DNA of 64,000 bases, from positions 928,001-992,000 of the forward strand of contig CAVPZX010000002.1 of assembly GCA_963710375.1 (NCBI GenBank). The letters are read 5' to 3'. The stretch comes from Nitrospirota bacterium. GTDB lineage: Bacteria; Nitrospirota; Thermodesulfovibrionia; Thermodesulfovibrionales; Dissulfurispiraceae. A program made the translations under genes and the position numbers. Of the stretch, positions 1 through 64,000 are shown piece by piece; positions within the stretch are counted from its first letter, which is position 1, and every line of letters begins with the position of its first letter. The notes below the pieces were generated by a model that saw nothing but the letters and a program-made list of their open reading frames with translations, was not told the origin of the DNA and made no database searches.

Positions 1-424
1 CCTGCGAAACATCTTCCAGGCTCCGCTTCTCGATCTGGACCTCGAAACATTTTCGGGCAGGTTCAGGAATTATTACGCGTATTGCGACAGTCTGCTCAAG
101 ATCGAGAAGTTAAGGGGGTATGAGATACACCCCGGCCACCGCTTCTCTGTGGATAGCGTTGATGATACCGTTCTTTTTTATGTAAGAAAACTGATTGAAA
201 GGGCCGGACAAGTGAAGAGATTTGCCGGAATCAAATTGGTCCGCGACGTCATCGCACAGATCTTTGGGGATTCCCCCGGAGACACTTTTGTCACCTATCT
301 TAAGCTTTCCCAGATTCTCTTCATGCGGGATTTCCTCGCTGAGCCGGAGCGCCTGAGAGAGTCCCTGGAGCATATGGGTCTGTTCGAGGCCGTCAGGGAC
401 CTTTACGCTGCGGTGGTGGATTAG
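1..424 (+). CDS. MBL-fold metallo-hydrolase, C-terminal part (5' end outside window)
   Basis: Frame open from position 2 (LRNIFQAPLLD...YEIHPGHRF...) to TAG at 422-424; the PGH motif is typical of the end of an MBL fold. Confidence 0.6.
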   Translation, partial: LRNIFQAPLLDLDLETFSGRFRNYYAYCDSLLKIEKLRGYEIHPGHRFSVDSVDDTVLFYVRKLIERAGQVKRFAGIKLVRDVIAQIFGDSPGDTFVTYLKLSQILFMRDFLAEPERLRESLEHMGLFEAVRDLYAAVVD

Positions 425-503
425 CACTAGGATATCCGATAGAACCGGCTTATCCTTTTTATTCCGGATAAATGAACGCTATGATCAATAATTGGAGGAC
501 ATT

Positions 504-2507
504 ATGAACGACCCTCTTTTTCAACGGATCACGATAAACGGCCTTGAGGTGAAGAACCGCATCTTCATGCCTGCAATGCACCTGAATATGGCGAGTAATT
601 ACGAGGTCAACGACCGGCTGATCGAGTTCTATGCTGAACGGGCGCGAGGCGGAGCGGGGATGATCACTGTGGGCTATGCAACAGTTGACGAACTCTCCGG
701 CAATCCCGGGAATATCGGCGCTCACAGCGACGATTTCATTCAGGGTCTCGCCCGCCTGTCTGCAGCGATCAAAGATAACGGCGCCTGCTCTTCCGTTCAG
801 CTGAACCATGCAGGCCGATATAATTTTTCGTTCTTTCTCGGCGGAAAACAGCCGGTAGCCCCTTCAGCCGTTGCCTCCCGACTGACCAGGGAAACGCCGC
901 GCGAACTGACCCTTGATGAAATCGGCAGTATCATAGAGCGTTTTTGCCAGGCTGCCCTTCGGGTGAAAAAGGCCGGCTTCGATGCTGTGGAGATTCTGTC
1001 CGGCACAGGGTATCTCATCAGTGAATTCCTTTCACCTCTGACCAATAAAAGGACGGATCAATATGGAGGTTCGATCGAAAACCGGATGCGCTTCGGCCTG
1101 GATGTAGTCCGCGGAGTGCGCCAGGCAGTTGGTCGCGATTTCCCGCTCCTTGTCAGGCTGAACGGCAATGAGTTCATGAAAGGGGGCACGAGCCGGGCGG
1201 AGTTGCAGGAATATGCAGTCCGCCTGACAGAGGAAGGGGTTGATGCCCTCTGCGTCAATGTCGGATGGCATGAAGCAGAGGTCCCGCAGATCGTGACCGA
1301 AGTTCCCCGGGGTGTCTTCGCATATTTGGCGCGGGGCATCAAGGAAAGAGTGAACGTGCCTGTGATTGCCAGCCATAGGATCAATGATCCTGCAGTAGCC
1401 AGGGAGATGATCGCAAACGGGCTATGCGACATGGTAGCTATGGGACGGGCACTGATCGCTGATCCCCAGCTTCCCGAGAAGGCGCGGACCGGACGCGATA
1501 AGGATATCGTGCATTGCGTTGCCTGCGGCCAGGGATGCTTCGATAATCTCTTCAAGATGAAAGCGGTCGAGTGCCTCTGCAATCCCCGGGCTGGTTACGA
1601 GAAAAAACGGGCTGTGACAAAGGCCGGCAAGCCGCTGAAAATTATGATAGTCGGAGGTGGTTCTGCTGGAATGAGCGCGGCAGCAGCTGCAGCTGATCGC
1701 GGGCACCTGGTCACTCTGTACGAAAAAGGAGACCGGCTGGGCGGCCAGCTGCATCTTGCCGGAGCTCCTCCGGGCAGGAAGGAGTTCAAGGGATTAATAA
1801 ACGACCTCGCCTGTCAGCTTGCCATTAGTGGAGCTACGGTCGTGCTTAATCGCGAAGTCGATCAGGATCTCCTCGACAAAGAAAAGCCGGATGCAGTGAT
1901 ACTGGCCACTGGCGGAGTATCGATTAATCTTCCGATACCAGGCTCTGATCTCCCTCATGTAGTACAAGCCTGGGACGTGCTTGAAGACAGGGTAAATACC
2001 GGCAGGCATGTAGTTGTCATAGGCGGAGGCGCAGTGGGAGTGGAGACGGCTCTCTTCCTGGCGGAAAAAGGGGCGCTGTCAGGAGAGGATCTGAAGTTTC
2101 TCCTTGTTCATGAGGCTGAGTCGTGTGAGAACCTATATCAGTTGGCAATACGCGGAAATAAAAATGTGACAGTGGTCGAGATGATCGGGAAACTCGGTAC
2201 GAACTTTGGCAAGACCACCCGATGGGGTATGCTCCAGGACATGGAAAGGAGCGGGATCACGAGGAGAACGACAGCACGCGCGATAGAGATCACTGCTTCG
2301 CATGTGAGGATAGAAAGCGGAGGGAATATTGAGGAAATCCCGGCGGATACTGTTGTTCTTGCGGTAGGCACAAAGAGGTATAACCCCTTGCAGGAGATTG
2401 TTGAAAAAAAAGGAATCACGTTCAGGGTAGTGGGCGATGCGATGGAGGCTGCCACAGTCTTCGAGGCGGTCCACCAGGGGTTTGTAGCCGGAGCCGAGAT
2501 CGGCTGA
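504..2507 (+). CDS. fadH: 2,4-dienoyl-CoA reductase (NADPH), FadH-like flavin/Fe-S oxidoreductase
   Basis: OYE-like TIM barrel (KNRIFMPAM, QLNHAGR, GYLISEFLSPLTNKRTDQYGGS), GWHEA motif, Fe-S motif CVACGQGC...C, two Rossmann GxG motifs; RBS GGAGG before ATG 504. Confidence 0.85.
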   Translation: MNDPLFQRITINGLEVKNRIFMPAMHLNMASNYEVNDRLIEFYAERARGGAGMITVGYATVDELSGNPGNIGAHSDDFIQGLARLSAAIKDNGACSSVQLNHAGRYNFSFFLGGKQPVAPSAVASRLTRETPRELTLDEIGSIIERFCQAALRVKKAGFDAVEILSGTGYLISEFLSPLTNKRTDQYGGSIENRMRFGLDVVRGVRQAVGRDFPLLVRLNGNEFMKGGTSRAELQEYAVRLTEEGVDALCVNVGWHEAEVPQIVTEVPRGVFAYLARGIKERVNVPVIASHRINDPAVAREMIANGLCDMVAMGRALIADPQLPEKARTGRDKDIVHCVACGQGCFDNLFKMKAVECLCNPRAGYEKKRAVTKAGKPLKIMIVGGGSAGMSAAAAAADRGHLVTLYEKGDRLGGQLHLAGAPPGRKEFKGLINDLACQLAISGATVVLNREVDQDLLDKEKPDAVILATGGVSINLPIPGSDLPHVVQAWDVLEDRVNTGRHVVVIGGGAVGVETALFLAEKGALSGEDLKFLLVHEAESCENLYQLAIRGNKNVTVVEMIGKLGTNFGKTTRWGMLQDMERSGITRRTTARAIEITASHVRIESGGNIEEIPADTVVLAVGTKRYNPLQEIVEKKGITFRVVGDAMEAATVFEAVHQGFVAGAEIG

Positions 2508-2538
2508 TACGGGTGAAATTATCATTGCGAGGTGAGTT

Positions 2539-3093
2539 ATGAAAGCAATCCTTCTTGCATTTGCGCTGCTTCTGGTCTGTCAGAACGTCTTAGCTTTAGA
2601 GGTTGCCGGCGTTCATGTGGAACAGACTATTGCGGTCAATAACCAGGTTCTGAAGCTGAACGGTTGCGGCATTCGCAAGAAATTTTTCGTCAAGGTTTAT
2701 GTAGGATCTTTTTATGCCGCTAAACATCTGGCAACCCCGCTGGACGTGCTGCAGGATAATGGCGACAAGCTTATCAGGATGAATTTCGTCCACAGCAGGG
2801 TCTCGAAGGAGAAGATCATCGAAGCGTTTGAAGATGGTTTTGCGGCTAATTCCCTGATAGCAGGCTCTGAAGAAGTGAGAAAATTCCTCTCTTTTTTTAC
2901 GGCTGATTTTGTCAAAGGGGATACGGTCGATCTTCAGCTGGGCGCTGACGGAACTGTAGTTGTCAGACAAAACGGCAAAACCCTTGGGACAATCAAATCA
3001 GTCAGGCTCGTCAGAGGAATATTGTCCATCTACTTCGGCGAGAAGCCTGCGGATGAGGGATTAAAGGAGGGCATGCTCGGAAGAGAGTCCTGA
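2539..3093 (+). CDS. Chalcone isomerase-like exported protein
   Basis: Signal peptide; LNGCGIRKKFFVKVYVGS and IYFGEKPADEGLKEGMLG match bacterial CHI-like proteins. Confidence 0.8.
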   Translation: MKAILLAFALLLVCQNVLALEVAGVHVEQTIAVNNQVLKLNGCGIRKKFFVKVYVGSFYAAKHLATPLDVLQDNGDKLIRMNFVHSRVSKEKIIEAFEDGFAANSLIAGSEEVRKFLSFFTADFVKGDTVDLQLGADGTVVVRQNGKTLGTIKSVRLVRGILSIYFGEKPADEGLKEGMLGRES

Positions 3094-3097
3094 ATCA

Positions 3098-3997
3098 ATG
3101 AAAAATTCATCACATTACATACCTGTCACAGGAAAAGACACCCTCCACCTCAAACGTTTTTGGAAAGAGCCGGCTGGTCCTCCTGTCTTTATGCTGCACG
3201 GTGCGATAGAAAACGGCAGGGTCTTCTACTCGGCATCAGGGAAGGGATTAGCGCCGTACCTGGCGCAAAGCGGCTTCGACGTTTATGTTGCGGATATGCG
3301 CGGACACGGAGAAAGCAGCCCCCCCATCGGACGAGGCTCCTGCTATGGCCAGACAGAGGCCATTGTGGAGGATATCCCCGCATTTATAAGCTTTATCCTC
3401 AGGCTCAGGGGAGTCGTTCCACCTTACTGGGTAGCTCATTCATGGGGAGGCGTGCTCCTGTCTTCTTTTCTGGCAAGATATCCCGATTATTGCGCCAGCG
3501 TAAGCGCCATCGTTTATTTTGGCACTAGCCGGAAAGAACGGGTCAGAAACTTCCACAGGTTTCTGATTGTCGATCTTATCTGGAACCTGTTCTGCCCCTT
3601 GGTTACAATGTTTTCAGGCTATCTGCCTGCCAGGCAAATCCGTTTTGGTTCTGATAATGAGACAGCCAAGTACCTCCGACAGTGCAGGGAGTGGGTATAT
3701 TCAGATGAATGGGTGGATTCAGATGACGGCTTTGATTACGGGGCGGCCATCAAGAAAATCAAGCTGCCGCCTATCTGGTATATTGCCGCTAAAAATGACC
3801 CTGCTTTAGGAAATCCCGAGGATGTGCGCGATACAATGAATGAAGCCGGCATGCAGGAATCCAGGTATACGGTGCTCTCACTCGAGCACGGCAATCGCCA
3901 TGATTATGGTCACATAACAATGCTCACGCACCCGGACGCTGTTAATGATCATTTCCCCGGGATTGCAGACTGGTTTCGGCAGCACAAAAAAGTATGA
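3098..3997 (+). CDS. Alpha/beta-fold hydrolase
   Basis: LHGAIENG, DMRGHGES, nucleophile elbow AHSWGG, C-terminal YGH. Confidence 0.8.
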   Translation: MKNSSHYIPVTGKDTLHLKRFWKEPAGPPVFMLHGAIENGRVFYSASGKGLAPYLAQSGFDVYVADMRGHGESSPPIGRGSCYGQTEAIVEDIPAFISFILRLRGVVPPYWVAHSWGGVLLSSFLARYPDYCASVSAIVYFGTSRKERVRNFHRFLIVDLIWNLFCPLVTMFSGYLPARQIRFGSDNETAKYLRQCREWVYSDEWVDSDDGFDYGAAIKKIKLPPIWYIAAKNDPALGNPEDVRDTMNEAGMQESRYTVLSLEHGNRHDYGHITMLTHPDAVNDHFPGIADWFRQHKKV

Positions 3998-4022
3998 CAG
4001 CGAGCAGAGGAGGCAAAACTAA

Positions 4023-4805
4023 ATGAAGGATGATAACAGCACGGAGCTGGTACGGGTTGACTTTCAGGAAGGGATATGTATCATACAATTCACCAGGCCG
4101 GGGAAAAAGAATGCACTAAATTCTGAAATGTATACTGCAATAATCGGGGCTCTGAGGAGTGCCGATGATGACGACAGAATACGTGTAATAGTGATTACCG
4201 GAACTCAAGACTGCTTTACTAGCGGAAACGACCTGGCCGATTTCCTGGCTTCTCCGCACGCCGGAGAAGCGCCCCCTGCAATGGTCTTTTTGACTGCGAT
4301 AAGCGAAGCGCGTAAACCTATTGTAGCAGCAGTGCAGGGAACAGCGGTAGGTGTCGGAGTTACCATGCTCCTGCATTGCGATCTTGTCTTTGCCGGTCGA
4401 AGCGCGCTTTTCCAGATGCCCTTTGTAAACCTCGGCCTCTGTCCTGAAGCTGGGTCGACTCTGCTTCTGCCGAGGATGATGGGTCACCAGCGTGCCGCAG
4501 AACTGCTCCTTTTAGGAGAACCCTTCTCTGCTGAAAAGGCCCGCGAGGTCGGTATCGTCAATTCTGTCTTTCCGGATGAGGAAGTCATCGAGATGAGCAT
4601 GGCCAAAGCGAGGCAACTCGCGAAACAGCCCCCGGCCGCGGTCCGTCTTGCCAAGTCCCTGCTAAAGCGCGGATACGCTGCTTCATTGCGGGAGACTATA
4701 GCCTATGAGGGAAAGCACTTCATGGACCTTCTGAAGTCGCCGGAAGCCAGGGAGGCTTTGCAGGCATTCATGGAACGGCGGAAACCTGATTCTTCAAAGC
4801 ATTAG
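4023..4805 (+). CDS. Enoyl-CoA hydratase/isomerase (crotonase family)
   Basis: RPGKKNALN, FTSGNDL, KPIVAAVQGTAVGVG, PFVNLGLCPEAGS motifs. Confidence 0.9.
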   Translation: MKDDNSTELVRVDFQEGICIIQFTRPGKKNALNSEMYTAIIGALRSADDDDRIRVIVITGTQDCFTSGNDLADFLASPHAGEAPPAMVFLTAISEARKPIVAAVQGTAVGVGVTMLLHCDLVFAGRSALFQMPFVNLGLCPEAGSTLLLPRMMGHQRAAELLLLGEPFSAEKAREVGIVNSVFPDEEVIEMSMAKARQLAKQPPAAVRLAKSLLKRGYAASLRETIAYEGKHFMDLLKSPEAREALQAFMERRKPDSSKH

Positions 4806-5197
4806 GTCGGCAGGTGGTAATATTCCACGATCTTTTTTTTGTATTCAGTTATATCTCTTTCAAGCGACTGTAATTGCCCGATCCGCTTTTTTATTTTATC
4901 TATATGTGAGTTGAGCAGTTCTATAAGGCGCGGCATGATCTTTTCCGGGAGCTGTTCCCTGTTATAGATGTCAGCCAGCTCTTTGATCTCCTGTAGCGAG
5001 AGTCCGAGGGCCTTGACCTTGAGAACCATCTTGAACCGCCTGATATCGGCTTGCTCATATAGCCTGATGCCTCCCTCTGTCCTTTTCGGCGGATTAACCA
5101 ATCCCATCTGCTCATAAAGACGGATTGTCCTAGTAGTAATACGCAACATCTTGGCCAGATCGCTGATCTGGATGCAGTCATCACAATTTAATCTCAT
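4802..5197 (-). CDS. MerR-family transcriptional regulator (LiuR-like)
   Basis: ISDLAKMLRITTRTIRLYEQMGL HTH, RTEGGIRLY, LGLSLQEIKEL, coiled-coil C-terminus. Confidence 0.85.
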   Translation of the reverse strand: MRLNCDDCIQISDLAKMLRITTRTIRLYEQMGLVNPPKRTEGGIRLYEQADIRRFKMVLKVKALGLSLQEIKELADIYNREQLPEKIMPRLIELLNSHIDKIKKRIGQLQSLERDITEYKKKIVEYYHLPT

Positions 5198-5199
5198 AG

Positions 5200-5215
5200 T
5201 TTACCTTTACGTTAA
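5200..5215. promoter_or_regulatory. LiuR-type operator box 1 (TTTACCTTTACGTTAA)
   Basis: Imperfect 16-bp palindrome 2 nt upstream of the merR start codon; near-identical to the box at 5302-5317. Confidence 0.6.
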
Positions 5216-5301
5216 TTATAACGCTATTGAATAAAATTTGCAAAAGTATTGTCACGGAAATTCCGGACATGTTAATCTCACTCATAATAAGAACTTTCTA
5301 C

Positions 5302-5330
5302 TTGACATTTACGTTAACTAGAAGTACACT
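5302..5330 (+). promoter_or_regulatory. sigma70 promoter (TTGACA-N17-TACACT) of the fadF-etfBA operon, overlapped by LiuR-type operator box 2 (TTGACATTTACGTTAA, 5302-5317)
   Basis: Perfect -35 TTGACA at 5302-5307, -10-like TACACT at 5325-5330; the operator overlaps the -35. Confidence 0.6.
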
Positions 5331-5363
5331 ATTATAATACTTTTTTCGAGCAGAGGTGTCAAC

Positions 5364-7349
5364 ATGGAAAGTACTCGGGAAATATATTGGAACGTTGGAC
5401 ATGGAGTCGTTTTGCCCATGTATTTCTTCGCTCTTGTCGCTATGGCTGTCTGTGTCTATGGTTTTTACCAGCGGATCCCAACTTATCAGCAGGGAAAGAA
5501 GCTTGACCGGCTCGACAGCCTTTCGAAACGCATTCTCCTCCTGATAAAAAATATGTTTGCACAGACGAGGGTATTGCGCGTTATCGGTCCAGGGATTCTT
5601 CATGCGCTTTTTTTCTGGGGCTTCGGCCTGCTCTTCATCGGGACCCTCCTGGTTATGGCTCAGGCCGACTTCACTCAACTGCTGTTCGGTACCGTTTTCC
5701 TCAAGGGAACCTTTTATAAACTGTTTAAGCTGGTGCTCAATTTTGCAGGAATAGCCGCAGTGATCATGCTCGGCTGCTTAATGGTCCGACGTTTTTTCCT
5801 CAAACCCCGGGGATTGGAAACAATCCGCGATGATTATCTGGCCCATTCGCTCCTCTTCGCTATCCTGGTCACAGGGTTTTTCATCGAAGGGGTCAGGATG
5901 GCAGCTACGGAGATCACGGCAAATCCCCAGCTTGCCCTTTTTTCTCCTGGCGGCAGGATAGTGGGACAACTCTTTGTCGGGATGCCTAATGCCGAGCTGT
6001 ACTCGATTCACAGAATCCTATGGTGGGTCCACTTTTTCCTTGCCATGACTTTCATCGCAGTAATTCCTTTCACTAAACTGCGCCATATTTTCACCACCTC
6101 GACCAACTACCTCTTTACCGACCTGCGGCCCAAGGGGAGCATCCAAACTATCAACATGGAAGACGAGAGCGCTGAGCAGTTCGGCGCGGCACATATCACT
6201 GACCTTACCTGGAAAGATATTTTCGACGCCGATGCCTGTACTTCATGCAAGCGCTGCCAGGACCGCTGTCCGGCCTATGCCACCGATAAGCCCTTATCGC
6301 CTATGAAAGTGGTAAAACAGATCGGTGAGATTGCATTTGATAAGCCCTCAGCAGGCTTGATCGAAACTGTTGGCGAAGATGTGCTCTGGGCATGCACCAC
6401 CTGCCGGGCCTGCCAGGAGATATGCCCGGCAAATATCGAGCATGTAAATAAGATTATCGAAATGCGCAGGAATCTTTCCCTTATGGAAAGCGCCTTCCCA
6501 GGGGAGGAGGTCCGCGTTGCAGTGAACAATACCGAGGTAAACGGCAATCCGTTCGGCCTGGCCTTCGCTTCCCGCGGGGAATGGGCCGAAGGACTAGATC
6601 TGAAGATCATGGAGAAGGACAGCGATGTTGACATCCTTTATTTCGTAGGCTGTTACGCTTCATTTGACAAGCGTAACAGGGAGGTAGCCCGGAGTTTCGT
6701 GAAGATCTGCAATGCTGCCGGTATCAGCCTCGGCATCTTAGGCAAAGAGGAGAAGTGCTGCGGCGAGCCGGTGCGGAAACTGGGAAACGAATATATATAC
6801 CAGATGGTGGCCGCTGAAAATATCGAATCCATCAAGCGCTACGGCGTCAAGAAGATCGTCACAACCTGCCCGCACTGCTTCAATACCCTGGGACGTGATT
6901 ATAAGGACCTCGGACTCGAAATCGATGTAGAGCACTATAGCACCTTCATTAAAGGTCTGATAGACGATAAAAAGCTTGATTTGACGCCCGAAGGGTTCGA
7001 CTTCACCTACCATGACTCGTGTTACATTGGACGTTACAAGGATATCTTTGACGGGCCTCGCGCAGTCCTGATAAAAGCAGGAGGCCGGCTTGTGGAAATG
7101 GATAAATCAGGATATGAAAGCTTTTGCTGCGGCGCAGGAGGCGGCAGGATTCTGGCTGAGGAGAAGCTCGGGGCGAGGATCAACGTCGAACGTGTAAAGA
7201 TGGCCGCGGCTACCGGCGCTCCGCTCCTGGTCTCGAACTGTCCGTTCTGCCTCACGATGTTCGAGGACGGGATCAAGACCGGTGACTGCGAAGGCATACT
7301 GAAGGCTATAGACCTTGCAGAGATCGTTGCGAAACGGATAAACTCTTAA
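5364..7349 (+). CDS. FadF/EMO-type membrane Fe-S oxidoreductase (NarI-like membrane domain, 2x[4Fe-4S], CCG domains); probable ETF:quinone oxidoreductase
   Basis: Multi-TM N-terminus with His (HALFFWGF, WWVHFFL, HIF), CTSCKRCQDRCP and CTTCRACQEICP, CCG motifs (EKCCGEP, FCCGAGGG); directly upstream of etfBA. Confidence 0.85.
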   Translation: MESTREIYWNVGHGVVLPMYFFALVAMAVCVYGFYQRIPTYQQGKKLDRLDSLSKRILLLIKNMFAQTRVLRVIGPGILHALFFWGFGLLFIGTLLVMAQADFTQLLFGTVFLKGTFYKLFKLVLNFAGIAAVIMLGCLMVRRFFLKPRGLETIRDDYLAHSLLFAILVTGFFIEGVRMAATEITANPQLALFSPGGRIVGQLFVGMPNAELYSIHRILWWVHFFLAMTFIAVIPFTKLRHIFTTSTNYLFTDLRPKGSIQTINMEDESAEQFGAAHITDLTWKDIFDADACTSCKRCQDRCPAYATDKPLSPMKVVKQIGEIAFDKPSAGLIETVGEDVLWACTTCRACQEICPANIEHVNKIIEMRRNLSLMESAFPGEEVRVAVNNTEVNGNPFGLAFASRGEWAEGLDLKIMEKDSDVDILYFVGCYASFDKRNREVARSFVKICNAAGISLGILGKEEKCCGEPVRKLGNEYIYQMVAAENIESIKRYGVKKIVTTCPHCFNTLGRDYKDLGLEIDVEHYSTFIKGLIDDKKLDLTPEGFDFTYHDSCYIGRYKDIFDGPRAVLIKAGGRLVEMDKSGYESFCCGAGGGRILAEEKLGARINVERVKMAAATGAPLLVSNCPFCLTMFEDGIKTGDCEGILKAIDLAEIVAKRINS

Positions 7350-7381
7350 CTGCATAAATTTTCAGATTTGAAGGGGGTTGT

Positions 7382-8158
7382 ATGAAAGTTCTTGTTTGCA
7401 TCAAACAGGTCCCGGATATGGAGTCCAGGTTCAAGGTAAACGGAGCAGGGATCTGGTATGACGAGATTGACCTCGCTTTCCGTATGAATGAGTACGATGA
7501 ATATGCCGTTGAACAGGCGGTGCAGCTCAAGGAGCAACTCGGAGGTCAGCCGGATATTACAGTACTCTCTATCGGTCCGGGGCGCGTTGTGGAGGCGATC
7601 AAAAAAGCGCTTGCTATGGGGTGCGATCGCGGAGTGCACATCCTGGATAATGATTACTTTCAGAAAGACCCGTGGCAGATCGCCTCGATAATCTCCGGTT
7701 ACGCGAAGAATAATAATTTTGACCTTATTTTCACCGGGCTGCAGTCCCAGGACCGCGGTTCTGCTCAGGTCGGTGTGATTGTAGCGGAGTTCCTCGGGTA
7801 CTCCTGCGTAACTACGCTCGTCGGCTTTGCCTTCAGTGATGGAGTAATCACCGCTAAGAGGGAACTCGAAGGCGGCCGGAAATCGGTCGTCAAATTGCGT
7901 CTTCCCGCAGTAGTCACTTGTCAGCTCGGCCTCAATACACCGCGATATCCCACTCTCCCCAATATTATGAAGGCCAAAAAAAAGGAGCTCATCTCATACC
8001 CGGTCTCGGATTATCTCAAAGAAGCGGCAGCCTCGGCCACCGAAAAGTTCTATCTTCCGGAGAAGAAAGGACATGGTCTGCTGCTTGAAGGGGAAGTGAA
8101 CGAGATGGCTGACAAGCTTATCGGCATTCTGAAGGAAAAAACCACGGTTATAAGATAG
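7382..8158 (+). CDS. etfB: Electron transfer flavoprotein beta subunit
   Basis: MKVLVCIKQVPD, DEYAVEQAVQLKE, KALAMGCD, PRYPTLPNIMKAKKK. Confidence 0.95.
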   Translation: MKVLVCIKQVPDMESRFKVNGAGIWYDEIDLAFRMNEYDEYAVEQAVQLKEQLGGQPDITVLSIGPGRVVEAIKKALAMGCDRGVHILDNDYFQKDPWQIASIISGYAKNNNFDLIFTGLQSQDRGSAQVGVIVAEFLGYSCVTTLVGFAFSDGVITAKRELEGGRKSVVKLRLPAVVTCQLGLNTPRYPTLPNIMKAKKKELISYPVSDYLKEAAASATEKFYLPEKKGHGLLLEGEVNEMADKLIGILKEKTTVIR

Positions 8159-8167
8159 GAGGCTCAA

Positions 8168-9085
8168 TTGAAAGCATTACTAGTGTCTGAATACAGGGAA
8201 GGGAAGCTGCTCGATTCGAGTTATGAATTGCAGGCGTTTGCGGACAGACTCGGTGCTGAAAAGGTTGTGGTCATGGTTGGAAACGATACGGCCGTTCCTC
8301 AATTCGAAGGCAAAGTTTATCTGGCAGATGCAGCGAAATACGGAGAATACAACCCGGATTTGCATAAGCTTATAGTAGTGGAAACCGCTAAGCGCGAAGA
8401 CCCCGATGTCATCGTTTTCCTCCACTCCTCCTACGGTTGGGACCTTGCGCCGCATGTTGCTTCTGCTCTAAAAATGGCGCAGGTATCCGAGGTGGTCGCA
8501 ATTGCAGACGGCAAATATGAAGTGACGTGCTGCAACGGTAAAATGCGCAGAACAGTTGTGCCGCAAACGGCGAAGGCTGTCATAACGATCCAGGCCGGCG
8601 CCTTCAGTCCTGTTGGAAGCCCTCAGGGATCGCCTAAGGTTGAAAGAATTGACCTGGCCGGACCAGTTTCGTCCCTGGAGTTCCTGGGCTATGAGGCAGC
8701 TGAAGAAAAAGGAGTCGATCTGACCAAGGCAGAGGTAATAGTCAGCGCGGGCAGAGGGATAGGCAAGAAGGATAATGTTGCGATCATTCAGGCTCTGGCC
8801 GAAGCACTCGGGGGAGAACTCGGGGCGAGCAGGCCGGTTGTTGATTCGGGCTGGATCGAGCACAGTCATCAGGTCGGCACGACCGGACAGACCGTTTCTC
8901 CTAAGCTCTATGTCGCATGCGGTATCTCAGGCGCTATTCAGCATCTGGCAGGTATGAAGAAATCTGAGTTCGTCGTTGCGATCAATAAAGACAAGGACGC
9001 GCCTATCCGCGACGTGGCTGATGTCCTGGTGGTGGCTGATGTCCTGCAGTTCGTTCCAGCTCTTATTTCTAAACTGCACAAATGA
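8168..9085 (+). CDS. etfA: Electron transfer flavoprotein alpha subunit
   Basis: VSAGRGIG, GASRPVVD, QVGTTGQTVSPKLYVACGISGAIQHLAGM, AINKDKDAPI. Confidence 0.95.
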   Translation: MKALLVSEYREGKLLDSSYELQAFADRLGAEKVVVMVGNDTAVPQFEGKVYLADAAKYGEYNPDLHKLIVVETAKREDPDVIVFLHSSYGWDLAPHVASALKMAQVSEVVAIADGKYEVTCCNGKMRRTVVPQTAKAVITIQAGAFSPVGSPQGSPKVERIDLAGPVSSLEFLGYEAAEEKGVDLTKAEVIVSAGRGIGKKDNVAIIQALAEALGGELGASRPVVDSGWIEHSHQVGTTGQTVSPKLYVACGISGAIQHLAGMKKSEFVVAINKDKDAPIRDVADVLVVADVLQFVPALISKLHK

Positions 9086-9114
9086 AGAATGCCCACCCGG
9101 GAGTTTTAAGCTAA

Positions 9115-9861
9115 TCAGGCGCCGACACCTCCGTCTACGTTTAGGGTCGCGCCTGTGATGTAGGACGCCTCAGGACTCGCGAGAAAGGCAACAGCCGCAG
9201 CAACCTCCTCGGGTTGACCATAGCGGCCAAGAGCTGTGCTCGCCTTTTGGACCGCGGCAAATTTACCATCAGCCGGGTTCATATCGGTGTCGATAGGGCC
9301 GGCCTGTATGACATTGACTGTAATACCCTTCGGTCCGAGATCCCAGGCCCACCCTCTTGTGTATCCCGCGATGGCGGCCTTAGTTGCCGAATAATCGCTA
9401 ATGCCCCGCATCGAAGAGCGGCTCCCTGTGATGGAGCCGATTGAAATTATCCTGCCTCCTTCGTTCATGATCGTAGATGCTATGCGTACGGCAGCAGCCA
9501 CGCCACCGACATTTATCGCGAATTGCCGTTCAAGCTCCGCCCGGTCTAAGGCTGGGTTGCCGACAAGGCCTTTGATAAAGACGCCGGCACTGTTAACGAG
9601 AATATCGAGACGACCGAAACGTGCAACTACGGCCTTCACTAAACCCTCTACTTGAGCAGGATCGGCCTGATCAGCCTTGAATGCTGCTGCCTGAATGCCC
9701 TGGCTTTCCAGCTCACGTACTACAGCCTCTGCCTTTTCGGCTGATGTGACATAGCTGATGGCAACGTGCGCGCCATCTCGGGCAAGACGTTTTGCAATCG
9801 CCGCGCCTATGCCGCGCGAACCACCGGTTACGAGTGCTACCTTGTCTTTCAAAACTGCCAT
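9115..9861 (-). CDS. Short-chain dehydrogenase/reductase (SDR)
   Basis: TGGSRGIG, NSAG, YSATK, GPIDTDMNP; RBS GAGGAG upstream of ATG 9861. Confidence 0.9.
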   Translation of the reverse strand: MAVLKDKVALVTGGSRGIGAAIAKRLARDGAHVAISYVTSAEKAEAVVRELESQGIQAAAFKADQADPAQVEGLVKAVVARFGRLDILVNSAGVFIKGLVGNPALDRAELERQFAINVGGVAAAVRIASTIMNEGGRIISIGSITGSRSSMRGISDYSATKAAIAGYTRGWAWDLGPKGITVNVIQAGPIDTDMNPADGKFAAVQKASTALGRYGQPEEVAAAVAFLASPEASYITGATLNVDGGVGA

Positions 9862-9904
9862 TTTAGCCTCCTCAGGCATTCCTATTGATGCCATGTGAAT
9901 TAAT

Positions 9905-10459
9905 TCATCTGTCTAAACCACCGATAATGTCAGTTGGATGAATCATTTTATCCAAAAGATCCAAAAGGCCCTTGAGCAAGGCAGTAGGAGTCGGAGGGCA
10001 GCCAGGTATATAGCAGTCAACAGGGATTACGCCGGCGACTCCGTTTGTAACTGCATAACTGCCTTTATAGATTCCTCCGTCGATCGTGCAATCGCCGCAT
10101 GCAACAACAAGTCTCGGCGCCGGTGTGGCAATATACGTCTTTTTAAGCGCAAATTCCATCTGCCTCGAAACAGGGCCTGTAACGAGCAGGAGGTCGGCAT
10201 GCCTCGGTGATGCCACGAAATCAATACCAAATCTCTGAATATCATAAACAGGGTTGATAAGCGCTGTGCACTCCCATTCGCAGGCATTGCACGAGCCTGC
10301 ATCCACCTGCCTGATCCTTAAAGACCTTTCAAATACACTGTCAATCTTTTCCTTGAGCAACACAATTTGTGCAGCTTCTTCAGAAGAAACCGTGAACCCT
10401 TCCGGAAAGGGTACCACGCCTTTCCTGGCTGTAATATTTTTCAATATTTCTCTAATCAC
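9905..10459 (-). CDS. Ehr/hydrogenase-4-like small Fe-S subunit (HyfI/NuoB family, EhrS)
   Basis: DAGSCNACEWE, ASPRHADLLLVTGPV, VACGDC, IPGCPPTP. Confidence 0.85.
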   Translation of the reverse strand: MIREILKNITARKGVVPFPEGFTVSSEEAAQIVLLKEKIDSVFERSLRIRQVDAGSCNACEWECTALINPVYDIQRFGIDFVASPRHADLLLVTGPVSRQMEFALKKTYIATPAPRLVVACGDCTIDGGIYKGSYAVTNGVAGVIPVDCYIPGCPPTPTALLKGLLDLLDKMIHPTDIIGGLDR

Positions 10460-11991
10460 ATATCACATCCTGAATAAGATAAATTAAAGCTCTTATTGCA
10501 GAGGGGGAAATCGGGCACTATATTGCCGTGTACTGCAAACGGCACCAAAGGCCAGTTGCAATAGGACGGAGACCTTAATTTCACACGCAAGGGTTTGCCT
10601 TCACTGTCAGACTTGACCCAGTAGAACACAGAACCCCTTGGGGTCTCCGTATAGCCCAATGCGGAAGAAAAATCAGGTACATCTTTTATTAATCCGGCAG
10701 ATAGTACGCCCTCTAACTTTCTTTCGAGGAGCGCATTAATCAGCGATATCGAGCATTCCGCCTCGCCTGCCCTGACCATCATCCGCGCATAAACATCTCC
10801 CTGGGGCATTGTGCGCACCTCAAAATCAAGACTGCCATACAGCAGGTGTGGATGGGCTTTTCTTATATCGTCGTCAATTCCGGATGCCCTTGCAGCAATG
10901 CCGGTAGCGCCTAACTTCATTGCAATATCCTTTGATAATATCCCCGCGTTCTGGAGCCTTTCCACATGCGAGACCGTGCCCCGCAGCAACTTCATAAATT
11001 CCCTGTATTCGCCGGTTACGGTATCGACCGTTGAGCGGATATCATCTCGCTGCAGGAATACGTCTTTTATAACTCCGCCTATAGTGTTTATACCTCTCAG
11101 GTATCTGCTCCCTGTCAGCCTTCCATTAAGCTGCATAAGCCTTTCCTTTATGACAGCCCCCTTCGCATATCCCACTGCCAGGCCTGTGCCGGCACACATA
11201 TTCCCGATATCGCCTATGTGGTTATAGAGCCTTTCAAGCTCCAGAAGCAGGGTCCTGACCGCCTTCGCGTGTTCCGGCAATTCAATTCCGGACATTCTCT
11301 CGACAGCCATGCAATAAGCGGATGAATGAGAAAAAGAAGATGTCCCCGAAACCCTTTCCGCAAGCTTTACCCCCTCGGTAAATCCGATGCGCTCAAAATG
11401 TTTCTCTGTACCTTTATGAGTATAAAACAACCTCGGCTCAAGGAAAAATATCGTCTCGCCGACTGCACTGAATCTGAAGTGGCCGGGTTCAATGATCCCT
11501 GCGTGTACAGGACCGACAGGGATTTCGTAAATCCCTTCTCCCTGGACCTTCATAAACCGGTACGGCTCTTTTATTGCGGTACCCTCTCCCCACTCCTTCA
11601 AATCGGCGTCCGAAATGTTCCAGTCCTTTCTCAATGGATGCGAGCCGGATGGGAATGCATCGTGGAATATTAGTCTGCGCAGATCAGGATGGCCTTCCGG
11701 AGCCAAACCGAACATGTCCCGTATCTCCCTTTCGTACCAGTGCACTGCCGGGACATCGGTTGTCATACTCCGGTATCCGGGGTTATCTCCCTCAAGTCTC
11801 ATGAACGGAATATGAAAAACATCCCTGCCCCGCTCAGAGAAAACCGCATATACTTTAAAGCATCCATCAGCTGCCCTGTCGTCTACGGCAAACATAAGGC
11901 GCAGAATAAAGTTGCCGCTGTTCGCGAGAGAGACGCAGCGGTCCCTGAATGCATCCTTTCCGAGTTCCAGATAAACTTCGTTTTCAGCCAT
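10456..11991 (-). CDS. Ehr large subunit (HyfG/NuoCD-like, EhrL) lacking NiFe ligands
   Basis: WYEREIRDMFG, GPVHAGIIEPGHFRF, ETPRG; the first Ni motif reads ERVSGTSS and the C-terminus reads NKSFNLSYSGCDM, so neither has CxxC. Confidence 0.85.
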   Translation of the reverse strand: MAENEVYLELGKDAFRDRCVSLANSGNFILRLMFAVDDRAADGCFKVYAVFSERGRDVFHIPFMRLEGDNPGYRSMTTDVPAVHWYEREIRDMFGLAPEGHPDLRRLIFHDAFPSGSHPLRKDWNISDADLKEWGEGTAIKEPYRFMKVQGEGIYEIPVGPVHAGIIEPGHFRFSAVGETIFFLEPRLFYTHKGTEKHFERIGFTEGVKLAERVSGTSSFSHSSAYCMAVERMSGIELPEHAKAVRTLLLELERLYNHIGDIGNMCAGTGLAVGYAKGAVIKERLMQLNGRLTGSRYLRGINTIGGVIKDVFLQRDDIRSTVDTVTGEYREFMKLLRGTVSHVERLQNAGILSKDIAMKLGATGIAARASGIDDDIRKAHPHLLYGSLDFEVRTMPQGDVYARMMVRAGEAECSISLINALLERKLEGVLSAGLIKDVPDFSSALGYTETPRGSVFYWVKSDSEGKPLRVKLRSPSYCNWPLVPFAVHGNIVPDFPLCNKSFNLSYSGCDM

Positions 11992-11996
11992 TTTCC

Positions 11997-13451
11997 TTAA
12001 ACTCCCAAAATAATTCTAACCGAACTGGCCAACATATTCCCAAGAAAGGGAGGTATATAAAGGCCGCATAGAAGCATAACAGCCGCCATTGCAACCATGA
12101 CAGCGCTGACCGGCTTTCCCTCTTTTTCGTTTTCCCCGCTTGCGGATTTGCCAAAGGCCATACTGCCGAAATGATGCAGGACCCCGCCGAAGATGATTGT
12201 AGCAAATACGAGAAAAAGCGCCAATGTAGTCCATTGGCCGGCATCAGCAGCAGCCTTGAGGATAATGAATTCGCTCAGGAATATATTGAACGGAGGCGTG
12301 CCTGCAATAGCCAGAGCGGCAAGAAGCATTATGGTCCCTGACACAGGCATCCTTGTGATTACACCTTTGACTTTTTCTATCTTTGTTGTATGATACCTGA
12401 GCCTTACCCTTCCGGTTGTAAAAAAAAGGAGTGTTTTTACAACTGCATGGTTCAGGATATGGAACAGCGAACCGTAGATGCCCCAAAAACCTCCTATCCC
12501 TATTCCTGTCGCGATGATACCTATGTGTTCGATGCTATGGTATGCGAGAAGCCTCTTGTAGTTGTCCTGCAGCAGTATAAAGGCTGTGGCAATGCCCATG
12601 GACAACAGCCCGAAAAACAGCATGAGGCCGTTCGCGTAAGAATCTCCTGTTGCCCTGTTAACTATAATGATAAACCTGATAATACCGATAAATGAGCATT
12701 TAAGAAGTATGCCTGAAAGCAGGGCGCTTATAGGCGTTGGCGCCTGGCTGTGCGCATCAGGGAGCCAGTTGTGCACAGGCGCAAGCCCGGCCTTTGCGCC
12801 GTAACCGACAAGAATAAAGATAAACGCCAACTTCATGGTTGAAGGATTCAGCTTGTTCGCCATGTCCCTCAGTTCCGTCCAGTTCAGCGTGCCGCTTCCT
12901 CCCATCACTGATGTGGAGGCATAATAAGTGATGAAGATGCCGAGGAGCGCAAAGGTTATACCGACAGTGCAGAGGATAATATATTTCCACGCAGCTTCTA
13001 TTGACTGGGTATTTTTATAAAGGCCTACCAGAAGCGCGGACACAAGAGTCGTCCCTTCAATAGCTATCCAGAACACCGCAAGGTTGTTCGAGACTGTTGT
13101 AAGAAGCATCGTAAATATAAACAAATGCATCAGGGCATAGTAATGCCTCAGGTCTTTCAGCTTTATTATTCCCTGTTCAAACTCCTGTCCCATGTAATCC
13201 ATGGAATATATAGCTGTAACAAGTGAAATAACGACTACTATTGCCATAATATATGAAGAAAGAGCGTCCATATAAAGCAGGCCGCCAAGAGAATAACGGG
13301 GTGAACTGAGCGATGCGCTTATCGGGGCAATCGATGCAAAGGTCAGAAGCACTGCTCCAAGCAAGTTTACATATTCGATAGCTTTTCTATTCCGTAACGA
13401 ATAGCATAAGATGGCTGTAAAAAGCGGAATGAGAAGCAATACCCTTATCAT
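11997..13451 (-). CDS. hyfF: Hydrogenase-4 component F-like proton-translocating subunit (Ehr)
   Basis: EAAWKYIIL, KAGLAPVHNWLPDAHSQAPTPISALLSG, KRLLAYHSIEH. Confidence 0.85.
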   Translation of the reverse strand: MIRVLLLIPLFTAILCYSLRNRKAIEYVNLLGAVLLTFASIAPISASLSSPRYSLGGLLYMDALSSYIMAIVVVISLVTAIYSMDYMGQEFEQGIIKLKDLRHYYALMHLFIFTMLLTTVSNNLAVFWIAIEGTTLVSALLVGLYKNTQSIEAAWKYIILCTVGITFALLGIFITYYASTSVMGGSGTLNWTELRDMANKLNPSTMKLAFIFILVGYGAKAGLAPVHNWLPDAHSQAPTPISALLSGILLKCSFIGIIRFIIIVNRATGDSYANGLMLFFGLLSMGIATAFILLQDNYKRLLAYHSIEHIGIIATGIGIGGFWGIYGSLFHILNHAVVKTLLFFTTGRVRLRYHTTKIEKVKGVITRMPVSGTIMLLAALAIAGTPPFNIFLSEFIILKAAADAGQWTTLALFLVFATIIFGGVLHHFGSMAFGKSASGENEKEGKPVSAVMVAMAAVMLLCGLYIPPFLGNMLASSVRIILGV

Positions 13452-13460
13452 AAAAGACCG

Positions 13461-14119
13461 TTATCCTTTCAGTATTGTTAATTTATCGAGATCTGCAGTT
13501 GCGAAGGCCCGCTTGATCTGGATAGAAAAAATCCCGAGAATTATCACACCCATGAGCATATCGAATAAAACGCCGACTCTATAATGATAGGCATGCCGAA
13601 GGTCAGGGAAAAGCCTGCCAGAAAAAGCCCGTTCTCCATGCACAACAACCCTATGACCTGGGTTATCGCTTTTTTCCTGGTTATCATGATAAACAGCCCT
13701 ATCAGTATTACGGCAATGGATATCTGGAGCACATTTTTTGAGAAGCCAATGACAAAAATACCCTCACTCAGTGACGTATAAACAACTGCCACCAGGATTC
13801 CCGAGATTGTGAGCGAAAGGGTATTGCTGATGTATGGTTCGTCATCATAGGTAATATCCATTTTCCGCACTACCTTCTTCAGCAGCATGGGTATGATTAT
13901 CCCCTTGCTTAACAGGGTAGTGACAGATGCTATGTAAAGGTGAGTTTCGCCGATCATGAATGCCACAATGGCTATCAATGAAGAAAGAAGCCATGAATTC
14001 AGGATATAGGCCCGCAAATAAGATTCAAGCCTCCTGAAGGCATTCATGGCGATCGCGGTCAGCAGTATGCCCACTGAGATGAAATCGATAATTGAAAAAA
14101 CCTGAATCCAGTTTTTCAT
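13461..14119 (-). CDS. hyfE: Hydrogenase-4 component E-like membrane subunit (Ehr); one-base deletion at ~13577, probably a sequencing artefact
   Basis: ORF 13544-14119 (QVIGLLCMENG) joins ORF 13461-13643 (GVLFDMLMGVIILG...TILKG) if GAGTC is read as GAGCTC (E-L-G-V-L-F-D). Confidence 0.8.
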
Positions 14120-14120
14120 C

Positions 14121-15038
14121 CTATTTACCCATCATGATATACGTTAAAAGAGAGAGCACTGCCAAAACAAAGGCCCCTCCGAGCAATGACGGCAGCTCAA
14201 AGAACCTCATTTTTGACCTCGTGGACTCTACAGTCGCCATCAAAACAGATATGCAAAACATTTTCAGAAAATAAAGAGCGGAGGATATCCCGAGACTTGA
14301 TATTCCCAGAGTATTCGAAATACCCATCGGGAAAAAAATGTCTGCGACAATGGTAAACAGAAGCATCTGTTTCATATAATGGGCCCATTCCATAAGCGCC
14401 AGATATCTTCCGGAATACTCAAGGACCATCCCTTCGTGGATCATTGTAAGTTCAAGGTGAGTATCCGGGTTATCGACAGGTATTCTCCCTGTTTCCGCGA
14501 TTATCGCTATCATAAACGCGGAGAGTGCAAGAATATGCGATGGCGTATAAGCGATGCTCTGCGCCTCTGCGATCCTTGCCATGTTCGTTGAGCCAGCCGA
14601 TATCGCAGCAGTGAATATACTGAGCATCATCATAGGCTCAACGAGAATTGCAACTGTCATCTCCCTGCTGCTGCCCTCTCCGCCAAAGGCGGTACCGGCA
14701 TCAAGTCCTGACAGCGCCATAAAAAACCTTCCCAACCCGAACAGGTAAATCAGCGCTATTACATCGCCCATCATAGCAAACCGGTAACTCGTCGTAATGA
14801 CCGGCACAATCATGGCAGCAGCAGCAGTCGATGCGAATACTATGTATGGGGTCGCCTTGAATATCCATGATGTAATGCCGGAAACAACCATATCTTTATG
14901 AAAAAGCCTCAAGAGGTCATAATATGGCTGAAAAACACCCGGACCCACCCGGCCCTGCATGTTCGCCTTGAGTTTCTTGATGACTCCCTGAATCAACGGG
15001 GAAAATAGAATGATTATTATGAATTGCATATATTCCAT
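14121..15038 (-). CDS. hyfC: Hydrogenase-4 component C / NuoH-like subunit (Ehr)
   Basis: QGRVGPGVFQPYYDL, ETGRIPVDNPDTHLELTMIHEGMVLEYSG. Confidence 0.85.
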   Translation of the reverse strand: MEYMQFIIIILFSPLIQGVIKKLKANMQGRVGPGVFQPYYDLLRLFHKDMVVSGITSWIFKATPYIVFASTAAAAMIVPVITTSYRFAMMGDVIALIYLFGLGRFFMALSGLDAGTAFGGEGSSREMTVAILVEPMMMLSIFTAAISAGSTNMARIAEAQSIAYTPSHILALSAFMIAIIAETGRIPVDNPDTHLELTMIHEGMVLEYSGRYLALMEWAHYMKQMLLFTIVADIFFPMGISNTLGISSLGISSALYFLKMFCISVLMATVESTRSKMRFFELPSLLGGAFVLAVLSLLTYIMMGK

Positions 15039-15039
15039 G

Positions 15040-17031
15040 TCAGTGTCCGAATATGAGAAGAAGAATTAAAGTAATCAATATATACAGGAGATAGAGATGG
15101 AGACTGCCCGACTGCAGAAGTCTCACCTTTCCAGCGACTTTGAAAATGGAGCCCGTAACCGGCTCGTAAATATATTTTTCAAAAAACGGCGTTATCTCCC
15201 CTGTATATTTTATGGCCTTTACAAAAAACGGTTTCACACTATAAGAGATCCTGAGCTCTCTCCTTGGAAGGTATATCCTCTTGAATATCAGCCTTATCGG
15301 CTTTGTGAAGGCTGCTGCCGTATACTGCATCCTTGGAGTCAGAGAAGGGATTCCGCAGTCCCACGAATCGCCATATATTGTTTTTCTTTTGCCGCCGGCA
15401 GTCAGGACAAAAAGAACTGAAGCAGCGAACATGACAAGTACCGTGATGAGTATCGATACTGGTGACAAGCTGGCCAGGGTATCATTGATATATAGGAACC
15501 AGTTTCCTGTCACAATTCCCTGTGATCCTGTAAGCTGAAACGCAGATGAAGAAATCATGTTTATCGCCGCATTTGGGAATATTCCGAAGACCAGGCAAAG
15601 CAATGCAAGCATGCTCATGCCGATTATCATGGATAGCGGTGCTTCTTTGGCGTTCTCTGCATGCCGGCTCCGCGGCCTCCCGAGAAAGCTTATGCCGAAG
15701 GCCTTCACAAAGCACGCGGCAGCGAGCGCGCCTGTAAGTGCTAGCGCCGCGCCGCCCATGGGTGAAATAATTTTCGCTGTCATGTACGTTGATTTAAACC
15801 CGAGTATCAGTGACTGGTAGGTGAGCCACTCGCTTATAAACCCGTTGAATGGAGGAAATGCACATATTGAAACCGACCCTACAAGAAAAGTTATCGCAGT
15901 AAAAGGCATCGTCTTGATCAGACCACCCAGGTCTTCCATATTTTTTGTATGCGCAGCATGCATTACAGACCCTGCGCCGAGAAAAAGCAGGCCTTTGAAC
16001 ACGGCGTGATTCAATACATGGTAAAGTCCGGCTATAAGAGCTATGGACGCCAGGCTGTATAGGCCGTTACTCCTGAACATCATTGATGCCCCTAGACCGA
16101 GCAGGATAATTCCGATATTTTCAACGCTGTGATAGGCCAGGAGCCTTTTCATGTCGTGCTCCATGAGCGCGTATAATACTCCCAGTATCGAAGAGACCGC
16201 CCCAATAATAATAATGGTGATTCCCCACCAGCCCGGGCCCTGTCCCATGACGTCCATGCTTACCCTGACAAAACCGTAGATTCCTGTCTTTATCATTACC
16301 CCGGACATGAGCGCAGAGATATTCGACGGCGCCGCAGGATGTGCCTTCGGAAGCCAGGCGTGCAGGGGTACAATGCCGGCTTTCATGCCGAATCCGATTA
16401 TTGAAAAAATAAAGACGGTTGATTTAATATCGACGGATAATTTCGTGGCAAGGGTCTTTATCGATGAGAAATCCATCTGCCCGGTATTTTTGTAAAGCAC
16501 TAAAAAAAGCGCTATTATGAACGCGGTCCCTATATGGGTCATAACAGCATATATCAGTCCGGCCCTGGCTGATTTTTCGTCCCTGTCAAATGTTACGAGG
16601 AAATATGAAACAACGGACATGGTCTCCCATGATATGAGGAATGTAATAATGTTGCCGGACAGAACTACCGCGTACATGCTCAAAATAAAGAGATTGTAAA
16701 GAAACCCCATCGACCCTTTATTGGCAGAGTTTTTTATGTAGCCAATGGAATATATCGATACAGGCAAGACCAAAATAGATATTACGGTGACAAAAAAACC
16801 TGAAAGTGGGTCTCCGCGAAAGACAAACTCAAGGGCGGACGATATCGGCACCGAAGCTATATTCATCCCCGCGCCGGAACAAAGATATAAACCCGAAATG
16901 ATAAGGTTCAGGGCGCCTATGGCCGGTAGGACAAAAAAATATTCTTTTGCTCTTCGCGGGATTATTAAGGAACCGACTGCGCCAAAAAGAAAAAAGAGTA
17001 TCCCTGTATTTAAAAAATATTCCGCATCCAT
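15040..17031 (-). CDS. hyfB: Hydrogenase-4 component B-like proton-translocating subunit (Ehr)
   Basis: KAGIVPLHAWLPKAHPAAPSNISALMSG, KRLLAYHSVENIG, WDCG...RMQYTA. Confidence 0.85.
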   Translation of the reverse strand: MDAEYFLNTGILFFLFGAVGSLIIPRRAKEYFFVLPAIGALNLIISGLYLCSGAGMNIASVPISSALEFVFRGDPLSGFFVTVISILVLPVSIYSIGYIKNSANKGSMGFLYNLFILSMYAVVLSGNIITFLISWETMSVVSYFLVTFDRDEKSARAGLIYAVMTHIGTAFIIALFLVLYKNTGQMDFSSIKTLATKLSVDIKSTVFIFSIIGFGMKAGIVPLHAWLPKAHPAAPSNISALMSGVMIKTGIYGFVRVSMDVMGQGPGWWGITIIIIGAVSSILGVLYALMEHDMKRLLAYHSVENIGIILLGLGASMMFRSNGLYSLASIALIAGLYHVLNHAVFKGLLFLGAGSVMHAAHTKNMEDLGGLIKTMPFTAITFLVGSVSICAFPPFNGFISEWLTYQSLILGFKSTYMTAKIISPMGGAALALTGALAAACFVKAFGISFLGRPRSRHAENAKEAPLSMIIGMSMLALLCLVFGIFPNAAINMISSSAFQLTGSQGIVTGNWFLYINDTLASLSPVSILITVLVMFAASVLFVLTAGGKRKTIYGDSWDCGIPSLTPRMQYTAAAFTKPIRLIFKRIYLPRRELRISYSVKPFFVKAIKYTGEITPFFEKYIYEPVTGSIFKVAGKVRLLQSGSLHLYLLYILITLILLLIFGH

Positions 17032-17088
17032 TTTTAAAATCTGTTTATTTTACCACATTGGCCTCTAAAAGACTTTTGATCGCATCTT

Positions 17089-17104
17089 AGGGCTCGCGAG
17101 CCCT
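17089..17104. other. Perfect 16-bp palindrome (AGGGCTCGCGAGCCCT) between the CDF stop and hyfB
   Basis: Seen directly; possible hairpin or operator, no U-tract. Confidence 0.3.
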
Positions 17105-18492
17105 TAATCTTTTGCAAAAAGCGGTTCTGCATGGATAATGACCTGGCCGGCATTTGGGACAGTCTTATATATTACACCCTCGAGCTTGCTGGTTATAGAA
17201 TGCACATCCTCTAATAAGACACCGTCATCAAAAGAGCAATGCAGTGTTATAAACAATTTCTCTTTTTCCGTTTTCCTTATCTGGATATTATGCACTTCAT
17301 GAATACGGTCAATAGTACCTGCGGCACAGACAATGATCTTTCTGACCTCTGTCTCTTCGTCAGGTGACACAGCCTGACTTTTTCTTTCCTCTGAACGTAA
17401 AGGATCAATATGGACGCTGATGTCCAGGTTACCATCAAACTCTCTTCTGATGTCCTGTTCAAGAGTAGAGACAACTTCATGGGCCTCTTTGATGGTAAGA
17501 TTATGCTCCACTTCGACATCAAAGCTGATATATTTCTTGTCTTTCGCAATATTTGAAGAAATATTATGGATATACAGATTATGGTTGACGCCAATCAGAT
17601 GTACCCTTTCAGCGATCGTTTCACAGTCAAGGGCGATGGGTTTTGTATTTATTGTTATGTCTGCCACAGGGAGTAATTCGCGGACCTTTTGTTCGATAGT
17701 ACTGCAGATTGATTGAACGTTCTCCAGTGATAGTGTTCTGCTCACATCGAGCGACATCTCTACAAATGCAAAAGGACCGGCCGGTTTAACCCTGATTTTT
17801 TCTATCTTGATTACACCGTCAACCGCCCTGGTTATAACGGCGATCCGGTCCGTAAGCCCTTCAGGTGCAGCATCTATCAATACATCCACTGTCTTCTTGC
17901 CAAGACATAACGCTGCATAGGCAATCAACAGAGCGACCGCGATTCCGGCTACTGCATCGGCCCGGACTATGCCTGCCGCAACAAACAATAGACCAGCCAG
18001 CACCACAGCAGAACTGAGGATGTCCGACCTGAAATGAAGGGCATCCGCCTCCAGTGCCTGGCTCCTTGTTTCGATTGCGACCTTTTTCAGCATCCTCGCT
18101 CTCGAAAAATCCACAACCATAGAAATAACAAGGACAAGCAAAGAATACCATGCCACTCTCACATCCGATGTTTGGGGCATCAACAACCTATGGACAGCCG
18201 CGTAGATAATCCATACACTGGTGAGGAGCAAGATGCCGGTTTCGATCAACGCAACGACGCTTTCTACTTTGGTATGTCCATACTGATGTTCCCTGTCAGC
18301 AGGCTTGTCACCTACCTTCACGGCAAAGTAGGTCAGTGAGACCGCTCCGAAGTCAAGGCCTGAGTGCGCTGCTTCCGAGATAATACCGATACTGCCGGTG
18401 ACAATACCTACAACCAGTTTCATGGCAGCCAGCAGGAAGCTTGCGATTACAGAGCTCAGGGCAACGTTTTCTTTCCTGTGATTAAACCCCAT
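17104..18492 (-). CDS. Cation diffusion facilitator (CDF) metal transporter with an extended, repeated cytoplasmic domain
   Basis: EAAHSGLD and DALHFRSD HxxxD motifs, KPADREHQYGHTKVE; about three CTD-like repeats ending INTKP, VHIDP, IHAEP. Confidence 0.85.
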   Translation of the reverse strand: MGFNHRKENVALSSVIASFLLAAMKLVVGIVTGSIGIISEAAHSGLDFGAVSLTYFAVKVGDKPADREHQYGHTKVESVVALIETGILLLTSVWIIYAAVHRLLMPQTSDVRVAWYSLLVLVISMVVDFSRARMLKKVAIETRSQALEADALHFRSDILSSAVVLAGLLFVAAGIVRADAVAGIAVALLIAYAALCLGKKTVDVLIDAAPEGLTDRIAVITRAVDGVIKIEKIRVKPAGPFAFVEMSLDVSRTLSLENVQSICSTIEQKVRELLPVADITINTKPIALDCETIAERVHLIGVNHNLYIHNISSNIAKDKKYISFDVEVEHNLTIKEAHEVVSTLEQDIRREFDGNLDISVHIDPLRSEERKSQAVSPDEETEVRKIIVCAAGTIDRIHEVHNIQIRKTEKEKLFITLHCSFDDGVLLEDVHSITSKLEGVIYKTVPNAGQVIIHAEPLFAKD

Positions 18493-18521
18493 CAGTTCAA
18501 TTATCCCATATTTTATATAAA

Positions 18522-18597
18522 TGTCTGCTCAAATATTTTGCATTAAGTCAGAATGTCATTTTGCGGCGCATATGCCGAAATATTTTTTGAGCAGACA
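18522..18597. repeat. Short inverted repeat (TGTCTGCTCAAA ... TTTGAGCAGACA) upstream of the CDF gene
   Basis: 12-bp perfect arms at 18522-18533 and 18586-18597. Confidence 0.4.
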
Positions 18598-18696
18598 GGC
18601 AGTCCTCTCTTGCTCTTTAAATAAAATTTTGATAAAGTTTAGCAAATAACTCAGGGATACCCTGCGAAACTTCACTATCAAATATGGAGGAGCTTT

Positions 18697-18875
18697 ATGA
18701 AAATTGAGTGGAAGGGACTTTGATCAAATTTACACCGGAGAACGAAAGGGAAAAAAAAGAACTCAATCAGTTGTGGGTAATCGTGATCGGCTGTATGGAC
18801 CAAGGCAAGAAACTGGTGCCGGTCGGAGAGTATCTTCCGGGCATAAAGGAAGTGGCAACCTTTAATATGGAATAG
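18697..18875 (+). CDS. Small 59-aa hypothetical protein hidden by a one-base deletion at ~18717
   Basis: RBS GGAGGAG, ATG 18697; reading GGACTT as GGAGCTT gives MKIEWKGALIKFTPENEREKKELNQLWVIVIGCMDQGKKLVPVGEYLPGIKEVATFNME*. Not in the ORF track. Confidence 0.6.
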
Positions 18876-18888
18876 ATCTGACCCCGTC

Positions 18889-19031
18889 TTCTCGCAAGGC
18901 ATCCCACTGCTACCCCAGAGCCTTGCTCCGAGGCTATGACAGCCTGTGTCACCATCCTTGGTGTCACCTAGGCTGTCAAAGTCCGACCGTCACCATGTCC
19001 CGCCTGCTCCTGGTATAAATTTATGAATAAT
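18889..19031 (-). mobile_element. MITE family A, truncated inverted copy
   Basis: Reverse complement aligns closely with 33097-33226 (shared core GTGACACCAAGGATGGTGACACAGGCTGTCATAGCCTCGGAGCAAGGC); one TIR retained at 19004-19031 with 3 mismatches. Confidence 0.75.
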
Positions 19032-19137
19032 ATGGGCTGAACGGTAATCAAATTGCAAATGCTGTTGAATTGTGTTATGGATTTTGCTACAGTTAAGTTA
19101 ATTCCGTGATAAATCATAGCAGCATGGAGGCAGGAAC

Positions 19138-20355
19138 ATGAAAAGACTTCTTTTGTCGGTAGCTCTGGTGGTTTTTTTGGCAGTTCAGGCATTTGCAGGA
19201 GACACGATTAAGATAGCCATTACAGGCCCTTTTAGCGGAGGTTCAGCGCCGATGGGAGTATCCATGCGTGACGGCGCCAAACTGGCCATAGCTGAGATAA
19301 ATGCCGGCGGCGGAGTTCAGGTAGGCAACCTGAAGATGAAGTTCCAGGTCATTGAACGGGACGACGAGGCCAGAAATGAGCGCGGCGCCCTGATCGCCGA
19401 GGAACTCGCTTCCATGGGCGACCTTTCCGGCGTTATCGGCACCGTGAATACAGGCGTTTGCATGGCAGGCGACAGGTATTTGCAGGAAAGGGGTATCACC
19501 AAAATCATCACCCCTGCCGCCGGTTCAGCCTCCATGACGCAGTGGAGCAAGGCCGGTGTGAAGGACCTGTCCATATTCCGCTTCGCCGCTGATGACGGCA
19601 TTCAGTCAGCAATGGTGGTGGAAGAGGCTATAAACAGGAAATTCACGAAGGTGGCGATTCTAAATGATTCTACAAACTACGGCGTCTCGGGACACCAAGA
19701 CCTGTTGTCACAGATCAGGGCGCAGGGAAACAAACTCCGGGTTGTTGCGAGTGATACATTTAACATCGGCGACAAGGACATGACCGCCCAGCTTTTACGG
19801 GCCCGGGCAGCCGGCGCGCAGGCTATCCTCATATGGGGTATTGGTCCTGAACTGGCGGCAGTTGCAAATGGCATGGCAGTCCTTGGGATGAAGGAACCTC
19901 TGATAGGAGGGTGGCCGCTTTCGATGTCCAACTTCATCGACAACGCCGGCAAGAACGGAAACGGCACCTTGATGCCCCAGACTTTTATCGAAGATCCTGT
20001 TACGCCGCGCGCCAGGAAATTTATTGAGGCATATCACAAGGCATACAATGTGACCCGGATGCCTTCCCCTGTTTCGGCAGCGCAAGGCTATGACGCGGTC
20101 TATATCTTTGCGGCAGCGGTCAAGCAGGCCAGGAGCACCGACACTCACAAGATCAAGGAAGCCCTGGAAGACCTCCGCGCTACTGTTCCGGGCGTGATAG
20201 CAGTCTGGAAAAAGCCTTACAGCAAGTGGGACCCTGCCAACGAGAACACTCACGAGGCTTTCCGGCGCGCCCAGGTCGTAATGGGGATGGTTGAAGACGG
20301 TCGTGTTGTCTTTGCAAACAATGCCGACAGGCAGAGGCTTATGAAGAGCAAGTAA
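19138..20355 (+). CDS. Branched-chain amino acid-type ABC transporter substrate-binding protein
   Basis: Signal peptide, IKIAITGPFSG, AIAEINAGGG, AAQGYDAVY. Confidence 0.85.
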   Translation: MKRLLLSVALVVFLAVQAFAGDTIKIAITGPFSGGSAPMGVSMRDGAKLAIAEINAGGGVQVGNLKMKFQVIERDDEARNERGALIAEELASMGDLSGVIGTVNTGVCMAGDRYLQERGITKIITPAAGSASMTQWSKAGVKDLSIFRFAADDGIQSAMVVEEAINRKFTKVAILNDSTNYGVSGHQDLLSQIRAQGNKLRVVASDTFNIGDKDMTAQLLRARAAGAQAILIWGIGPELAAVANGMAVLGMKEPLIGGWPLSMSNFIDNAGKNGNGTLMPQTFIEDPVTPRARKFIEAYHKAYNVTRMPSPVSAAQGYDAVYIFAAAVKQARSTDTHKIKEALEDLRATVPGVIAVWKKPYSKWDPANENTHEAFRRAQVVMGMVEDGRVVFANNADRQRLMKSK

Positions 20356-20394
20356 GATGCAGAGGGCTATTGCCAATAATATTTGCAGGCTGAC

Positions 20395-21273
20395 ATGACG
20401 GCTTCTGTTGTCCCCCAGTTGGTTGTCAGCGGTGCCTTTATGGGCCTTGTCTATGCTCTTGTGGCATATGGATTCCAGCTCACATATGCCACAAGCAAGA
20501 GCATCAACTTCGGTCAGGGTGAACTGGTGATGGTTTCCTCATTCTGTACCCTTACTCTTGCGAATCTGGGGCTTCCATACTGGCTCGTGGTTATCGGGGG
20601 TTTGCTGTTCGGTGCGCTCCTGGGACTGTTCGTGGAACGGGCTGCAGTCCGCCTTGCTCTGGAGCAAAAAAACGAGGGCTGGATTCTTCTGACTATAATT
20701 CTGGGGTTGTTCTTTTTCTCAGCCGCAGAGAATATCTGGGGACGCGACGACCGTCCGTTCCCGACCCCGATACCTTCTGATGCTATACAGGTTTTCGGAA
20801 TCAGCGTCACACCGCTCGAGATATCCGTTGCAGTCGGCGTTATTGCGATAATGGGGCTAATCGAGACGTTCAAGCGCAGGACCCTTTTAGGCAAAGCCTT
20901 TGAGGCTGTCTCTGTCAACCGGGATGCTGCAGAGCTTATGGGAGTTTCTTCAACGCGGACTGTGATGCTGTCTTACGGCCTGTCCGGCCTTTCCGCTGCT
21001 GTGGCAGGCATTCTGGTTTCTCCTATAACTACGGTGGGGCCGACGATGGCTTCTGTTCTGGTGCTCAAGGCATTCTCTGTCGCAGTCGTTGCCGGACTTG
21101 ATTCCGGATTCGGCGTGGTTCTGGTCGGTCTTGTTCTGGGCTCACTCGAAAGCCTGACAAGCTTCTATATAGGAAGCGGCTGGCGCGAAGCACCGGGTCT
21201 CGTTCTTTTGATTCTTGCACTTGCTGTTCGTCCTGCAGGCGTTTTTGGCAAAGTCGCGATACGGAAGGTATGA
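20395..21273 (+). CDS. livH: Branched-chain amino acid ABC transporter permease (LivH-like)
   Basis: YALVAYGFQLTY, INFGQGE, AAELMGV, KAFSVAVVAG; an alternative TTG start lies at 20383. Confidence 0.8.
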   Translation: MTASVVPQLVVSGAFMGLVYALVAYGFQLTYATSKSINFGQGELVMVSSFCTLTLANLGLPYWLVVIGGLLFGALLGLFVERAAVRLALEQKNEGWILLTIILGLFFFSAAENIWGRDDRPFPTPIPSDAIQVFGISVTPLEISVAVGVIAIMGLIETFKRRTLLGKAFEAVSVNRDAAELMGVSSTRTVMLSYGLSGLSAAVAGILVSPITTVGPTMASVLVLKAFSVAVVAGLDSGFGVVLVGLVLGSLESLTSFYIGSGWREAPGLVLLILALAVRPAGVFGKVAIRKV

Positions 21274-23222
21274 TGGTTAAGAGACTTTTTTTTATTCACG
21301 GTGCAGAGTTGGTGGTTTTTGTTCTGCTTGCATCAATTCCTCTGGCTGTAAAAAACCCCTTTGTCCTTGCTCTGCTTACGCTGCTCGCCATTTACGGAAT
21401 TTTGCTGATCGGGCTGGATGTAACCGTCGGTTATCTGGGACAGGTCAATCTCGCCCAGGCAGCCTTTCTCGGTCTTGGGGCTTACACTGCAGGCCTGGCC
21501 GTGAACCATTTTGGCATAGGCATGGAGAGCGCGCTGTTCGCAAGCCTGCTGGTTGGCCTTGTCTTTGGAACGCTTCTTGCTTTTCCCGCCCTCCGCCTGG
21601 AGGGCCCCCAGTTTGCCCTGGCCACGCTAAGTTTTTCCGCTCTGTCGTCAACCACACTCAATGAATGGGAATCCCTCACTAACGGGGCACAGGGACTCCA
21701 GATCACGCGACCGGCCCTGTTTGGTCTGCACCTGGAGGCACAAGGGTTTTTCTGGTTCTGTCTTATCCTCCTTGCAATTGTCTGGATGGCGATGCGCAAT
21801 CTTCTCACCTCCCAATGGGGAAGGACATTCGAGGCATTGCGGGACAGTCCTCTAGCCACTGACGCAATGGGGGTGGGTACTTATCGTCACAAAATAGCTG
21901 CGTTTGCGCTCGGTTCAGCTCTCGGAGGCCTTGCCGGCGGGCTTTATGCTTTCAACTTTCAATATCTTCAACCTCAGATTTTCGTATGGGACCTGATGGT
22001 GATCCTGCTTCTGGGCGTAGTGCTGGGAGGCAGGAAGAACCTATGGGGCGCTTTTGTAGGTGCTGCCTTAATCGTGCTTCTGCCCAACCTTCTCTCTAAC
22101 AGGCTTATGTTCCGGATAATCTCTTTTGCCGGTCTGCTTATGGCTGTTGTCGCAGGCGGACGAGGTTATATCCGGAAAAGCACCAAGCCGTTCCAGGCGC
22201 TTGCGCCTGTCATCGCCATGAGTCTGCTGGTAGTTGCAGCGATTTTTGTCAGAGATATCGAAGATATACGGAGAGCTATCTTCGCCTTGATACTGTTTTC
22301 GGTGGTTGTGGGACTTCCAGAGGGACTAATGGGCTTTGCCGCCAGTTTCTTTTCAAAAATCCTTCGCATCGCTCCTGCTCCTCTGTCCGATGCAGCTCCT
22401 ATTGACTTGGTGCTCGAAAAAAAGCACCCTGATGGCAGTCCCCTCCTCGAGATAACGGATCTTAGACGATATTTCGGCGGTGTTAGGGCTCTTGATGGAG
22501 TTTCCCTGGTAGTGCGCTCAGGCCAGATTCATGGCCTCATCGGTCCCAACGGCTCTGGCAAGAGTACGCTTGTGAATGTTATTTCCGGGCTTTACGCTCC
22601 GAGCGGAGGGACCATGCTGCTCAGGGGAAGACGACTACCGGAAGGCAGCCTGTACAAAGCCGCCAGAATGGGAATTTCGAGGACATTTCAGAACCTGCAG
22701 ATATTTTCGGAACTTACTGCTATGGACAACGTCATGGTGGCTATGAAGGGCGTATACGATAAGTCGCTGCTGATGGTGCTTCTGGGTCTCGCTCGCGGAG
22801 AGGAACGTTGCGCCCAGTCAGGAGCTCTTGCATTGCTCGAAATGGTCGGTCTGCTTGACAAGGCACGTACGCCGGCCAAGGATCTTCCATATGGGGCTCA
22901 GCGATTCCTGGAGATAGCCCGCGCCCTTGCCTGCCGTCCGGACCTTTTGATCCTGGATGAACCTGCCGCAGGCCTTGCTAATCCCGATGTTAAGAAACTG
23001 GTGGAGATAATACGCAATATACACAGGCTGGGCATCTCAACTATTCTTATTGAGCATCACATGGAAGTGGTGAGCGGGCTTTGTGACGTGATTACAGTGC
23101 TTGACGGGGGGCTTGTCATAGCGAAAGGCAAACCGGAAGATGTGAAACGTAATCCCGCAGTTATAGCAGCCTATCTTGGGAGTGAGTGCGTGAATTGGCA
23201 GTCTCTGGACCCGATATGCTGA
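21270..23222 (+). CDS. Fused ABC permease/ATPase (LivM-LivG)
   Basis: N-terminal GQVNLAQAAF permease; C-terminal GPNGSGKST, LILDEPAAGL, AYLG. Confidence 0.85.
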   Translation: MMVKRLFFIHGAELVVFVLLASIPLAVKNPFVLALLTLLAIYGILLIGLDVTVGYLGQVNLAQAAFLGLGAYTAGLAVNHFGIGMESALFASLLVGLVFGTLLAFPALRLEGPQFALATLSFSALSSTTLNEWESLTNGAQGLQITRPALFGLHLEAQGFFWFCLILLAIVWMAMRNLLTSQWGRTFEALRDSPLATDAMGVGTYRHKIAAFALGSALGGLAGGLYAFNFQYLQPQIFVWDLMVILLLGVVLGGRKNLWGAFVGAALIVLLPNLLSNRLMFRIISFAGLLMAVVAGGRGYIRKSTKPFQALAPVIAMSLLVVAAIFVRDIEDIRRAIFALILFSVVVGLPEGLMGFAASFFSKILRIAPAPLSDAAPIDLVLEKKHPDGSPLLEITDLRRYFGGVRALDGVSLVVRSGQIHGLIGPNGSGKSTLVNVISGLYAPSGGTMLLRGRRLPEGSLYKAARMGISRTFQNLQIFSELTAMDNVMVAMKGVYDKSLLMVLLGLARGEERCAQSGALALLEMVGLLDKARTPAKDLPYGAQRFLEIARALACRPDLLILDEPAAGLANPDVKKLVEIIRNIHRLGISTILIEHHMEVVSGLCDVITVLDGGLVIAKGKPEDVKRNPAVIAAYLGSECVNWQSLDPIC

Positions 23223-23270
23223 GAGATAACCGTTAATGGAAAGTAATGTACAGGACGGTGATAACCGCCT

Positions 23271-23987
23271 ATGCTGACTGTAGAAAATCTTTATGCGGGA
23301 TACAGCGCAAGTGAGGTGCTTGCGGGTGTATCGCTTGAGGTGAAGACAGGAGCGCTGGTCGCTTTAATCGGTCCGAACGGAGCGGGCAAGACCACAACCA
23401 TGCGCGCCATCTCCGGGATTGTCAGGCCGACCAGGGGACTAGTGCTGTTGGACGACATGCCTGTTCAGGATATGGATGCGTCACACATTGCCAGACTCGG
23501 GCTGGCCCACGTGCCTGAAGGACGGCAGGTATTCGGGACACTTTCTGTTGAGGATAACCTGCTGCTGGGAGGATATCGCCGGCTGCCGCATTTTTTTGGG
23601 TTCCACAAAAAGGCGGCCCGAGACCTGGACAGGGTGTATGATATGTTTCCCCGGCTGAGTGAGCGGCGCCGCCAGGCATCTGGAACCCTTTCCGGAGGAG
23701 AACAGCAGATGCTTGCCATCGGGCGTGCCCTGATGGCTGATCCCAAGGTGATCTTAATGGATGAGCCCTCTATGGGGCTTGCTCCTGTTGTTGCTGATGA
23801 GGTGCTGGCAACAATCACTCGTCTGAAGAAGACAGGAATGCCATTGCTGCTGGTCGAGCAAATGGTCAAAAAGGCGATGGACGTGGCGGACTATGTATAT
23901 CTTATGGAGCGGGGAAGGATTGTTATCCAGGGAACACCGGATGAACTGCGGAAGGACGAGCGCGTGATAGCCGCATACCTCGGATGA
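23271..23987 (+). CDS. livF: ABC transporter ATP-binding protein (LivF-like)
   Basis: GPNGAGKTT, HVPEGRQVF, LSGGEQQMLAIGRALM, DEPSMGLAP. Confidence 0.9.
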   Translation: MLTVENLYAGYSASEVLAGVSLEVKTGALVALIGPNGAGKTTTMRAISGIVRPTRGLVLLDDMPVQDMDASHIARLGLAHVPEGRQVFGTLSVEDNLLLGGYRRLPHFFGFHKKAARDLDRVYDMFPRLSERRRQASGTLSGGEQQMLAIGRALMADPKVILMDEPSMGLAPVVADEVLATITRLKKTGMPLLLVEQMVKKAMDVADYVYLMERGRIVIQGTPDELRKDERVIAAYLG

Positions 23988-24013
23988 CAGAAACCTGAAC
24001 GCCGATACCGTAC

Positions 24014-24061
24014 GTGTCATGACACAAGATTGTTTCACTATCCAGGTGTTTCATGACACAA
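24014..24061. promoter_or_regulatory. Paired TCATGACACAA sites (perfect palindrome GTGTCATGACAC plus a degenerate copy); candidate enhancer-binding-protein sites
   Basis: 24014-24025 and 24046-24061, about 100-145 bp upstream of a sigma54-like motif. Confidence 0.4.
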
Positions 24062-24159
24062 TTCTCCAGATGGTCAAAGATTTATTGTCATATCCCTCTT
24101 CCGTCATAACTTGTTTTAATTATTAGATAAATTAAAACACTCAACAATGTTAATTTCTC

Positions 24160-24175
24160 TGGCATTATTTTTGAT
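24160..24175 (+). promoter_or_regulatory. sigma54-like promoter (TGGCAT-N5-TTGA)
   Basis: TGGCATTATTTTTGAT: GG-N10-GA spacing, one mismatch to the -12 GC; just upstream of ORF 24190. Confidence 0.45.
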
Positions 24176-24189
24176 ATTCATTTAATGCG

Positions 24190-24390
24190 ATGCATATTGC
24201 AGAAAAGAAATTATGCCCCTTAACCGGAAATCCCTATGAGGACTGTTACTGCATCGACATGAACAGCCAGAAAATATTTAAAGCTCTCTCATACTGCTGT
24301 CGTGATTTCGAAGAATGTGAGGTGTATATAAAACATTCTCAGGCAGATCTGGACTTTAAATATGAGGGCGAAGGAGGAAAAGGTGTTTAA
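24190..24390 (+). CDS. Small Cys-rich hypothetical protein
   Basis: 66 aa with CP...DCYC...YCC...FEECEVY; overlaps the start of the MCP. Confidence 0.55.
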
Positions 24391-26017
24391 GAACTTAAAA
24401 GTCGGGATGAGGTTGGGATTAGGGTTTGGCGCAGTTACCGTAGTTATGATAGCTTTGATTTTTATCGGCATCGACAGCATGGGTCGCTTACAGGACCATC
24501 TTGAACGGATTGTCAAAATCAACAATACTCGCATGGAATATTCCACTGATATAGCAGATAGAACTCGTGAAATATCCATATCTCTCCGCAACATACTTCT
24601 GGTAACGGATTCCGAAAAGAGACATGCGCAGATAAAAGCGATGGACGCCAATAGGGCTAAATACAATGATGACTTGAAAAAGGTCGATGAAATGACTCCT
24701 AAGGATGATGCTAAAGGCCGCGAGACGGTAGAAAAAGTGCGGGCCGCAGCAGAAACTGTAAAGCCGTTAAACAACAAAGTGATAGATCTTGCTATGGCAA
24801 ACAAGAACGGAGAAGCTGTCGATTTCATGAACAGGGAAGCGCGTCCGGCAGTGCGCAGATTGATCCAGTCTGTAGATGAGTTGGCCGACTATCAGAAATT
24901 CCGCAACCAGGAACGTTATAAAGAAGCAGAGAGTGCATACAAAAAAGCAATGTTATCGATGTTCATTATCGGCGGCATTGCGATTGTGCTCGCTGTAATA
25001 ATTTCGATATTGATTGCACGGAGCATAGTCCTGCCATTGCATAAAGGCATTGAAGTCGCCGGAAAGATTGCAGAAGGCGACCTGACCTGCGAGGATTTGG
25101 ATGTAAGATCAAAGGATGAGATAGGCGCTTTAGCCAGGGCCCTGAACATAATGAAGAAATCGCTAAGCGGTATGATAGGGAAGTTTTCGGACACTGCCAG
25201 CCATGTTGCCTCGTCATCGGAAGAACTGTCAGCGACAGTGATCCAGATGACAAAGAGAGTAGAGGAGCAGGCGAACAAGGCGAATCAGGTGGCAACAGCG
25301 TCTGTAGAGATGTCACAGACCGTTATCGATATAGCAAAAAACAGCTCTGACATAGCAACTTCATCAGCAGACACATTAAAGACAGCTGAGGATGGCGCGC
25401 TTATAGTGAGCAAAACAGTGAATGAAGTGCAGGAGATATCGGCGACTGTGGAAGATCTGGCGAAAATCATGACTGCCCTCGGCGACCGTTCCAAGCAGAT
25501 AGGAGAGATAATCGGCGTAATTAAGGATATAGCGGACCAGACAAACCTTCTTGCCCTGAATGCAGCCATAGAAGCGGCGCGCGCAGGAGAGCAGGGAAGA
25601 GGTTTCGCTGTAGTAGCTGACGAAGTCAGGAAGCTTGCTGAAAAGACCGCGCATTCGACATCTGAAATAGGAGAAATGATAACCGCGATACAGGCAGAGA
25701 CTGAAAAGGCGGTTGTCTCGATGGGAGAGGGGACAAAAAAGGTCAAAGTAGGGGTAGAACTTGCAAATCAGGCTGGAGGCGGTCTCCGTAAAATAGTCGA
25801 CAGCGTTAACGGTCTGCAGGCCATGGTGCAGCAGATAGCGTCGGCAACAGAGGAGATGTCAACAGTATCGGAGCAGATAAGCGGTGACATAGAGGTTATA
25901 GCAACCGTATCAAGGGAGACGAGTGCCGGGTCCTGTCAAATAGGGCAGGAATCGTCTGACTTGTCAAAGATGGCTGTAGAATTAAGAACAGATGTCAACC
26001 ACTTTCGGGTCAATTGA
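24383..26017 (+). CDS. Methyl-accepting chemotaxis protein (4HB sensor, HAMP, signalling domain)
   Basis: Two TMs, [55 protein letters not shown] before GTG 24383. Confidence 0.95.
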
Positions 26018-26065
26018 AACGGAAGTAATTAACAGGGAAAACAGCGACTTTTTTTTGGAGAAAAG

Positions 26066-27940
26066 ATGATTCTTGTATCAGCCCTATCTGTGTTGCTTCA
26101 GTTTATAGCGGCATACCTGTCTATCAGGATGATCCGCATTACCGGTAAACGCAGGGCCTGGATACTTATTACTGCGGCAATTACTATTGCAGCCCTAAGG
26201 AGGAGCTATGACCTGTACAGGTTCATATTTGGAAATACAGGCAATCTGCCCAGCACTACAGGAGAATTGTTCTCTTTTCTGACTTCAATATGCATGGTAA
26301 TCGGCGTGGCATATATTGCGCCGCTTTTTTTGTCAATAAAACGCTCCGAGGAAAGCCTGCGCAAATCCGAGGAGGCCCTGCTCGAACAGCAGAACTTTAC
26401 TTCCAGCCTGATTCAAAGCTCCGCCAGCGCCACATTCGTCCTGGATAAGACGCACAGGATCATCATCTGGAACAAGGCATGCGAAGAGTTGACAGGATGC
26501 CAGCAATCCGACATGATCGGCACCAATGATCAATGGAAGCCTTTTTGCCGCAAAAGGATGCCTACGGTTGCAGACCTGATTCTTGATGGCGCACCCGGGC
26601 ATTCGTCTTTGCCGGGTAATAACTATTCCAGGTCTTCCCTGAACCCCCACGGGGTGAGGGCCGAAGGCTGGTATGAAAATCTCGGCGGTAAGGACAGATA
26701 CATTGTATTTGAGGCGTCGCCTGTCTATAACATCAATGGTGAGTTGATAGCCGCTATCGAAACGCTCCAGGACATAACTGAAAGTAAGAAGGTCGAAATC
26801 CAACTCATGCAATCACAGAAAATGGAGGCAGTGGGAAGGCTTGCAGGAGGCATAGCTCATGACTTTAATAATCTGCTTACACCTATTATCGGCTATAGCG
26901 ATTTAGTTTTGACCGAACTTCCTGAAACGCATTTTGCGAAAGATAAAATCAGGGTAGTCAGGGATACCGGATGCAAGGCGGCTGATTTGGTAAAGCAGCT
27001 TCTGGCTTTCAGCCGGAAGCAGGTGCTTGAAATGAAGCCGGTCAACCTGAATGAAATTGTTTTAAATATGAGCAGGATATTTGAAAGGACTATAGGAGAG
27101 GATATAGAATTGGAGCTGTGCATTAATAATCCTGTCAAGAATGTATCAGCTGATGCAGGGCAAATAGAGCAGGTTTTGATGAATCTTGTTTTAAACGCCC
27201 GCGATGCGATGCCTGGAGGGGGGCGGCTTACGATCGAAACGGCTGACGTATATCTTGATGAGACATGCGAACTAATACACAGCAAGTTGGTAAACCCCGG
27301 TCAATATGTAACGCTTTCAGTAAGCGACACCGGAATGGGAATGAGCCGTGAAATTATGGAAATGATATTTGACCCTTTCTTTACAACAAAAGAAGCAGGG
27401 AAAGGCACAGGGCTTGGCCTGGCAACCACTTACGGCATCATAGAGCAGCACAACGGATATATGTGGACATATAGCGAACCCGGCATGGGAACAGCATTCA
27501 AGGTCTACCTGCCTGCAATAGAGGAAGATGTTAAACCGATAAAACAGTGTAGGCCGACAATAGCAATTGGAGGGACGGAAACAATACTTGTGGTCGATGA
27601 TGAACCTCTCGTCAGAGATTTTGTCGTGGATGTACTTCGGCATTTGGGGTATAAGGTCCTGGAGGCGTCATGCGCAAAAGAGGCATTAAAGATATGCGGG
27701 AATAATCAGGGCAAGATAGACATTTTATTGACGGATCTTGTTATGCCTGGGATGAACGGGCAGGAGTGTGCCGCGATATTTAAAGAGAAAAGACCTGAGT
27801 CAAAGGTTATCTTCATGTCCGGCTATAGGGAGAAATTCATTTCTGATTCCGACCTGTCCACTCCAAAAGAATTATTTGTACAAAAACCTATTATAGTGGA
27901 GAAACTAACAGTTACGATAAGAGAGGCCTTAGGCAGCTGA
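26066..27940 (+). CDS. Hybrid sensor histidine kinase/response regulator (TM, PAS, HisKA, HATPase, REC)
   Basis: GGIAHDFNNLL, NARDAMPGGG, GKGTGLGL, ILVVDDE...LLTDLVMPGMNG. Confidence 0.95.
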   Translation: MILVSALSVLLQFIAAYLSIRMIRITGKRRAWILITAAITIAALRRSYDLYRFIFGNTGNLPSTTGELFSFLTSICMVIGVAYIAPLFLSIKRSEESLRKSEEALLEQQNFTSSLIQSSASATFVLDKTHRIIIWNKACEELTGCQQSDMIGTNDQWKPFCRKRMPTVADLILDGAPGHSSLPGNNYSRSSLNPHGVRAEGWYENLGGKDRYIVFEASPVYNINGELIAAIETLQDITESKKVEIQLMQSQKMEAVGRLAGGIAHDFNNLLTPIIGYSDLVLTELPETHFAKDKIRVVRDTGCKAADLVKQLLAFSRKQVLEMKPVNLNEIVLNMSRIFERTIGEDIELELCINNPVKNVSADAGQIEQVLMNLVLNARDAMPGGGRLTIETADVYLDETCELIHSKLVNPGQYVTLSVSDTGMGMSREIMEMIFDPFFTTKEAGKGTGLGLATTYGIIEQHNGYMWTYSEPGMGTAFKVYLPAIEEDVKPIKQCRPTIAIGGTETILVVDDEPLVRDFVVDVLRHLGYKVLEASCAKEALKICGNNQGKIDILLTDLVMPGMNGQECAAIFKEKRPESKVIFMSGYREKFISDSDLSTPKELFVQKPIIVEKLTVTIREALGS

Positions 27941-28051
27941 GGAAATATTCTCTATTTATTTATAGATTCTTACGTGATGCACAGTCACTTTCGAATAGAT
28001 TATTGGTGATGCAATGCGTTTTCTTGCTCAGCATATTGAATCTTTGATATA

Positions 28052-30136
28052 ATGCGCGTATTATTGTCGCCTGACGGGGTGTTTATCAAAAGTTTCCTGA
28101 AGTGCTGTAAATTACTGGTATTGCTCACGTTGTGCATGTCAGCCGATACCGGGTACGGTTATGACATCAAGATAGGCGTGCTGGCTGAACGAGGCCCTGA
28201 AAAATGTCAGAAGATGTGGAATCCGACTGCCAATTATTTATCAAAAAAATTGCCGGAATATGCTTTTAAAATAGTTCCTTTGTCATTCGATAATATCTCT
28301 GATGCCGTCATGAATGAAGAGGTCGATTTCCTGCTCGCCAACCCTTTTATTTATTTGAATTTCGAGGTTAAATACGGCATTTCTCACATCGCGACTTTAA
28401 AAAATAAATTATCTGGTGACTATCCTCTTTTGGGCGGTGTAATTTTCACAAGGTCTGATAACCGCCATATATATAAATTGAAGGATTTGGCTGGAAAGAA
28501 GTTCGCAGCCGTAGCCCCGGCTTCATTGGGTGGATGGCTTGCTGCTTTGCGGGAACTGAAAAAGGCAGAGATAGATCCATATAAAGATTTTGCCGGTCTG
28601 CAGTTTACCGGGAACCATGAATCGACAATTTATGCAGTCCTTGAGGGCAAGGCAGACGCCGGAACGGCAAGCACAAACGAGTTTGCAGATTTAATTCGGA
28701 GGGGAAAAATTAAACCTGGGTATTTTCGGATCATTGTTCCCGAATGGATAGGAACATCCAAAGAGTTGCCTTATGGCGTCAGTACGAGACTTTATCCTGA
28801 TTGGCCATTCGCAAAACTGCGCCGGACCCCCGAGGGTTTGGCAACAAATGTGGCTATTGCTCTTTTAGGCATGGGCAGCAACGATGAGGCAGCCCGTGCA
28901 GCCAACTGTTATGGATGGTCCTATCCTCTTAATTATCAGAGTGTTGATGAATTAACCAAAGAACTAAGATTGGGAGGTTACAAGGATTTCGGGGAAATGT
29001 CTGTCAGCAATATCATCTATAAATACAAGACGGCTTTTATTCTGGCTCTGATCTTATTCGTAATTTTATCGATTGTATCTGTTCTTCTGGCACATTTATA
29101 CAGGCGAACTAAACGATCTGAAGGATCGCTCATCAAAAGCGAGAAAAAACTGAAAGATATCACATCTTCTTTAGCTGAGGGCATTTATGTCCTGAATGAA
29201 CAAGGGCATATTATTTTTATGAACCCTGAGGCAGAACATCTTCTGGGATGGACCTTTACGGAATTGTCCGGCAGAAACGCCCACGAGATCATTCATTGCG
29301 GTAAAGCAGATAGTTCCCAATTGTCTTTGGAGGAATGCCCAATGCGTAAGGTTGTCAGGACAGGTATTCCGTTTGTCTCCAGGGATGAGTTTTTTACACG
29401 AAAAGATGGAACTATGTTCCCCATATCTGTCGTTGCCAGCCCCATCGTGGAAAAAGGTAAAGTTGTTGCCGCAGTTACGGCATTCAGGGACATTACCGCG
29501 AGAAAGGAGCTGGAGGAGGCGCTGAGGAGTAACGAGTCCAAATACAGGACATTGCTCGAAAATATCCCTGAAAGAATATTTCTTAAAGACAGGAATTCAG
29601 TTTATATATCCTGCAATCATAATTATGCCCATGATCTCGACATCAGCCCGTCCCAAATTTCTGGAATGACCGATTATGATTTTTATCCTAAAGAAATAGC
29701 TGAAAAGTACAGAGCAGATGATAAGAGAATAATGGAAACAGGGGAAAAAGAAGACATTGAGGAGAAATACATACTGAACGGAAGTGAACATGTCGTTCAT
29801 ACAATAAAGACTCCAGTCATAGATGAAAAGGGGAATATTGCTGCTATATTGGGTGTTTTCCGTGATATCACCATCCGCAAGCATGCGGAAGCTGAACGGG
29901 ACAGGCTGATCGTTGAGCTTAAAGAGGCACTCGCCAAAGTCAAGCAGTTATCCGGATTATTGCCCATATGCGCATCATGCAAAAAAATTCGTAATGACCA
30001 AGGGTATTGGACCCAAATAGAAACATATATCAGCGAACATTCCGAGGCCCTGTTCAGCCATGCAATCTGTCCCGAATGCGGGAAAAACCTGTATCCCGAA
30101 TATTACGACAAAGTATGGGGGAAAAAAGACAAATGA
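28052..30136 (+). CDS. Membrane sensor: PhnD-like periplasmic binding domain, two PAS domains, C-terminal Cys/His motif; no catalytic output domain
   Basis: SLGGW and STRLYPDWPFA, TM, two PAS/PAC, terminal LPICASCKKIRNDQGYW...SHAICPEC. Confidence 0.8.
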   Translation: MRVLLSPDGVFIKSFLKCCKLLVLLTLCMSADTGYGYDIKIGVLAERGPEKCQKMWNPTANYLSKKLPEYAFKIVPLSFDNISDAVMNEEVDFLLANPFIYLNFEVKYGISHIATLKNKLSGDYPLLGGVIFTRSDNRHIYKLKDLAGKKFAAVAPASLGGWLAALRELKKAEIDPYKDFAGLQFTGNHESTIYAVLEGKADAGTASTNEFADLIRRGKIKPGYFRIIVPEWIGTSKELPYGVSTRLYPDWPFAKLRRTPEGLATNVAIALLGMGSNDEAARAANCYGWSYPLNYQSVDELTKELRLGGYKDFGEMSVSNIIYKYKTAFILALILFVILSIVSVLLAHLYRRTKRSEGSLIKSEKKLKDITSSLAEGIYVLNEQGHIIFMNPEAEHLLGWTFTELSGRNAHEIIHCGKADSSQLSLEECPMRKVVRTGIPFVSRDEFFTRKDGTMFPISVVASPIVEKGKVVAAVTAFRDITARKELEEALRSNESKYRTLLENIPERIFLKDRNSVYISCNHNYAHDLDISPSQISGMTDYDFYPKEIAEKYRADDKRIMETGEKEDIEEKYILNGSEHVVHTIKTPVIDEKGNIAAILGVFRDITIRKHAEAERDRLIVELKEALAKVKQLSGLLPICASCKKIRNDQGYWTQIETYISEHSEALFSHAICPECGKNLYPEYYDKVWGKKDK

Positions 30137-30360
30137 ATGATTTTCTTCATCTGATATTTGCCAAAACTATCTTCCTTTTCGGAACAATGTTATCGGTATT
30201 ATCCATAATCCTTAAATTAAATATATCGATCACCTATTAAAAGCGGAATTTAATTAAAATCGCGTAATTTTTACACGGCCATTGGAATTAATCCATATTC
30301 ACGCTGTATAAGATTCCGCGGAAACCGCAATAAATCAAAAAGATAAAACATCGTCTCGCC

Positions 30361-30376
30361 TGGCACAGTCTTTGCT
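30361..30376 (+). promoter_or_regulatory. sigma54 (-24/-12) promoter upstream of cheY
   Basis: TGGCACAGTCTTTGCT matches the TGGCAC-N5-TTGC consensus exactly. Confidence 0.75.
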
Positions 30377-30463
30377 TAACCAGTAAATAAATAGAGAATT
30401 AAGACAGACCGGTTCGACCAGGCAATCATTTCGAAGACCGCAGAATGGGAGGCATTAGACAAA

Positions 30464-30871
30464 ATGTTTAATGAAGACATTAAGGTTCTTGTTGTAGATG
30501 ATTTTCCAACCATGAGAAGGATAGTCACGAATCTCCTCAAGCAGCTTGGGTTTAAATCCATCGCCCAAGCTGAAGATGGGGAACAGGCATTAACAGAACT
30601 CAGAATGGGCGGTTACGGTCTGGTAGTTTCCGACTGGAACATGCCCAATATGGAAGGGATTGAACTGCTCCGGAATATACGCAGGGAGACGGCGCCGTTA
30701 AAAGACATTCCCTTCCTGCTCGTGACTGCCGAGGCTGAAAAAGAAAAAGTTGTTGAGGCGATCAAGTCGGGAGTGGATAACTATATCGTTAAGCCGTTTA
30801 CAGCAGAGGTGCTCAAGGAAAAACTCGAAAAGGTTTCTGAAAGAAAACTTTCTCTGAAGGCGGTTGCTTAA
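30464..30871 (+). CDS. cheY: Chemotaxis response regulator CheY
   Basis: VLVVDDFPTMRRIV, SDWNMPNMEG, LVTAEAEK, YIVKPFTA. Confidence 0.9.
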   Translation: MFNEDIKVLVVDDFPTMRRIVTNLLKQLGFKSIAQAEDGEQALTELRMGGYGLVVSDWNMPNMEGIELLRNIRRETAPLKDIPFLLVTAEAEKEKVVEAIKSGVDNYIVKPFTAEVLKEKLEKVSERKLSLKAVA

Positions 30872-30889
30872 AAAAGGAGAAAATGTGAT

Positions 30890-31087
30890 ATGATTAATTG
30901 TTCTTTTTGGATGGATGGACTCGCTTGGGCAGCAATAAATTGTTGTGGACTCCAATGCCCCAGTGGATGCGTTGCACCTTATTACATTATGGGCGCCGCG
31001 CTGATGATTGCGAGTGTCTTATCGTTGTTCTTTCCAGCGGCGGTTCTGAAATCTAAAATATCCAGCAGCCGGCTATCTGACAGATAA
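30890..31087 (+). CDS. Small Cys-rich membrane hypothetical protein
   Basis: AAGGAG upstream; NCCGLQCPSGC followed by a hydrophobic stretch; fills the gap between cheY and the MCP. Confidence 0.4.
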   Translation: MINCSFWMDGLAWAAINCCGLQCPSGCVAPYYIMGAALMIASVLSLFFPAAVLKSKISSSRLSDR

Positions 31088-31117
31088 TAGGACATCCAAC
31101 ATCATGGGAGATGAGAA

Positions 31118-33088
31118 ATGCTTAAGAATTTAAAAATCGGAGTGAGGTTGGGATTAGGCTTCGGCGTGGTCCTATTTTTAACGGTCATAATCCTGATACT
31201 AGGGCTATACAAAATGGGACAAATCAACGACAAATTGAACCGTGTTGTCAATATCAACAATGTCAAAATGGATAATGCAAATACGGCGGCAAAAGCTATT
31301 TTGAGCATTTCCAATAACTTGAGGATAACTAACAATGATGCTGCTAAAATAGCGCAGAAAGACGCTATAGAGGCCAACAAAAAAATATACGGAGACGCGC
31401 TGGCTAAACTTAAACAGATGGAAGATACGAAAGATGGTATTCAAGCAATTAAAAATGTTGAGGACGCTGTTGTTCCTGCAAAGGATGCCAATGAAAAGTT
31501 CATGGAATTATACATTGCAAATAAAACCGCCGAGGCCGGCGCGGTACTTATGAATGAATCCATCCCTCTGACGCAAAAGATTTCCGACCAATTCGACAAA
31601 TTAATCAAATACGAGCAACAGCGGAATCTAACAAGATATGAGGAGGCAAAACAGGCTTATGGCAATGCTGAGTTATTGATGGTTATTTTTGGTGTCGCTG
31701 CGCTCATAATAGGTATAACAATCTCGATAGTTACCTCACGTCTGATAACTGTTCCTCTGCGCGACATAATAGGTAAGGTAGAGGAGTTGGCGGGCGGCAA
31801 TCTGCGGGTGTCAATCGACAGCGGCAGAGGCGATGAAATCGGCAGCCTTTCCCGCAGTATGGGCAGAATGGTTCAATCTTTTAACCAGATGATCAATCAT
31901 ATCCTTGTCTCTGCCAACAGTGTAGCGTTGACAGTGGATGTGCTGAGGATCGATGCGGACAAATCGGCGGAAGGCGCAAAGGAACAGTCGGGCCAGGCGG
32001 CCCAGATCGCGACGGCAGCAGAGGAGATGAGTCAGACTATCTCCGATATTGCCCGGAACGCGTCGGTATCATCAGACACCTCTGCTGAAGCCATGAATTT
32101 GGCAAGGAGCGGGCAGGAGGTCGCGAACAATGCTGTAGAAACAGTGAACAGGGTCTACACCTCGACTGTGGAGCTTGCGACCATGGTCGAAAAACTCAAC
32201 AGCAGGTCATCGGAGATCGGGGATATCATAACCGTGATCAAAGATATTGCAGATCAGACGAATCTCCTCGCATTGAACGCGGCGATAGAAGCGGCCAGGG
32301 CAGGGGAACAGGGAAGGGGATTCGCCGTTGTTGCTGATGAGGTGAGAAAGCTGGCGGAAAGGACGATCAAAGCGACGACCGAGATCTCCGATAAAATCGG
32401 GGCGGTGCAGACCGAATCTACGCATACACAAAAGTCCATGTCCGAAGCATCGGAAGAGGTGACAAAAGCGACCCAATACATCCGGAACGTTGGGGATTCC
32501 CTTGAGTCCATTGTTGGCGCGGTGCAGAATGTGCGCGATCAGATCAACCAGATAGCAACTGCTGTGGACGAGCAGTCTGCTGCGTCGGAAGAGGTGGCGA
32601 AAAATATAGAGAAGACCTCGAACATTGCAAAAGAAATGGAGAGCACTTCGGAGGAGGTTATGACCTCGGTAAACGGGCTGCTCAATATCGCGGAGGAATT
32701 AAGGGGAGCGGCAGGAGTCTTTGTTACCGAAGGCGGCCAATTGATCATGTGCGATACGGCGAGGCTGGATCACAGGATGTTCGTCGCCAAGGTAAGCGCA
32801 CACCTGAAAGGAACCATGAAACTCGATGCCTCAAAACTGCCTGATCATCATAAGTGCAGGTTTGGGAAATGGTACGATACCCTCGGGCATGAGCTTTGCG
32901 GAAATTTGCCCAGTTATAAAACAATTAATGCGCCGCATGAGAGGATACACGCGCTGGCAAAGGATGCTGTTACTGCGTACAGTTCGGGAGATAATGAAAA
33001 AGCATTGCGGATATATGGAGAGATGGAATCAGTCTCAAAACAGATCACAGATCTTCTCGAAAATATTAAGAGGGAATCTGCAGGATAA
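31118..33088 (+). CDS. Methyl-accepting chemotaxis protein with C-terminal CZB (chemoreceptor zinc-binding) domain
   Basis: MCP hairpin motif; C-terminal DH...[11 protein letters not shown]...PHERIH. Confidence 0.9.
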
Positions 33089-33095
33089 AAGTTCG

Positions 33096-33277
33096 CATTA
33101 TTGATAAATTTATACAAGGATCAGGCGGGACATGGTGATGAGCGGACTTTGACAGCCTAAGTGACACCAAGGATGGTGACACAGGCTGTCATAGCCTCGG
33201 AGCAAGGCCGGATGCCTTGCGAGAATGAGACGAAGCACTGTGGCCTGACTGATCCTTGTATAAATTTATCAATAATG
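33096..33277 (+). mobile_element. MITE family A, complete copy (182 bp) with 29-bp perfect terminal inverted repeats
   Basis: CATTATTGATAAATTTATACAAGGATCAG (33096-33124) and its exact reverse complement (33249-33277); internal TGACAGCCT...AGGCTGTCA stem; second copy at 18889-19031. Confidence 0.8.
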
Positions 33278-33862
33278 TGCGCTACTACTTATGCCGAATT
33301 GTTTAAGACATGATTTTAGTGCGTTCAGGGGCAATCCGATTACATTAAAATAATCACCTTCGATCCTGCGGACAAAAATAGATCCGAGCCCCTGTATAGC
33401 ATATGCCCCGGCTTTGTCCAGTGGCTCCCCGCTCCTTACGTATGCATTGATTTCCCTCATGGTGAGCTTATCGAAATACACCTTTGTTTCAACTGACCGT
33501 GAAATGCACTTTCCGGTGCGGGTGTCGATAATAGTAAAACCGGTAATGACTTTATGCACTCTGCCGCTGAGGGCTCCAAGCATCTCCCTGGCTCGAACAG
33601 GCGTATTGGGCTTTCCCATAATCTTGTTCCTGAGGATAATGAATGTGTCAGCAGCGATAATAACGGCGTCACGGTATTTTCCGGCAGCGATGCGGGCCTT
33701 TTTTTCAGATAAAACCCTCGACAGTCTGCGTGGAGATAAGCGGATATTCATGTTCTCTTCGCAAATGACTGGATCAACTTTAAAAGGCAAGCCGGTCAAC
33801 CGCAATAGATCTCTTCTTCGCTGCGACGCAGACGCAAGTATGATTTGTCTTGTCCTATGCAT
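33269..33862 (-). CDS. maf: Maf family nucleoside-triphosphate pyrophosphatase
   Basis: IILASASQRR, IAADT, GKP, LDKAGAYAIQG, NVIGLP. Confidence 0.9.
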   Translation of the reverse strand: MHRTRQIILASASQRRRDLLRLTGLPFKVDPVICEENMNIRLSPRRLSRVLSEKKARIAAGKYRDAVIIAADTFIILRNKIMGKPNTPVRAREMLGALSGRVHKVITGFTIIDTRTGKCISRSVETKVYFDKLTMREINAYVRSGEPLDKAGAYAIQGLGSIFVRRIEGDYFNVIGLPLNALKSCLKQFGISSSAHY

Positions 33863-35046
33863 ACTGGCCTGCCGCATAACCTGAAGACCACGCCCACTGC
33901 AGGTTATAGCCTCCCAGCTGCCCCGTCACATCAATGACCTCACCGGCAAAATAGAGGCCATGCACTTTTTTGGATTCCATGGTTTTTGACGAGAGTTCGT
34001 CAGTATCCACCCCCCCTGCCGTGACTTCTGCTGTACTGTAGTCTTCAGTCCCGGCAGGAATAATTTCCCAGTTATGGATATGTCGTGAGACCTTTAACAG
34101 CTCCCTTTTGTTATATCGGCATATCGGCCTTAAATAACCATATCGCTCACACCAATAACGCGCAAACCGTTTGGGCAGGAATTGAGAAAGCAGTGTAGGT
34201 ATTTCCATTGTGCTGTGCTGTTTTGACTCAAATACTTCCTGCACATCGATTGCAGGTACCAAATCGATTGCAAGGGCATCACCCTTGTTCCAGTAAGCTG
34301 AAGCCTGGAGCATGGCAGGACCGCTCAGCCCTCTATGCGTAAACAGTATGCCGCCCTGAAACTCCTTCCTGTTGCATCTGACAAGGGCTTCAAAAGAAAT
34401 ACCGCTTAATTCACCGAAACCGGCTGAATCCGGCGGGCCGAAGACAAACGGGACCAGTGCAGGCTTCACTTCAATAACATTAATGCCGAACTGTCGGGCT
34501 ATCTTGTAACCCAATCCTGTTGCGCCGAGTTTGGGATATGACAATCCACCGGTAGCGGCCACCAGGGAAGTGGAAATAAATGTCCCCTTATCAGTGATAA
34601 CAGTAAACGCCTGCTCCTTGCCTACAGAAGAGATATGGCAGTTTAATAGCACTTGTGCTCCGGCTTCGGAGCATTCTTCGGCGAGCATTTTTAGTATTTC
34701 AAGAGAGGCTCCTAACGCAGAACAGTTGCCCTTGTTCGCGTTCTTCATAAGCAATGCCGTGCCTCTCCAGCATCGCGATAAAATCATGCACACTAAAACG
34801 GGCCAGTGCGGATTTACAGAAACGGGGGTTGCGTGATATATAGTTATGATGGTCTGCTGCGGTATTGCTGAAGTTGCAGCGGCCGCCTCCTGAGATGCGT
34901 ATCTTTTTCCCTATGCTGCCGGCATGATCGGCAACCAGAACCGACCGGCCTCTTTTGCCCGATTCAATTGCAGCCATAAGCCCTGCTGCGCCGGCTCCGA
35001 TGACAATAGTATCATAAACAGTTACTGCAGTTTCACCTTTTGCCAC
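33855..35046 (-). CDS. HI0933/YhiN/BaiN-family flavoprotein; one-base insertion at ~34708, probably an artefact
   Basis: N-part IGAGAAG, GKKIRISGGGRCNF; C-part ATGGLSYPKLGATG, LFTHRGLSGP, GQLGGYNLQWAWSSG; joined by reading AGCCT as AGCT on the minus strand. Confidence 0.85.
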
Positions 35047-35993
35047 GTCTTGTCAGGGTCATACTTTGTAATTGCTTTTGCAGCCTCTTCTGTCTTGGGC
35101 CCCAGGTCCTTCTGGTATATAATGCCCTGCTGGTTTACTACAAAGGTCATGATTCCTGACACCCCGTACTGTGCAGGGTATGCCAGCAGACCGAAGCCGC
35201 CTGTCATCTTGCCGTTGATAACATAATCCATTTCACCACCAGGCGCGCTGCTGCCCTGACTTTTCAGGATATGGAAATAATACCCGTGGTACGGGACTCG
35301 CTTCTCGCCAGGTTTCCGGGGAGTGTAACCCTCTTCCGTGGCACGGGCAACCATCGGTCCCAGAGGACTCTCCTCCTCCCCTGGCCCTGCTTCCCAATAC
35401 AAGCCATCCTTTTTGCCCTCATGGCTTCTAAATCTTTGAGCGTATTGCAATACCCCGCTGCCATCACGGTCCTTGATGACATATTCACGTTGAGCATTCA
35501 CATAATTATGAGAAACCTGGATGGTATTTAATTCGTTCCTGCCTATTCTCCGATTCAATATCTCCTGTCTGCCCTCTTCGGTTGAAAACACCCATTGCCG
35601 CCCTGATCTCACGATAGGTATGGGGAAAGAACATGCATTTTTCCCGATAATCGGCAGAACGGTTTTGTTGTCGAGCTTCGAAAATTTCACCGCTTCATCT
35701 GCTGCCTTAACAAACCGTGCACGGGCAACACTGTCGGCAACCGCATCACCGGAGGATATAAGATCTTTGCCCTCGGGTCCGAAGATGGCGAGTAATTCCT
35801 TGGTATCATTTGTCCTGGTAGCTTGTATTAATGCACTGAATGCATCTTTCGGAGACTTGAACTTCTCCTGCTTTGTGACTTGATCAGACGCAAGACATGT
35901 GACGGCAGATACTGCAACTATCACAGCTATCAGAACCCCTAACGTATAACAGCGCAGGGAAATGATTTCTGATTTTAATAAATATCTAAACAC
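35022..35993 (-). CDS. DUF2950 family exported protein
   Basis: RRIGRNEL, YVNAQREY, KKDGLYW, SPLGP, YHGYYF, AYPAQYGVSGIMTFVVNQQG, QKDLG. Confidence 0.8.
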   Translation of the reverse strand: MFRYLLKSEIISLRCYTLGVLIAVIVAVSAVTCLASDQVTKQEKFKSPKDAFSALIQATRTNDTKELLAIFGPEGKDLISSGDAVADSVARARFVKAADEAVKFSKLDNKTVLPIIGKNACSFPIPIVRSGRQWVFSTEEGRQEILNRRIGRNELNTIQVSHNYVNAQREYVIKDRDGSGVLQYAQRFRSHEGKKDGLYWEAGPGEEESPLGPMVARATEEGYTPRKPGEKRVPYHGYYFHILKSQGSSAPGGEMDYVINGKMTGGFGLLAYPAQYGVSGIMTFVVNQQGIIYQKDLGPKTEEAAKAITKYDPDKTWQKVKLQ

Positions 35994-36022
35994 TATTATT
36001 CCCTCCGTTTTTCAGCAATCTA

Positions 36023-37198
36023 TTACCGCCTTCCGCCACCACCGCCATGGAATCCTCCTCCGCCGCCACCACCTCGGGCACCCCCACCAGCGCCAATGGA
36101 ACTTCCGCCTGCATGACCACCACTAACCTGGCCGGCACTTGTGCGGCTTTGGAATCCGCGGTCACTCGCTGCACGCTCAGACTGGCTGTTAACAGAGTGC
36201 TCAAAGGCACTTGACCGAGTTCCGGCAGGGTTTTGAGTCACCCCATAGCCTCGTAATTCCCGGCCTGCCGCTGCCCCGGCACTGACGGGACGTTCCCGGC
36301 CTGCCGCTGCCCCGGCACTGACGGGACGTTCCCGGCCTGCCGCTGCCCCGGCACTGACGGGACGTTCCCGGCCTGCCACTGCCCCGGCACCGACGGGATG
36401 TTCCCGGCCTGCCGCTGCCCCGGCACCGACGGGATGTTCCCGGCCTCCACTGACAAAAGCCTGCGCCCCGCCGCGAAATCTGTTAGCGGGGTCAATTCGC
36501 CCTATCTTGCCTGTTGCGGGATTGTGGAAATGATTGGTGATAAACCCATCGTGCCCACGGTGATGATGGTCATGATGTCCATGACCATGAATACTGACGT
36601 TAAAGTCTGCCAGGACAAAGAACCCTGGAAACCAGAAATCCGCCCACCAAAACGGATAAGGAACCCATGTATACAAATATGCATCATCAGGAGGCGGAGC
36701 ATAGTAGGTGACCACAGGGGGCCCCTCAGTGGAGTAATAATTCTCTATTGCTGTTGTGTCAGGATAACTCGGCGCAGCTGCCTCAGCAGGCCCATTACCT
36801 GAAATATCCGGCGTTATAGGCAGGTTTTCCCCACTTATAATCCCCTGAAATGTCTTCAGTGCCGCATCTTTCCCAACACCTAATTTCCCTGAGTCTGCCG
36901 CTGCACTAATAGATGCCTGCAATTCTCCGATAATATCAGGAGTGGCCGGGTAATCGGCGATCCAGCCGTTGCGCGGACTTATGCCGATTGAGCTCAACTC
37001 GTCCTCAGCCTCAGCCTCGTTTTTTGGCGCACCCACCTTAAGTCCCTCAGCCAGATCTATAGCCAAGTCTCCTTCTCTGATCAACGCCTGTGATAATAAG
37101 GTATTTGCTGCTGACGGTTGGTCATCCTGAGCACTTGATAAGGTTGGGATCAAAGCAGTAGCCATTAATATAATTAGTGAAATTAACAAGCCTTTCAT
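36023..37198 (-). CDS. Exported hypothetical protein with His-rich segment, 12-aa tandem repeats and Gly-rich tail
   Basis: Signal peptide, GISPRNGWIADYP, YYAPPP...WVPYPFWW, HGHGHHDHHHRGH, five GRE(H/R)PV(G/S)AGA(A/V)A repeats. Confidence 0.7.
   Translation of the reverse strand: MKGLLISLIILMATALIPTLSSAQDDQPSAANTLLSQALIREGDLAIDLAEGLKVGAPKNEAEAEDELSSIGISPRNGWIADYPATPDIIGELQASISAAADSGKLGVGKDAALKTFQGIISGENLPITPDISGNGPAEAAAPSYPDTTAIENYYSTEGPPVVTYYAPPPDDAYLYTWVPYPFWWADFWFPGFFVLADFNVSIHGHGHHDHHHRGHDGFITNHFHNPATGKIGRIDPANRFRGGAQAFVSGGREHPVGAGAAAGREHPVGAGAVAGRERPVSAGAAAGRERPVSAGAAAGRERPVSAGAAAGRELRGYGVTQNPAGTRSSAFEHSVNSQSERAASDRGFQSRTSAGQVSGGHAGGSSIGAGGGARGGGGGGGFHGGGGGRR
36257..36446. repeat. 36-bp coding tandem repeat, 5 full units plus a partial unit
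   Basis: Unit TTCCCGGCCTGCCGCTGCCCCGGCACTGACGGGACG head-to-tail with no spacers; in frame in ORF 36023-37198. Confidence 0.9.
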
Positions 37199-37243
37199 CT
37201 TTGCCCCTCCCCGCTCCATAACTATATTATAGTATAAATCCCA

Positions 37244-37711
37244 TCAGTCAAGCTGTTCCACCAGGTAATTCGGCAGCCCCATTTGTTTAATCTGGTCAAG
37301 CTGGGCCTCGATCAAGTCAATGTGGTCTTCTTCCTCTTTCAGGATCGACTCCAGGAGTTCGCGTGTACCGTTGTCTCCCACCTCCACCGACAGCCGGATG
37401 CTCTCGTTGTATCCGCTGATGGCCCCTTCCTCTGCCTCGTGGTCATTCTGATGCATTTTTGGAATTTCAGCGCCGATATGCATCTTGTTCAGGTTGCTGA
37501 CAATAGGAATACCTTCGAGGAAGAGGATGCGGGCGATGAGCTTCTCGGCGTGTTTCATCTCGTCTATGGCCCTCTTCTGGATCATCTCGTCCAGCCGCGT
37601 GTACTTCCAGTTGTCGCACATCTCGGCGTGGACCATATACTGACTGATAGCAGTAAGCTCTTCGGCCAGGCGCGCGTTCAGAGTCTTGATGACCTTTTCA
37701 TTCCCTTTCAT
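37244..37711 (-). CDS. bfr: Bacterioferritin
   Basis: MKGNEKVI, ELTAISQYMVH, DEMKHAEKLIARILFLEG, EEEDHIDLIE. Confidence 0.9.
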   Translation of the reverse strand: MKGNEKVIKTLNARLAEELTAISQYMVHAEMCDNWKYTRLDEMIQKRAIDEMKHAEKLIARILFLEGIPIVSNLNKMHIGAEIPKMHQNDHEAEEGAISGYNESIRLSVEVGDNGTRELLESILKEEEDHIDLIEAQLDQIKQMGLPNYLVEQLD

Positions 37712-37764
37712 ACATAACCTCCAGTGTGCATCAATAATCAAATCAACCCGGCGGAAACCGCCTT

Positions 37765-37927
37765 AGTGTTTCAATTCATAAATACGGTGTCGTACCGAGA
37801 GCGTCGATGCGCCGCGCCAGCGAGGCGCACGACTGAGGCGTACCGTTGCGTACGGCGAAGGAGCGCAACAAAACTGGAGCGGATGCAGCGGCGCTCGAAT
37901 GCAACCGTATTTATGAATTGAGACACT
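37765..37927. mobile_element. MITE family B (163 bp) with 24-bp terminal inverted repeats
   Basis: AGTGTTTCAATTCATAAATACGGT (37765-37788) versus ACCGTATTTATGAATTGAGACACT (37904-37927), 1 mismatch; GC-rich structured interior. Confidence 0.75.
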
Positions 37928-38029
37928 CATTATGGCATTTTAAAATATGGCACTCTCATTCATAAATAATTGTAGCAGATATCTCACAGAGGTCAAGGAA
38001 GCAATACTTCGGGGGGGTGATAGGGCTTG

Positions 38030-38513
38030 CTAAGCCCCCTCTTCATCTACGCCATCTTTTTCCTGCTCCTCTATAAACCTGAATAGCTTTTCCATGGCAT
38101 CGATCTGCTGAAGCTTTTTATTCCTTCCCGATAGCCTTATGATGTCCTCTATAAAATCGGGCGACTCCGGCATTTCAGCATTATAGACGCCCCTCCTGGT
38201 CACTTTATATCCTTCTATTTCGGTCTTTAGGGCACTATCGGATGCTACAATCTTCCGAACAGCAATATAGCCGTTCTTCACATTAAGAAGCGAGATTGCG
38301 GAACGCAAATAGCTTATTGCTTCATTCCAGTCTCTCGAGTGAAAAATCTGCTTCGGCATGAATCAGGACCTCGTTCTCTTTGCTGACATCAATAGTACTT
38401 ATCGAGTTGTCTTTTGAAAGATTCCATAACCTGTCGCTGATATCCTGCCCGATCTTATTGCATGCGAATGGCAACTTGATATAATACGCTCTGATTTCCC
38501 TGAACAACTCCAT
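38030..38513 (-). CDS. Hypothetical protein (~160 aa), split into two ORFs by a one-base insertion at ~38331
   Basis: ORFs 38322-38513 and 38030-38359 fuse (…DFSLESWNEAISYLR…) if AGACT is read as AGCT. Confidence 0.55.
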
Positions 38514-38611
38514 GGCTAATTTTATATCAAGAGAAACAAAAAAGGCAAAAATCGTTAATAAATATTCACGTTGACTTTTTTCATAGGTAATAAATAGAAT
38601 TTATAAATATC

Positions 38612-38944
38612 ATGAAAAGAGATAAGTCGATATATGATCTGCAGGCGGAAATCTGTAAGATACTTGCCAGCCCCAAGAGGATAGAAATCATAACCGCACT
38701 GAAGGACGGCGAAAAGACTGTTAGTGAGATCATTGAAGTTCTCGGTATCCCCAAGGCAAACGCATCGCAGCACCTTGCTCTGATGAAGGTCAAGGGCATA
38801 TTGAATAGCAGGAGAGAAGGCGTTAATGTCTACTACAGCATTGCCAACCCTAAAGTGATTCAGGCATGCGGTCTGATGAGAGAGGTTCTTTCCGACATTA
38901 TGGTTGAAAGAGGTAAAATGGCCTCTCTGATGGCCCGATCATGA
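38612..38944 (+). CDS. ArsR/SmtB-family transcriptional regulator
   Basis: KILASPKRIEII, EKTVSEI, ASQHLALMK, RREGVNVYYSI. Confidence 0.9.
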   Translation: MKRDKSIYDLQAEICKILASPKRIEIITALKDGEKTVSEIIEVLGIPKANASQHLALMKVKGILNSRREGVNVYYSIANPKVIQACGLMREVLSDIMVERGKMASLMARS

Positions 38945-38983
38945 GTACTCCAACTCTCTCTTAGAGCTTATGACCTCTATCTT

Positions 38984-39295
38984 TCAGAAGCATCCCGCAA
39001 GCCTTCTAAAAAAAGTGGTTATGTTCTTGTCGTCCTTTGTTATGTATCTTACTTTGACGTCGTCGCCTAACCTGATACGCTTATCCTCGAATTTATCCAA
39101 TGTTTTTTTATCCTCAACAGTTACAGGAATGTCCTTGCCTTCATAAGTTGCTATAACTGCATTTCCTGTACTCAGGTCTATACTCTTAACCGTGCCGTTT
39201 ATGGCTTGCTCTTCAGCAAAAACCGGCCCTGCCATGACAGCGATAAGTAAAAGTGCTATTGATGACCATATCAAAGACTGTTGCGTTCTCATCAA
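38984..39295 (-). CDS. Small exported beta-rich protein ending in ...AGCF
   Basis: Signal peptide (…PVFA), GTVKSID…, RLGDDVKVRY, single Cys next to the C-terminus; RBS AAGGAG. Confidence 0.7.
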   Translation of the reverse strand: MMRTQQSLIWSSIALLLIAVMAGPVFAEEQAINGTVKSIDLSTGNAVIATYEGKDIPVTVEDKKTLDKFEDKRIRLGDDVKVRYITKDDKNITTFFRRLAGCF

Positions 39296-39331
39296 ACACT
39301 CCTTTTGGCGCTTAATTGACTTATAGCCAAT

Positions 39332-41138
39332 TCAGTGGATAAATTTTCCCTTTTCGTAATCCCCTTTTAACTTCTCGTATAAAACCCTGTTCTTAATTGC
39401 AGGCAGTGCGAAATTACCACCGAGATTCCATTTGTCACTGAACGGTCCGAGGCCTTTGGGCATAGGACCTCTGTCAGGCCCTTTAAAGTCAACAACCCTG
39501 AGTCCCTTTTCATCCGCAATTATTGTGTACTGCCCGTCCTCTACATCCTTATAAGACCCTGATCCAAAGCCTGTGGTCACCTTCTGTGAAGTTGAGGAAT
39601 GACAGACTCTCGCACGTCCTGGATCTGCCTGTGGCGTGGGCCACCCTGTCAACATTAAGCCAGACCATAGTATCGTGGTCATTGTCATCAAGGTTTTTTA
39701 CAAGACCGGTAATGGCGAAGGAATCATTAGATACATAGCCCCTGTTTATTTTTACATCCGGCCTGTTCCTGAACATGAGTCTCTTTGAAAATTTGACCTC
39801 TTCTGCCTTTACATTGCCTGACGTGTGGGGAACGACATGCACCGGTATCCAATTGCCCTGTCTGTTTTTCACAAGCACAGGCGGGATGGCATCTACATAG
39901 TAGTCCTGTATCCTGGTGAGCGGGTTCTCTTTCCCTCTATTTCCAGTTGCTGTCCAGAAATTGAGAGCATATCCCCCTATTAGCGCTGTATGGCATGAAG
40001 CGCAATCCACCTTCCTGTGAGGCCCCTTTTTGTATGCCGCGACTATTTTGCTATGGCATTTTGAGCAGTCAACATCCCGCCTGAGATCCCCGTGTATCCC
40101 TGTTTTCCTGTTCGGCTCGTGGCAATCAACGCATCCGATATTATTGCGCAAATGCACGTCTGTCATGCCTGCCAACATCTCTTTCCCTTTTGGAGTCGCC
40201 TGTGTAAAATCAGCCCTGAAATAGCCGTCGCCCCTTCTCCTCTCCATAGGGCCTGCATGACAGCTAAAAGAGCGCCCGCCGCCGTAACATGAAAGAGAGA
40301 CAGGTTTGCTTGAAAATGTATGCAACCCTTTGCCCGGTGTACCCGGCTCTTGCTTTTGCGGATTGAAGTGACAGTCAAGACAGCCGACGTGGCATTGGTT
40401 GCAGGTCCTCTGCAAATTGTGAGAGGCCTTCTCAGGCAGAGGCATAGTAGAATGGTCGTCAAATACTTTTATATTCTCATCCGTGAACTTGTCCTGATAG
40501 GGTTTTGAAAGAGGGCCTGTCCACAAGCCACAGCTCTGCGGTCCGCTAGGGCCTGTCCATGTCACGTATTGGCTCTGGGTATGTGCGCCTGTTGCGCCGC
40601 CCATAGCGCTTTTAAGGAAACTTTTAACTATATCTGCATGGCAGGTACCGCATGTCCGGTCTGCAAGCACCGGATTAAAAGCGAGCGTTGACGGGTTTTT
40701 ATCTTGCCATATAATAAGCCTGTAATCGTAATTGTCTTTGATTTCGCCTTTGGCTGTCAGGAGTTTGGGACTTAGTTGGGTCGCTCTGTTCTCCCCCCTT
40801 GGCTCAAGTATAGGCCAATCCTTCAGGTCCTCAGGGTTCATCTTGTTTCTTGCAGTTGCATTCCATTTCGCTCCCACCGCAATTAATGTCAGGAGCCCCT
40901 TATGGGCCTCCTCCTTAGTTACAGTCAGTGGATCACCCATGTGGCAACTGATGCAGGATGCCGGCATCCCCGATTGATCGCGAACGTCTTCAGATGTCAG
41001 GATGAACTGCGGGCAGCCCAAATCCTTCATCTTGCCGGCATTGCTGTGGCATTCGATACAACTGTCGTCAGCGTAGTCATTAACTCCAAATATTAAGAGT
41101 GCGAATATTATCAATAAAGACAATTTTGGGTTATTCAT
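39332..41138 (-). CDS. Multiheme c-type cytochrome (9 CxxCH plus one CX8CH); one-base insertion at ~39606, probably an artefact
   Basis: Signal peptide; CIECH, CISCH, CGTCH, CNQCH, CLDCH, CVDCH, CSKCH, CASCH; CESCH restored by joining ORFs 39549-41138 and 39332-39691. Confidence 0.85.
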
Positions 41139-41356
41139 ACCGCTGCCCTCCGTATAGCATGATTAATGGAACGTTAACGCAACGCCTCTCCAACCCATGT
41201 TTATTCTGAACAGATTAAATGTTTCGAAACTCATTAATTTTAATTATATCAAAATACTTGGGTGGAATAAACTTGCCTTGACACTAGTTAAGAATCTTCT
41301 TGACTTATTAGTTGCATATATTCTAAACTGCCGAAAAATCAGCAAGGGGGTGTGGC

Positions 41357-43000
41357 ATGAAACGAAAGATTTTAGGGGTGCTTCTTTCGCTTTCTCTTTT
41401 GCTCCCTCTCCCGGCATTCGCTGTTGATCAGGGCGACCTTATGCAAAAGATCGACGCGCTTTCAAAAGAGCTCGATCGCCTGAAACAGCAGATGACGGAG
41501 TTGCAGAGCAAAGAGACCGTGAAAGAGGAAAGGATCACAAATGTCGAAAAGAAGACCGAGGACGTAGAGAAGAAAACCGACGAACAGGCAGCAGCGTCTT
41601 CCTGGTTTACGATCGGTGGAGATTACAGGGCGAGACTGGATTCGCTTCACGGCAGTACAGCCTTGCTCCTGCCTCAAAACCATGTATTGTTCGGTGTCAA
41701 TCCCACTTCAACTAAAGTAGGCAACGACACTATCCTTACCAACAGATTCGGACTGAACCTGACCGCAAGGGCCACCGAAGATGTGCTGGTCCATGCAAGG
41801 CTCCTTATGTACAAAGTATGGGGGGAAGAGACCGCAGCACCAACTGGTGCGAACAACACTCCCGGCGGCGGTGCATTCTTCGCTGACAAGTTTTATGTCT
41901 TTGACGGCAATGTCGCGCACATACCTGAGGATAACACTCTGAGGGTTGACCAGGCATTCGCATCATGGAGCAACATATTAGGCCAGCCTTTATGGTTTTC
42001 CATCGGAAGGAGACCGTCCACAGGAGGCGTTCCGACTAATCTGCGTCAAAATACAGAGAAGATCGGCACTGCCGGAACACCCGGCTTGCTGATAGACTAC
42101 GCGTTTGATGGCGGAACTATTGGAGTTGCCCCTGATATCGATGCCCTTCCCGGTGCATATGCCAAGTTCTGCTTCGGTAAGGGCTTTGACAGCGGATTCA
42201 GTACCGGTAACAGCACTGATGACATGAAAGACGTTTGGATGATCGGGTTCCAGGTTGCGCCAGTTGACACAGATAATCTCCATATCGAATTGCAGTACAA
42301 CAGGGCATTGGATATATTCGCGTTCCCTGAAAACAGCAGTTTTAATTTTAACGGAACTATTCCGGCCGGGACTTTTGGACCGGGTTCTCCTGCCCTTCTG
42401 ACTCCTGTGAGTATTGCGAACCAAAATATTGGAGATATCGATCAGTTAGGCGCTGTAATCATGGGTAAAATCGACAAACTCGGTATCGGCGACCTAAACC
42501 TATTCCTTTCTCCTGCTGTTAGTGAAACACATCCAAACGGCAGATTCATAGATTTTGGCGGAGGGGCCCATTACGGGCTGATGTGGGATACTGTAACAGG
42601 CACACCGATGAAGTCTTACACGGGAGAAGCGATATATTTGGGTGGAAGGTATGATATTGCCAGTACAGGGACAAAGATCGGGCTTGAATATAACCATGGC
42701 TCGAAAAACTGGATTACCTTTACCCCGGCAAGTGACGACTTGTGGACCAGCAAGCTCGGTGCAAGAGGCAGTGTGTATGAAGCGTACGTTATTCAGGGAC
42801 TCAACAAGAAACCCATTGCAAGGAGAGGAAATGCCTTCTTCAGACTTGGGTATCAATATTACAGCTTTACCGATACTGGAAGCAACAACTGGGTGGGGGG
42901 CGCTCAAAGCATAAAAAGCCTGAATACCAATTCTGTACAGTTGTTTGCGCCTCTTAAGAACGCAAGTGATATTTACTTAACCTTCGACGTAGTATTCTAA
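41357..43000 (+). CDS. DUF3373-like outer-membrane beta-barrel protein
   Basis: Signal peptide, N-terminal coiled coil, GGDYRARLDS, TNRFGLNL, SIGRRPSTGG, GLEYNHGSKNWITFTP, terminal YLTFDVVF. Confidence 0.75.
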   Translation: MKRKILGVLLSLSLLLPLPAFAVDQGDLMQKIDALSKELDRLKQQMTELQSKETVKEERITNVEKKTEDVEKKTDEQAAASSWFTIGGDYRARLDSLHGSTALLLPQNHVLFGVNPTSTKVGNDTILTNRFGLNLTARATEDVLVHARLLMYKVWGEETAAPTGANNTPGGGAFFADKFYVFDGNVAHIPEDNTLRVDQAFASWSNILGQPLWFSIGRRPSTGGVPTNLRQNTEKIGTAGTPGLLIDYAFDGGTIGVAPDIDALPGAYAKFCFGKGFDSGFSTGNSTDDMKDVWMIGFQVAPVDTDNLHIELQYNRALDIFAFPENSSFNFNGTIPAGTFGPGSPALLTPVSIANQNIGDIDQLGAVIMGKIDKLGIGDLNLFLSPAVSETHPNGRFIDFGGGAHYGLMWDTVTGTPMKSYTGEAIYLGGRYDIASTGTKIGLEYNHGSKNWITFTPASDDLWTSKLGARGSVYEAYVIQGLNKKPIARRGNAFFRLGYQYYSFTDTGSNNWVGGAQSIKSLNTNSVQLFAPLKNASDIYLTFDVVF

Positions 43001-43007
43001 GCCGCAC

Positions 43008-43041
43008 GAAAGGGAAGGGGCTGAGAAGCCCCTTCCCTTTC
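43008..43041 (+). terminator. 15-bp stem hairpin after the DUF3373-like gene (terminator or mRNA-stabilising stem)
   Basis: GAAAGGGAAGGGGCT-GAGA-AGCCCCTTCCCTTTC. Confidence 0.6.
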
Positions 43042-43055
43042 CATGAGGAAAAACC

Positions 43056-43595
43056 ATGAGACTGTCTCGCTGTCCAGCTATCAAACAGATATGTATTGTA
43101 TTTTTTGTCATACTTTTTTTTGTGTTAGTCATCAATCTTATTGCCGGTTCCATATTTGCCGCGGTATCAGATCCAGCTGCTCCTGATTTCACGCTTCCTG
43201 ATGTCCACGGTAAAAAAGTGTCGCTTTCCGAATTCAAAGGGAATGTAGTTATACTGAATTTCTGGGCAACATGGTGCGGGCCCTGCAAGGCAGAGATGCC
43301 CTCGCTTAATAATCTCTATCTGGAATTTAAGAACAAAAGGCTTGTGGTACTGGCGATTTCAGTTGACCCAACTGAAAGACCCGTGCTCTCATTCATAGCA
43401 GACAAGAAACTGGCACTTCCTGTATTAATGGATAAGACCAAGGAGGTCTACTTCGACAGTTATGCTGTAATGGGTCTGCCGACAACATTCATCATAGACA
43501 AAAACGGCGTACTCATACAAAAGATTTTGGGCGAGCAAGATTGGGACTCTCCCCAAATGAAAGAAAAAATTCTTAACCTTTTGACAGGGAGGTAA
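43056..43595 (+). CDS. TlpA/ResA-family thiol-disulfide reductase
   Basis: APDFTL, LNFWATWCGPCKAEMPSL, GLPTTFIIDKNG; N-terminal membrane anchor. Confidence 0.9.
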   Translation: MRLSRCPAIKQICIVFFVILFFVLVINLIAGSIFAAVSDPAAPDFTLPDVHGKKVSLSEFKGNVVILNFWATWCGPCKAEMPSLNNLYLEFKNKRLVVLAISVDPTERPVLSFIADKKLALPVLMDKTKEVYFDSYAVMGLPTTFIIDKNGVLIQKILGEQDWDSPQMKEKILNLLTGR

Positions 43596-43598
43596 GGA

Positions 43599-43961
43599 GT
43601 GAAAAAAAGCATGGAAACAGGAGTTTTTCTCCTTATGTGCATCATGCTCGCAGCACTGTTTACATCGGGGTGCACTGATACGTTTGTCGTTACCAAAGAC
43701 GGCCAGAGTTATTTTTTCGGGAGCAACAGAGAGGGCTTTCAAAAAATGCTTTGCGATTCCGGCGATCTGAAAACCATCCTTGCAGATACACAATTGCCTT
43801 CAAATTTAAAAGAGAATCTCTACAAATTTAATTGCTCAGCTTCCGACCATTCACAAGAAAAGGTCAAAGAAATATATACATCGATGACGCCTGAACAAAG
43901 GCGGGACCTGCGCCTCACTTTTCAGAAGCACGGCTATGATATCAACTACATGGTGTGTTGA
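43599..43961 (+). CDS. Hypothetical lipoprotein
   Basis: Lipobox-like FTSGC; three further Cys including the C-terminal residue (YMVC). Confidence 0.65.
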   Translation: MKKSMETGVFLLMCIMLAALFTSGCTDTFVVTKDGQSYFFGSNREGFQKMLCDSGDLKTILADTQLPSNLKENLYKFNCSASDHSQEKVKEIYTSMTPEQRRDLRLTFQKHGYDINYMVC

Positions 43962-44078
43962 GGCGATAAAATGCCTGTATCCGGTCGGATACAATAATTA
44001 ATGCTTCAGCCTCACATTACTTTTTTTCCTGCACTTGTTTTATAATAATCGAGTTTATACCGGCAAAGGAAACAACAT

Positions 44079-44921
44079 ATGAAAACACTAATGCAATCCC
44101 AAAATGTCCGGGCGCTGACAGATCAGGCGCGAATTGTCAGAATTGAAATCCTAAAGATGCTCACTGCTTCAGGGTCCGGTCATACAGGCGGTTCTCTCTC
44201 CGCAGCTGATATCGTGACAGCGCTCTACTTTTACAAAATGAAGCACCGACCAAAAGATCCCTCATGGCAGGGAAGGGACCGCTTCATTCTCTCAAAAGGC
44301 CATGCCGCCCCTCTTCTTTATGCCGTTTTAGCTTTGTCAGGTTATTTTGATAAATCAATCCTTGGCAATCTCAGGCAAATCGGCTGTCCGCTGCAGGGGC
44401 ACCCCTCGTCTAAACTTATTGAAGGAGTAGAGGTCTCTACAGGCTCTCTTGGACAAGGTCTCTCTATTGCAAACGGAATTGCTTTAGGGCTGCAGCTTGA
44501 TAAGAGTTCTTCCAGGGTTTATTGCCTTTTGGGCGACGGTGAGACCCAGGAAGGGCAGGTATGGGAGGCTGCCATGTCGGCAGGCCATTATATGCTCGAT
44601 AACCTTTGCGCCATAGTCGATGTCAACGGGCTTCAAATAGACGGCAAATGCGCAGATGTTATGAAGGTAGAGCCTATTGCAAAAAAATGGGAGTCCTTCA
44701 ACTGGCACGTGTTCGAAATAAACGGGCACGATATGGAAGAGATAGTAAAGGCGCTTAATGAGGCAGAAAAGATCAAGGGCAAGCCTTCGGTGATACTTGC
44801 CAGGACGGTTAAAAGCAAAGGCGTATCATTCTTCGAGGGCAAAGCAGAATACCACGGCGTAACACCGACGAAAGAGGAGCTTGAAAAGGCCCTCCTGGAG
44901 CTTGGTGAATATGGGAAGTAA
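44079..44921 (+). CDS. Transketolase, N-terminal (TPP-binding) subunit
   Basis: SGHTGGSLS, RDRFILSKGH, TGSLGQG, GDGETQEGQVWEA. Confidence 0.9.
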   Translation: MKTLMQSQNVRALTDQARIVRIEILKMLTASGSGHTGGSLSAADIVTALYFYKMKHRPKDPSWQGRDRFILSKGHAAPLLYAVLALSGYFDKSILGNLRQIGCPLQGHPSSKLIEGVEVSTGSLGQGLSIANGIALGLQLDKSSSRVYCLLGDGETQEGQVWEAAMSAGHYMLDNLCAIVDVNGLQIDGKCADVMKVEPIAKKWESFNWHVFEINGHDMEEIVKALNEAEKIKGKPSVILARTVKSKGVSFFEGKAEYHGVTPTKEELEKALLELGEYGK

Positions 44922-45907
44922 AGACAAAGTAACAGAAAACAAAGCACAGGGCAGCGACTTTTGCGGCCAATCGGTTGCCACCCGCGATGCGTATGGGTCA
45001 GCGCTGCTTGAATTGGGACGGCGCAATGAAAAGGTTGTCGTGCTTGACGCTGACCTGTCCGGTTCTACAAAAACAGCTAAATTTGCAAAGGCCTTTCCCA
45101 ACAGATTTTTTAATATGGGCATTGCGGAACAAGACATGATCGGTACAGCAGGCGGATTGTCGCTGACAGGTAAAATCCCTTTCGCCTCTACCTTTGCCGT
45201 GTTCGAAACAGGCCGCGCATGGGAGCAAATACGGCAGACCCTCTGCTATTCCGGGCTCAACGTAAAATTGGTTGCTACGCATGCCGGGATCACGGTCGGC
45301 GAGGATGGCGCATCACACCAGGCGCTTGAGGACATTGCCCTGATGAGGGTCATTCCCAATATGACTGTTATAGTGCCTTCCGACGGCTTCGAAACGACAC
45401 AAGTCATTGATGCGATTGCCGATTATAAACATCCCGTTTATGTTCGCCTTGGGAGGTCCAAGGTCCCGCCGGTCATGCCTGCAGATTACCGATTCGCTAT
45501 CGGCAAGGCGTTTACATTCAATATCGGCAGGGACGTCACGATCATTTCAACAGGCATAATGGTGTCAAAAGCACTCCAGGCCAAAGAACTCCTCCAAAAA
45601 AAGGGGCTGGATGCCGGTGTTATCAATATGTTCGACCATAAAGCCGCTCGATACGGATGCCGTATTGGAAGCTGCGAAATTCTCTAAATTGATCGTTACA
45701 GCCGAAGAGCATTCTGTTATAGGAGGCTTGGGCGGCGCGGTCTCCGAGTTCCTGTCAGAACACTACCCGACCCATGTGCTGAGAATAGGCACGCGTGATA
45801 CATTCGGATGCTCCGGCCCACCTGATGAACTGATAAAACTTTTCGGGCTGACCCCGGAGGATATTGTTAATGCTATAGATGGCTTTTTCCGGAAAGTACC
45901 GAGTTGA
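44911..45907 (+). CDS. Transketolase, C-terminal subunit; one-base insertion at ~45631
   Basis: ATRDAYG, NMGIAEQ, GEDGASHQ; the conserved VINMSTIKPLD is restored by removing one T from ATGTTCGACC; then EEHSVIGGLG. Confidence 0.85.
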
Positions 45908-46569
45908 TGATCGCTTTTGAAAATGTTTCAAAATTCTACGAGCACAACCCCGTCTTAAAAAACATCTCGTTCTATATCGAAAAAGGTGAAATGGCGTTTA
46001 TCACCGGCCCCAGCGGCGCCGGGAAATCGACGCTCCTTAAGCTAATGTATATGGAGGAGCTGCCTGACGAGGGTGAGATTACAATAGACGACGTCCGTCT
46101 CTCCTCTTTAAACATGCAGCAAATCCCTTTGTTGAGACGCAATATCGGCGTAATATTTCAGGATTTTAAACTCATCAATAATCTGACGGTTTTCGATAAC
46201 GTGGCTCTCGCTTTACATATAAGGGAGATTTCTGAAAGAGAGGTCCGCTCGCTTACTTCCGACGCTCTCAAAAAGGTCAGCCTTCGCCATGTGGCCGGCA
46301 GTTATCCCAAAAGTCTTTCGGGCGGGGAGCAGCAGAGAGTTGCCATAGCGCGGGCTATAGTGGGAGGACCCGAAGTCCTTCTGGCAGACGAGCCCACAGG
46401 CAATCTCGACCCCAACACATCGCTCGATATTATTATGATATTCCGCGAACTGAATGACCAGGGGACAACAATTCTTATCGCGACACACAACAGGGAATTG
46501 CTCAGGAATACCGGCAAAAGGATATTAAAACTCGACGGCGGGTCGTTTGCCAGGGAGGAAATCGGGTAA
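45907..46569 (+). CDS. ftsE: Cell division ATP-binding protein FtsE
   Basis: [46 protein letters not shown]; upstream of ftsX. Confidence 0.9.
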
Positions 46570-47444
46570 TGGTGTCATCATACTCATTTAAATCTGCATT
46601 GAAGAGCCTCGCAAAAGAAAAATGGATTAATATCCTTTCAATCCTCACAGTAGGTTCCAGTTTACTGATCATAACACTCGCGGTTTTTTTCCTTTACAAC
46701 CTCGGGCTTATCGCAAACCACCTTCCCGAACGGTTTTCGATGATGGCCTATCTTAAAGACTCGCTTTCGCAGAAAGAGACCCAGGCAATAATGGATTCGC
46801 TCAAAAAAAGACCTGAAGTCGCTAAAGTCACTTATATATCAAAGGAAAATGCCCTGCTTGAACTAAAACAGACATTAAGGGATTCCTCACATCTCCTCGA
46901 AGGACTTGATGAAAATCCCCTTACTCCTTCAATAGAACTAAAATTGAGAAAAGAATTTGTCACACCGTCAACAACCTCCAGAATCTCGGAGGAGCTTGTG
47001 AAAATACCCGGCATCGATACAATTTATTACGGAGAGAGAATAGCTGAAGCCATACACCTCTTGAAGCAGTCGGTCCAGAATATCAGCATTATTATTTTTT
47101 TAACTATTTCTCTCGGCGTTGTTTTTGTCACTTACAGCACAGTAAAAATCCTTTTCTACAGAAAGAAGGAAGAAATAGAGATATTAAAACTCCTGGGTGC
47201 GACCAGCGGCTTCATCAGGACGCCCTTTCTTATTGAAGGAGGCATAATAGGACTGCTCGGCGGAATTCTCGGCATAATCGGGGCCTCTGTCTTTTATTTT
47301 GCCGTAACCTACCGTTTGAGCATGGTCATCCCCATGTTAAAAACCCTGCTTTTCCCTGTCGGCATACTGATTGCCCTTCCCTTCATCGGTATTATACTGG
47401 GGGTAATCGGTTCAGCCATTGCCATTGGGCGAATAAGGCTCTAA
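46569..47444 (+). CDS. ftsX: Cell division permease FtsX
   Basis: [39 protein letters not shown]. Confidence 0.9.
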
Positions 47445-47447
47445 TTA

Positions 47448-48710
47448 ATGCACAGTACGCGTCGTAAAATGCACCATGCACTTTCGCGCGGCTTAAGAGT
47501 TTTTATGCAGCTCACTCTCTTTCTTTTGGTGTTTACCGTGCAACTTCCCTGCAACCGGTCATTTCTTGATGCCACTGTTGCCCGCGCAGAACGCCCTCAG
47601 GAAGAATACCGGCGAATTCAAAAAGATATCAAGACACACAAGCGACGGCTTGAGTCAGTTAAAAAAAAGGAGCAGTCAGTCCTTGAAGAACTGCGGAAAA
47701 CGACTTCCGAGCTGAATGAGATTGAATTACAACTGACAGCACAACGGAACAAGATAAAACGGCTGAACAGCAATATACTGACGCTTCAGGAAGAGATTAA
47801 AAGCAACAGCTCGGTTATGCAGCAGCACAAAGCCCACCTGAAAAAGAGACTTAGAACTCTATTTATGTTCACGGTAAACAATGACGCCCTTCTGGCCTTG
47901 CTAAGCGGAGAAGATATCGCGCAAACATTGAGGATCGAGAAAGATCTTAAGGATATTTCTGACTATGATTATGGGCTCATAAAACAATACAAGACAGAGC
48001 TCAAGTCCATGTCTGAAAAGGAGGCCGGGTTAAAAAAACTTTTCGTTGACCTAAAAATAGAGGAAAACAAACTTTCAAGGCTGGAGGCTGATTTAAAAGA
48101 TAAAAAAAAGGAGCGGGAAGCGCTTCTCGTTAATGTCAGAAAAGAGAAGGGCATCTTCGAAAATATGATAAGTGATCTGAAAGAGACCTCAAGAAGATTG
48201 CTTACTATTATCCGGGAGACTGAAAGACAGGAGCGCGAGGCAAAAAAGAGGCGAAGCTATAAAACAGGGCCCGGGACAAGAGAGGAAGAGATCCAGGAGG
48301 AGAGCGGATTCAGCAATCTGAAAGGAAAGCTCCCCTGGCCTGTGGTCGGCAGGGTCGCAATACAGTACGGGACACAGGTAGACCCCATATTTAACCTTCC
48401 GGTTTTCAGGAGCGGCATCCATATTAAAACAGAAAACGGTGCTCCGGTAAAAGCGGTATATGGAGGCAAAGTCGTTTTTGCCGACAATTTCAAGGGTTAC
48501 GGAGACCTTGTTATAATAAGCCACGGCAGCGGATATCATTCGCTTTACGGCAATCTGGAAAAGATTTTTTCAAAGAATGGCGCTATAATAAGGGAACAGC
48601 AGACAATAGGAGAGGTCGGGGAATCGAGCACGCTCGGAACGAGCGGGTTGTATTTTGAATTACGTTATAAGGGTAAGCCCCTTGACCCTCAGCAATGGTT
48701 GCGGAGATAG
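47448..48710 (+). CDS. envC: Murein hydrolase activator EnvC (coiled coil plus M23 domain)
   Basis: Long coiled coil, KGKLPWPV, GYGDLVIISHG, LYFELR; follows ftsEX. Confidence 0.85.
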   Translation: MHSTRRKMHHALSRGLRVFMQLTLFLLVFTVQLPCNRSFLDATVARAERPQEEYRRIQKDIKTHKRRLESVKKKEQSVLEELRKTTSELNEIELQLTAQRNKIKRLNSNILTLQEEIKSNSSVMQQHKAHLKKRLRTLFMFTVNNDALLALLSGEDIAQTLRIEKDLKDISDYDYGLIKQYKTELKSMSEKEAGLKKLFVDLKIEENKLSRLEADLKDKKKEREALLVNVRKEKGIFENMISDLKETSRRLLTIIRETERQEREAKKRRSYKTGPGTREEEIQEESGFSNLKGKLPWPVVGRVAIQYGTQVDPIFNLPVFRSGIHIKTENGAPVKAVYGGKVVFADNFKGYGDLVIISHGSGYHSLYGNLEKIFSKNGAIIREQQTIGEVGESSTLGTSGLYFELRYKGKPLDPQQWLRR

Positions 48711-48743
48711 ATCATAGCTGTCATATATATAAATGATGGAGGA

Positions 48744-50054
48744 TTGAAAATGGGCTCAAAAAGAAAATGGCTTGTCGTTACTACCATCCTATGCTTTGCA
48801 TTTGCTGCTGCGCTCATAGGTAAGTGGACCATCGGAACTGTAAATGCCGAGAGCGGCTATGAAGACTTAAAGACTTTTACTGAAGTTCTGACTTTGATAA
48901 AGAAAGATTATGTCGATGAGGTCAAGACAAAGGAGCTGATTACCTCGGCAATCAAGGGCATGGTCTCCTCACTTGATCCGCACTCAGGCTATATGACGCA
49001 AGACGCATTCAAAGAGCTGCAGGTAGAAACCAAAGGAGAGTTCGGCGGTCTTGGCATACAGATAGGGATCAAAGACGCTGTTCTTACCGTCATTGCACCT
49101 ATTGATGATACCCCTGCCTACAAGGCGGGAATTAAGGCAGGTGACAAGATAGTAAAGATAGCCGGAGAATCTACAAAGAATATGGACATAGAAAAAGCTG
49201 TTACAAAGATGCGGGGGCCTAAAGGCACTCCTATTGTATTGACCATCTTTAGAGAGGGCTGGAAGGAGACTAAGGATTTCACCATTGTCAGAGATATAAT
49301 AAAAATTAAAAGCGTCAAGTCCAAAATGCTGGATTCCTCTATCGGATACATTAAGCTGACCCAGTTCCAGGAATCCACTGCCGCCGATCTTGCTTCAGCG
49401 CTTACAGGCCTGAAGAAGGATGGCATGACTTCCATTATCCTTGACCTGAGAAATGATCCCGGCGGCCTGCTCAACAGTGCAGTGGATGTGGCTGAACAGT
49501 TCCTGCCTCCTAAGCAGCTCGTGGTATATATAAAAGGCCGGACCGGAGATAAAATAGAATACTTTACTGAAGGAGATAAACCCTCCTACACTGGAATCCC
49601 CATGGTAGTACTTGTCAACCAGGGCAGCGCGAGCGCTTCCGAGATCGTTGCAGGTGCGCTGAAAGACTGGAAGCGGGCAATCATAATAGGCATGCAGACT
49701 TTTGGCAAAGGCTCGGTCCAAAGCCTCATACCGCTTAGCGACGGCTCGGGACTACGGCTTACTACCGCAAAATACTATACCCCCAGCGGAACAAGCATAC
49801 AGAACGTCGGCATTACTCCGGATATCGTTGTCAAGCTCGCTGCCGCAGAAGGGCAGGCGAATCATACCATTATCAGGGAGAGAGATCTCCAGGGGCATCT
49901 TAAGAACGAAACTGTAAAAGAGGAACCCGAGGAGAAAGAAACAGCAACTCCTTTTGAGGTCGAAGAGAAAGATGATGCGCAGCTCCAGCGGGCAATAGAT
50001 ACGCTCAAGGCCTGGAAGGTGTTCGAAAATATACTGCTAAAAAAAGCAGCTTAA
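48744..50054 (+). CDS. ctpA: Carboxyl-terminal processing protease (S41, PDZ)
   Basis: SLDPHS, GEFGGLGI, ILDLRNDPGG, SASASEIVAGAL, TFGKGSVQ. Confidence 0.9.
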   Translation: MKMGSKRKWLVVTTILCFAFAAALIGKWTIGTVNAESGYEDLKTFTEVLTLIKKDYVDEVKTKELITSAIKGMVSSLDPHSGYMTQDAFKELQVETKGEFGGLGIQIGIKDAVLTVIAPIDDTPAYKAGIKAGDKIVKIAGESTKNMDIEKAVTKMRGPKGTPIVLTIFREGWKETKDFTIVRDIIKIKSVKSKMLDSSIGYIKLTQFQESTAADLASALTGLKKDGMTSIILDLRNDPGGLLNSAVDVAEQFLPPKQLVVYIKGRTGDKIEYFTEGDKPSYTGIPMVVLVNQGSASASEIVAGALKDWKRAIIIGMQTFGKGSVQSLIPLSDGSGLRLTTAKYYTPSGTSIQNVGITPDIVVKLAAAEGQANHTIIRERDLQGHLKNETVKEEPEEKETATPFEVEEKDDAQLQRAIDTLKAWKVFENILLKKAA

Positions 50055-50059
50055 ATATA

Positions 50060-50167
50060 AGGCAAAAGGCTAAGGGCTAAAGGCGAAAGGTTTAATAAAA
50101 ACAATAAAAATAGTCAGTCTGTGTTTTGGTTTTTAACCTTTAGCCATTTGCCCTTAGCCTTTTGCCT
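50060..50167. repeat. Long hairpin with 33-bp arms built of GGC(A/T/G)AA(A/G) heptamers
   Basis: 50060-50092 versus the reverse complement of 50135-50167, 3 mismatches. Confidence 0.7.
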
Positions 50168-50176
50168 ATTTTTTTT

Positions 50177-50870
50177 ATGAGTCGCATCATATTTGACATA
50201 GAGACAGTTGGGATGGATTTTGAATCCCTTGATCCCGTCACTCAGGAATACTTTCTTAAATGGGCCGAATCTGAAGAAGAGGCCAAGAGGATAAGGGAGA
50301 GCCTCTCCTTCTATCCGCTCACCGCTGAGATTATTACCATTGGGATGCTCAATCCGGATACCGGCAAAGGCGCTATTTATTTCCAGACGCCCGGCGATAT
50401 GCTGCTGCCTTTTGACGAAGGAGGGATCCGGTTCGAGAGCGGTACGGAAAAGGAACTGCTCGAAAAGTTCTGGAGCACCGTCAAAATGTATGACCAGTTC
50501 ATCACCTTTAACGGCAGGGTGTTTGATTGCCCGTTCATTCTCATCCGCTCTGCACTGCATAAAATAAGGCCATCGAGAGATTTGATGCCCAACCGTTATA
50601 GTGGACCCCATATCGATCTTCTCGATCAATTGTCCTTTTACGGGACCACGAAAAAACGTTTCAGTCTTGATATGTGGTGCCGGACATTCAATATTAAGAG
50701 CCCCAAGGCCGATGGCATTACCGGATATGATGTGAAAGATCTCTTCAGGTCAAAACGCTACGTTGATATTGCACGCTACTGCGCCGGAGACATTAGAGCA
50801 ACGAAAGAAGCTCTTCCTCATATGGGAAAACTATATTAAATTTTCTCCAGGCGAAAAAAACCGGCAATAA
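50177..50870 (+). CDS. PolB-like 3'-5' exonuclease / RNase H-like domain protein; one-base insertion at ~50808
   Basis: IFDIET, ITFNGRVFDCPF, HIDLLD, YCAGD; removing one A from GAAGCTC gives KELFLIWENYIKF...TAA 50870. Confidence 0.75.
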
Positions 50871-50883
50871 TTTTTTATTGCCG
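50862..50883 (-). terminator. Hairpin between convergent genes, probable intrinsic terminator
   Basis: CGGCAATAA...TTATTGCCG stem with an A-run on the left (U-tract on the minus strand). Confidence 0.5.
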
Positions 50884-50886
50884 TCC

Positions 50887-51981
50887 CTACCGCGTATACT
50901 CGTTGACCTTTGCGACTTCGAACCTGTCCGTCAGCAGGACATTCCGGACAAAAGCGAATATTTTCTTTCGCACTTCTGACGTAATATCAGGGTAAAAAAC
51001 AGGGTTTGCAACGACTACGCCCCTGAAAGCATAAAAAGGCGCGAGCACCTCATACAATTCTCTATCACCTGACAATGCCACATATTCATTAAAAAACAGC
51101 TTCAGGGCCTCCAGATAGGGGCCTGTGACTGTACTGTGAGCGCGCAGAGAAGAAAACACGTAATTTGTCGTCAGCGCGGTAACATCATCGGCAGCTTCTC
51201 CCCAGGGGCCGCGGCTTCTGTCCAATAGTACAAAGTCGACCTCTTTGCTCTCCACGTCCCGGCGCCCCCGTGTCTCTGTTTTGTATTCTTTAAACCATAT
51301 ATTGCCGGGATGAAAATCGCCATGGATCTGGCAGAGACGTTCAGCTTTGGGCTTCAGCCGTGCCCTCCAGTCTATGCACAATTTTTCTATTTCGGACATT
51401 TCTTCATACGATATCACTCCATCGGGATATGTATCGAATACGCCCATCAGGCATTCTCCATGTCCTATGGTGTCCCTTATCTTTCTCCAGTAAAGATGCC
51501 TCGAATCCTTTTTAACCGCATGGATAGATGAAAGATAGGCAGCCATAGACCGAACCTTTCCGATGTCCATCGCATTCAGACGGTCTTTATGTGCAAATTC
51601 GGCCAGATCGATAAAATAATCTTTCCCTTCAGCACGCTCCATAAGCAGGTAATATTCTTTACCGCCGCCTATTGTACGAATGGAACCGTCCTCATGTTCA
51701 GCCAGCACGTCGATTGCCGCAACATGCTTTGGAAGGTTTGCATATTCATCGAGGTCTAAGAGAAATACTGCGGCCCTGTCAGAGGGGTAATCGTGTCCGA
51801 GTCCTGTGGATAAGAGTTTCTTTATCACATATGATTTGACCTCAGTAGATGTCTTAACCTCAATGAGAAAACCGGAACCCTGGACCCCTGAGCCGAGTTT
51901 TCTGATGTCCACTCTAACAGCTTCGGGGAATTCTTTAAAAAGATATGTCCTTAAAGCATCTTCGTTGATCATTGCGGCCAT
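50887..51981 (-). CDS. Aminoglycoside-phosphotransferase/kinase-like family protein
   Basis: LGSGVQG, HGDFHPGNI, LLDRSRG motifs. Confidence 0.75.
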   Translation of the reverse strand: MAAMINEDALRTYLFKEFPEAVRVDIRKLGSGVQGSGFLIEVKTSTEVKSYVIKKLLSTGLGHDYPSDRAAVFLLDLDEYANLPKHVAAIDVLAEHEDGSIRTIGGGKEYYLLMERAEGKDYFIDLAEFAHKDRLNAMDIGKVRSMAAYLSSIHAVKKDSRHLYWRKIRDTIGHGECLMGVFDTYPDGVISYEEMSEIEKLCIDWRARLKPKAERLCQIHGDFHPGNIWFKEYKTETRGRRDVESKEVDFVLLDRSRGPWGEAADDVTALTTNYVFSSLRAHSTVTGPYLEALKLFFNEYVALSGDRELYEVLAPFYAFRGVVVANPVFYPDITSEVRKKIFAFVRNVLLTDRFEVAKVNEYTR

Positions 51982-52907
51982 GGTCCGAAATTGTCGGCAT
52001 AGCGCTTAATGAACTCATTGTACGTGTAACTATGCTCTTGTGTCCCATACTTTTCCAGGGCATATGCTGCAGCCACTGTGCCTATTTTTGCCGCAGTCTC
52101 TAGATCCTTGCCCATAGCAAAGCCCTTAATCAGCCCAGCCCTGTATGCGTCCCCGGCTCCGGTCGGATCGACAACAGTGTCAACCTTGGCAGAAGGCACT
52201 CTGATATCGCCTTCAGGCGTACTGATGAGAGATCCCTTTTCTCCCAGCGTGCTGATAATAACGCCCGCCAATTTCAGCAGTCCTTTTTTGTCCATATTTG
52301 TTATTTTCATAATCATTTCGAGTTCATAGTCGTTGGATATCAGCAGCATCGAGCCGGTGATCCACTCGATAAGCGCATGTTTGTCCCATGCCGTAAGCGA
52401 CTGACCAGGGTCACAAATATACCGGATCTTTTTGAGTCTGCATGCTCTGGCATACTCCATCATGTCAGTGAGATTTCCCGGCCCTATCAGGCTTATGGCA
52501 TTGTCAGGGTTCGCATTGCTAAAATCATATCCTGAAGGATACTTCATTGCGCCCGGGTTAAATCCCGTAATCTGGTTATCTGACTTGTCAGTCGTTATAT
52601 ACGCCCCGGCAGTAAACTCTTCATTGATTACTTTTATTCCCTCTGAGGAGATATGATTTTTTTCGAGCCAGTCAAAGTAACTCCGGTAATCCTTGCCGAT
52701 AGTTGCGAGAATTATAGGCTTTTCATTGAGCAAGCCCAACGAATAGGCTATATTCCCGGCAGTCCCCCCGAACTTCTCTATCATACCGTTAACGGTAAAA
52801 CAGACGTTCAGGATATGAATCTTATCAGGCAGAATATGGTCGGAAAATTTTCCGGGAAAATCCATGATCCGGTCATAAGCCAGTGACCCTGAAATATAAA
52901 TCTGCAT
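51969..52907 (-). CDS. PfkB-family carbohydrate/nucleoside kinase (adenosine kinase-like)
   Basis: ISGSLAYDRIMDFPG, GGTAGNIAY, DPGQ, DPTGAGDAYRAG. Confidence 0.85.
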   Translation of the reverse strand: MQIYISGSLAYDRIMDFPGKFSDHILPDKIHILNVCFTVNGMIEKFGGTAGNIAYSLGLLNEKPIILATIGKDYRSYFDWLEKNHISSEGIKVINEEFTAGAYITTDKSDNQITGFNPGAMKYPSGYDFSNANPDNAISLIGPGNLTDMMEYARACRLKKIRYICDPGQSLTAWDKHALIEWITGSMLLISNDYELEMIMKITNMDKKGLLKLAGVIISTLGEKGSLISTPEGDIRVPSAKVDTVVDPTGAGDAYRAGLIKGFAMGKDLETAAKIGTVAAAYALEKYGTQEHSYTYNEFIKRYADNFGPWPQ

Positions 52908-52918
52908 AATGCTCTCCT

Positions 52919-54687
52919 TCATCCCCTCAGTTCTTCTTTGAGCCGTTCAGCAATTTTCCTGTTGAAACCTTTGATGTTCACGATGTCGTCCGTCGTTGCA
53001 TGTCTGATCCCATCGAGACTGCCGAAATGCCTCAAGGCTCGATCCGCCGCTTTCGGCCTATGCCCGGAATCCTGGTAAGCGGAGAGTCCATGAGTTTTTT
53101 GTCTCTTAATTTCCTGTGGAAGCTGATCGCAAACCGATGGACTTCATCCCTTATTTTTTTGAGCAGTAATGATGACCTGTCTTTATCTTCAAGGTCAACG
53201 ATCCCGCCGTTCAGGAGGAAGGCCCTGTCGGGTTTTTTTGCGATACCGACGATATCTTTCACTATGCCGAGTTCTTCCATGGCCTTGAGTGCAACATCGA
53301 GCTGGGCTTTTCCGCCATCGACAGCGATAAGGTCCGGCACCTTGTCTCCCAGGTTTTTCAGCGTCCGGAAGACAATCTCTTTCATCATAGCATAGTCATC
53401 GACACCCTGCGTTTCTCTTATCCTGAGATGTCTGAAAAGCCCTTTTTTGAATGACCCGTGCTCCCAGAAGACAAATGCGCCGACCGATTCGCTGCCCTGG
53501 ATGGTAGAGACGTCAAAGGCCCCGATTGACACCGGCGTCTGCGCGAGCTGTAATTTTTCCCTCAGTTTTTGCATGCTTACATCACGCGGAGTTCTTATCC
53601 TGGAGGCAAGGTGGAGACGCGCGTTTTCATCCGCCATTTTCAGCAGGTCGCGCTTTTTGCCTCGCCGCGGTATATCTATATCAACACTGCCTCCCCGTTT
53701 GTCTCTTAGCCAGCTCTTCAACGCCTCCCTGTCTGCAGGCTGAACACCGGCCAAGATGACCGGAGCCGGAATTATGTCCTTAGCATAGAAGAATTCTATT
53801 ACACTTCTCATTATCTCCTGCTCATTGGACTCCGGCACTTTTTCGAGAAAAAAGTCTTTGGCGCCGATTAAAATGCCCTTTCTCAGAAAAAGAATATTTA
53901 TCACCGCCATATCACCTTCGCGGAAGAAACCTATAACATCGATATCTCCGAGTTCCGGAGCTATAACCTTCTGCGATTCAAACGCCCGCTGGAGCTTGCC
54001 GATGCTGTCCCTTACCCGCGCGGCCTCCTCATAGCGCATCTGTTCGGAATAAGCCTGCATTTTGTGCTCCAGGTTTTTCAGCAATTCCATCTTCTCGCCT
54101 GAAAGGAAGAGTCTCACATCTTCCACAATATCCATGTATTCCTCTTTAGTTATTTTTTCTGCACATGGCGCCGGACATTTTTTCATATCGTGTTGTATAC
54201 AGGGCCGCATCGCCTTATCAAGCGCATAGTTGCATGGCCTGATAGGAAAATTCCTTCTGATAAAGGCCAATGCCTCCCACATGGCCTGAGCGGGTATGTA
54301 AGGGCCAAAATAAAGGTTCCCGTCACGTTTAATTCCCCGTACCACCTCTATTCTCGGCCACGCTTCGGTTAGCGTCAGTTTGAGATACGGATAGTTTTTG
54401 TCATCTCTGAGGATAATATTGAAATTGGGCTTGTGTCGTTTGATCAGGCTTGCCTCAAGAATAAGCGCCTCAAGTTCGTTGTCTGTAACAATATAGGAAA
54501 AATCTTTAATAAGCCTCACCATTGCCGCTTTGCGAGGTTCGAGGTTGGCTGATTCCCGGAAATAGCTTCTCAAGCGGGTCCTCAGGTTCTTCGCCTTGCC
54601 CACATAAAGTACATTACCCTTTTGTCCTTTGAAAATATATACGCCCGGCCTGCGGGGGGTTTTTGACAGTTCTGGAACCATACGCAT
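52919..54687 (-). CDS. uvrC: Excinuclease ABC subunit C; one-base deletion at ~53036 cuts off the HhH tail
   Basis: PGVYIF, YVGKAKNLRTR, DDKNYPY, DGGKAQL, RDEVHRFA; GAGCC read as GAGCTC restores ELLRHFGSL...KGFNRKIAE to TGA 52919. Confidence 0.9.
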
Positions 54688-54772
54688 ACTATATCATATC
54701 GGGACGGAGCGGGCAGTTTGGGTCGAGCCAAATCGATGTTTTTTTCGGCTTACTGTTATAATACCTCAAGGT

Positions 54773-56552
54773 ATGTCGTCTTTTAATTTGCAACGGTTTA
54801 TAGCAATCTCTTTTCTTGCAATAGGCCTCGGGGCATTCGGAGGCTTTGTATACTGGAGCAGGCTCAGATCTCCCTGAAGTCAGGTCCCTCGAGACCTACA
54901 CTCCACTGGAATCTTCTTTCGTCTATTCTTCCGACGGACACGAGCTGGCTGAATTCTATCTGGAAAGAAGGAACTTTATCCCTCACTACAAAATCCCCGC
55001 AATGGTAAAAAATGCCTTTATCGCCATTGAGGACCAGCGGTTTTACTCCCACTCCGGCGTAGATTTTATTGGAATATTACGGGCGCTTTACAGGGACATA
55101 ATGGCTAAGAGCATTGTCGAAGGCGGAAGCACTATTACCCAGCAACTGACCAAGATGCTTTTCCTCAAGCCGGAAAAGAACATCGCCAGGAAAATAAAAG
55201 AGGCGATCATATCCGTGCAGATCGAAAAACGTTATACCAAGGACGAGATATTGGGCATGTATCTTAACAAGGCGTATTTCGGAACGCGTGCTTACGGGAT
55301 AGAGGCCGCGGCCCAGACCTATTTCGGCAAATCCGTAAGTGAACTGTCAATTGCGGAAGCTGCGATGCTTGCGGGGCTCCAGCGCGCGCCTGCAACATAT
55401 TCACCCTTCAGGAACTCTGAAAAAACCTCATTGCGGAGAGATCTCGTTTTAAAAAAAATGCTCGAAAACGGCTTTATCTCGAAGGACGAATACCAACTGG
55501 CCATCAAAGAGCCTCTCCCCCTTGCTCCGCACAACAGGAAATACGAAGCCCCTTACTTTATAGAATACCTGCGGCAGCAGCTCGAGGCACGATACGGCGA
55601 CAAACTATACACTTCCGGGCTGAAGATATATTCCACCATCGACTACTCTTTGCAGCAGGCTGCTGAAGATGCTGTCAGAAACGGCATCACCCTTATAGAA
55701 AAACGTGTGCAACCGGAAGTTCAGGCGGCATTAGTGGCAATAGATCCGCTGGACGGCTCCATAAAGGCAATGGTTGGCGGCACCGATTTCTGGGAGACAC
55801 AGTTCAACAGGGCCACGCTCGCCTTGCGGCAGCCCGGGTCCGCATTCAAACCGTTTGTTTATGCCACCGCCATCGAAAGCGGCATGTCTACGGATGACGA
55901 GATCCTCGACGAGCCGGTAGTCTATCCCGGAGCAGGCCCCAACACAATCTGGTCCCCCAAAAATTACGATAACCAGTACCACGGGTTGGTCCCTTTAAAA
56001 ACAGCGATAGCCCTTTCTTTGAATACTGCCACTGTCCGCCTCGCCAATGATATAGGCATAGCTAAAATAATAGGTCTTGCAAAACGCTGCGGAATAAAAA
56101 GCACCCTCCAGCCCTATTTGCCTATAGCCTTAGGTGCTTCTGACGTGACACTGATTGATTTGACCTCTGCCTATGGAGTATTTGCGACCGGCAGAAGGAC
56201 CGAGCCCCTGACGTATGAGAGGATACTCAACAGGGAGGGGGTACCGGTTGAGGAGGTTCACCCCTCCTCAGAGGAAGTGCTTAGCCAGGATACCCTCGAT
56301 AAAATGAAAGAACTGCTGCATGCAGTCATCGAAGCCGGGACTGCAATAAGGGCAAAAGAGCTTAAAAGAATGGTGTACGGCAAGACCGGCACGACAAATA
56401 ATTTCTCCGATGCATGGTTTATCGGGTTCGACGACAATCTCGTTGTCGGCGTATGGGTGGGACGGGACAACCACAAACCTATAGGGCCGAAAGAGACCGG
56501 CGCACAGGCTGCGCTGCCCATATGGCTGGATTTTATGAAGCATGAACAATAA
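54773..56552 (+). CDS. Penicillin-binding protein 1A family; one-base insertion at ~54861 separates the TM anchor
   Basis: EDQRFYSH, GGSTITQQL, RQPGSAFKP, SLN, KTGT; anchor MSSFNLQRFIAISFLAIGLG joins if AGGCT is read as AGCT. Confidence 0.9.
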
Positions 56553-56582
56553 CCTTCCTAGAAATGATAGAATAATTACTCA

Positions 56583-57362
56583 ATGGGAAAAGTAATAGTA
56601 GTAGCCAATCAAAAAGGCGGGGTCGGAAAAACAACGACAACTGTCAATTTGTCAGCCTCTCTTGCCCTTGCTGAAAAGGATATACTAGTCATCGACACTG
56701 ACCCTCAGGGCAACCTGACCAGCGGGCTCGGCATAGACAGGGACACTGTGCAGAAGAGCCTTTACGACGTCTATGCAGGCAGGGTTCCGCTTGAAGAGGT
56801 GATCATCGAGACCGCTGTGCCGCATCTCTATATCGTCCCTTCCACCATTGACCTTCTCGGCGCTGAAGTAGAACTGGTCCAAAAGGAAGGACGTGAAAGA
56901 ATCCTGTCGAATGAGATCGAAAAAATAAGACACAATTACCGGTATGTCTTCATCGACTGTCCTCCTTCCCTCGGGATACTGACACTTAATGGCCTTGTTG
57001 CAGCTGATTCCGTGCTCATTCCGGTGCAGTGCGAATATTATTCCCTCGAAGGGCTCGGCCTGCTGTCGAGAACACTCAAACTTATACGGGGATCATTCAA
57101 TCCGTCACTCGATATCGAGGGGATACTCCTTACCATGTTCGACTCCAGGAACACCCTTTCACACCAGGTGGTTGAAGAGGTCAGGAAATTTTTCAACGAG
57201 AAGGTATATCAAACCCTGATACCGCGGAACGTTACGCTCAGCGAGGCGCCGAGCCACGGCAAGCCGGCGATACTCTACGATGCCCGGTCAAAAGGCGCCC
57301 AGAGCTACCTATCACTTGCAAAGGAGATGTTGAATGAAAACGGCTTTAGGCAGGGGGCTTGA
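56583..57362 (+). CDS. parA: Chromosome partitioning ATPase ParA/Soj
   Basis: NQKGGVGKTTT, DTDPQGN, DCPPSLG, PRNVTLSEAPSHG. Confidence 0.95.
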   Translation: MGKVIVVANQKGGVGKTTTTVNLSASLALAEKDILVIDTDPQGNLTSGLGIDRDTVQKSLYDVYAGRVPLEEVIIETAVPHLYIVPSTIDLLGAEVELVQKEGRERILSNEIEKIRHNYRYVFIDCPPSLGILTLNGLVAADSVLIPVQCEYYSLEGLGLLSRTLKLIRGSFNPSLDIEGILLTMFDSRNTLSHQVVEEVRKFFNEKVYQTLIPRNVTLSEAPSHGKPAILYDARSKGAQSYLSLAKEMLNENGFRQGA

Positions 57363-58167
57363 GGCACTACTACCCGAAAAGGGTGAAGAGGTCATCAAAA
57401 TTGATATTGAGAAGATTCTGCCTAATGAGCAGCAGCCCAGAAAGGTATTCGACAACGAGGCGCTTAAGGACCTTTCGGATTCGATAAAAGAAAAAGGTGT
57501 TCTCCAGCCTGTGATCGTATCAAGGGTTGGAGACGGTACTTTCAGGTTGATTGCCGGTGAGCGGAGATGGCGTGCTGCACACGTGGCAGGCTTGAAAAAG
57601 ATCCCCGCGCTCGTTAAAGAGACCTCTTCTCAGGACTCTCTCGAAATAGCACTCATAGAAAACATACAGCGTGAGGACCTAAACCCAATAGAAACAGCCG
57701 GGGCATTGAGCAGGCTGACGACAGACTATAATCTTACACAGGAAGCCCTTTCCAGGCGCGTGGGCAAAGACCGTGCGACCATTGCCAATTACCTGCGCAT
57801 CCTCAAGCTGCCGGATGAGGTAAAATCCTTCATTAACAGCAACAGCCTTTCATTGGGTCATGCCAAGGCAATCCTTGCCGTAGATGGGGCCCAAAAGCAG
57901 GTTGAAGCTGCACGGGAAATTGTTAAGGGTGGCTTGAGCGTACGGGCAACTGAGGCCCTGTGCAAAAAATTATCGGGGCCGTCTCAGCCCAAAGTTAAGA
58001 AGAAGCAGGACAAACTCCCTGAAGTGGCAGACCTCGAAAACAGGCTGACACAGGCGCTCGGCACAAAAGTCAGGATCAAGCACAAGGAAAAGAGAGGGCA
58101 AATAGAGATCGATTACTATTCCCTTGATGAGCTGGACAGATTGCTCGAAGTGTTGCTGCAAGAGTAA
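57334..58167 (+). CDS. parB: Chromosome partitioning protein ParB/Spo0J
   Basis: ALGRGLEALL, QPRKVF, IAGERRWRAA, ENIQREDLNPIE. Confidence 0.95.
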   Translation: MKTALGRGLEALLPEKGEEVIKIDIEKILPNEQQPRKVFDNEALKDLSDSIKEKGVLQPVIVSRVGDGTFRLIAGERRWRAAHVAGLKKIPALVKETSSQDSLEIALIENIQREDLNPIETAGALSRLTTDYNLTQEALSRRVGKDRATIANYLRILKLPDEVKSFINSNSLSLGHAKAILAVDGAQKQVEAAREIVKGGLSVRATEALCKKLSGPSQPKVKKKQDKLPEVADLENRLTQALGTKVRIKHKEKRGQIEIDYYSLDELDRLLEVLLQE

Positions 58168-58186
58168 TCACGATCAGAGAATACAC

Positions 58187-59686
58187 TTAATATGGCAAAC
58201 TTACCTTTACTTTAGTGCCTCTATTTTTATGACCGGTGATCTCAACCTTTCCTCCCCAGGGATAAACACGTTCACGCATCCCTATAAGGCCGAAGGATTG
58301 AGGCTTGGAAAGCTGTTCATCTGTTATGCCTTTGCCGTTATCGATAACTTCTAATATTATATTGTCCTTGTCTTTTGTCATTCTCGCTGTCACCTTTGTC
58401 GCACCTGCATGTTTAAGAACGTTTGTCAGTGTTTCCTGGAAAATTCTGAAAAGCGCCGTGCTCCGCTCTTTGTCCATCTCAATATCCTCTGGTACAGAGT
58501 CAACAGCACATTCAATCCGCGTCCTTGTCTGAAATTCATTCGCCTGCCACTGCATTGCTTCAACAAGACCAAAATCATCCAATATCGAAGGTCTCAATTC
58601 AGTGCAGATACGCTTAACAGCACGGATCGTCGCATTGAGGGCATCCATCATGGCTCCGGCCTTGTCGCATATGGCTTTATTGTCTCCGTATCTCTCGCGA
58701 AACCAGCTTAATTCCATCTTCTGAGCGGTTAGTGCCTGTCCAAGTTCATCGTGTATCTCACGGGCAATTTTCGCCCTTTCTTCTTCTCTGACATATTGCA
58801 AATGAGCAGCGAGATTACGTAATTGTTCATTAGATCTATTTAGCTCAGATGTCCTTTCGAGGACGCGCTGTTCCAGTTGTTCGTGGGCCATGCGCAGCTC
58901 CTCTTCTATCTGTTTTCGTTCAGTGATGTCCCGGCTTACTCCCAAGAGTTCTGTTGCCCGGCCCTCATCATTCAACATTAGCGTCGTCACAATCTCAGTC
59001 GGCACTAAAGAGCCATTTTGATGCACTTGGTCCAAATAAAGAGTTTGTATCCGGGTTGAATAGTCATCGCCGGCTGCAAAGGCGTCAAGACGGCTTCTCA
59101 GCCCCTCTATAAACAGCTCATAGGATTCCATGCTAAGAGTTTCTTTCATTGATTGGTGCATTGCTTGCCAGGGGGTGAAGCCTCGCATCCTTTGAACAGA
59201 GGCACTCACAAAGGTAAAACAGCCCGTAACTATATTAAATATCCAAATCACATCCCCCATGTTCTCCGCAAGCAACCGATATAGTTCTTCACTATTACGT
59301 AGTTTGCAGTCGAGATTGTGTTTGTACAGTGTTATGTCCAGGGCTATTCGCAACTCTTTTTCATTGACCGGCTTCAAAAGAAACCCATACGGCCCAGTTA
59401 TCTTAGCTCTCCGAAGCGTCTCTTCTTCAGAGTGGGCAGTAAGATATATCACAGGAACATCATATTTTTCGGATATGTGATCGGCTGTTCCTATGCCGTC
59501 CATTTCACCCTGAAGCTTTATGTCCATCAATATCAAGTCAGGTCTCGCGGCCTGAATGCCCTCAAGCGCTTCCTCTCCTGAAGCAAACACGTTAAGAACA
59601 TCATATCCCATGCGCTCCACGTCTTTTTTTATCTTTAGGGCAACTAACCCTTCATCTTCAACTATCATTATTTTTTTCTTTTCCAT
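58187..59686 (-). CDS. REC-PAS-HisKA_3 hybrid histidine kinase
   Basis: IMIVEDE, MDIKL, PAS, EERAKIAREIHDELGQ, DNGKG, GLIGMRER. Confidence 0.85.
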   Translation of the reverse strand: MEKKKIMIVEDEGLVALKIKKDVERMGYDVLNVFASGEEALEGIQAARPDLILMDIKLQGEMDGIGTADHISEKYDVPVIYLTAHSEEETLRRAKITGPYGFLLKPVNEKELRIALDITLYKHNLDCKLRNSEELYRLLAENMGDVIWIFNIVTGCFTFVSASVQRMRGFTPWQAMHQSMKETLSMESYELFIEGLRSRLDAFAAGDDYSTRIQTLYLDQVHQNGSLVPTEIVTTLMLNDEGRATELLGVSRDITERKQIEEELRMAHEQLEQRVLERTSELNRSNEQLRNLAAHLQYVREEERAKIAREIHDELGQALTAQKMELSWFRERYGDNKAICDKAGAMMDALNATIRAVKRICTELRPSILDDFGLVEAMQWQANEFQTRTRIECAVDSVPEDIEMDKERSTALFRIFQETLTNVLKHAGATKVTARMTKDKDNIILEVIDNGKGITDEQLSKPQSFGLIGMRERVYPWGGKVEITGHKNRGTKVKVSLPY

Positions 59687-59688
59687 AT

Positions 59689-61270
59689 TTATTTGCGTGC
59701 CTTGAATTTGATAACTGCCTCTGTCCCTCTGTCCACCCTCATCTCCAGGTTTGCCCTTAGCTGTTTGCACAGAACGTTGACTATCTGTAATCCTAATGTG
59801 TTTGAATTTCTAAAATCAACATTTTCCGGCAGGCCGATTCCGTTGTCTTTAATAGTAAGGATATATGCATCATCTTCCTTAACAAAACTGATGCTCAGAC
59901 TCGCCGCTTCTGTTGTCAGGGAAGGCATATTTGTATGCATTTGTTACGAGTTCATTTATTATTAAGCTGCAGGGGATAGCGGAATCAATGTCAAGGGTCA
60001 AGTCCTCAATGTTGAGCTTAATTTCAATTGTACGATTATGCTTGTGGTAAATTGATTCCAGCTCCTTTATTACATCGATAATAAAGTCTTTATAGTTGAT
60101 GCGGGAAAAATCCTTTTTTTGGTATAGATGCTCATGGACAAGCGCCATTGATTTCATGCGCTGCTTCATTTCTTCAAGCGACTGCCGCAGACTTTCATCA
60201 GTAATGCCCTCTGCCTGTAAACCGAGAAGACTGGATATGACAGCCAGGTTGTTCTTAACCCTGTGATGTATCTCCCTGAGAAGCGCCTCTTTTTCTATCA
60301 GAGATTGTTTTATCTGTTCTTCGGCCTTCTTGCGCTCGTCGATAGTACGGAGGAGCACTGCATTGATCTTAGAAATTGACACATACCGCCAAAATGCTAA
60401 ACCACTGATGGCGGCAATCAGAAAAACGCCGCTTACAGCAAATACCCTCTTGTTTGTCCAATAAGGTGTAGGCGCCCCATACCATTTGAGGTAGATCCGC
60501 TGATATTCAGGGCCGCTCACAAAGTCTTTCAGGGTTTTGTTAATCAGCCCGAGCAGTTGAACATTGTCCTTTCGTACAGCCAGGCATCTTTGCAGCTCAA
60601 AGAAAGGCTTCCCGACTTTTTGAATACGATCTTCCAGGCCGGTTTCCCTCGTCTGTTTCAGGACCATGGCTTCCTCGCCGGCGAACAGGCCGATCTCACC
60701 GGCGAGCAGACCGAACAGGCCTTCCCGATAATTCCCATATAGTTGAAGCCTCATGCCTACCCGGTCTCTCAATTTCTCGAGGGACATGCAATCTTTTAGA
60801 ACGCCCACTACATGTTTGGAAGGCAGTCTTGCAGGATCTACATCGCTTTGAGAGCGGGAAAAAAAGGAAAGGTATGTTGTGTTGACTGGGATGCTGAACC
60901 ACAGCTTCTTTTCGCGCTCCCTGCTCTTGACCAGGACACCAAAGTCAGCGTCGCCCTTTTCGATAGCATCCATAATATCTTCCGAACCATTTCTGCAAAT
61001 GTAACTCACGCGGAGCCCTGCACGCGAGGCAACACTGTCAATGATATCCACAAAGAAACCGGAAGGGGTGCTGGTAGTCTCTTTCCAGTAAGAGATCGGA
61101 CTGTAATCACAGCGTATAACTGCAACAATCGATGAGGGTTTCTTCAGCTCATTGACAGGTTCGGCCCGCGAGGAGTTAAAGCACGCAAGGACCACGATCA
61201 TTGTGATCAGGAAAAGTCTAATAGCATCTCTCATATGGACCGCAAATATCTGGAGCACTTCTGCTCCCAT
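59689..61270 (-). CDS. Sensor histidine kinase (periplasmic SBP_bac_3-like domain, HisKA_2); one-base insertion at ~59899
   Basis: REIHHRVKNNL, NELVTNAYKYAF; the ATPase end (DNGIGLP, LGLQIV) in ORF 59689-59940 joins if AGTCT is read as AGCT. Confidence 0.85.
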
Positions 61271-61272
61271 TC

Positions 61273-63177
<1,905 letters not shown>

Positions 63178-63216
63178 AATAAAAGGTGCTCCCGGGTAAT
63201 ACTCTTTATGTTTTAA

Positions 63217-64000
63217 TTAAAGGAAAAGCGAGCGCTTCTCTTTTAGTGCTGCCTCGATAAATCCTTTGAACAAGGGATGGGGCTCTATTGGCTTTGACTT
63301 GAACTCCGGATGGAACTGGCAGCCCACAAACCAGGGGTGATCTTTCAGCTCAACAATTTCGACGAGTTCCCCATCAGGCGAGGTACCGCTTATTTCGAGC
63401 CCTTTGCAGCAGAGTAACTCACGATAGTCATTGTTGAATTCATACCTGTGCCGGTGGCGTTCCGATATCTCTTTTGTTCCGTAAGCCTTGAACGCGCGCG
63501 TACCTTCTTTAAGCACGCAAGGGTAGGCACCCAGCCTCATAGTCCCGCCCATCTGAGAGTCTTTGGAGCGCTCCTCAACTTTGCCTGTCCTGTGGTTGAA
63601 CCACTTGCCCATTAGAAAGATTACAGGATCTTTTATGCGCTGATCAAATTCAGTGCTATTTGCCTGAAGCCCGCAAACGCTGCGGCCGAATTCGATAACT
63701 GCTGTTTGCATTCCAAGGCAGATACCGAAATAGGGGACCTTTTTCTCTCTCGCATACCTGATGGCCGTAATTTTGCCCTCGATGCCTCTTGATCCGAACC
63801 CCCCAGGGACAAGGATTCCATCCACCTCGGAAAGAAGATCTTCCGCACCCTTTTCCTCTATCTCTTCAGAATCGGCCCAGACCAGGGTCACACGTGAATT
63901 ATTCGCTATGCCGCCGTGCAGCAACGCTTCGGCAAGGCTTTTATAAGCGTCCTTCAGTTCTACATACTTTCCGACTATGGCAATGGTAGTCTCAAATTCT
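63217..64000 (-). CDS. pyrG: CTP synthase, C-terminal glutaminase domain (5' end outside window)
   Basis: [39 protein letters not shown]. Confidence 0.95.

Follow-up and report, generated by a model that had tools for sequence, protein, structure and literature searches.

The locus described here lies in a 64,000-nucleotide stretch of DNA (the window) from a Nitrospirota bacterium and comprises six genuine open reading frames (ORFs), every one of which encodes a protein with one or more conserved cysteines (Table 1). The ORFs were found at the positions, and in the divergent arrangement, given in the original prediction, which was made from the sequence alone and had proposed an envelope redox system.

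Table 1. Genes and other features of the locus, with positions in the window.
Feature	Position	Strand	Remarks
ArsR/SmtB-family repressor, 110 aa	38612-38944	+	PF01022 and NF033788 above cut-off; Cys16, Cys86
Small exported protein, 102 aa, ends AGCF	38984-39292	-	C-terminal Gly-Cys(-Phe); ExtJ-like
Exported multiheme cytochrome c, about 601 aa	39332-41138	-	9 CxxCH and 1 CX8CH; Otr-like predicted fold
Surplus assembly base that splits the cytochrome gene (artefact)	39606		Missing from contigs of 4/4 runs
C284-x8-C293-H294, predicted atypical heme-binding motif	40257-40289	-	Invariant; paired by hhalign with the fourth CxxCH of Otr
Cys203 codon (invariant Cys outside the heme motifs)	40530-40532	-	Cys in 105/105 rows; TGA in sister clade
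Imperfect palindrome of 20 bp, predicted ArsR operator	41310-41329		Spans porin promoter
DUF3373 outer-membrane beta-barrel, Omp50-related	41357-43000	+	PF11853; invariant Cys272; no heme motif
TlpA/ResA-like thiol-disulfide oxidoreductase, WCGPC	43056-43595	+	PF00578 and PF08534 above cut-off
Lipoprotein, no known family	43599-43961	+	Lipobox Cys25, Cys52, Cys79, C-terminal Cys120

In the window sequence the cytochrome gene is broken into two ORFs in different frames, one of 529 aa with 8 CxxCH motifs and one of 119 aa, a split that the original prediction left unmentioned. This frameshift is an assembly error. The surplus base is absent from the contigs of all four public runs compared (from two studies, and possibly including the run that gave rise to the window), and in a relative with 87% identity the product is a single 601-aa protein carrying the ninth CxxCH; the gene is therefore intact in the organism.

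The rightward genes form a conserved porin-TlpA-lipoprotein operon and proved to encode the proteins that had been anticipated. The porin, described as DUF3373-like, matches PF11853 with 436.7 bits (cut-off 26.1), resembles the Omp50 structure 10aw (E 2.3e-6), ends in YLTFDVVF with a terminal Phe and retains its Cys272 in 23 of 23 homologues. The CxxC thiol reductase exceeds the cut-offs of both its Pfam families and reaches 138.8 bits with the ResA model, below the cut-off of 170. In the Cys-containing lipoprotein all four cysteines are invariant among 25 of 25 aligned sequences; it carries no heme motif, matches no Pfam or NCBIfam profile, and its model (pLDDT 86.4) found no Foldseek match at E 0.001.

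The repressor was likewise rightly read as a two-Cys ArsR, both cysteines being invariant in 9/9 porin-linked orthologues, the window's included. It shares with the persulfide-sensing SqrR/BigR proteins two conserved Cys beside sulfur-linked genes, but in those proteins one Cys of the pair lies in helix 2 and the other where helix 5 ends. A SqrR-type Cys pairs with Thr32 of the window protein, which therefore lacks the SqrR/BigR site, and its score with the BigR model is 46.7 bits, below the cut-off of 155. The 20-bp palindrome, the predicted operator of this ArsR, overlaps a match to the TTGACT-18-TAAACT consensus, and no other site in the window comes within 4 mismatches of the palindrome. 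It is identical in genome G386, has 1 mismatch in G242 and 4 in G206, G024 and G123, and is present in 5/8 other ArsR loci versus 0/8 ArsR-less loci; ArsR and the site track with the porin-TlpA-lipoprotein operon. A scan of genome G000 with a weight matrix built on the 20-bp sites returned no further convincing site (31.0 for the top site versus 22.0 for the next; the matrix is circular for the top site, and a shuffled contig yielded equally many weak matches), and therefore no regulon.

The small exported protein ending in AGCF is confirmed, and its G100 and C101 are invariant in 17/17 aligned sequences. Ten of these 17 members give weak matches to the ExtJ model NF040942, with which the window protein scores 23 bits (cut-off 52.5), so that at most it appears to be a distant ExtJ relative. 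Its Atlas neighbours are CusF/DUF5666 clusters at 0.92; it is likely to have a CusF-type OB fold and is proposed to be a sulfur carrier. A selenocysteine following the Gly-Cys was considered and rejected: although 8 of 13 loci have TGA as stop codon, the other 5 end in TAG or TAA, and nothing is conserved beyond the stop.

The cytochrome had been credited with 9-10 heme sites, in agreement with its nine CxxCH motifs plus the invariant C284-x8-C293-H294, whose cysteine spacing is 8 in 101 of 105 alignment rows and 9 in the other 4. Among Pfam and NCBIfam profiles it exceeds no named-family cut-off, generic heme domains excepted. The suggestion that it is unlike known catalytic cytochromes holds by sequence (best E 0.0056; in a single-protein search of solved structures none fell below E 0.005, and the family profile gave only partial NrfA and MccA matches) but not by fold, which is Otr-like. 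This comparison used the AlphaFold model of P0001, 87% identical to the window cytochrome. In VIA, 1sp3 (Shewanella Otr) alone stands out (Z 10.9, rmsd 4.7, 260 residues aligned; next match Z 3.1), and the alignment covers residues 155-589 of the model and 15-440 of the 1sp3 chain, that is, a structural match across most of the chain, the mark of the Otr fold superfamily. Foldseek places 1sp3 first at E 5.3e-5 (next match 0.042), with low TM-scores of 0.27/0.36, and identity to Otr in the structural alignments is 13-19%. With hhalign (probability 97.6) the hemes from C163 to C379 are in register with Otr hemes 1-7.

From this modelling, the cytochrome is predicted to have an Otr-like fold with ten heme positions, two of them extra N-terminal ones. 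It keeps the eight heme positions of Otr, that of heme 4 as CX8CH, and retains the second, catalytic position. It differs from Otr in these two features and in three conserved Met (M37 in 100, M58 in 100 and M179 in 104 of 105 rows), of which M179 is paired by hhalign with an Otr His. The conserved Lys that ligates heme 2 in Otr (bioRxiv 2023.04.20.537704) has no counterpart between residues 168 and 245, where Lys exceeds 70 of the 105 rows in no column. The Otr model TIGR04315 (cut-off 375 bits) does not match the cytochrome at E 0.01, nor any protein of G000. In the openly accessible papers searched no description of the cytochrome family or of the cassette was found; PMC11492766 or PMC13510729 might include unnamed members in their cluster tables.

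Outside the heme motifs, Cys203 is invariant in the 105 rows of the alignment and in 15 of 15 more distant ones. It lies in the segment between hemes 1 and 2, 31-59 residues ahead of heme 2 (10 for the Cys of Otr), and hhalign does not pair it with the active-site Cys of Otr, found in an NNFC motif. The clade of the window protein has Cys throughout. In a sister clade an in-frame TGA replaces this codon within a GPxx[C/*]G motif, with coding conserved on both of its sides, at 13/13 loci checked, and among 150 cytochrome-family matches listed 49 contain one in-frame TGA. A SECIS-like G-loop hairpin follows just 3' of the TGA at an identical offset in 13/13 loci, in two distinct forms that belong to two groups of the tree. 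The hairpin test was positive for 5/5 formate-dehydrogenase-like control genes, but also at 15/40 Cys codons, and it misses 13/14 MccSep sites. selA was found in 47/49 TGA genomes, which is not discriminating because 28/29 Cys-type genomes carry it too. Genome G000 lacks selA and dsrAB; since it has a tRNA-Sec and three TGA-bearing molybdoenzyme genes, assembly gaps are likely, and these absences are set aside as evidence. The TGA-bearing clade is thus a candidate selenoprotein family and is not included in the table of 119 selenoprotein families of a 2026 review (PMC13188914).

Of 401 genomes from the phylum, 144 contain the cytochrome family. A search for related loci returned three, two of them spurious; going by the source names of matches, the family extends to Geobacteraceae, Calderihabitans and Hydrothermarchaeota. 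Co-occurrence, put forward as a check on the predicted system, gave a divided answer: the parts are repeatedly linked, but just one of the 19 other loci of the clade unites the cytochrome with all five partners. That locus belongs to the same genus as the window, and its cytochrome is 59% identical to the window's and not its sister in a quick tree. The small gene adjoins the cytochrome in 11/19 clade loci and a true Otr in 10/18 Otr loci; in the Sec clade it was nearby in 0/18 loci, and no neighbour genes were shared. In the distant genome G242 an Otr-like octaheme accompanies the small gene, the 20-bp site, ArsR, porin, TlpA and lipoprotein, and G206 has the same set minus the cytochrome. 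The cluster is composed of two recombining modules with an exchangeable cytochrome slot. Porin, small gene, cytochrome and MccSep are adjacent in G342, G226 and G401, whereas the small gene was found within 1.5 kb of none of 12 other MccSep loci; MccSep is present in 29/34 family genomes and missing from G000 and G386. Immediately ahead of the cytochrome, 2 loci have a SoxY-like gene ending in GGC; 1 locus has YeeE/YedE-like genes behind the cytochrome, and 1 has a SoxB-like gene. Genome G000 also carries three HAO-like octahemes and, separately, a DmsE-type decaheme adjoining an MtrB/PioB-like gene.

Two characterized systems are relevant to the function of this cluster. MccSep/ExtKL of Geobacter sulfurreducens (NF040886) is a periplasmic multiheme cytochrome with Cys/Sec outside the heme motifs and a proven polysulfide reductase with heme-bound Cys and Sec (PMC13510729). 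It has five hemes instead of ten, and a heme-ligating Cys plus Sec where the present family has one invariant free Cys/Sec; the two do not match in sequence (the cytochrome is below the 250-bit cut-off of NF040886), and no MccSep structure appeared among the fold matches, from libraries that may not contain one. The Geobacter extHIJKLMNOPQS cluster likewise combines a porin, an ExtJ-like protein of about 100 aa and a catalytic (seleno)cytochrome (PMC5877670), but with the porin ExtI and the rhodanese ExtH, whereas the window has a DUF3373 porin, no ExtH, and in addition TlpA, the Cys-tailed lipoprotein and ArsR. None of ExtM, N, O, P, Q or S is above cut-off at the locus (ExtM, NF040943, 23.5 of 800 bits; ExtN, NF040967, 24.1 of 200 bits). 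The original idea of a periplasmic catalytic cytochrome with chalcogen chemistry in an ext-like setting is in part sustained, by the Otr fold, the invariant Cys/Sec, the weak ExtJ likeness and the MccSep/ExtKL adjacency in three genomes.

On these grounds the cluster is tentatively regarded, with a chance of being right that falls a little short of even, as a system predicted to reduce sulfur-sulfur bonds in the periplasm by way of a thiol relay, with polysulfide, persulfide or polythionate as substrate. The substrate anion would enter through the DUF3373 porin, and, in the manner of SoxY, the small protein would load it onto its C-terminal Cys before handing it over to the cytochrome. There Cys203 (Sec in relatives), placed at or ligating the heme of C246/C249 in the catalytic heme position of Otr, would cleave the S-S bond, with electrons delivered through the nine remaining hemes. 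The relay thiols may be held reduced, or sulfur forwarded, by TlpA and the lipoprotein, and modification of the ArsR cysteines would release the repressor from its site. The slot of the cytochrome itself would be exchangeable, a true Otr or Otr-like octaheme filling it in other genomes.

Improbable, but built on the same thiol chemistry, is an opposite or reversible reaction, either a TsdA/SoxA-like oxidation of thiosulfate or carrier-bound sulfur or sulfur disproportionation. M37, M58 and M179 could axially ligate high-potential hemes, SoxY-like and SoxB-like genes are neighbours in 3 loci, and the His/Cys hemes of TsdA are catalytic (PMC13510729); Met ligation, however, is deduced from conservation alone, the neighbours MccSep and Otr are reductases, and the fold matches listed include no SoxA or TsdA. 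The predicted fold would also suit an Otr-like reductase of small oxyanions (nitrite, hydroxylamine, NO or sulfite) whose heme site is open and is tuned or protected by Cys203. Otr, whose physiological role is unsettled, reduces mostly nitrite and hydroxylamine in vitro, its strongest activities, sulfite reduction has been proposed in vivo, and it has no role in the tetrathionate respiration of Shewanella ANA-3 (PMC12949373); the weak NrfA profile matches point the same way. This reading is nevertheless given a small probability: the Lys ligand is not conserved, the Cys-to-TGA exchange suggests a nucleophile, and G000 already owns its HAO-like octahemes.

It is also conceivable, though unlikely, that two unrelated units lie side by side, the porin-TlpA-lipoprotein operon maintaining envelope thiols or helping cytochromes to mature (for instance with the CX8CH motif) and the cytochrome-small gene pair being inserted alongside. 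Six same-family loci have the operon with no adjoining cytochrome, small gene or ArsR, other cytochrome clades adjoin TlpA and CcdA-like genes in a maturation-type pairing, and full linkage is confined to the single locus mentioned above. Against this, the small gene occurs with ArsR-porin in G206, G242 and G123 and with TlpA-lipoprotein-porin in G376, the porin adjoins small gene and cytochrome, or small gene and Otr, in other lineages, and the 20-bp site is located between both units. Least probable, and graded weak, is the porin-cytochrome conduit for extracellular electron transfer that the original prediction named as its alternative. Ten hemes do adjoin a beta-barrel and a lipoprotein, and an electron conduit built on the Otr fold is known in MmcA of Methanosarcina (bioRxiv 2023.04.20.537704), which belongs to a further clade related to Otr and likewise has extended heme motifs. 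MmcA, however, has lost the catalytic heme and the Lys, whereas the present family keeps the heme motif and an invariant Cys/Sec; the porin has no MtrB/PioB match, the cytochrome no DmsE/MtrA-type match and the lipoprotein no heme motif, cytochrome and porin are transcribed divergently, and G000 has its separate DmsE-type decaheme.

The preferred reading, a sulfur-sulfur bond reductase, would concern a phylum in which some members reduce or disproportionate sulfur by enzymes that are still unexplained. The analysis adds a candidate selenoprotein family beyond those tabulated, a predicted third branch of the Otr fold and, in CX8CH, a heme motif of atypical form, and the shared small partner bears on the function of ExtJ and on the physiological substrate of Otr. 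More speculatively, and with rather doubtful standing, these seleno/thiol enzymes with ten hemes and an Otr fold, which nearly all genomes of several Nitrospirota families carry, may represent a second heme-plus-Cys/Sec solution to S-S cleavage and be interchangeable with Otr as the catalytic head of one common sulfur relay in the envelope, made up of the Cys-bearing DUF3373 porin, the Gly-Cys-tailed ExtJ-like carrier, TlpA, the Cys-tailed lipoprotein and the two-Cys ArsR. If this were true, the long-missing natural substrate of Otr would be carrier-bound sulfur.

ORF calling recovered all six genes of the original prediction, at the positions listed below, in an assembly (G000) of 3.19 Mb in 9 contigs that is 98.8% complete. 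In the window the cytochrome ORF is split across two frames; since base 39606 is absent from the contigs of 4/4 public sequencing runs (2 studies; one run possibly the source of the window) and an 87%-identical relative is whole (601 aa), this frame break is an assembly error.

Features of the locus and its surroundings; positions are those of the window unless another locus (L number) is named
Position	Strand	Feature	Remark
33855-35046		Flavoprotein gene	Apparent frameshift, probably an assembly error
36023-37219		398-aa protein	His-rich, AAAGRERPV-type repeats; a DUF2950 gene lies downstream
38030-38513		160-aa hypothetical gene	Broken by extra base 38331, absent in 4/4 runs; at six same-family loci the intact gene and the porin operon are divergently oriented
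38612-38944	+	ArsR
38984-39292	-	Small protein	Exported, 102 aa, C-terminal Gly-Cys(-Phe)
39332-41138	-	Multiheme cytochrome
40071		Base within the cytochrome gene	A in the window, G in 4/4 runs
41310-41329		20-bp site	Imperfect palindrome, predicted ArsR operator
41357-43000	+	DUF3373 porin
43056-43595	+	TlpA
43599-43961	+	Lipoprotein
44881-45907		Transketolase C-terminal gene	Apparent frameshift, probably an assembly error
L088:4064-7534		Cytochrome fusion/variant (1156 aa, 14 CxxCH)	Fusions/variants also in L087 and L090; neighbours include YeeE/YedE-like, SoxB-like and PQQ-repeat genes
L180:8069-9520		Otr-like octaheme	Met replaces Lys of the Otr GK motif; FC motif kept

The cytochrome passes the Pfam cut-offs only of generic heme domains (PF22113 and PF14522) and exceeds the cut-off of no NCBIfam model; judged by sequence comparison, it is a member of no named family. 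A 105-row profile searched against 1.84 billion representatives gave 49 matches at E 1e-30, about fifteen of them near full length, below which came unrelated multihemes. Source names give the family a range that includes Geobacteraceae, Calderihabitans and Hydrothermarchaeota, and close homologues are labeled Nitrospirota, Thermodesulfovibrionales or Dissulfurispiraceae. Members (E 1e-20) occur in 144 of 401 sampled genomes of the phylum, including 31 of the 34 from the window's own family. The main texts searched in the open literature yielded no description of the cytochrome family or of the gene cassette, and there the motif CX8CH turned up only in two unrelated papers; the available portion of a Desulfuromonadia survey contains other atypical heme motifs and no CX8CH (PMC11492766). 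The surroundings of another cytochrome clade (L051, L071, L081, L085) include lgt, TlpA, a CcdA-like gene and the gene of an 87-aa protein, and in three cases also a gene resembling that of ExtJ, the small protein of the Geobacter ext cluster.

Structural comparison started from the AlphaFold prediction (pLDDT 90.8) for P0001, the intact relative. Its one match among solved structures was the Shewanella octaheme tetrathionate reductase (Otr, PDB 1sp3), with Z 10.9 at an rmsd of 4.7 over 260 residues; the runner-up had Z 3.1. Foldseek put the same match at E 5.3e-5, against 0.042 for the second hit, and the TM-scores were low (0.27/0.36). Alignment of the cytochrome profile with Otr by hhalign (probability 97.6) paired Otr hemes 1-7, in order, with the motifs at C163, C246, C253, C284, C336, C358 and C379, and the remaining C-terminal motif, C509, is placed like heme 8. 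The heme 4 motif is C-x8-CH in 101 of 105 rows and has x9 in the other 4. Because these eight motifs are joined by two additional CxxCH at the N-terminal end, ten hemes are predicted, in agreement with an earlier count of 9-10. Outside the motifs five His are invariant, one further column is occupied by either His or Met, and at three positions Met is conserved in 100-104 of the 105 rows; from this we infer nine candidate distal ligands for the ten hemes.

In Otr the catalytic heme 2 is described as ligated by a conserved Lys, with a Cys close by (bioRxiv 2023.04.20.537704). The 105-row alignment holds no conserved Lys in the corresponding segment, whereas the cytochrome carries there the invariant Cys203, which could be a ligand of the heme iron or lie next to it; hhalign did not pair Cys203 with the Cys of Otr. 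Among the 150 family matches listed, 49 contain one in-frame TGA, found in GPNN*G or GPQN*G at 13 examined loci (GPQSCG in the window); read as Sec, it restores an uninterrupted protein of 634 aa. In 13/13 of these loci a hairpin whose loop begins with G lies at the same distance from the TGA, by a test built on bacterial SECIS geometry. This test is crude: 15/40 Cys codons pass it, as do 5/5 formate-dehydrogenase-like controls, and 13/14 sites of MccSep (ExtKL, the Geobacter polysulfide reductase) are missed. In a quick tree the Sec rows form two groups, which carry different hairpins. In the genomes searched (80 of 109 intended), selA is present in 47 of the 49 with the TGA and in 28 of the 29 of Cys type, and the accessible part of a table of 119 prokaryotic selenoprotein families does not include this one (PMC13188914). 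The window cytochrome falls in a separate all-Cys clade of the quick tree; Sec would thus bear on the chemistry of the family and not on the window protein's own sequence. Members of the Sec-containing clade (L053-L068, L089, L191) are stand-alone genes with 8 CxxCH, a likely N-terminal membrane anchor and no shared neighbors, and were not found in G000 or in G386, a genome of the same genus.

Gly100-Cys101 of the small protein is invariant (17/17); ten of the 17 members match the ExtJ model weakly, below cut-off, and in the Atlas the protein matches CusF/DUF5666 clusters. Of 19 other loci in the window clade, 11 have its gene adjacent to the cytochrome (the flank is short in 4 of the 8 misses), and at 10 of 18 loci with true Otr it adjoins Otr; all 18 loci examined in the Sec-containing clade lack it, and it lies within 1.5 kb of none of 12 MccSep loci. 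Among 80 genomes searched, which include kin and are not independent, Otr exceeded its cut-off in 0/12 with an intact small-decaheme pair (G000 included) and in 6/9 clade genomes lacking that pair. At two sister-clade loci a SoxY-like gene ending GGC directly precedes the cytochrome; the swinging arm of SoxY is the comparison for a Cys-tailed carrier.

The lipoprotein family occurs in 48 of 401 genomes; of 30 of its loci (window included), 28 have TlpA next to the lipoprotein and 19 have the porin inside the 1.5-kb flank. Four Cys of the lipoprotein are invariant, among them its last residue, and the single Cys of the porin is retained in 23/23 homologues. One proteome table lists a DUF3373 protein as abundant during thiosulfate disproportionation (PMC13490349), and DUF3373 is included in a porin classification (PMC4827864). 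In a distant family, 7 loci have ArsR immediately ahead of the porin; Cys16 and Cys86 of ArsR (invariant, 9/9) are not at the Cys positions of SqrR. The 20-bp site overlies the porin promoter, is identical in G386, has one mismatch in G242, and recurs within four mismatches at 5/8 other ArsR loci versus 0/8 loci without ArsR.

Conservation of the neighborhood as originally predicted held in part: G386 is the one other genome that unites the cytochrome with all five partners, and the parts recombine in other lineages. The order porin-small-cytochrome-MccSep occurs in G342, G226 and G401, and Otr-small-porin in 7 loci; G242 unites an Otr-like octaheme (TIGR04315 139 bits, below cut-off), small gene, site, ArsR, porin, TlpA and lipoprotein, and G206 has this set without any cytochrome. 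Six same-family loci carry porin-TlpA-lipoprotein alone. Chance co-location of the cytochrome with a maturation or thiol-upkeep operon is an improbable explanation of the cluster. Elsewhere, G000 encodes 22 ORFs with at least three CxxCH (L129, L126-L128, L130, L131); among them are three HAO-like octahemes, an Hmc-like cluster and a DmsE-type decaheme with an MtrB/PioB-like gene next to it.

MccSep is reported to be required for growth on sulfur and to use a catalytic Sec and a His/Cys heme to reduce polysulfide (PMC13510729). Geobacter has a porin-small protein-selenocytochrome block made up of ExtI, ExtJ, whose function is unknown, and ExtKL (PMC5877670). By analogy with both, and on the evidence given so far, periplasmic S-S reduction is tentatively the best reading, with the Cys-tailed small protein acting as a putative carrier. 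Function should be drawn from the fold with caution, since Otr in vitro mainly reduces nitrite and hydroxylamine and in Shewanella ANA-3 did not serve tetrathionate respiration (PMC12949373). Oxyanion reduction is unlikely here, and the same holds for operation of the system in the oxidative direction. Hemes with His/Met ligation have higher potential. An electron conduit built on the porin is the least probable of these alternatives. Because the parts recombine across other lineages, the cluster can be read as a relay whose Otr-fold head is interchangeable, and the absence from G000 and G386 of both Otr and MccSep, the latter present in 29 of 34 family genomes, is consistent with replacement.
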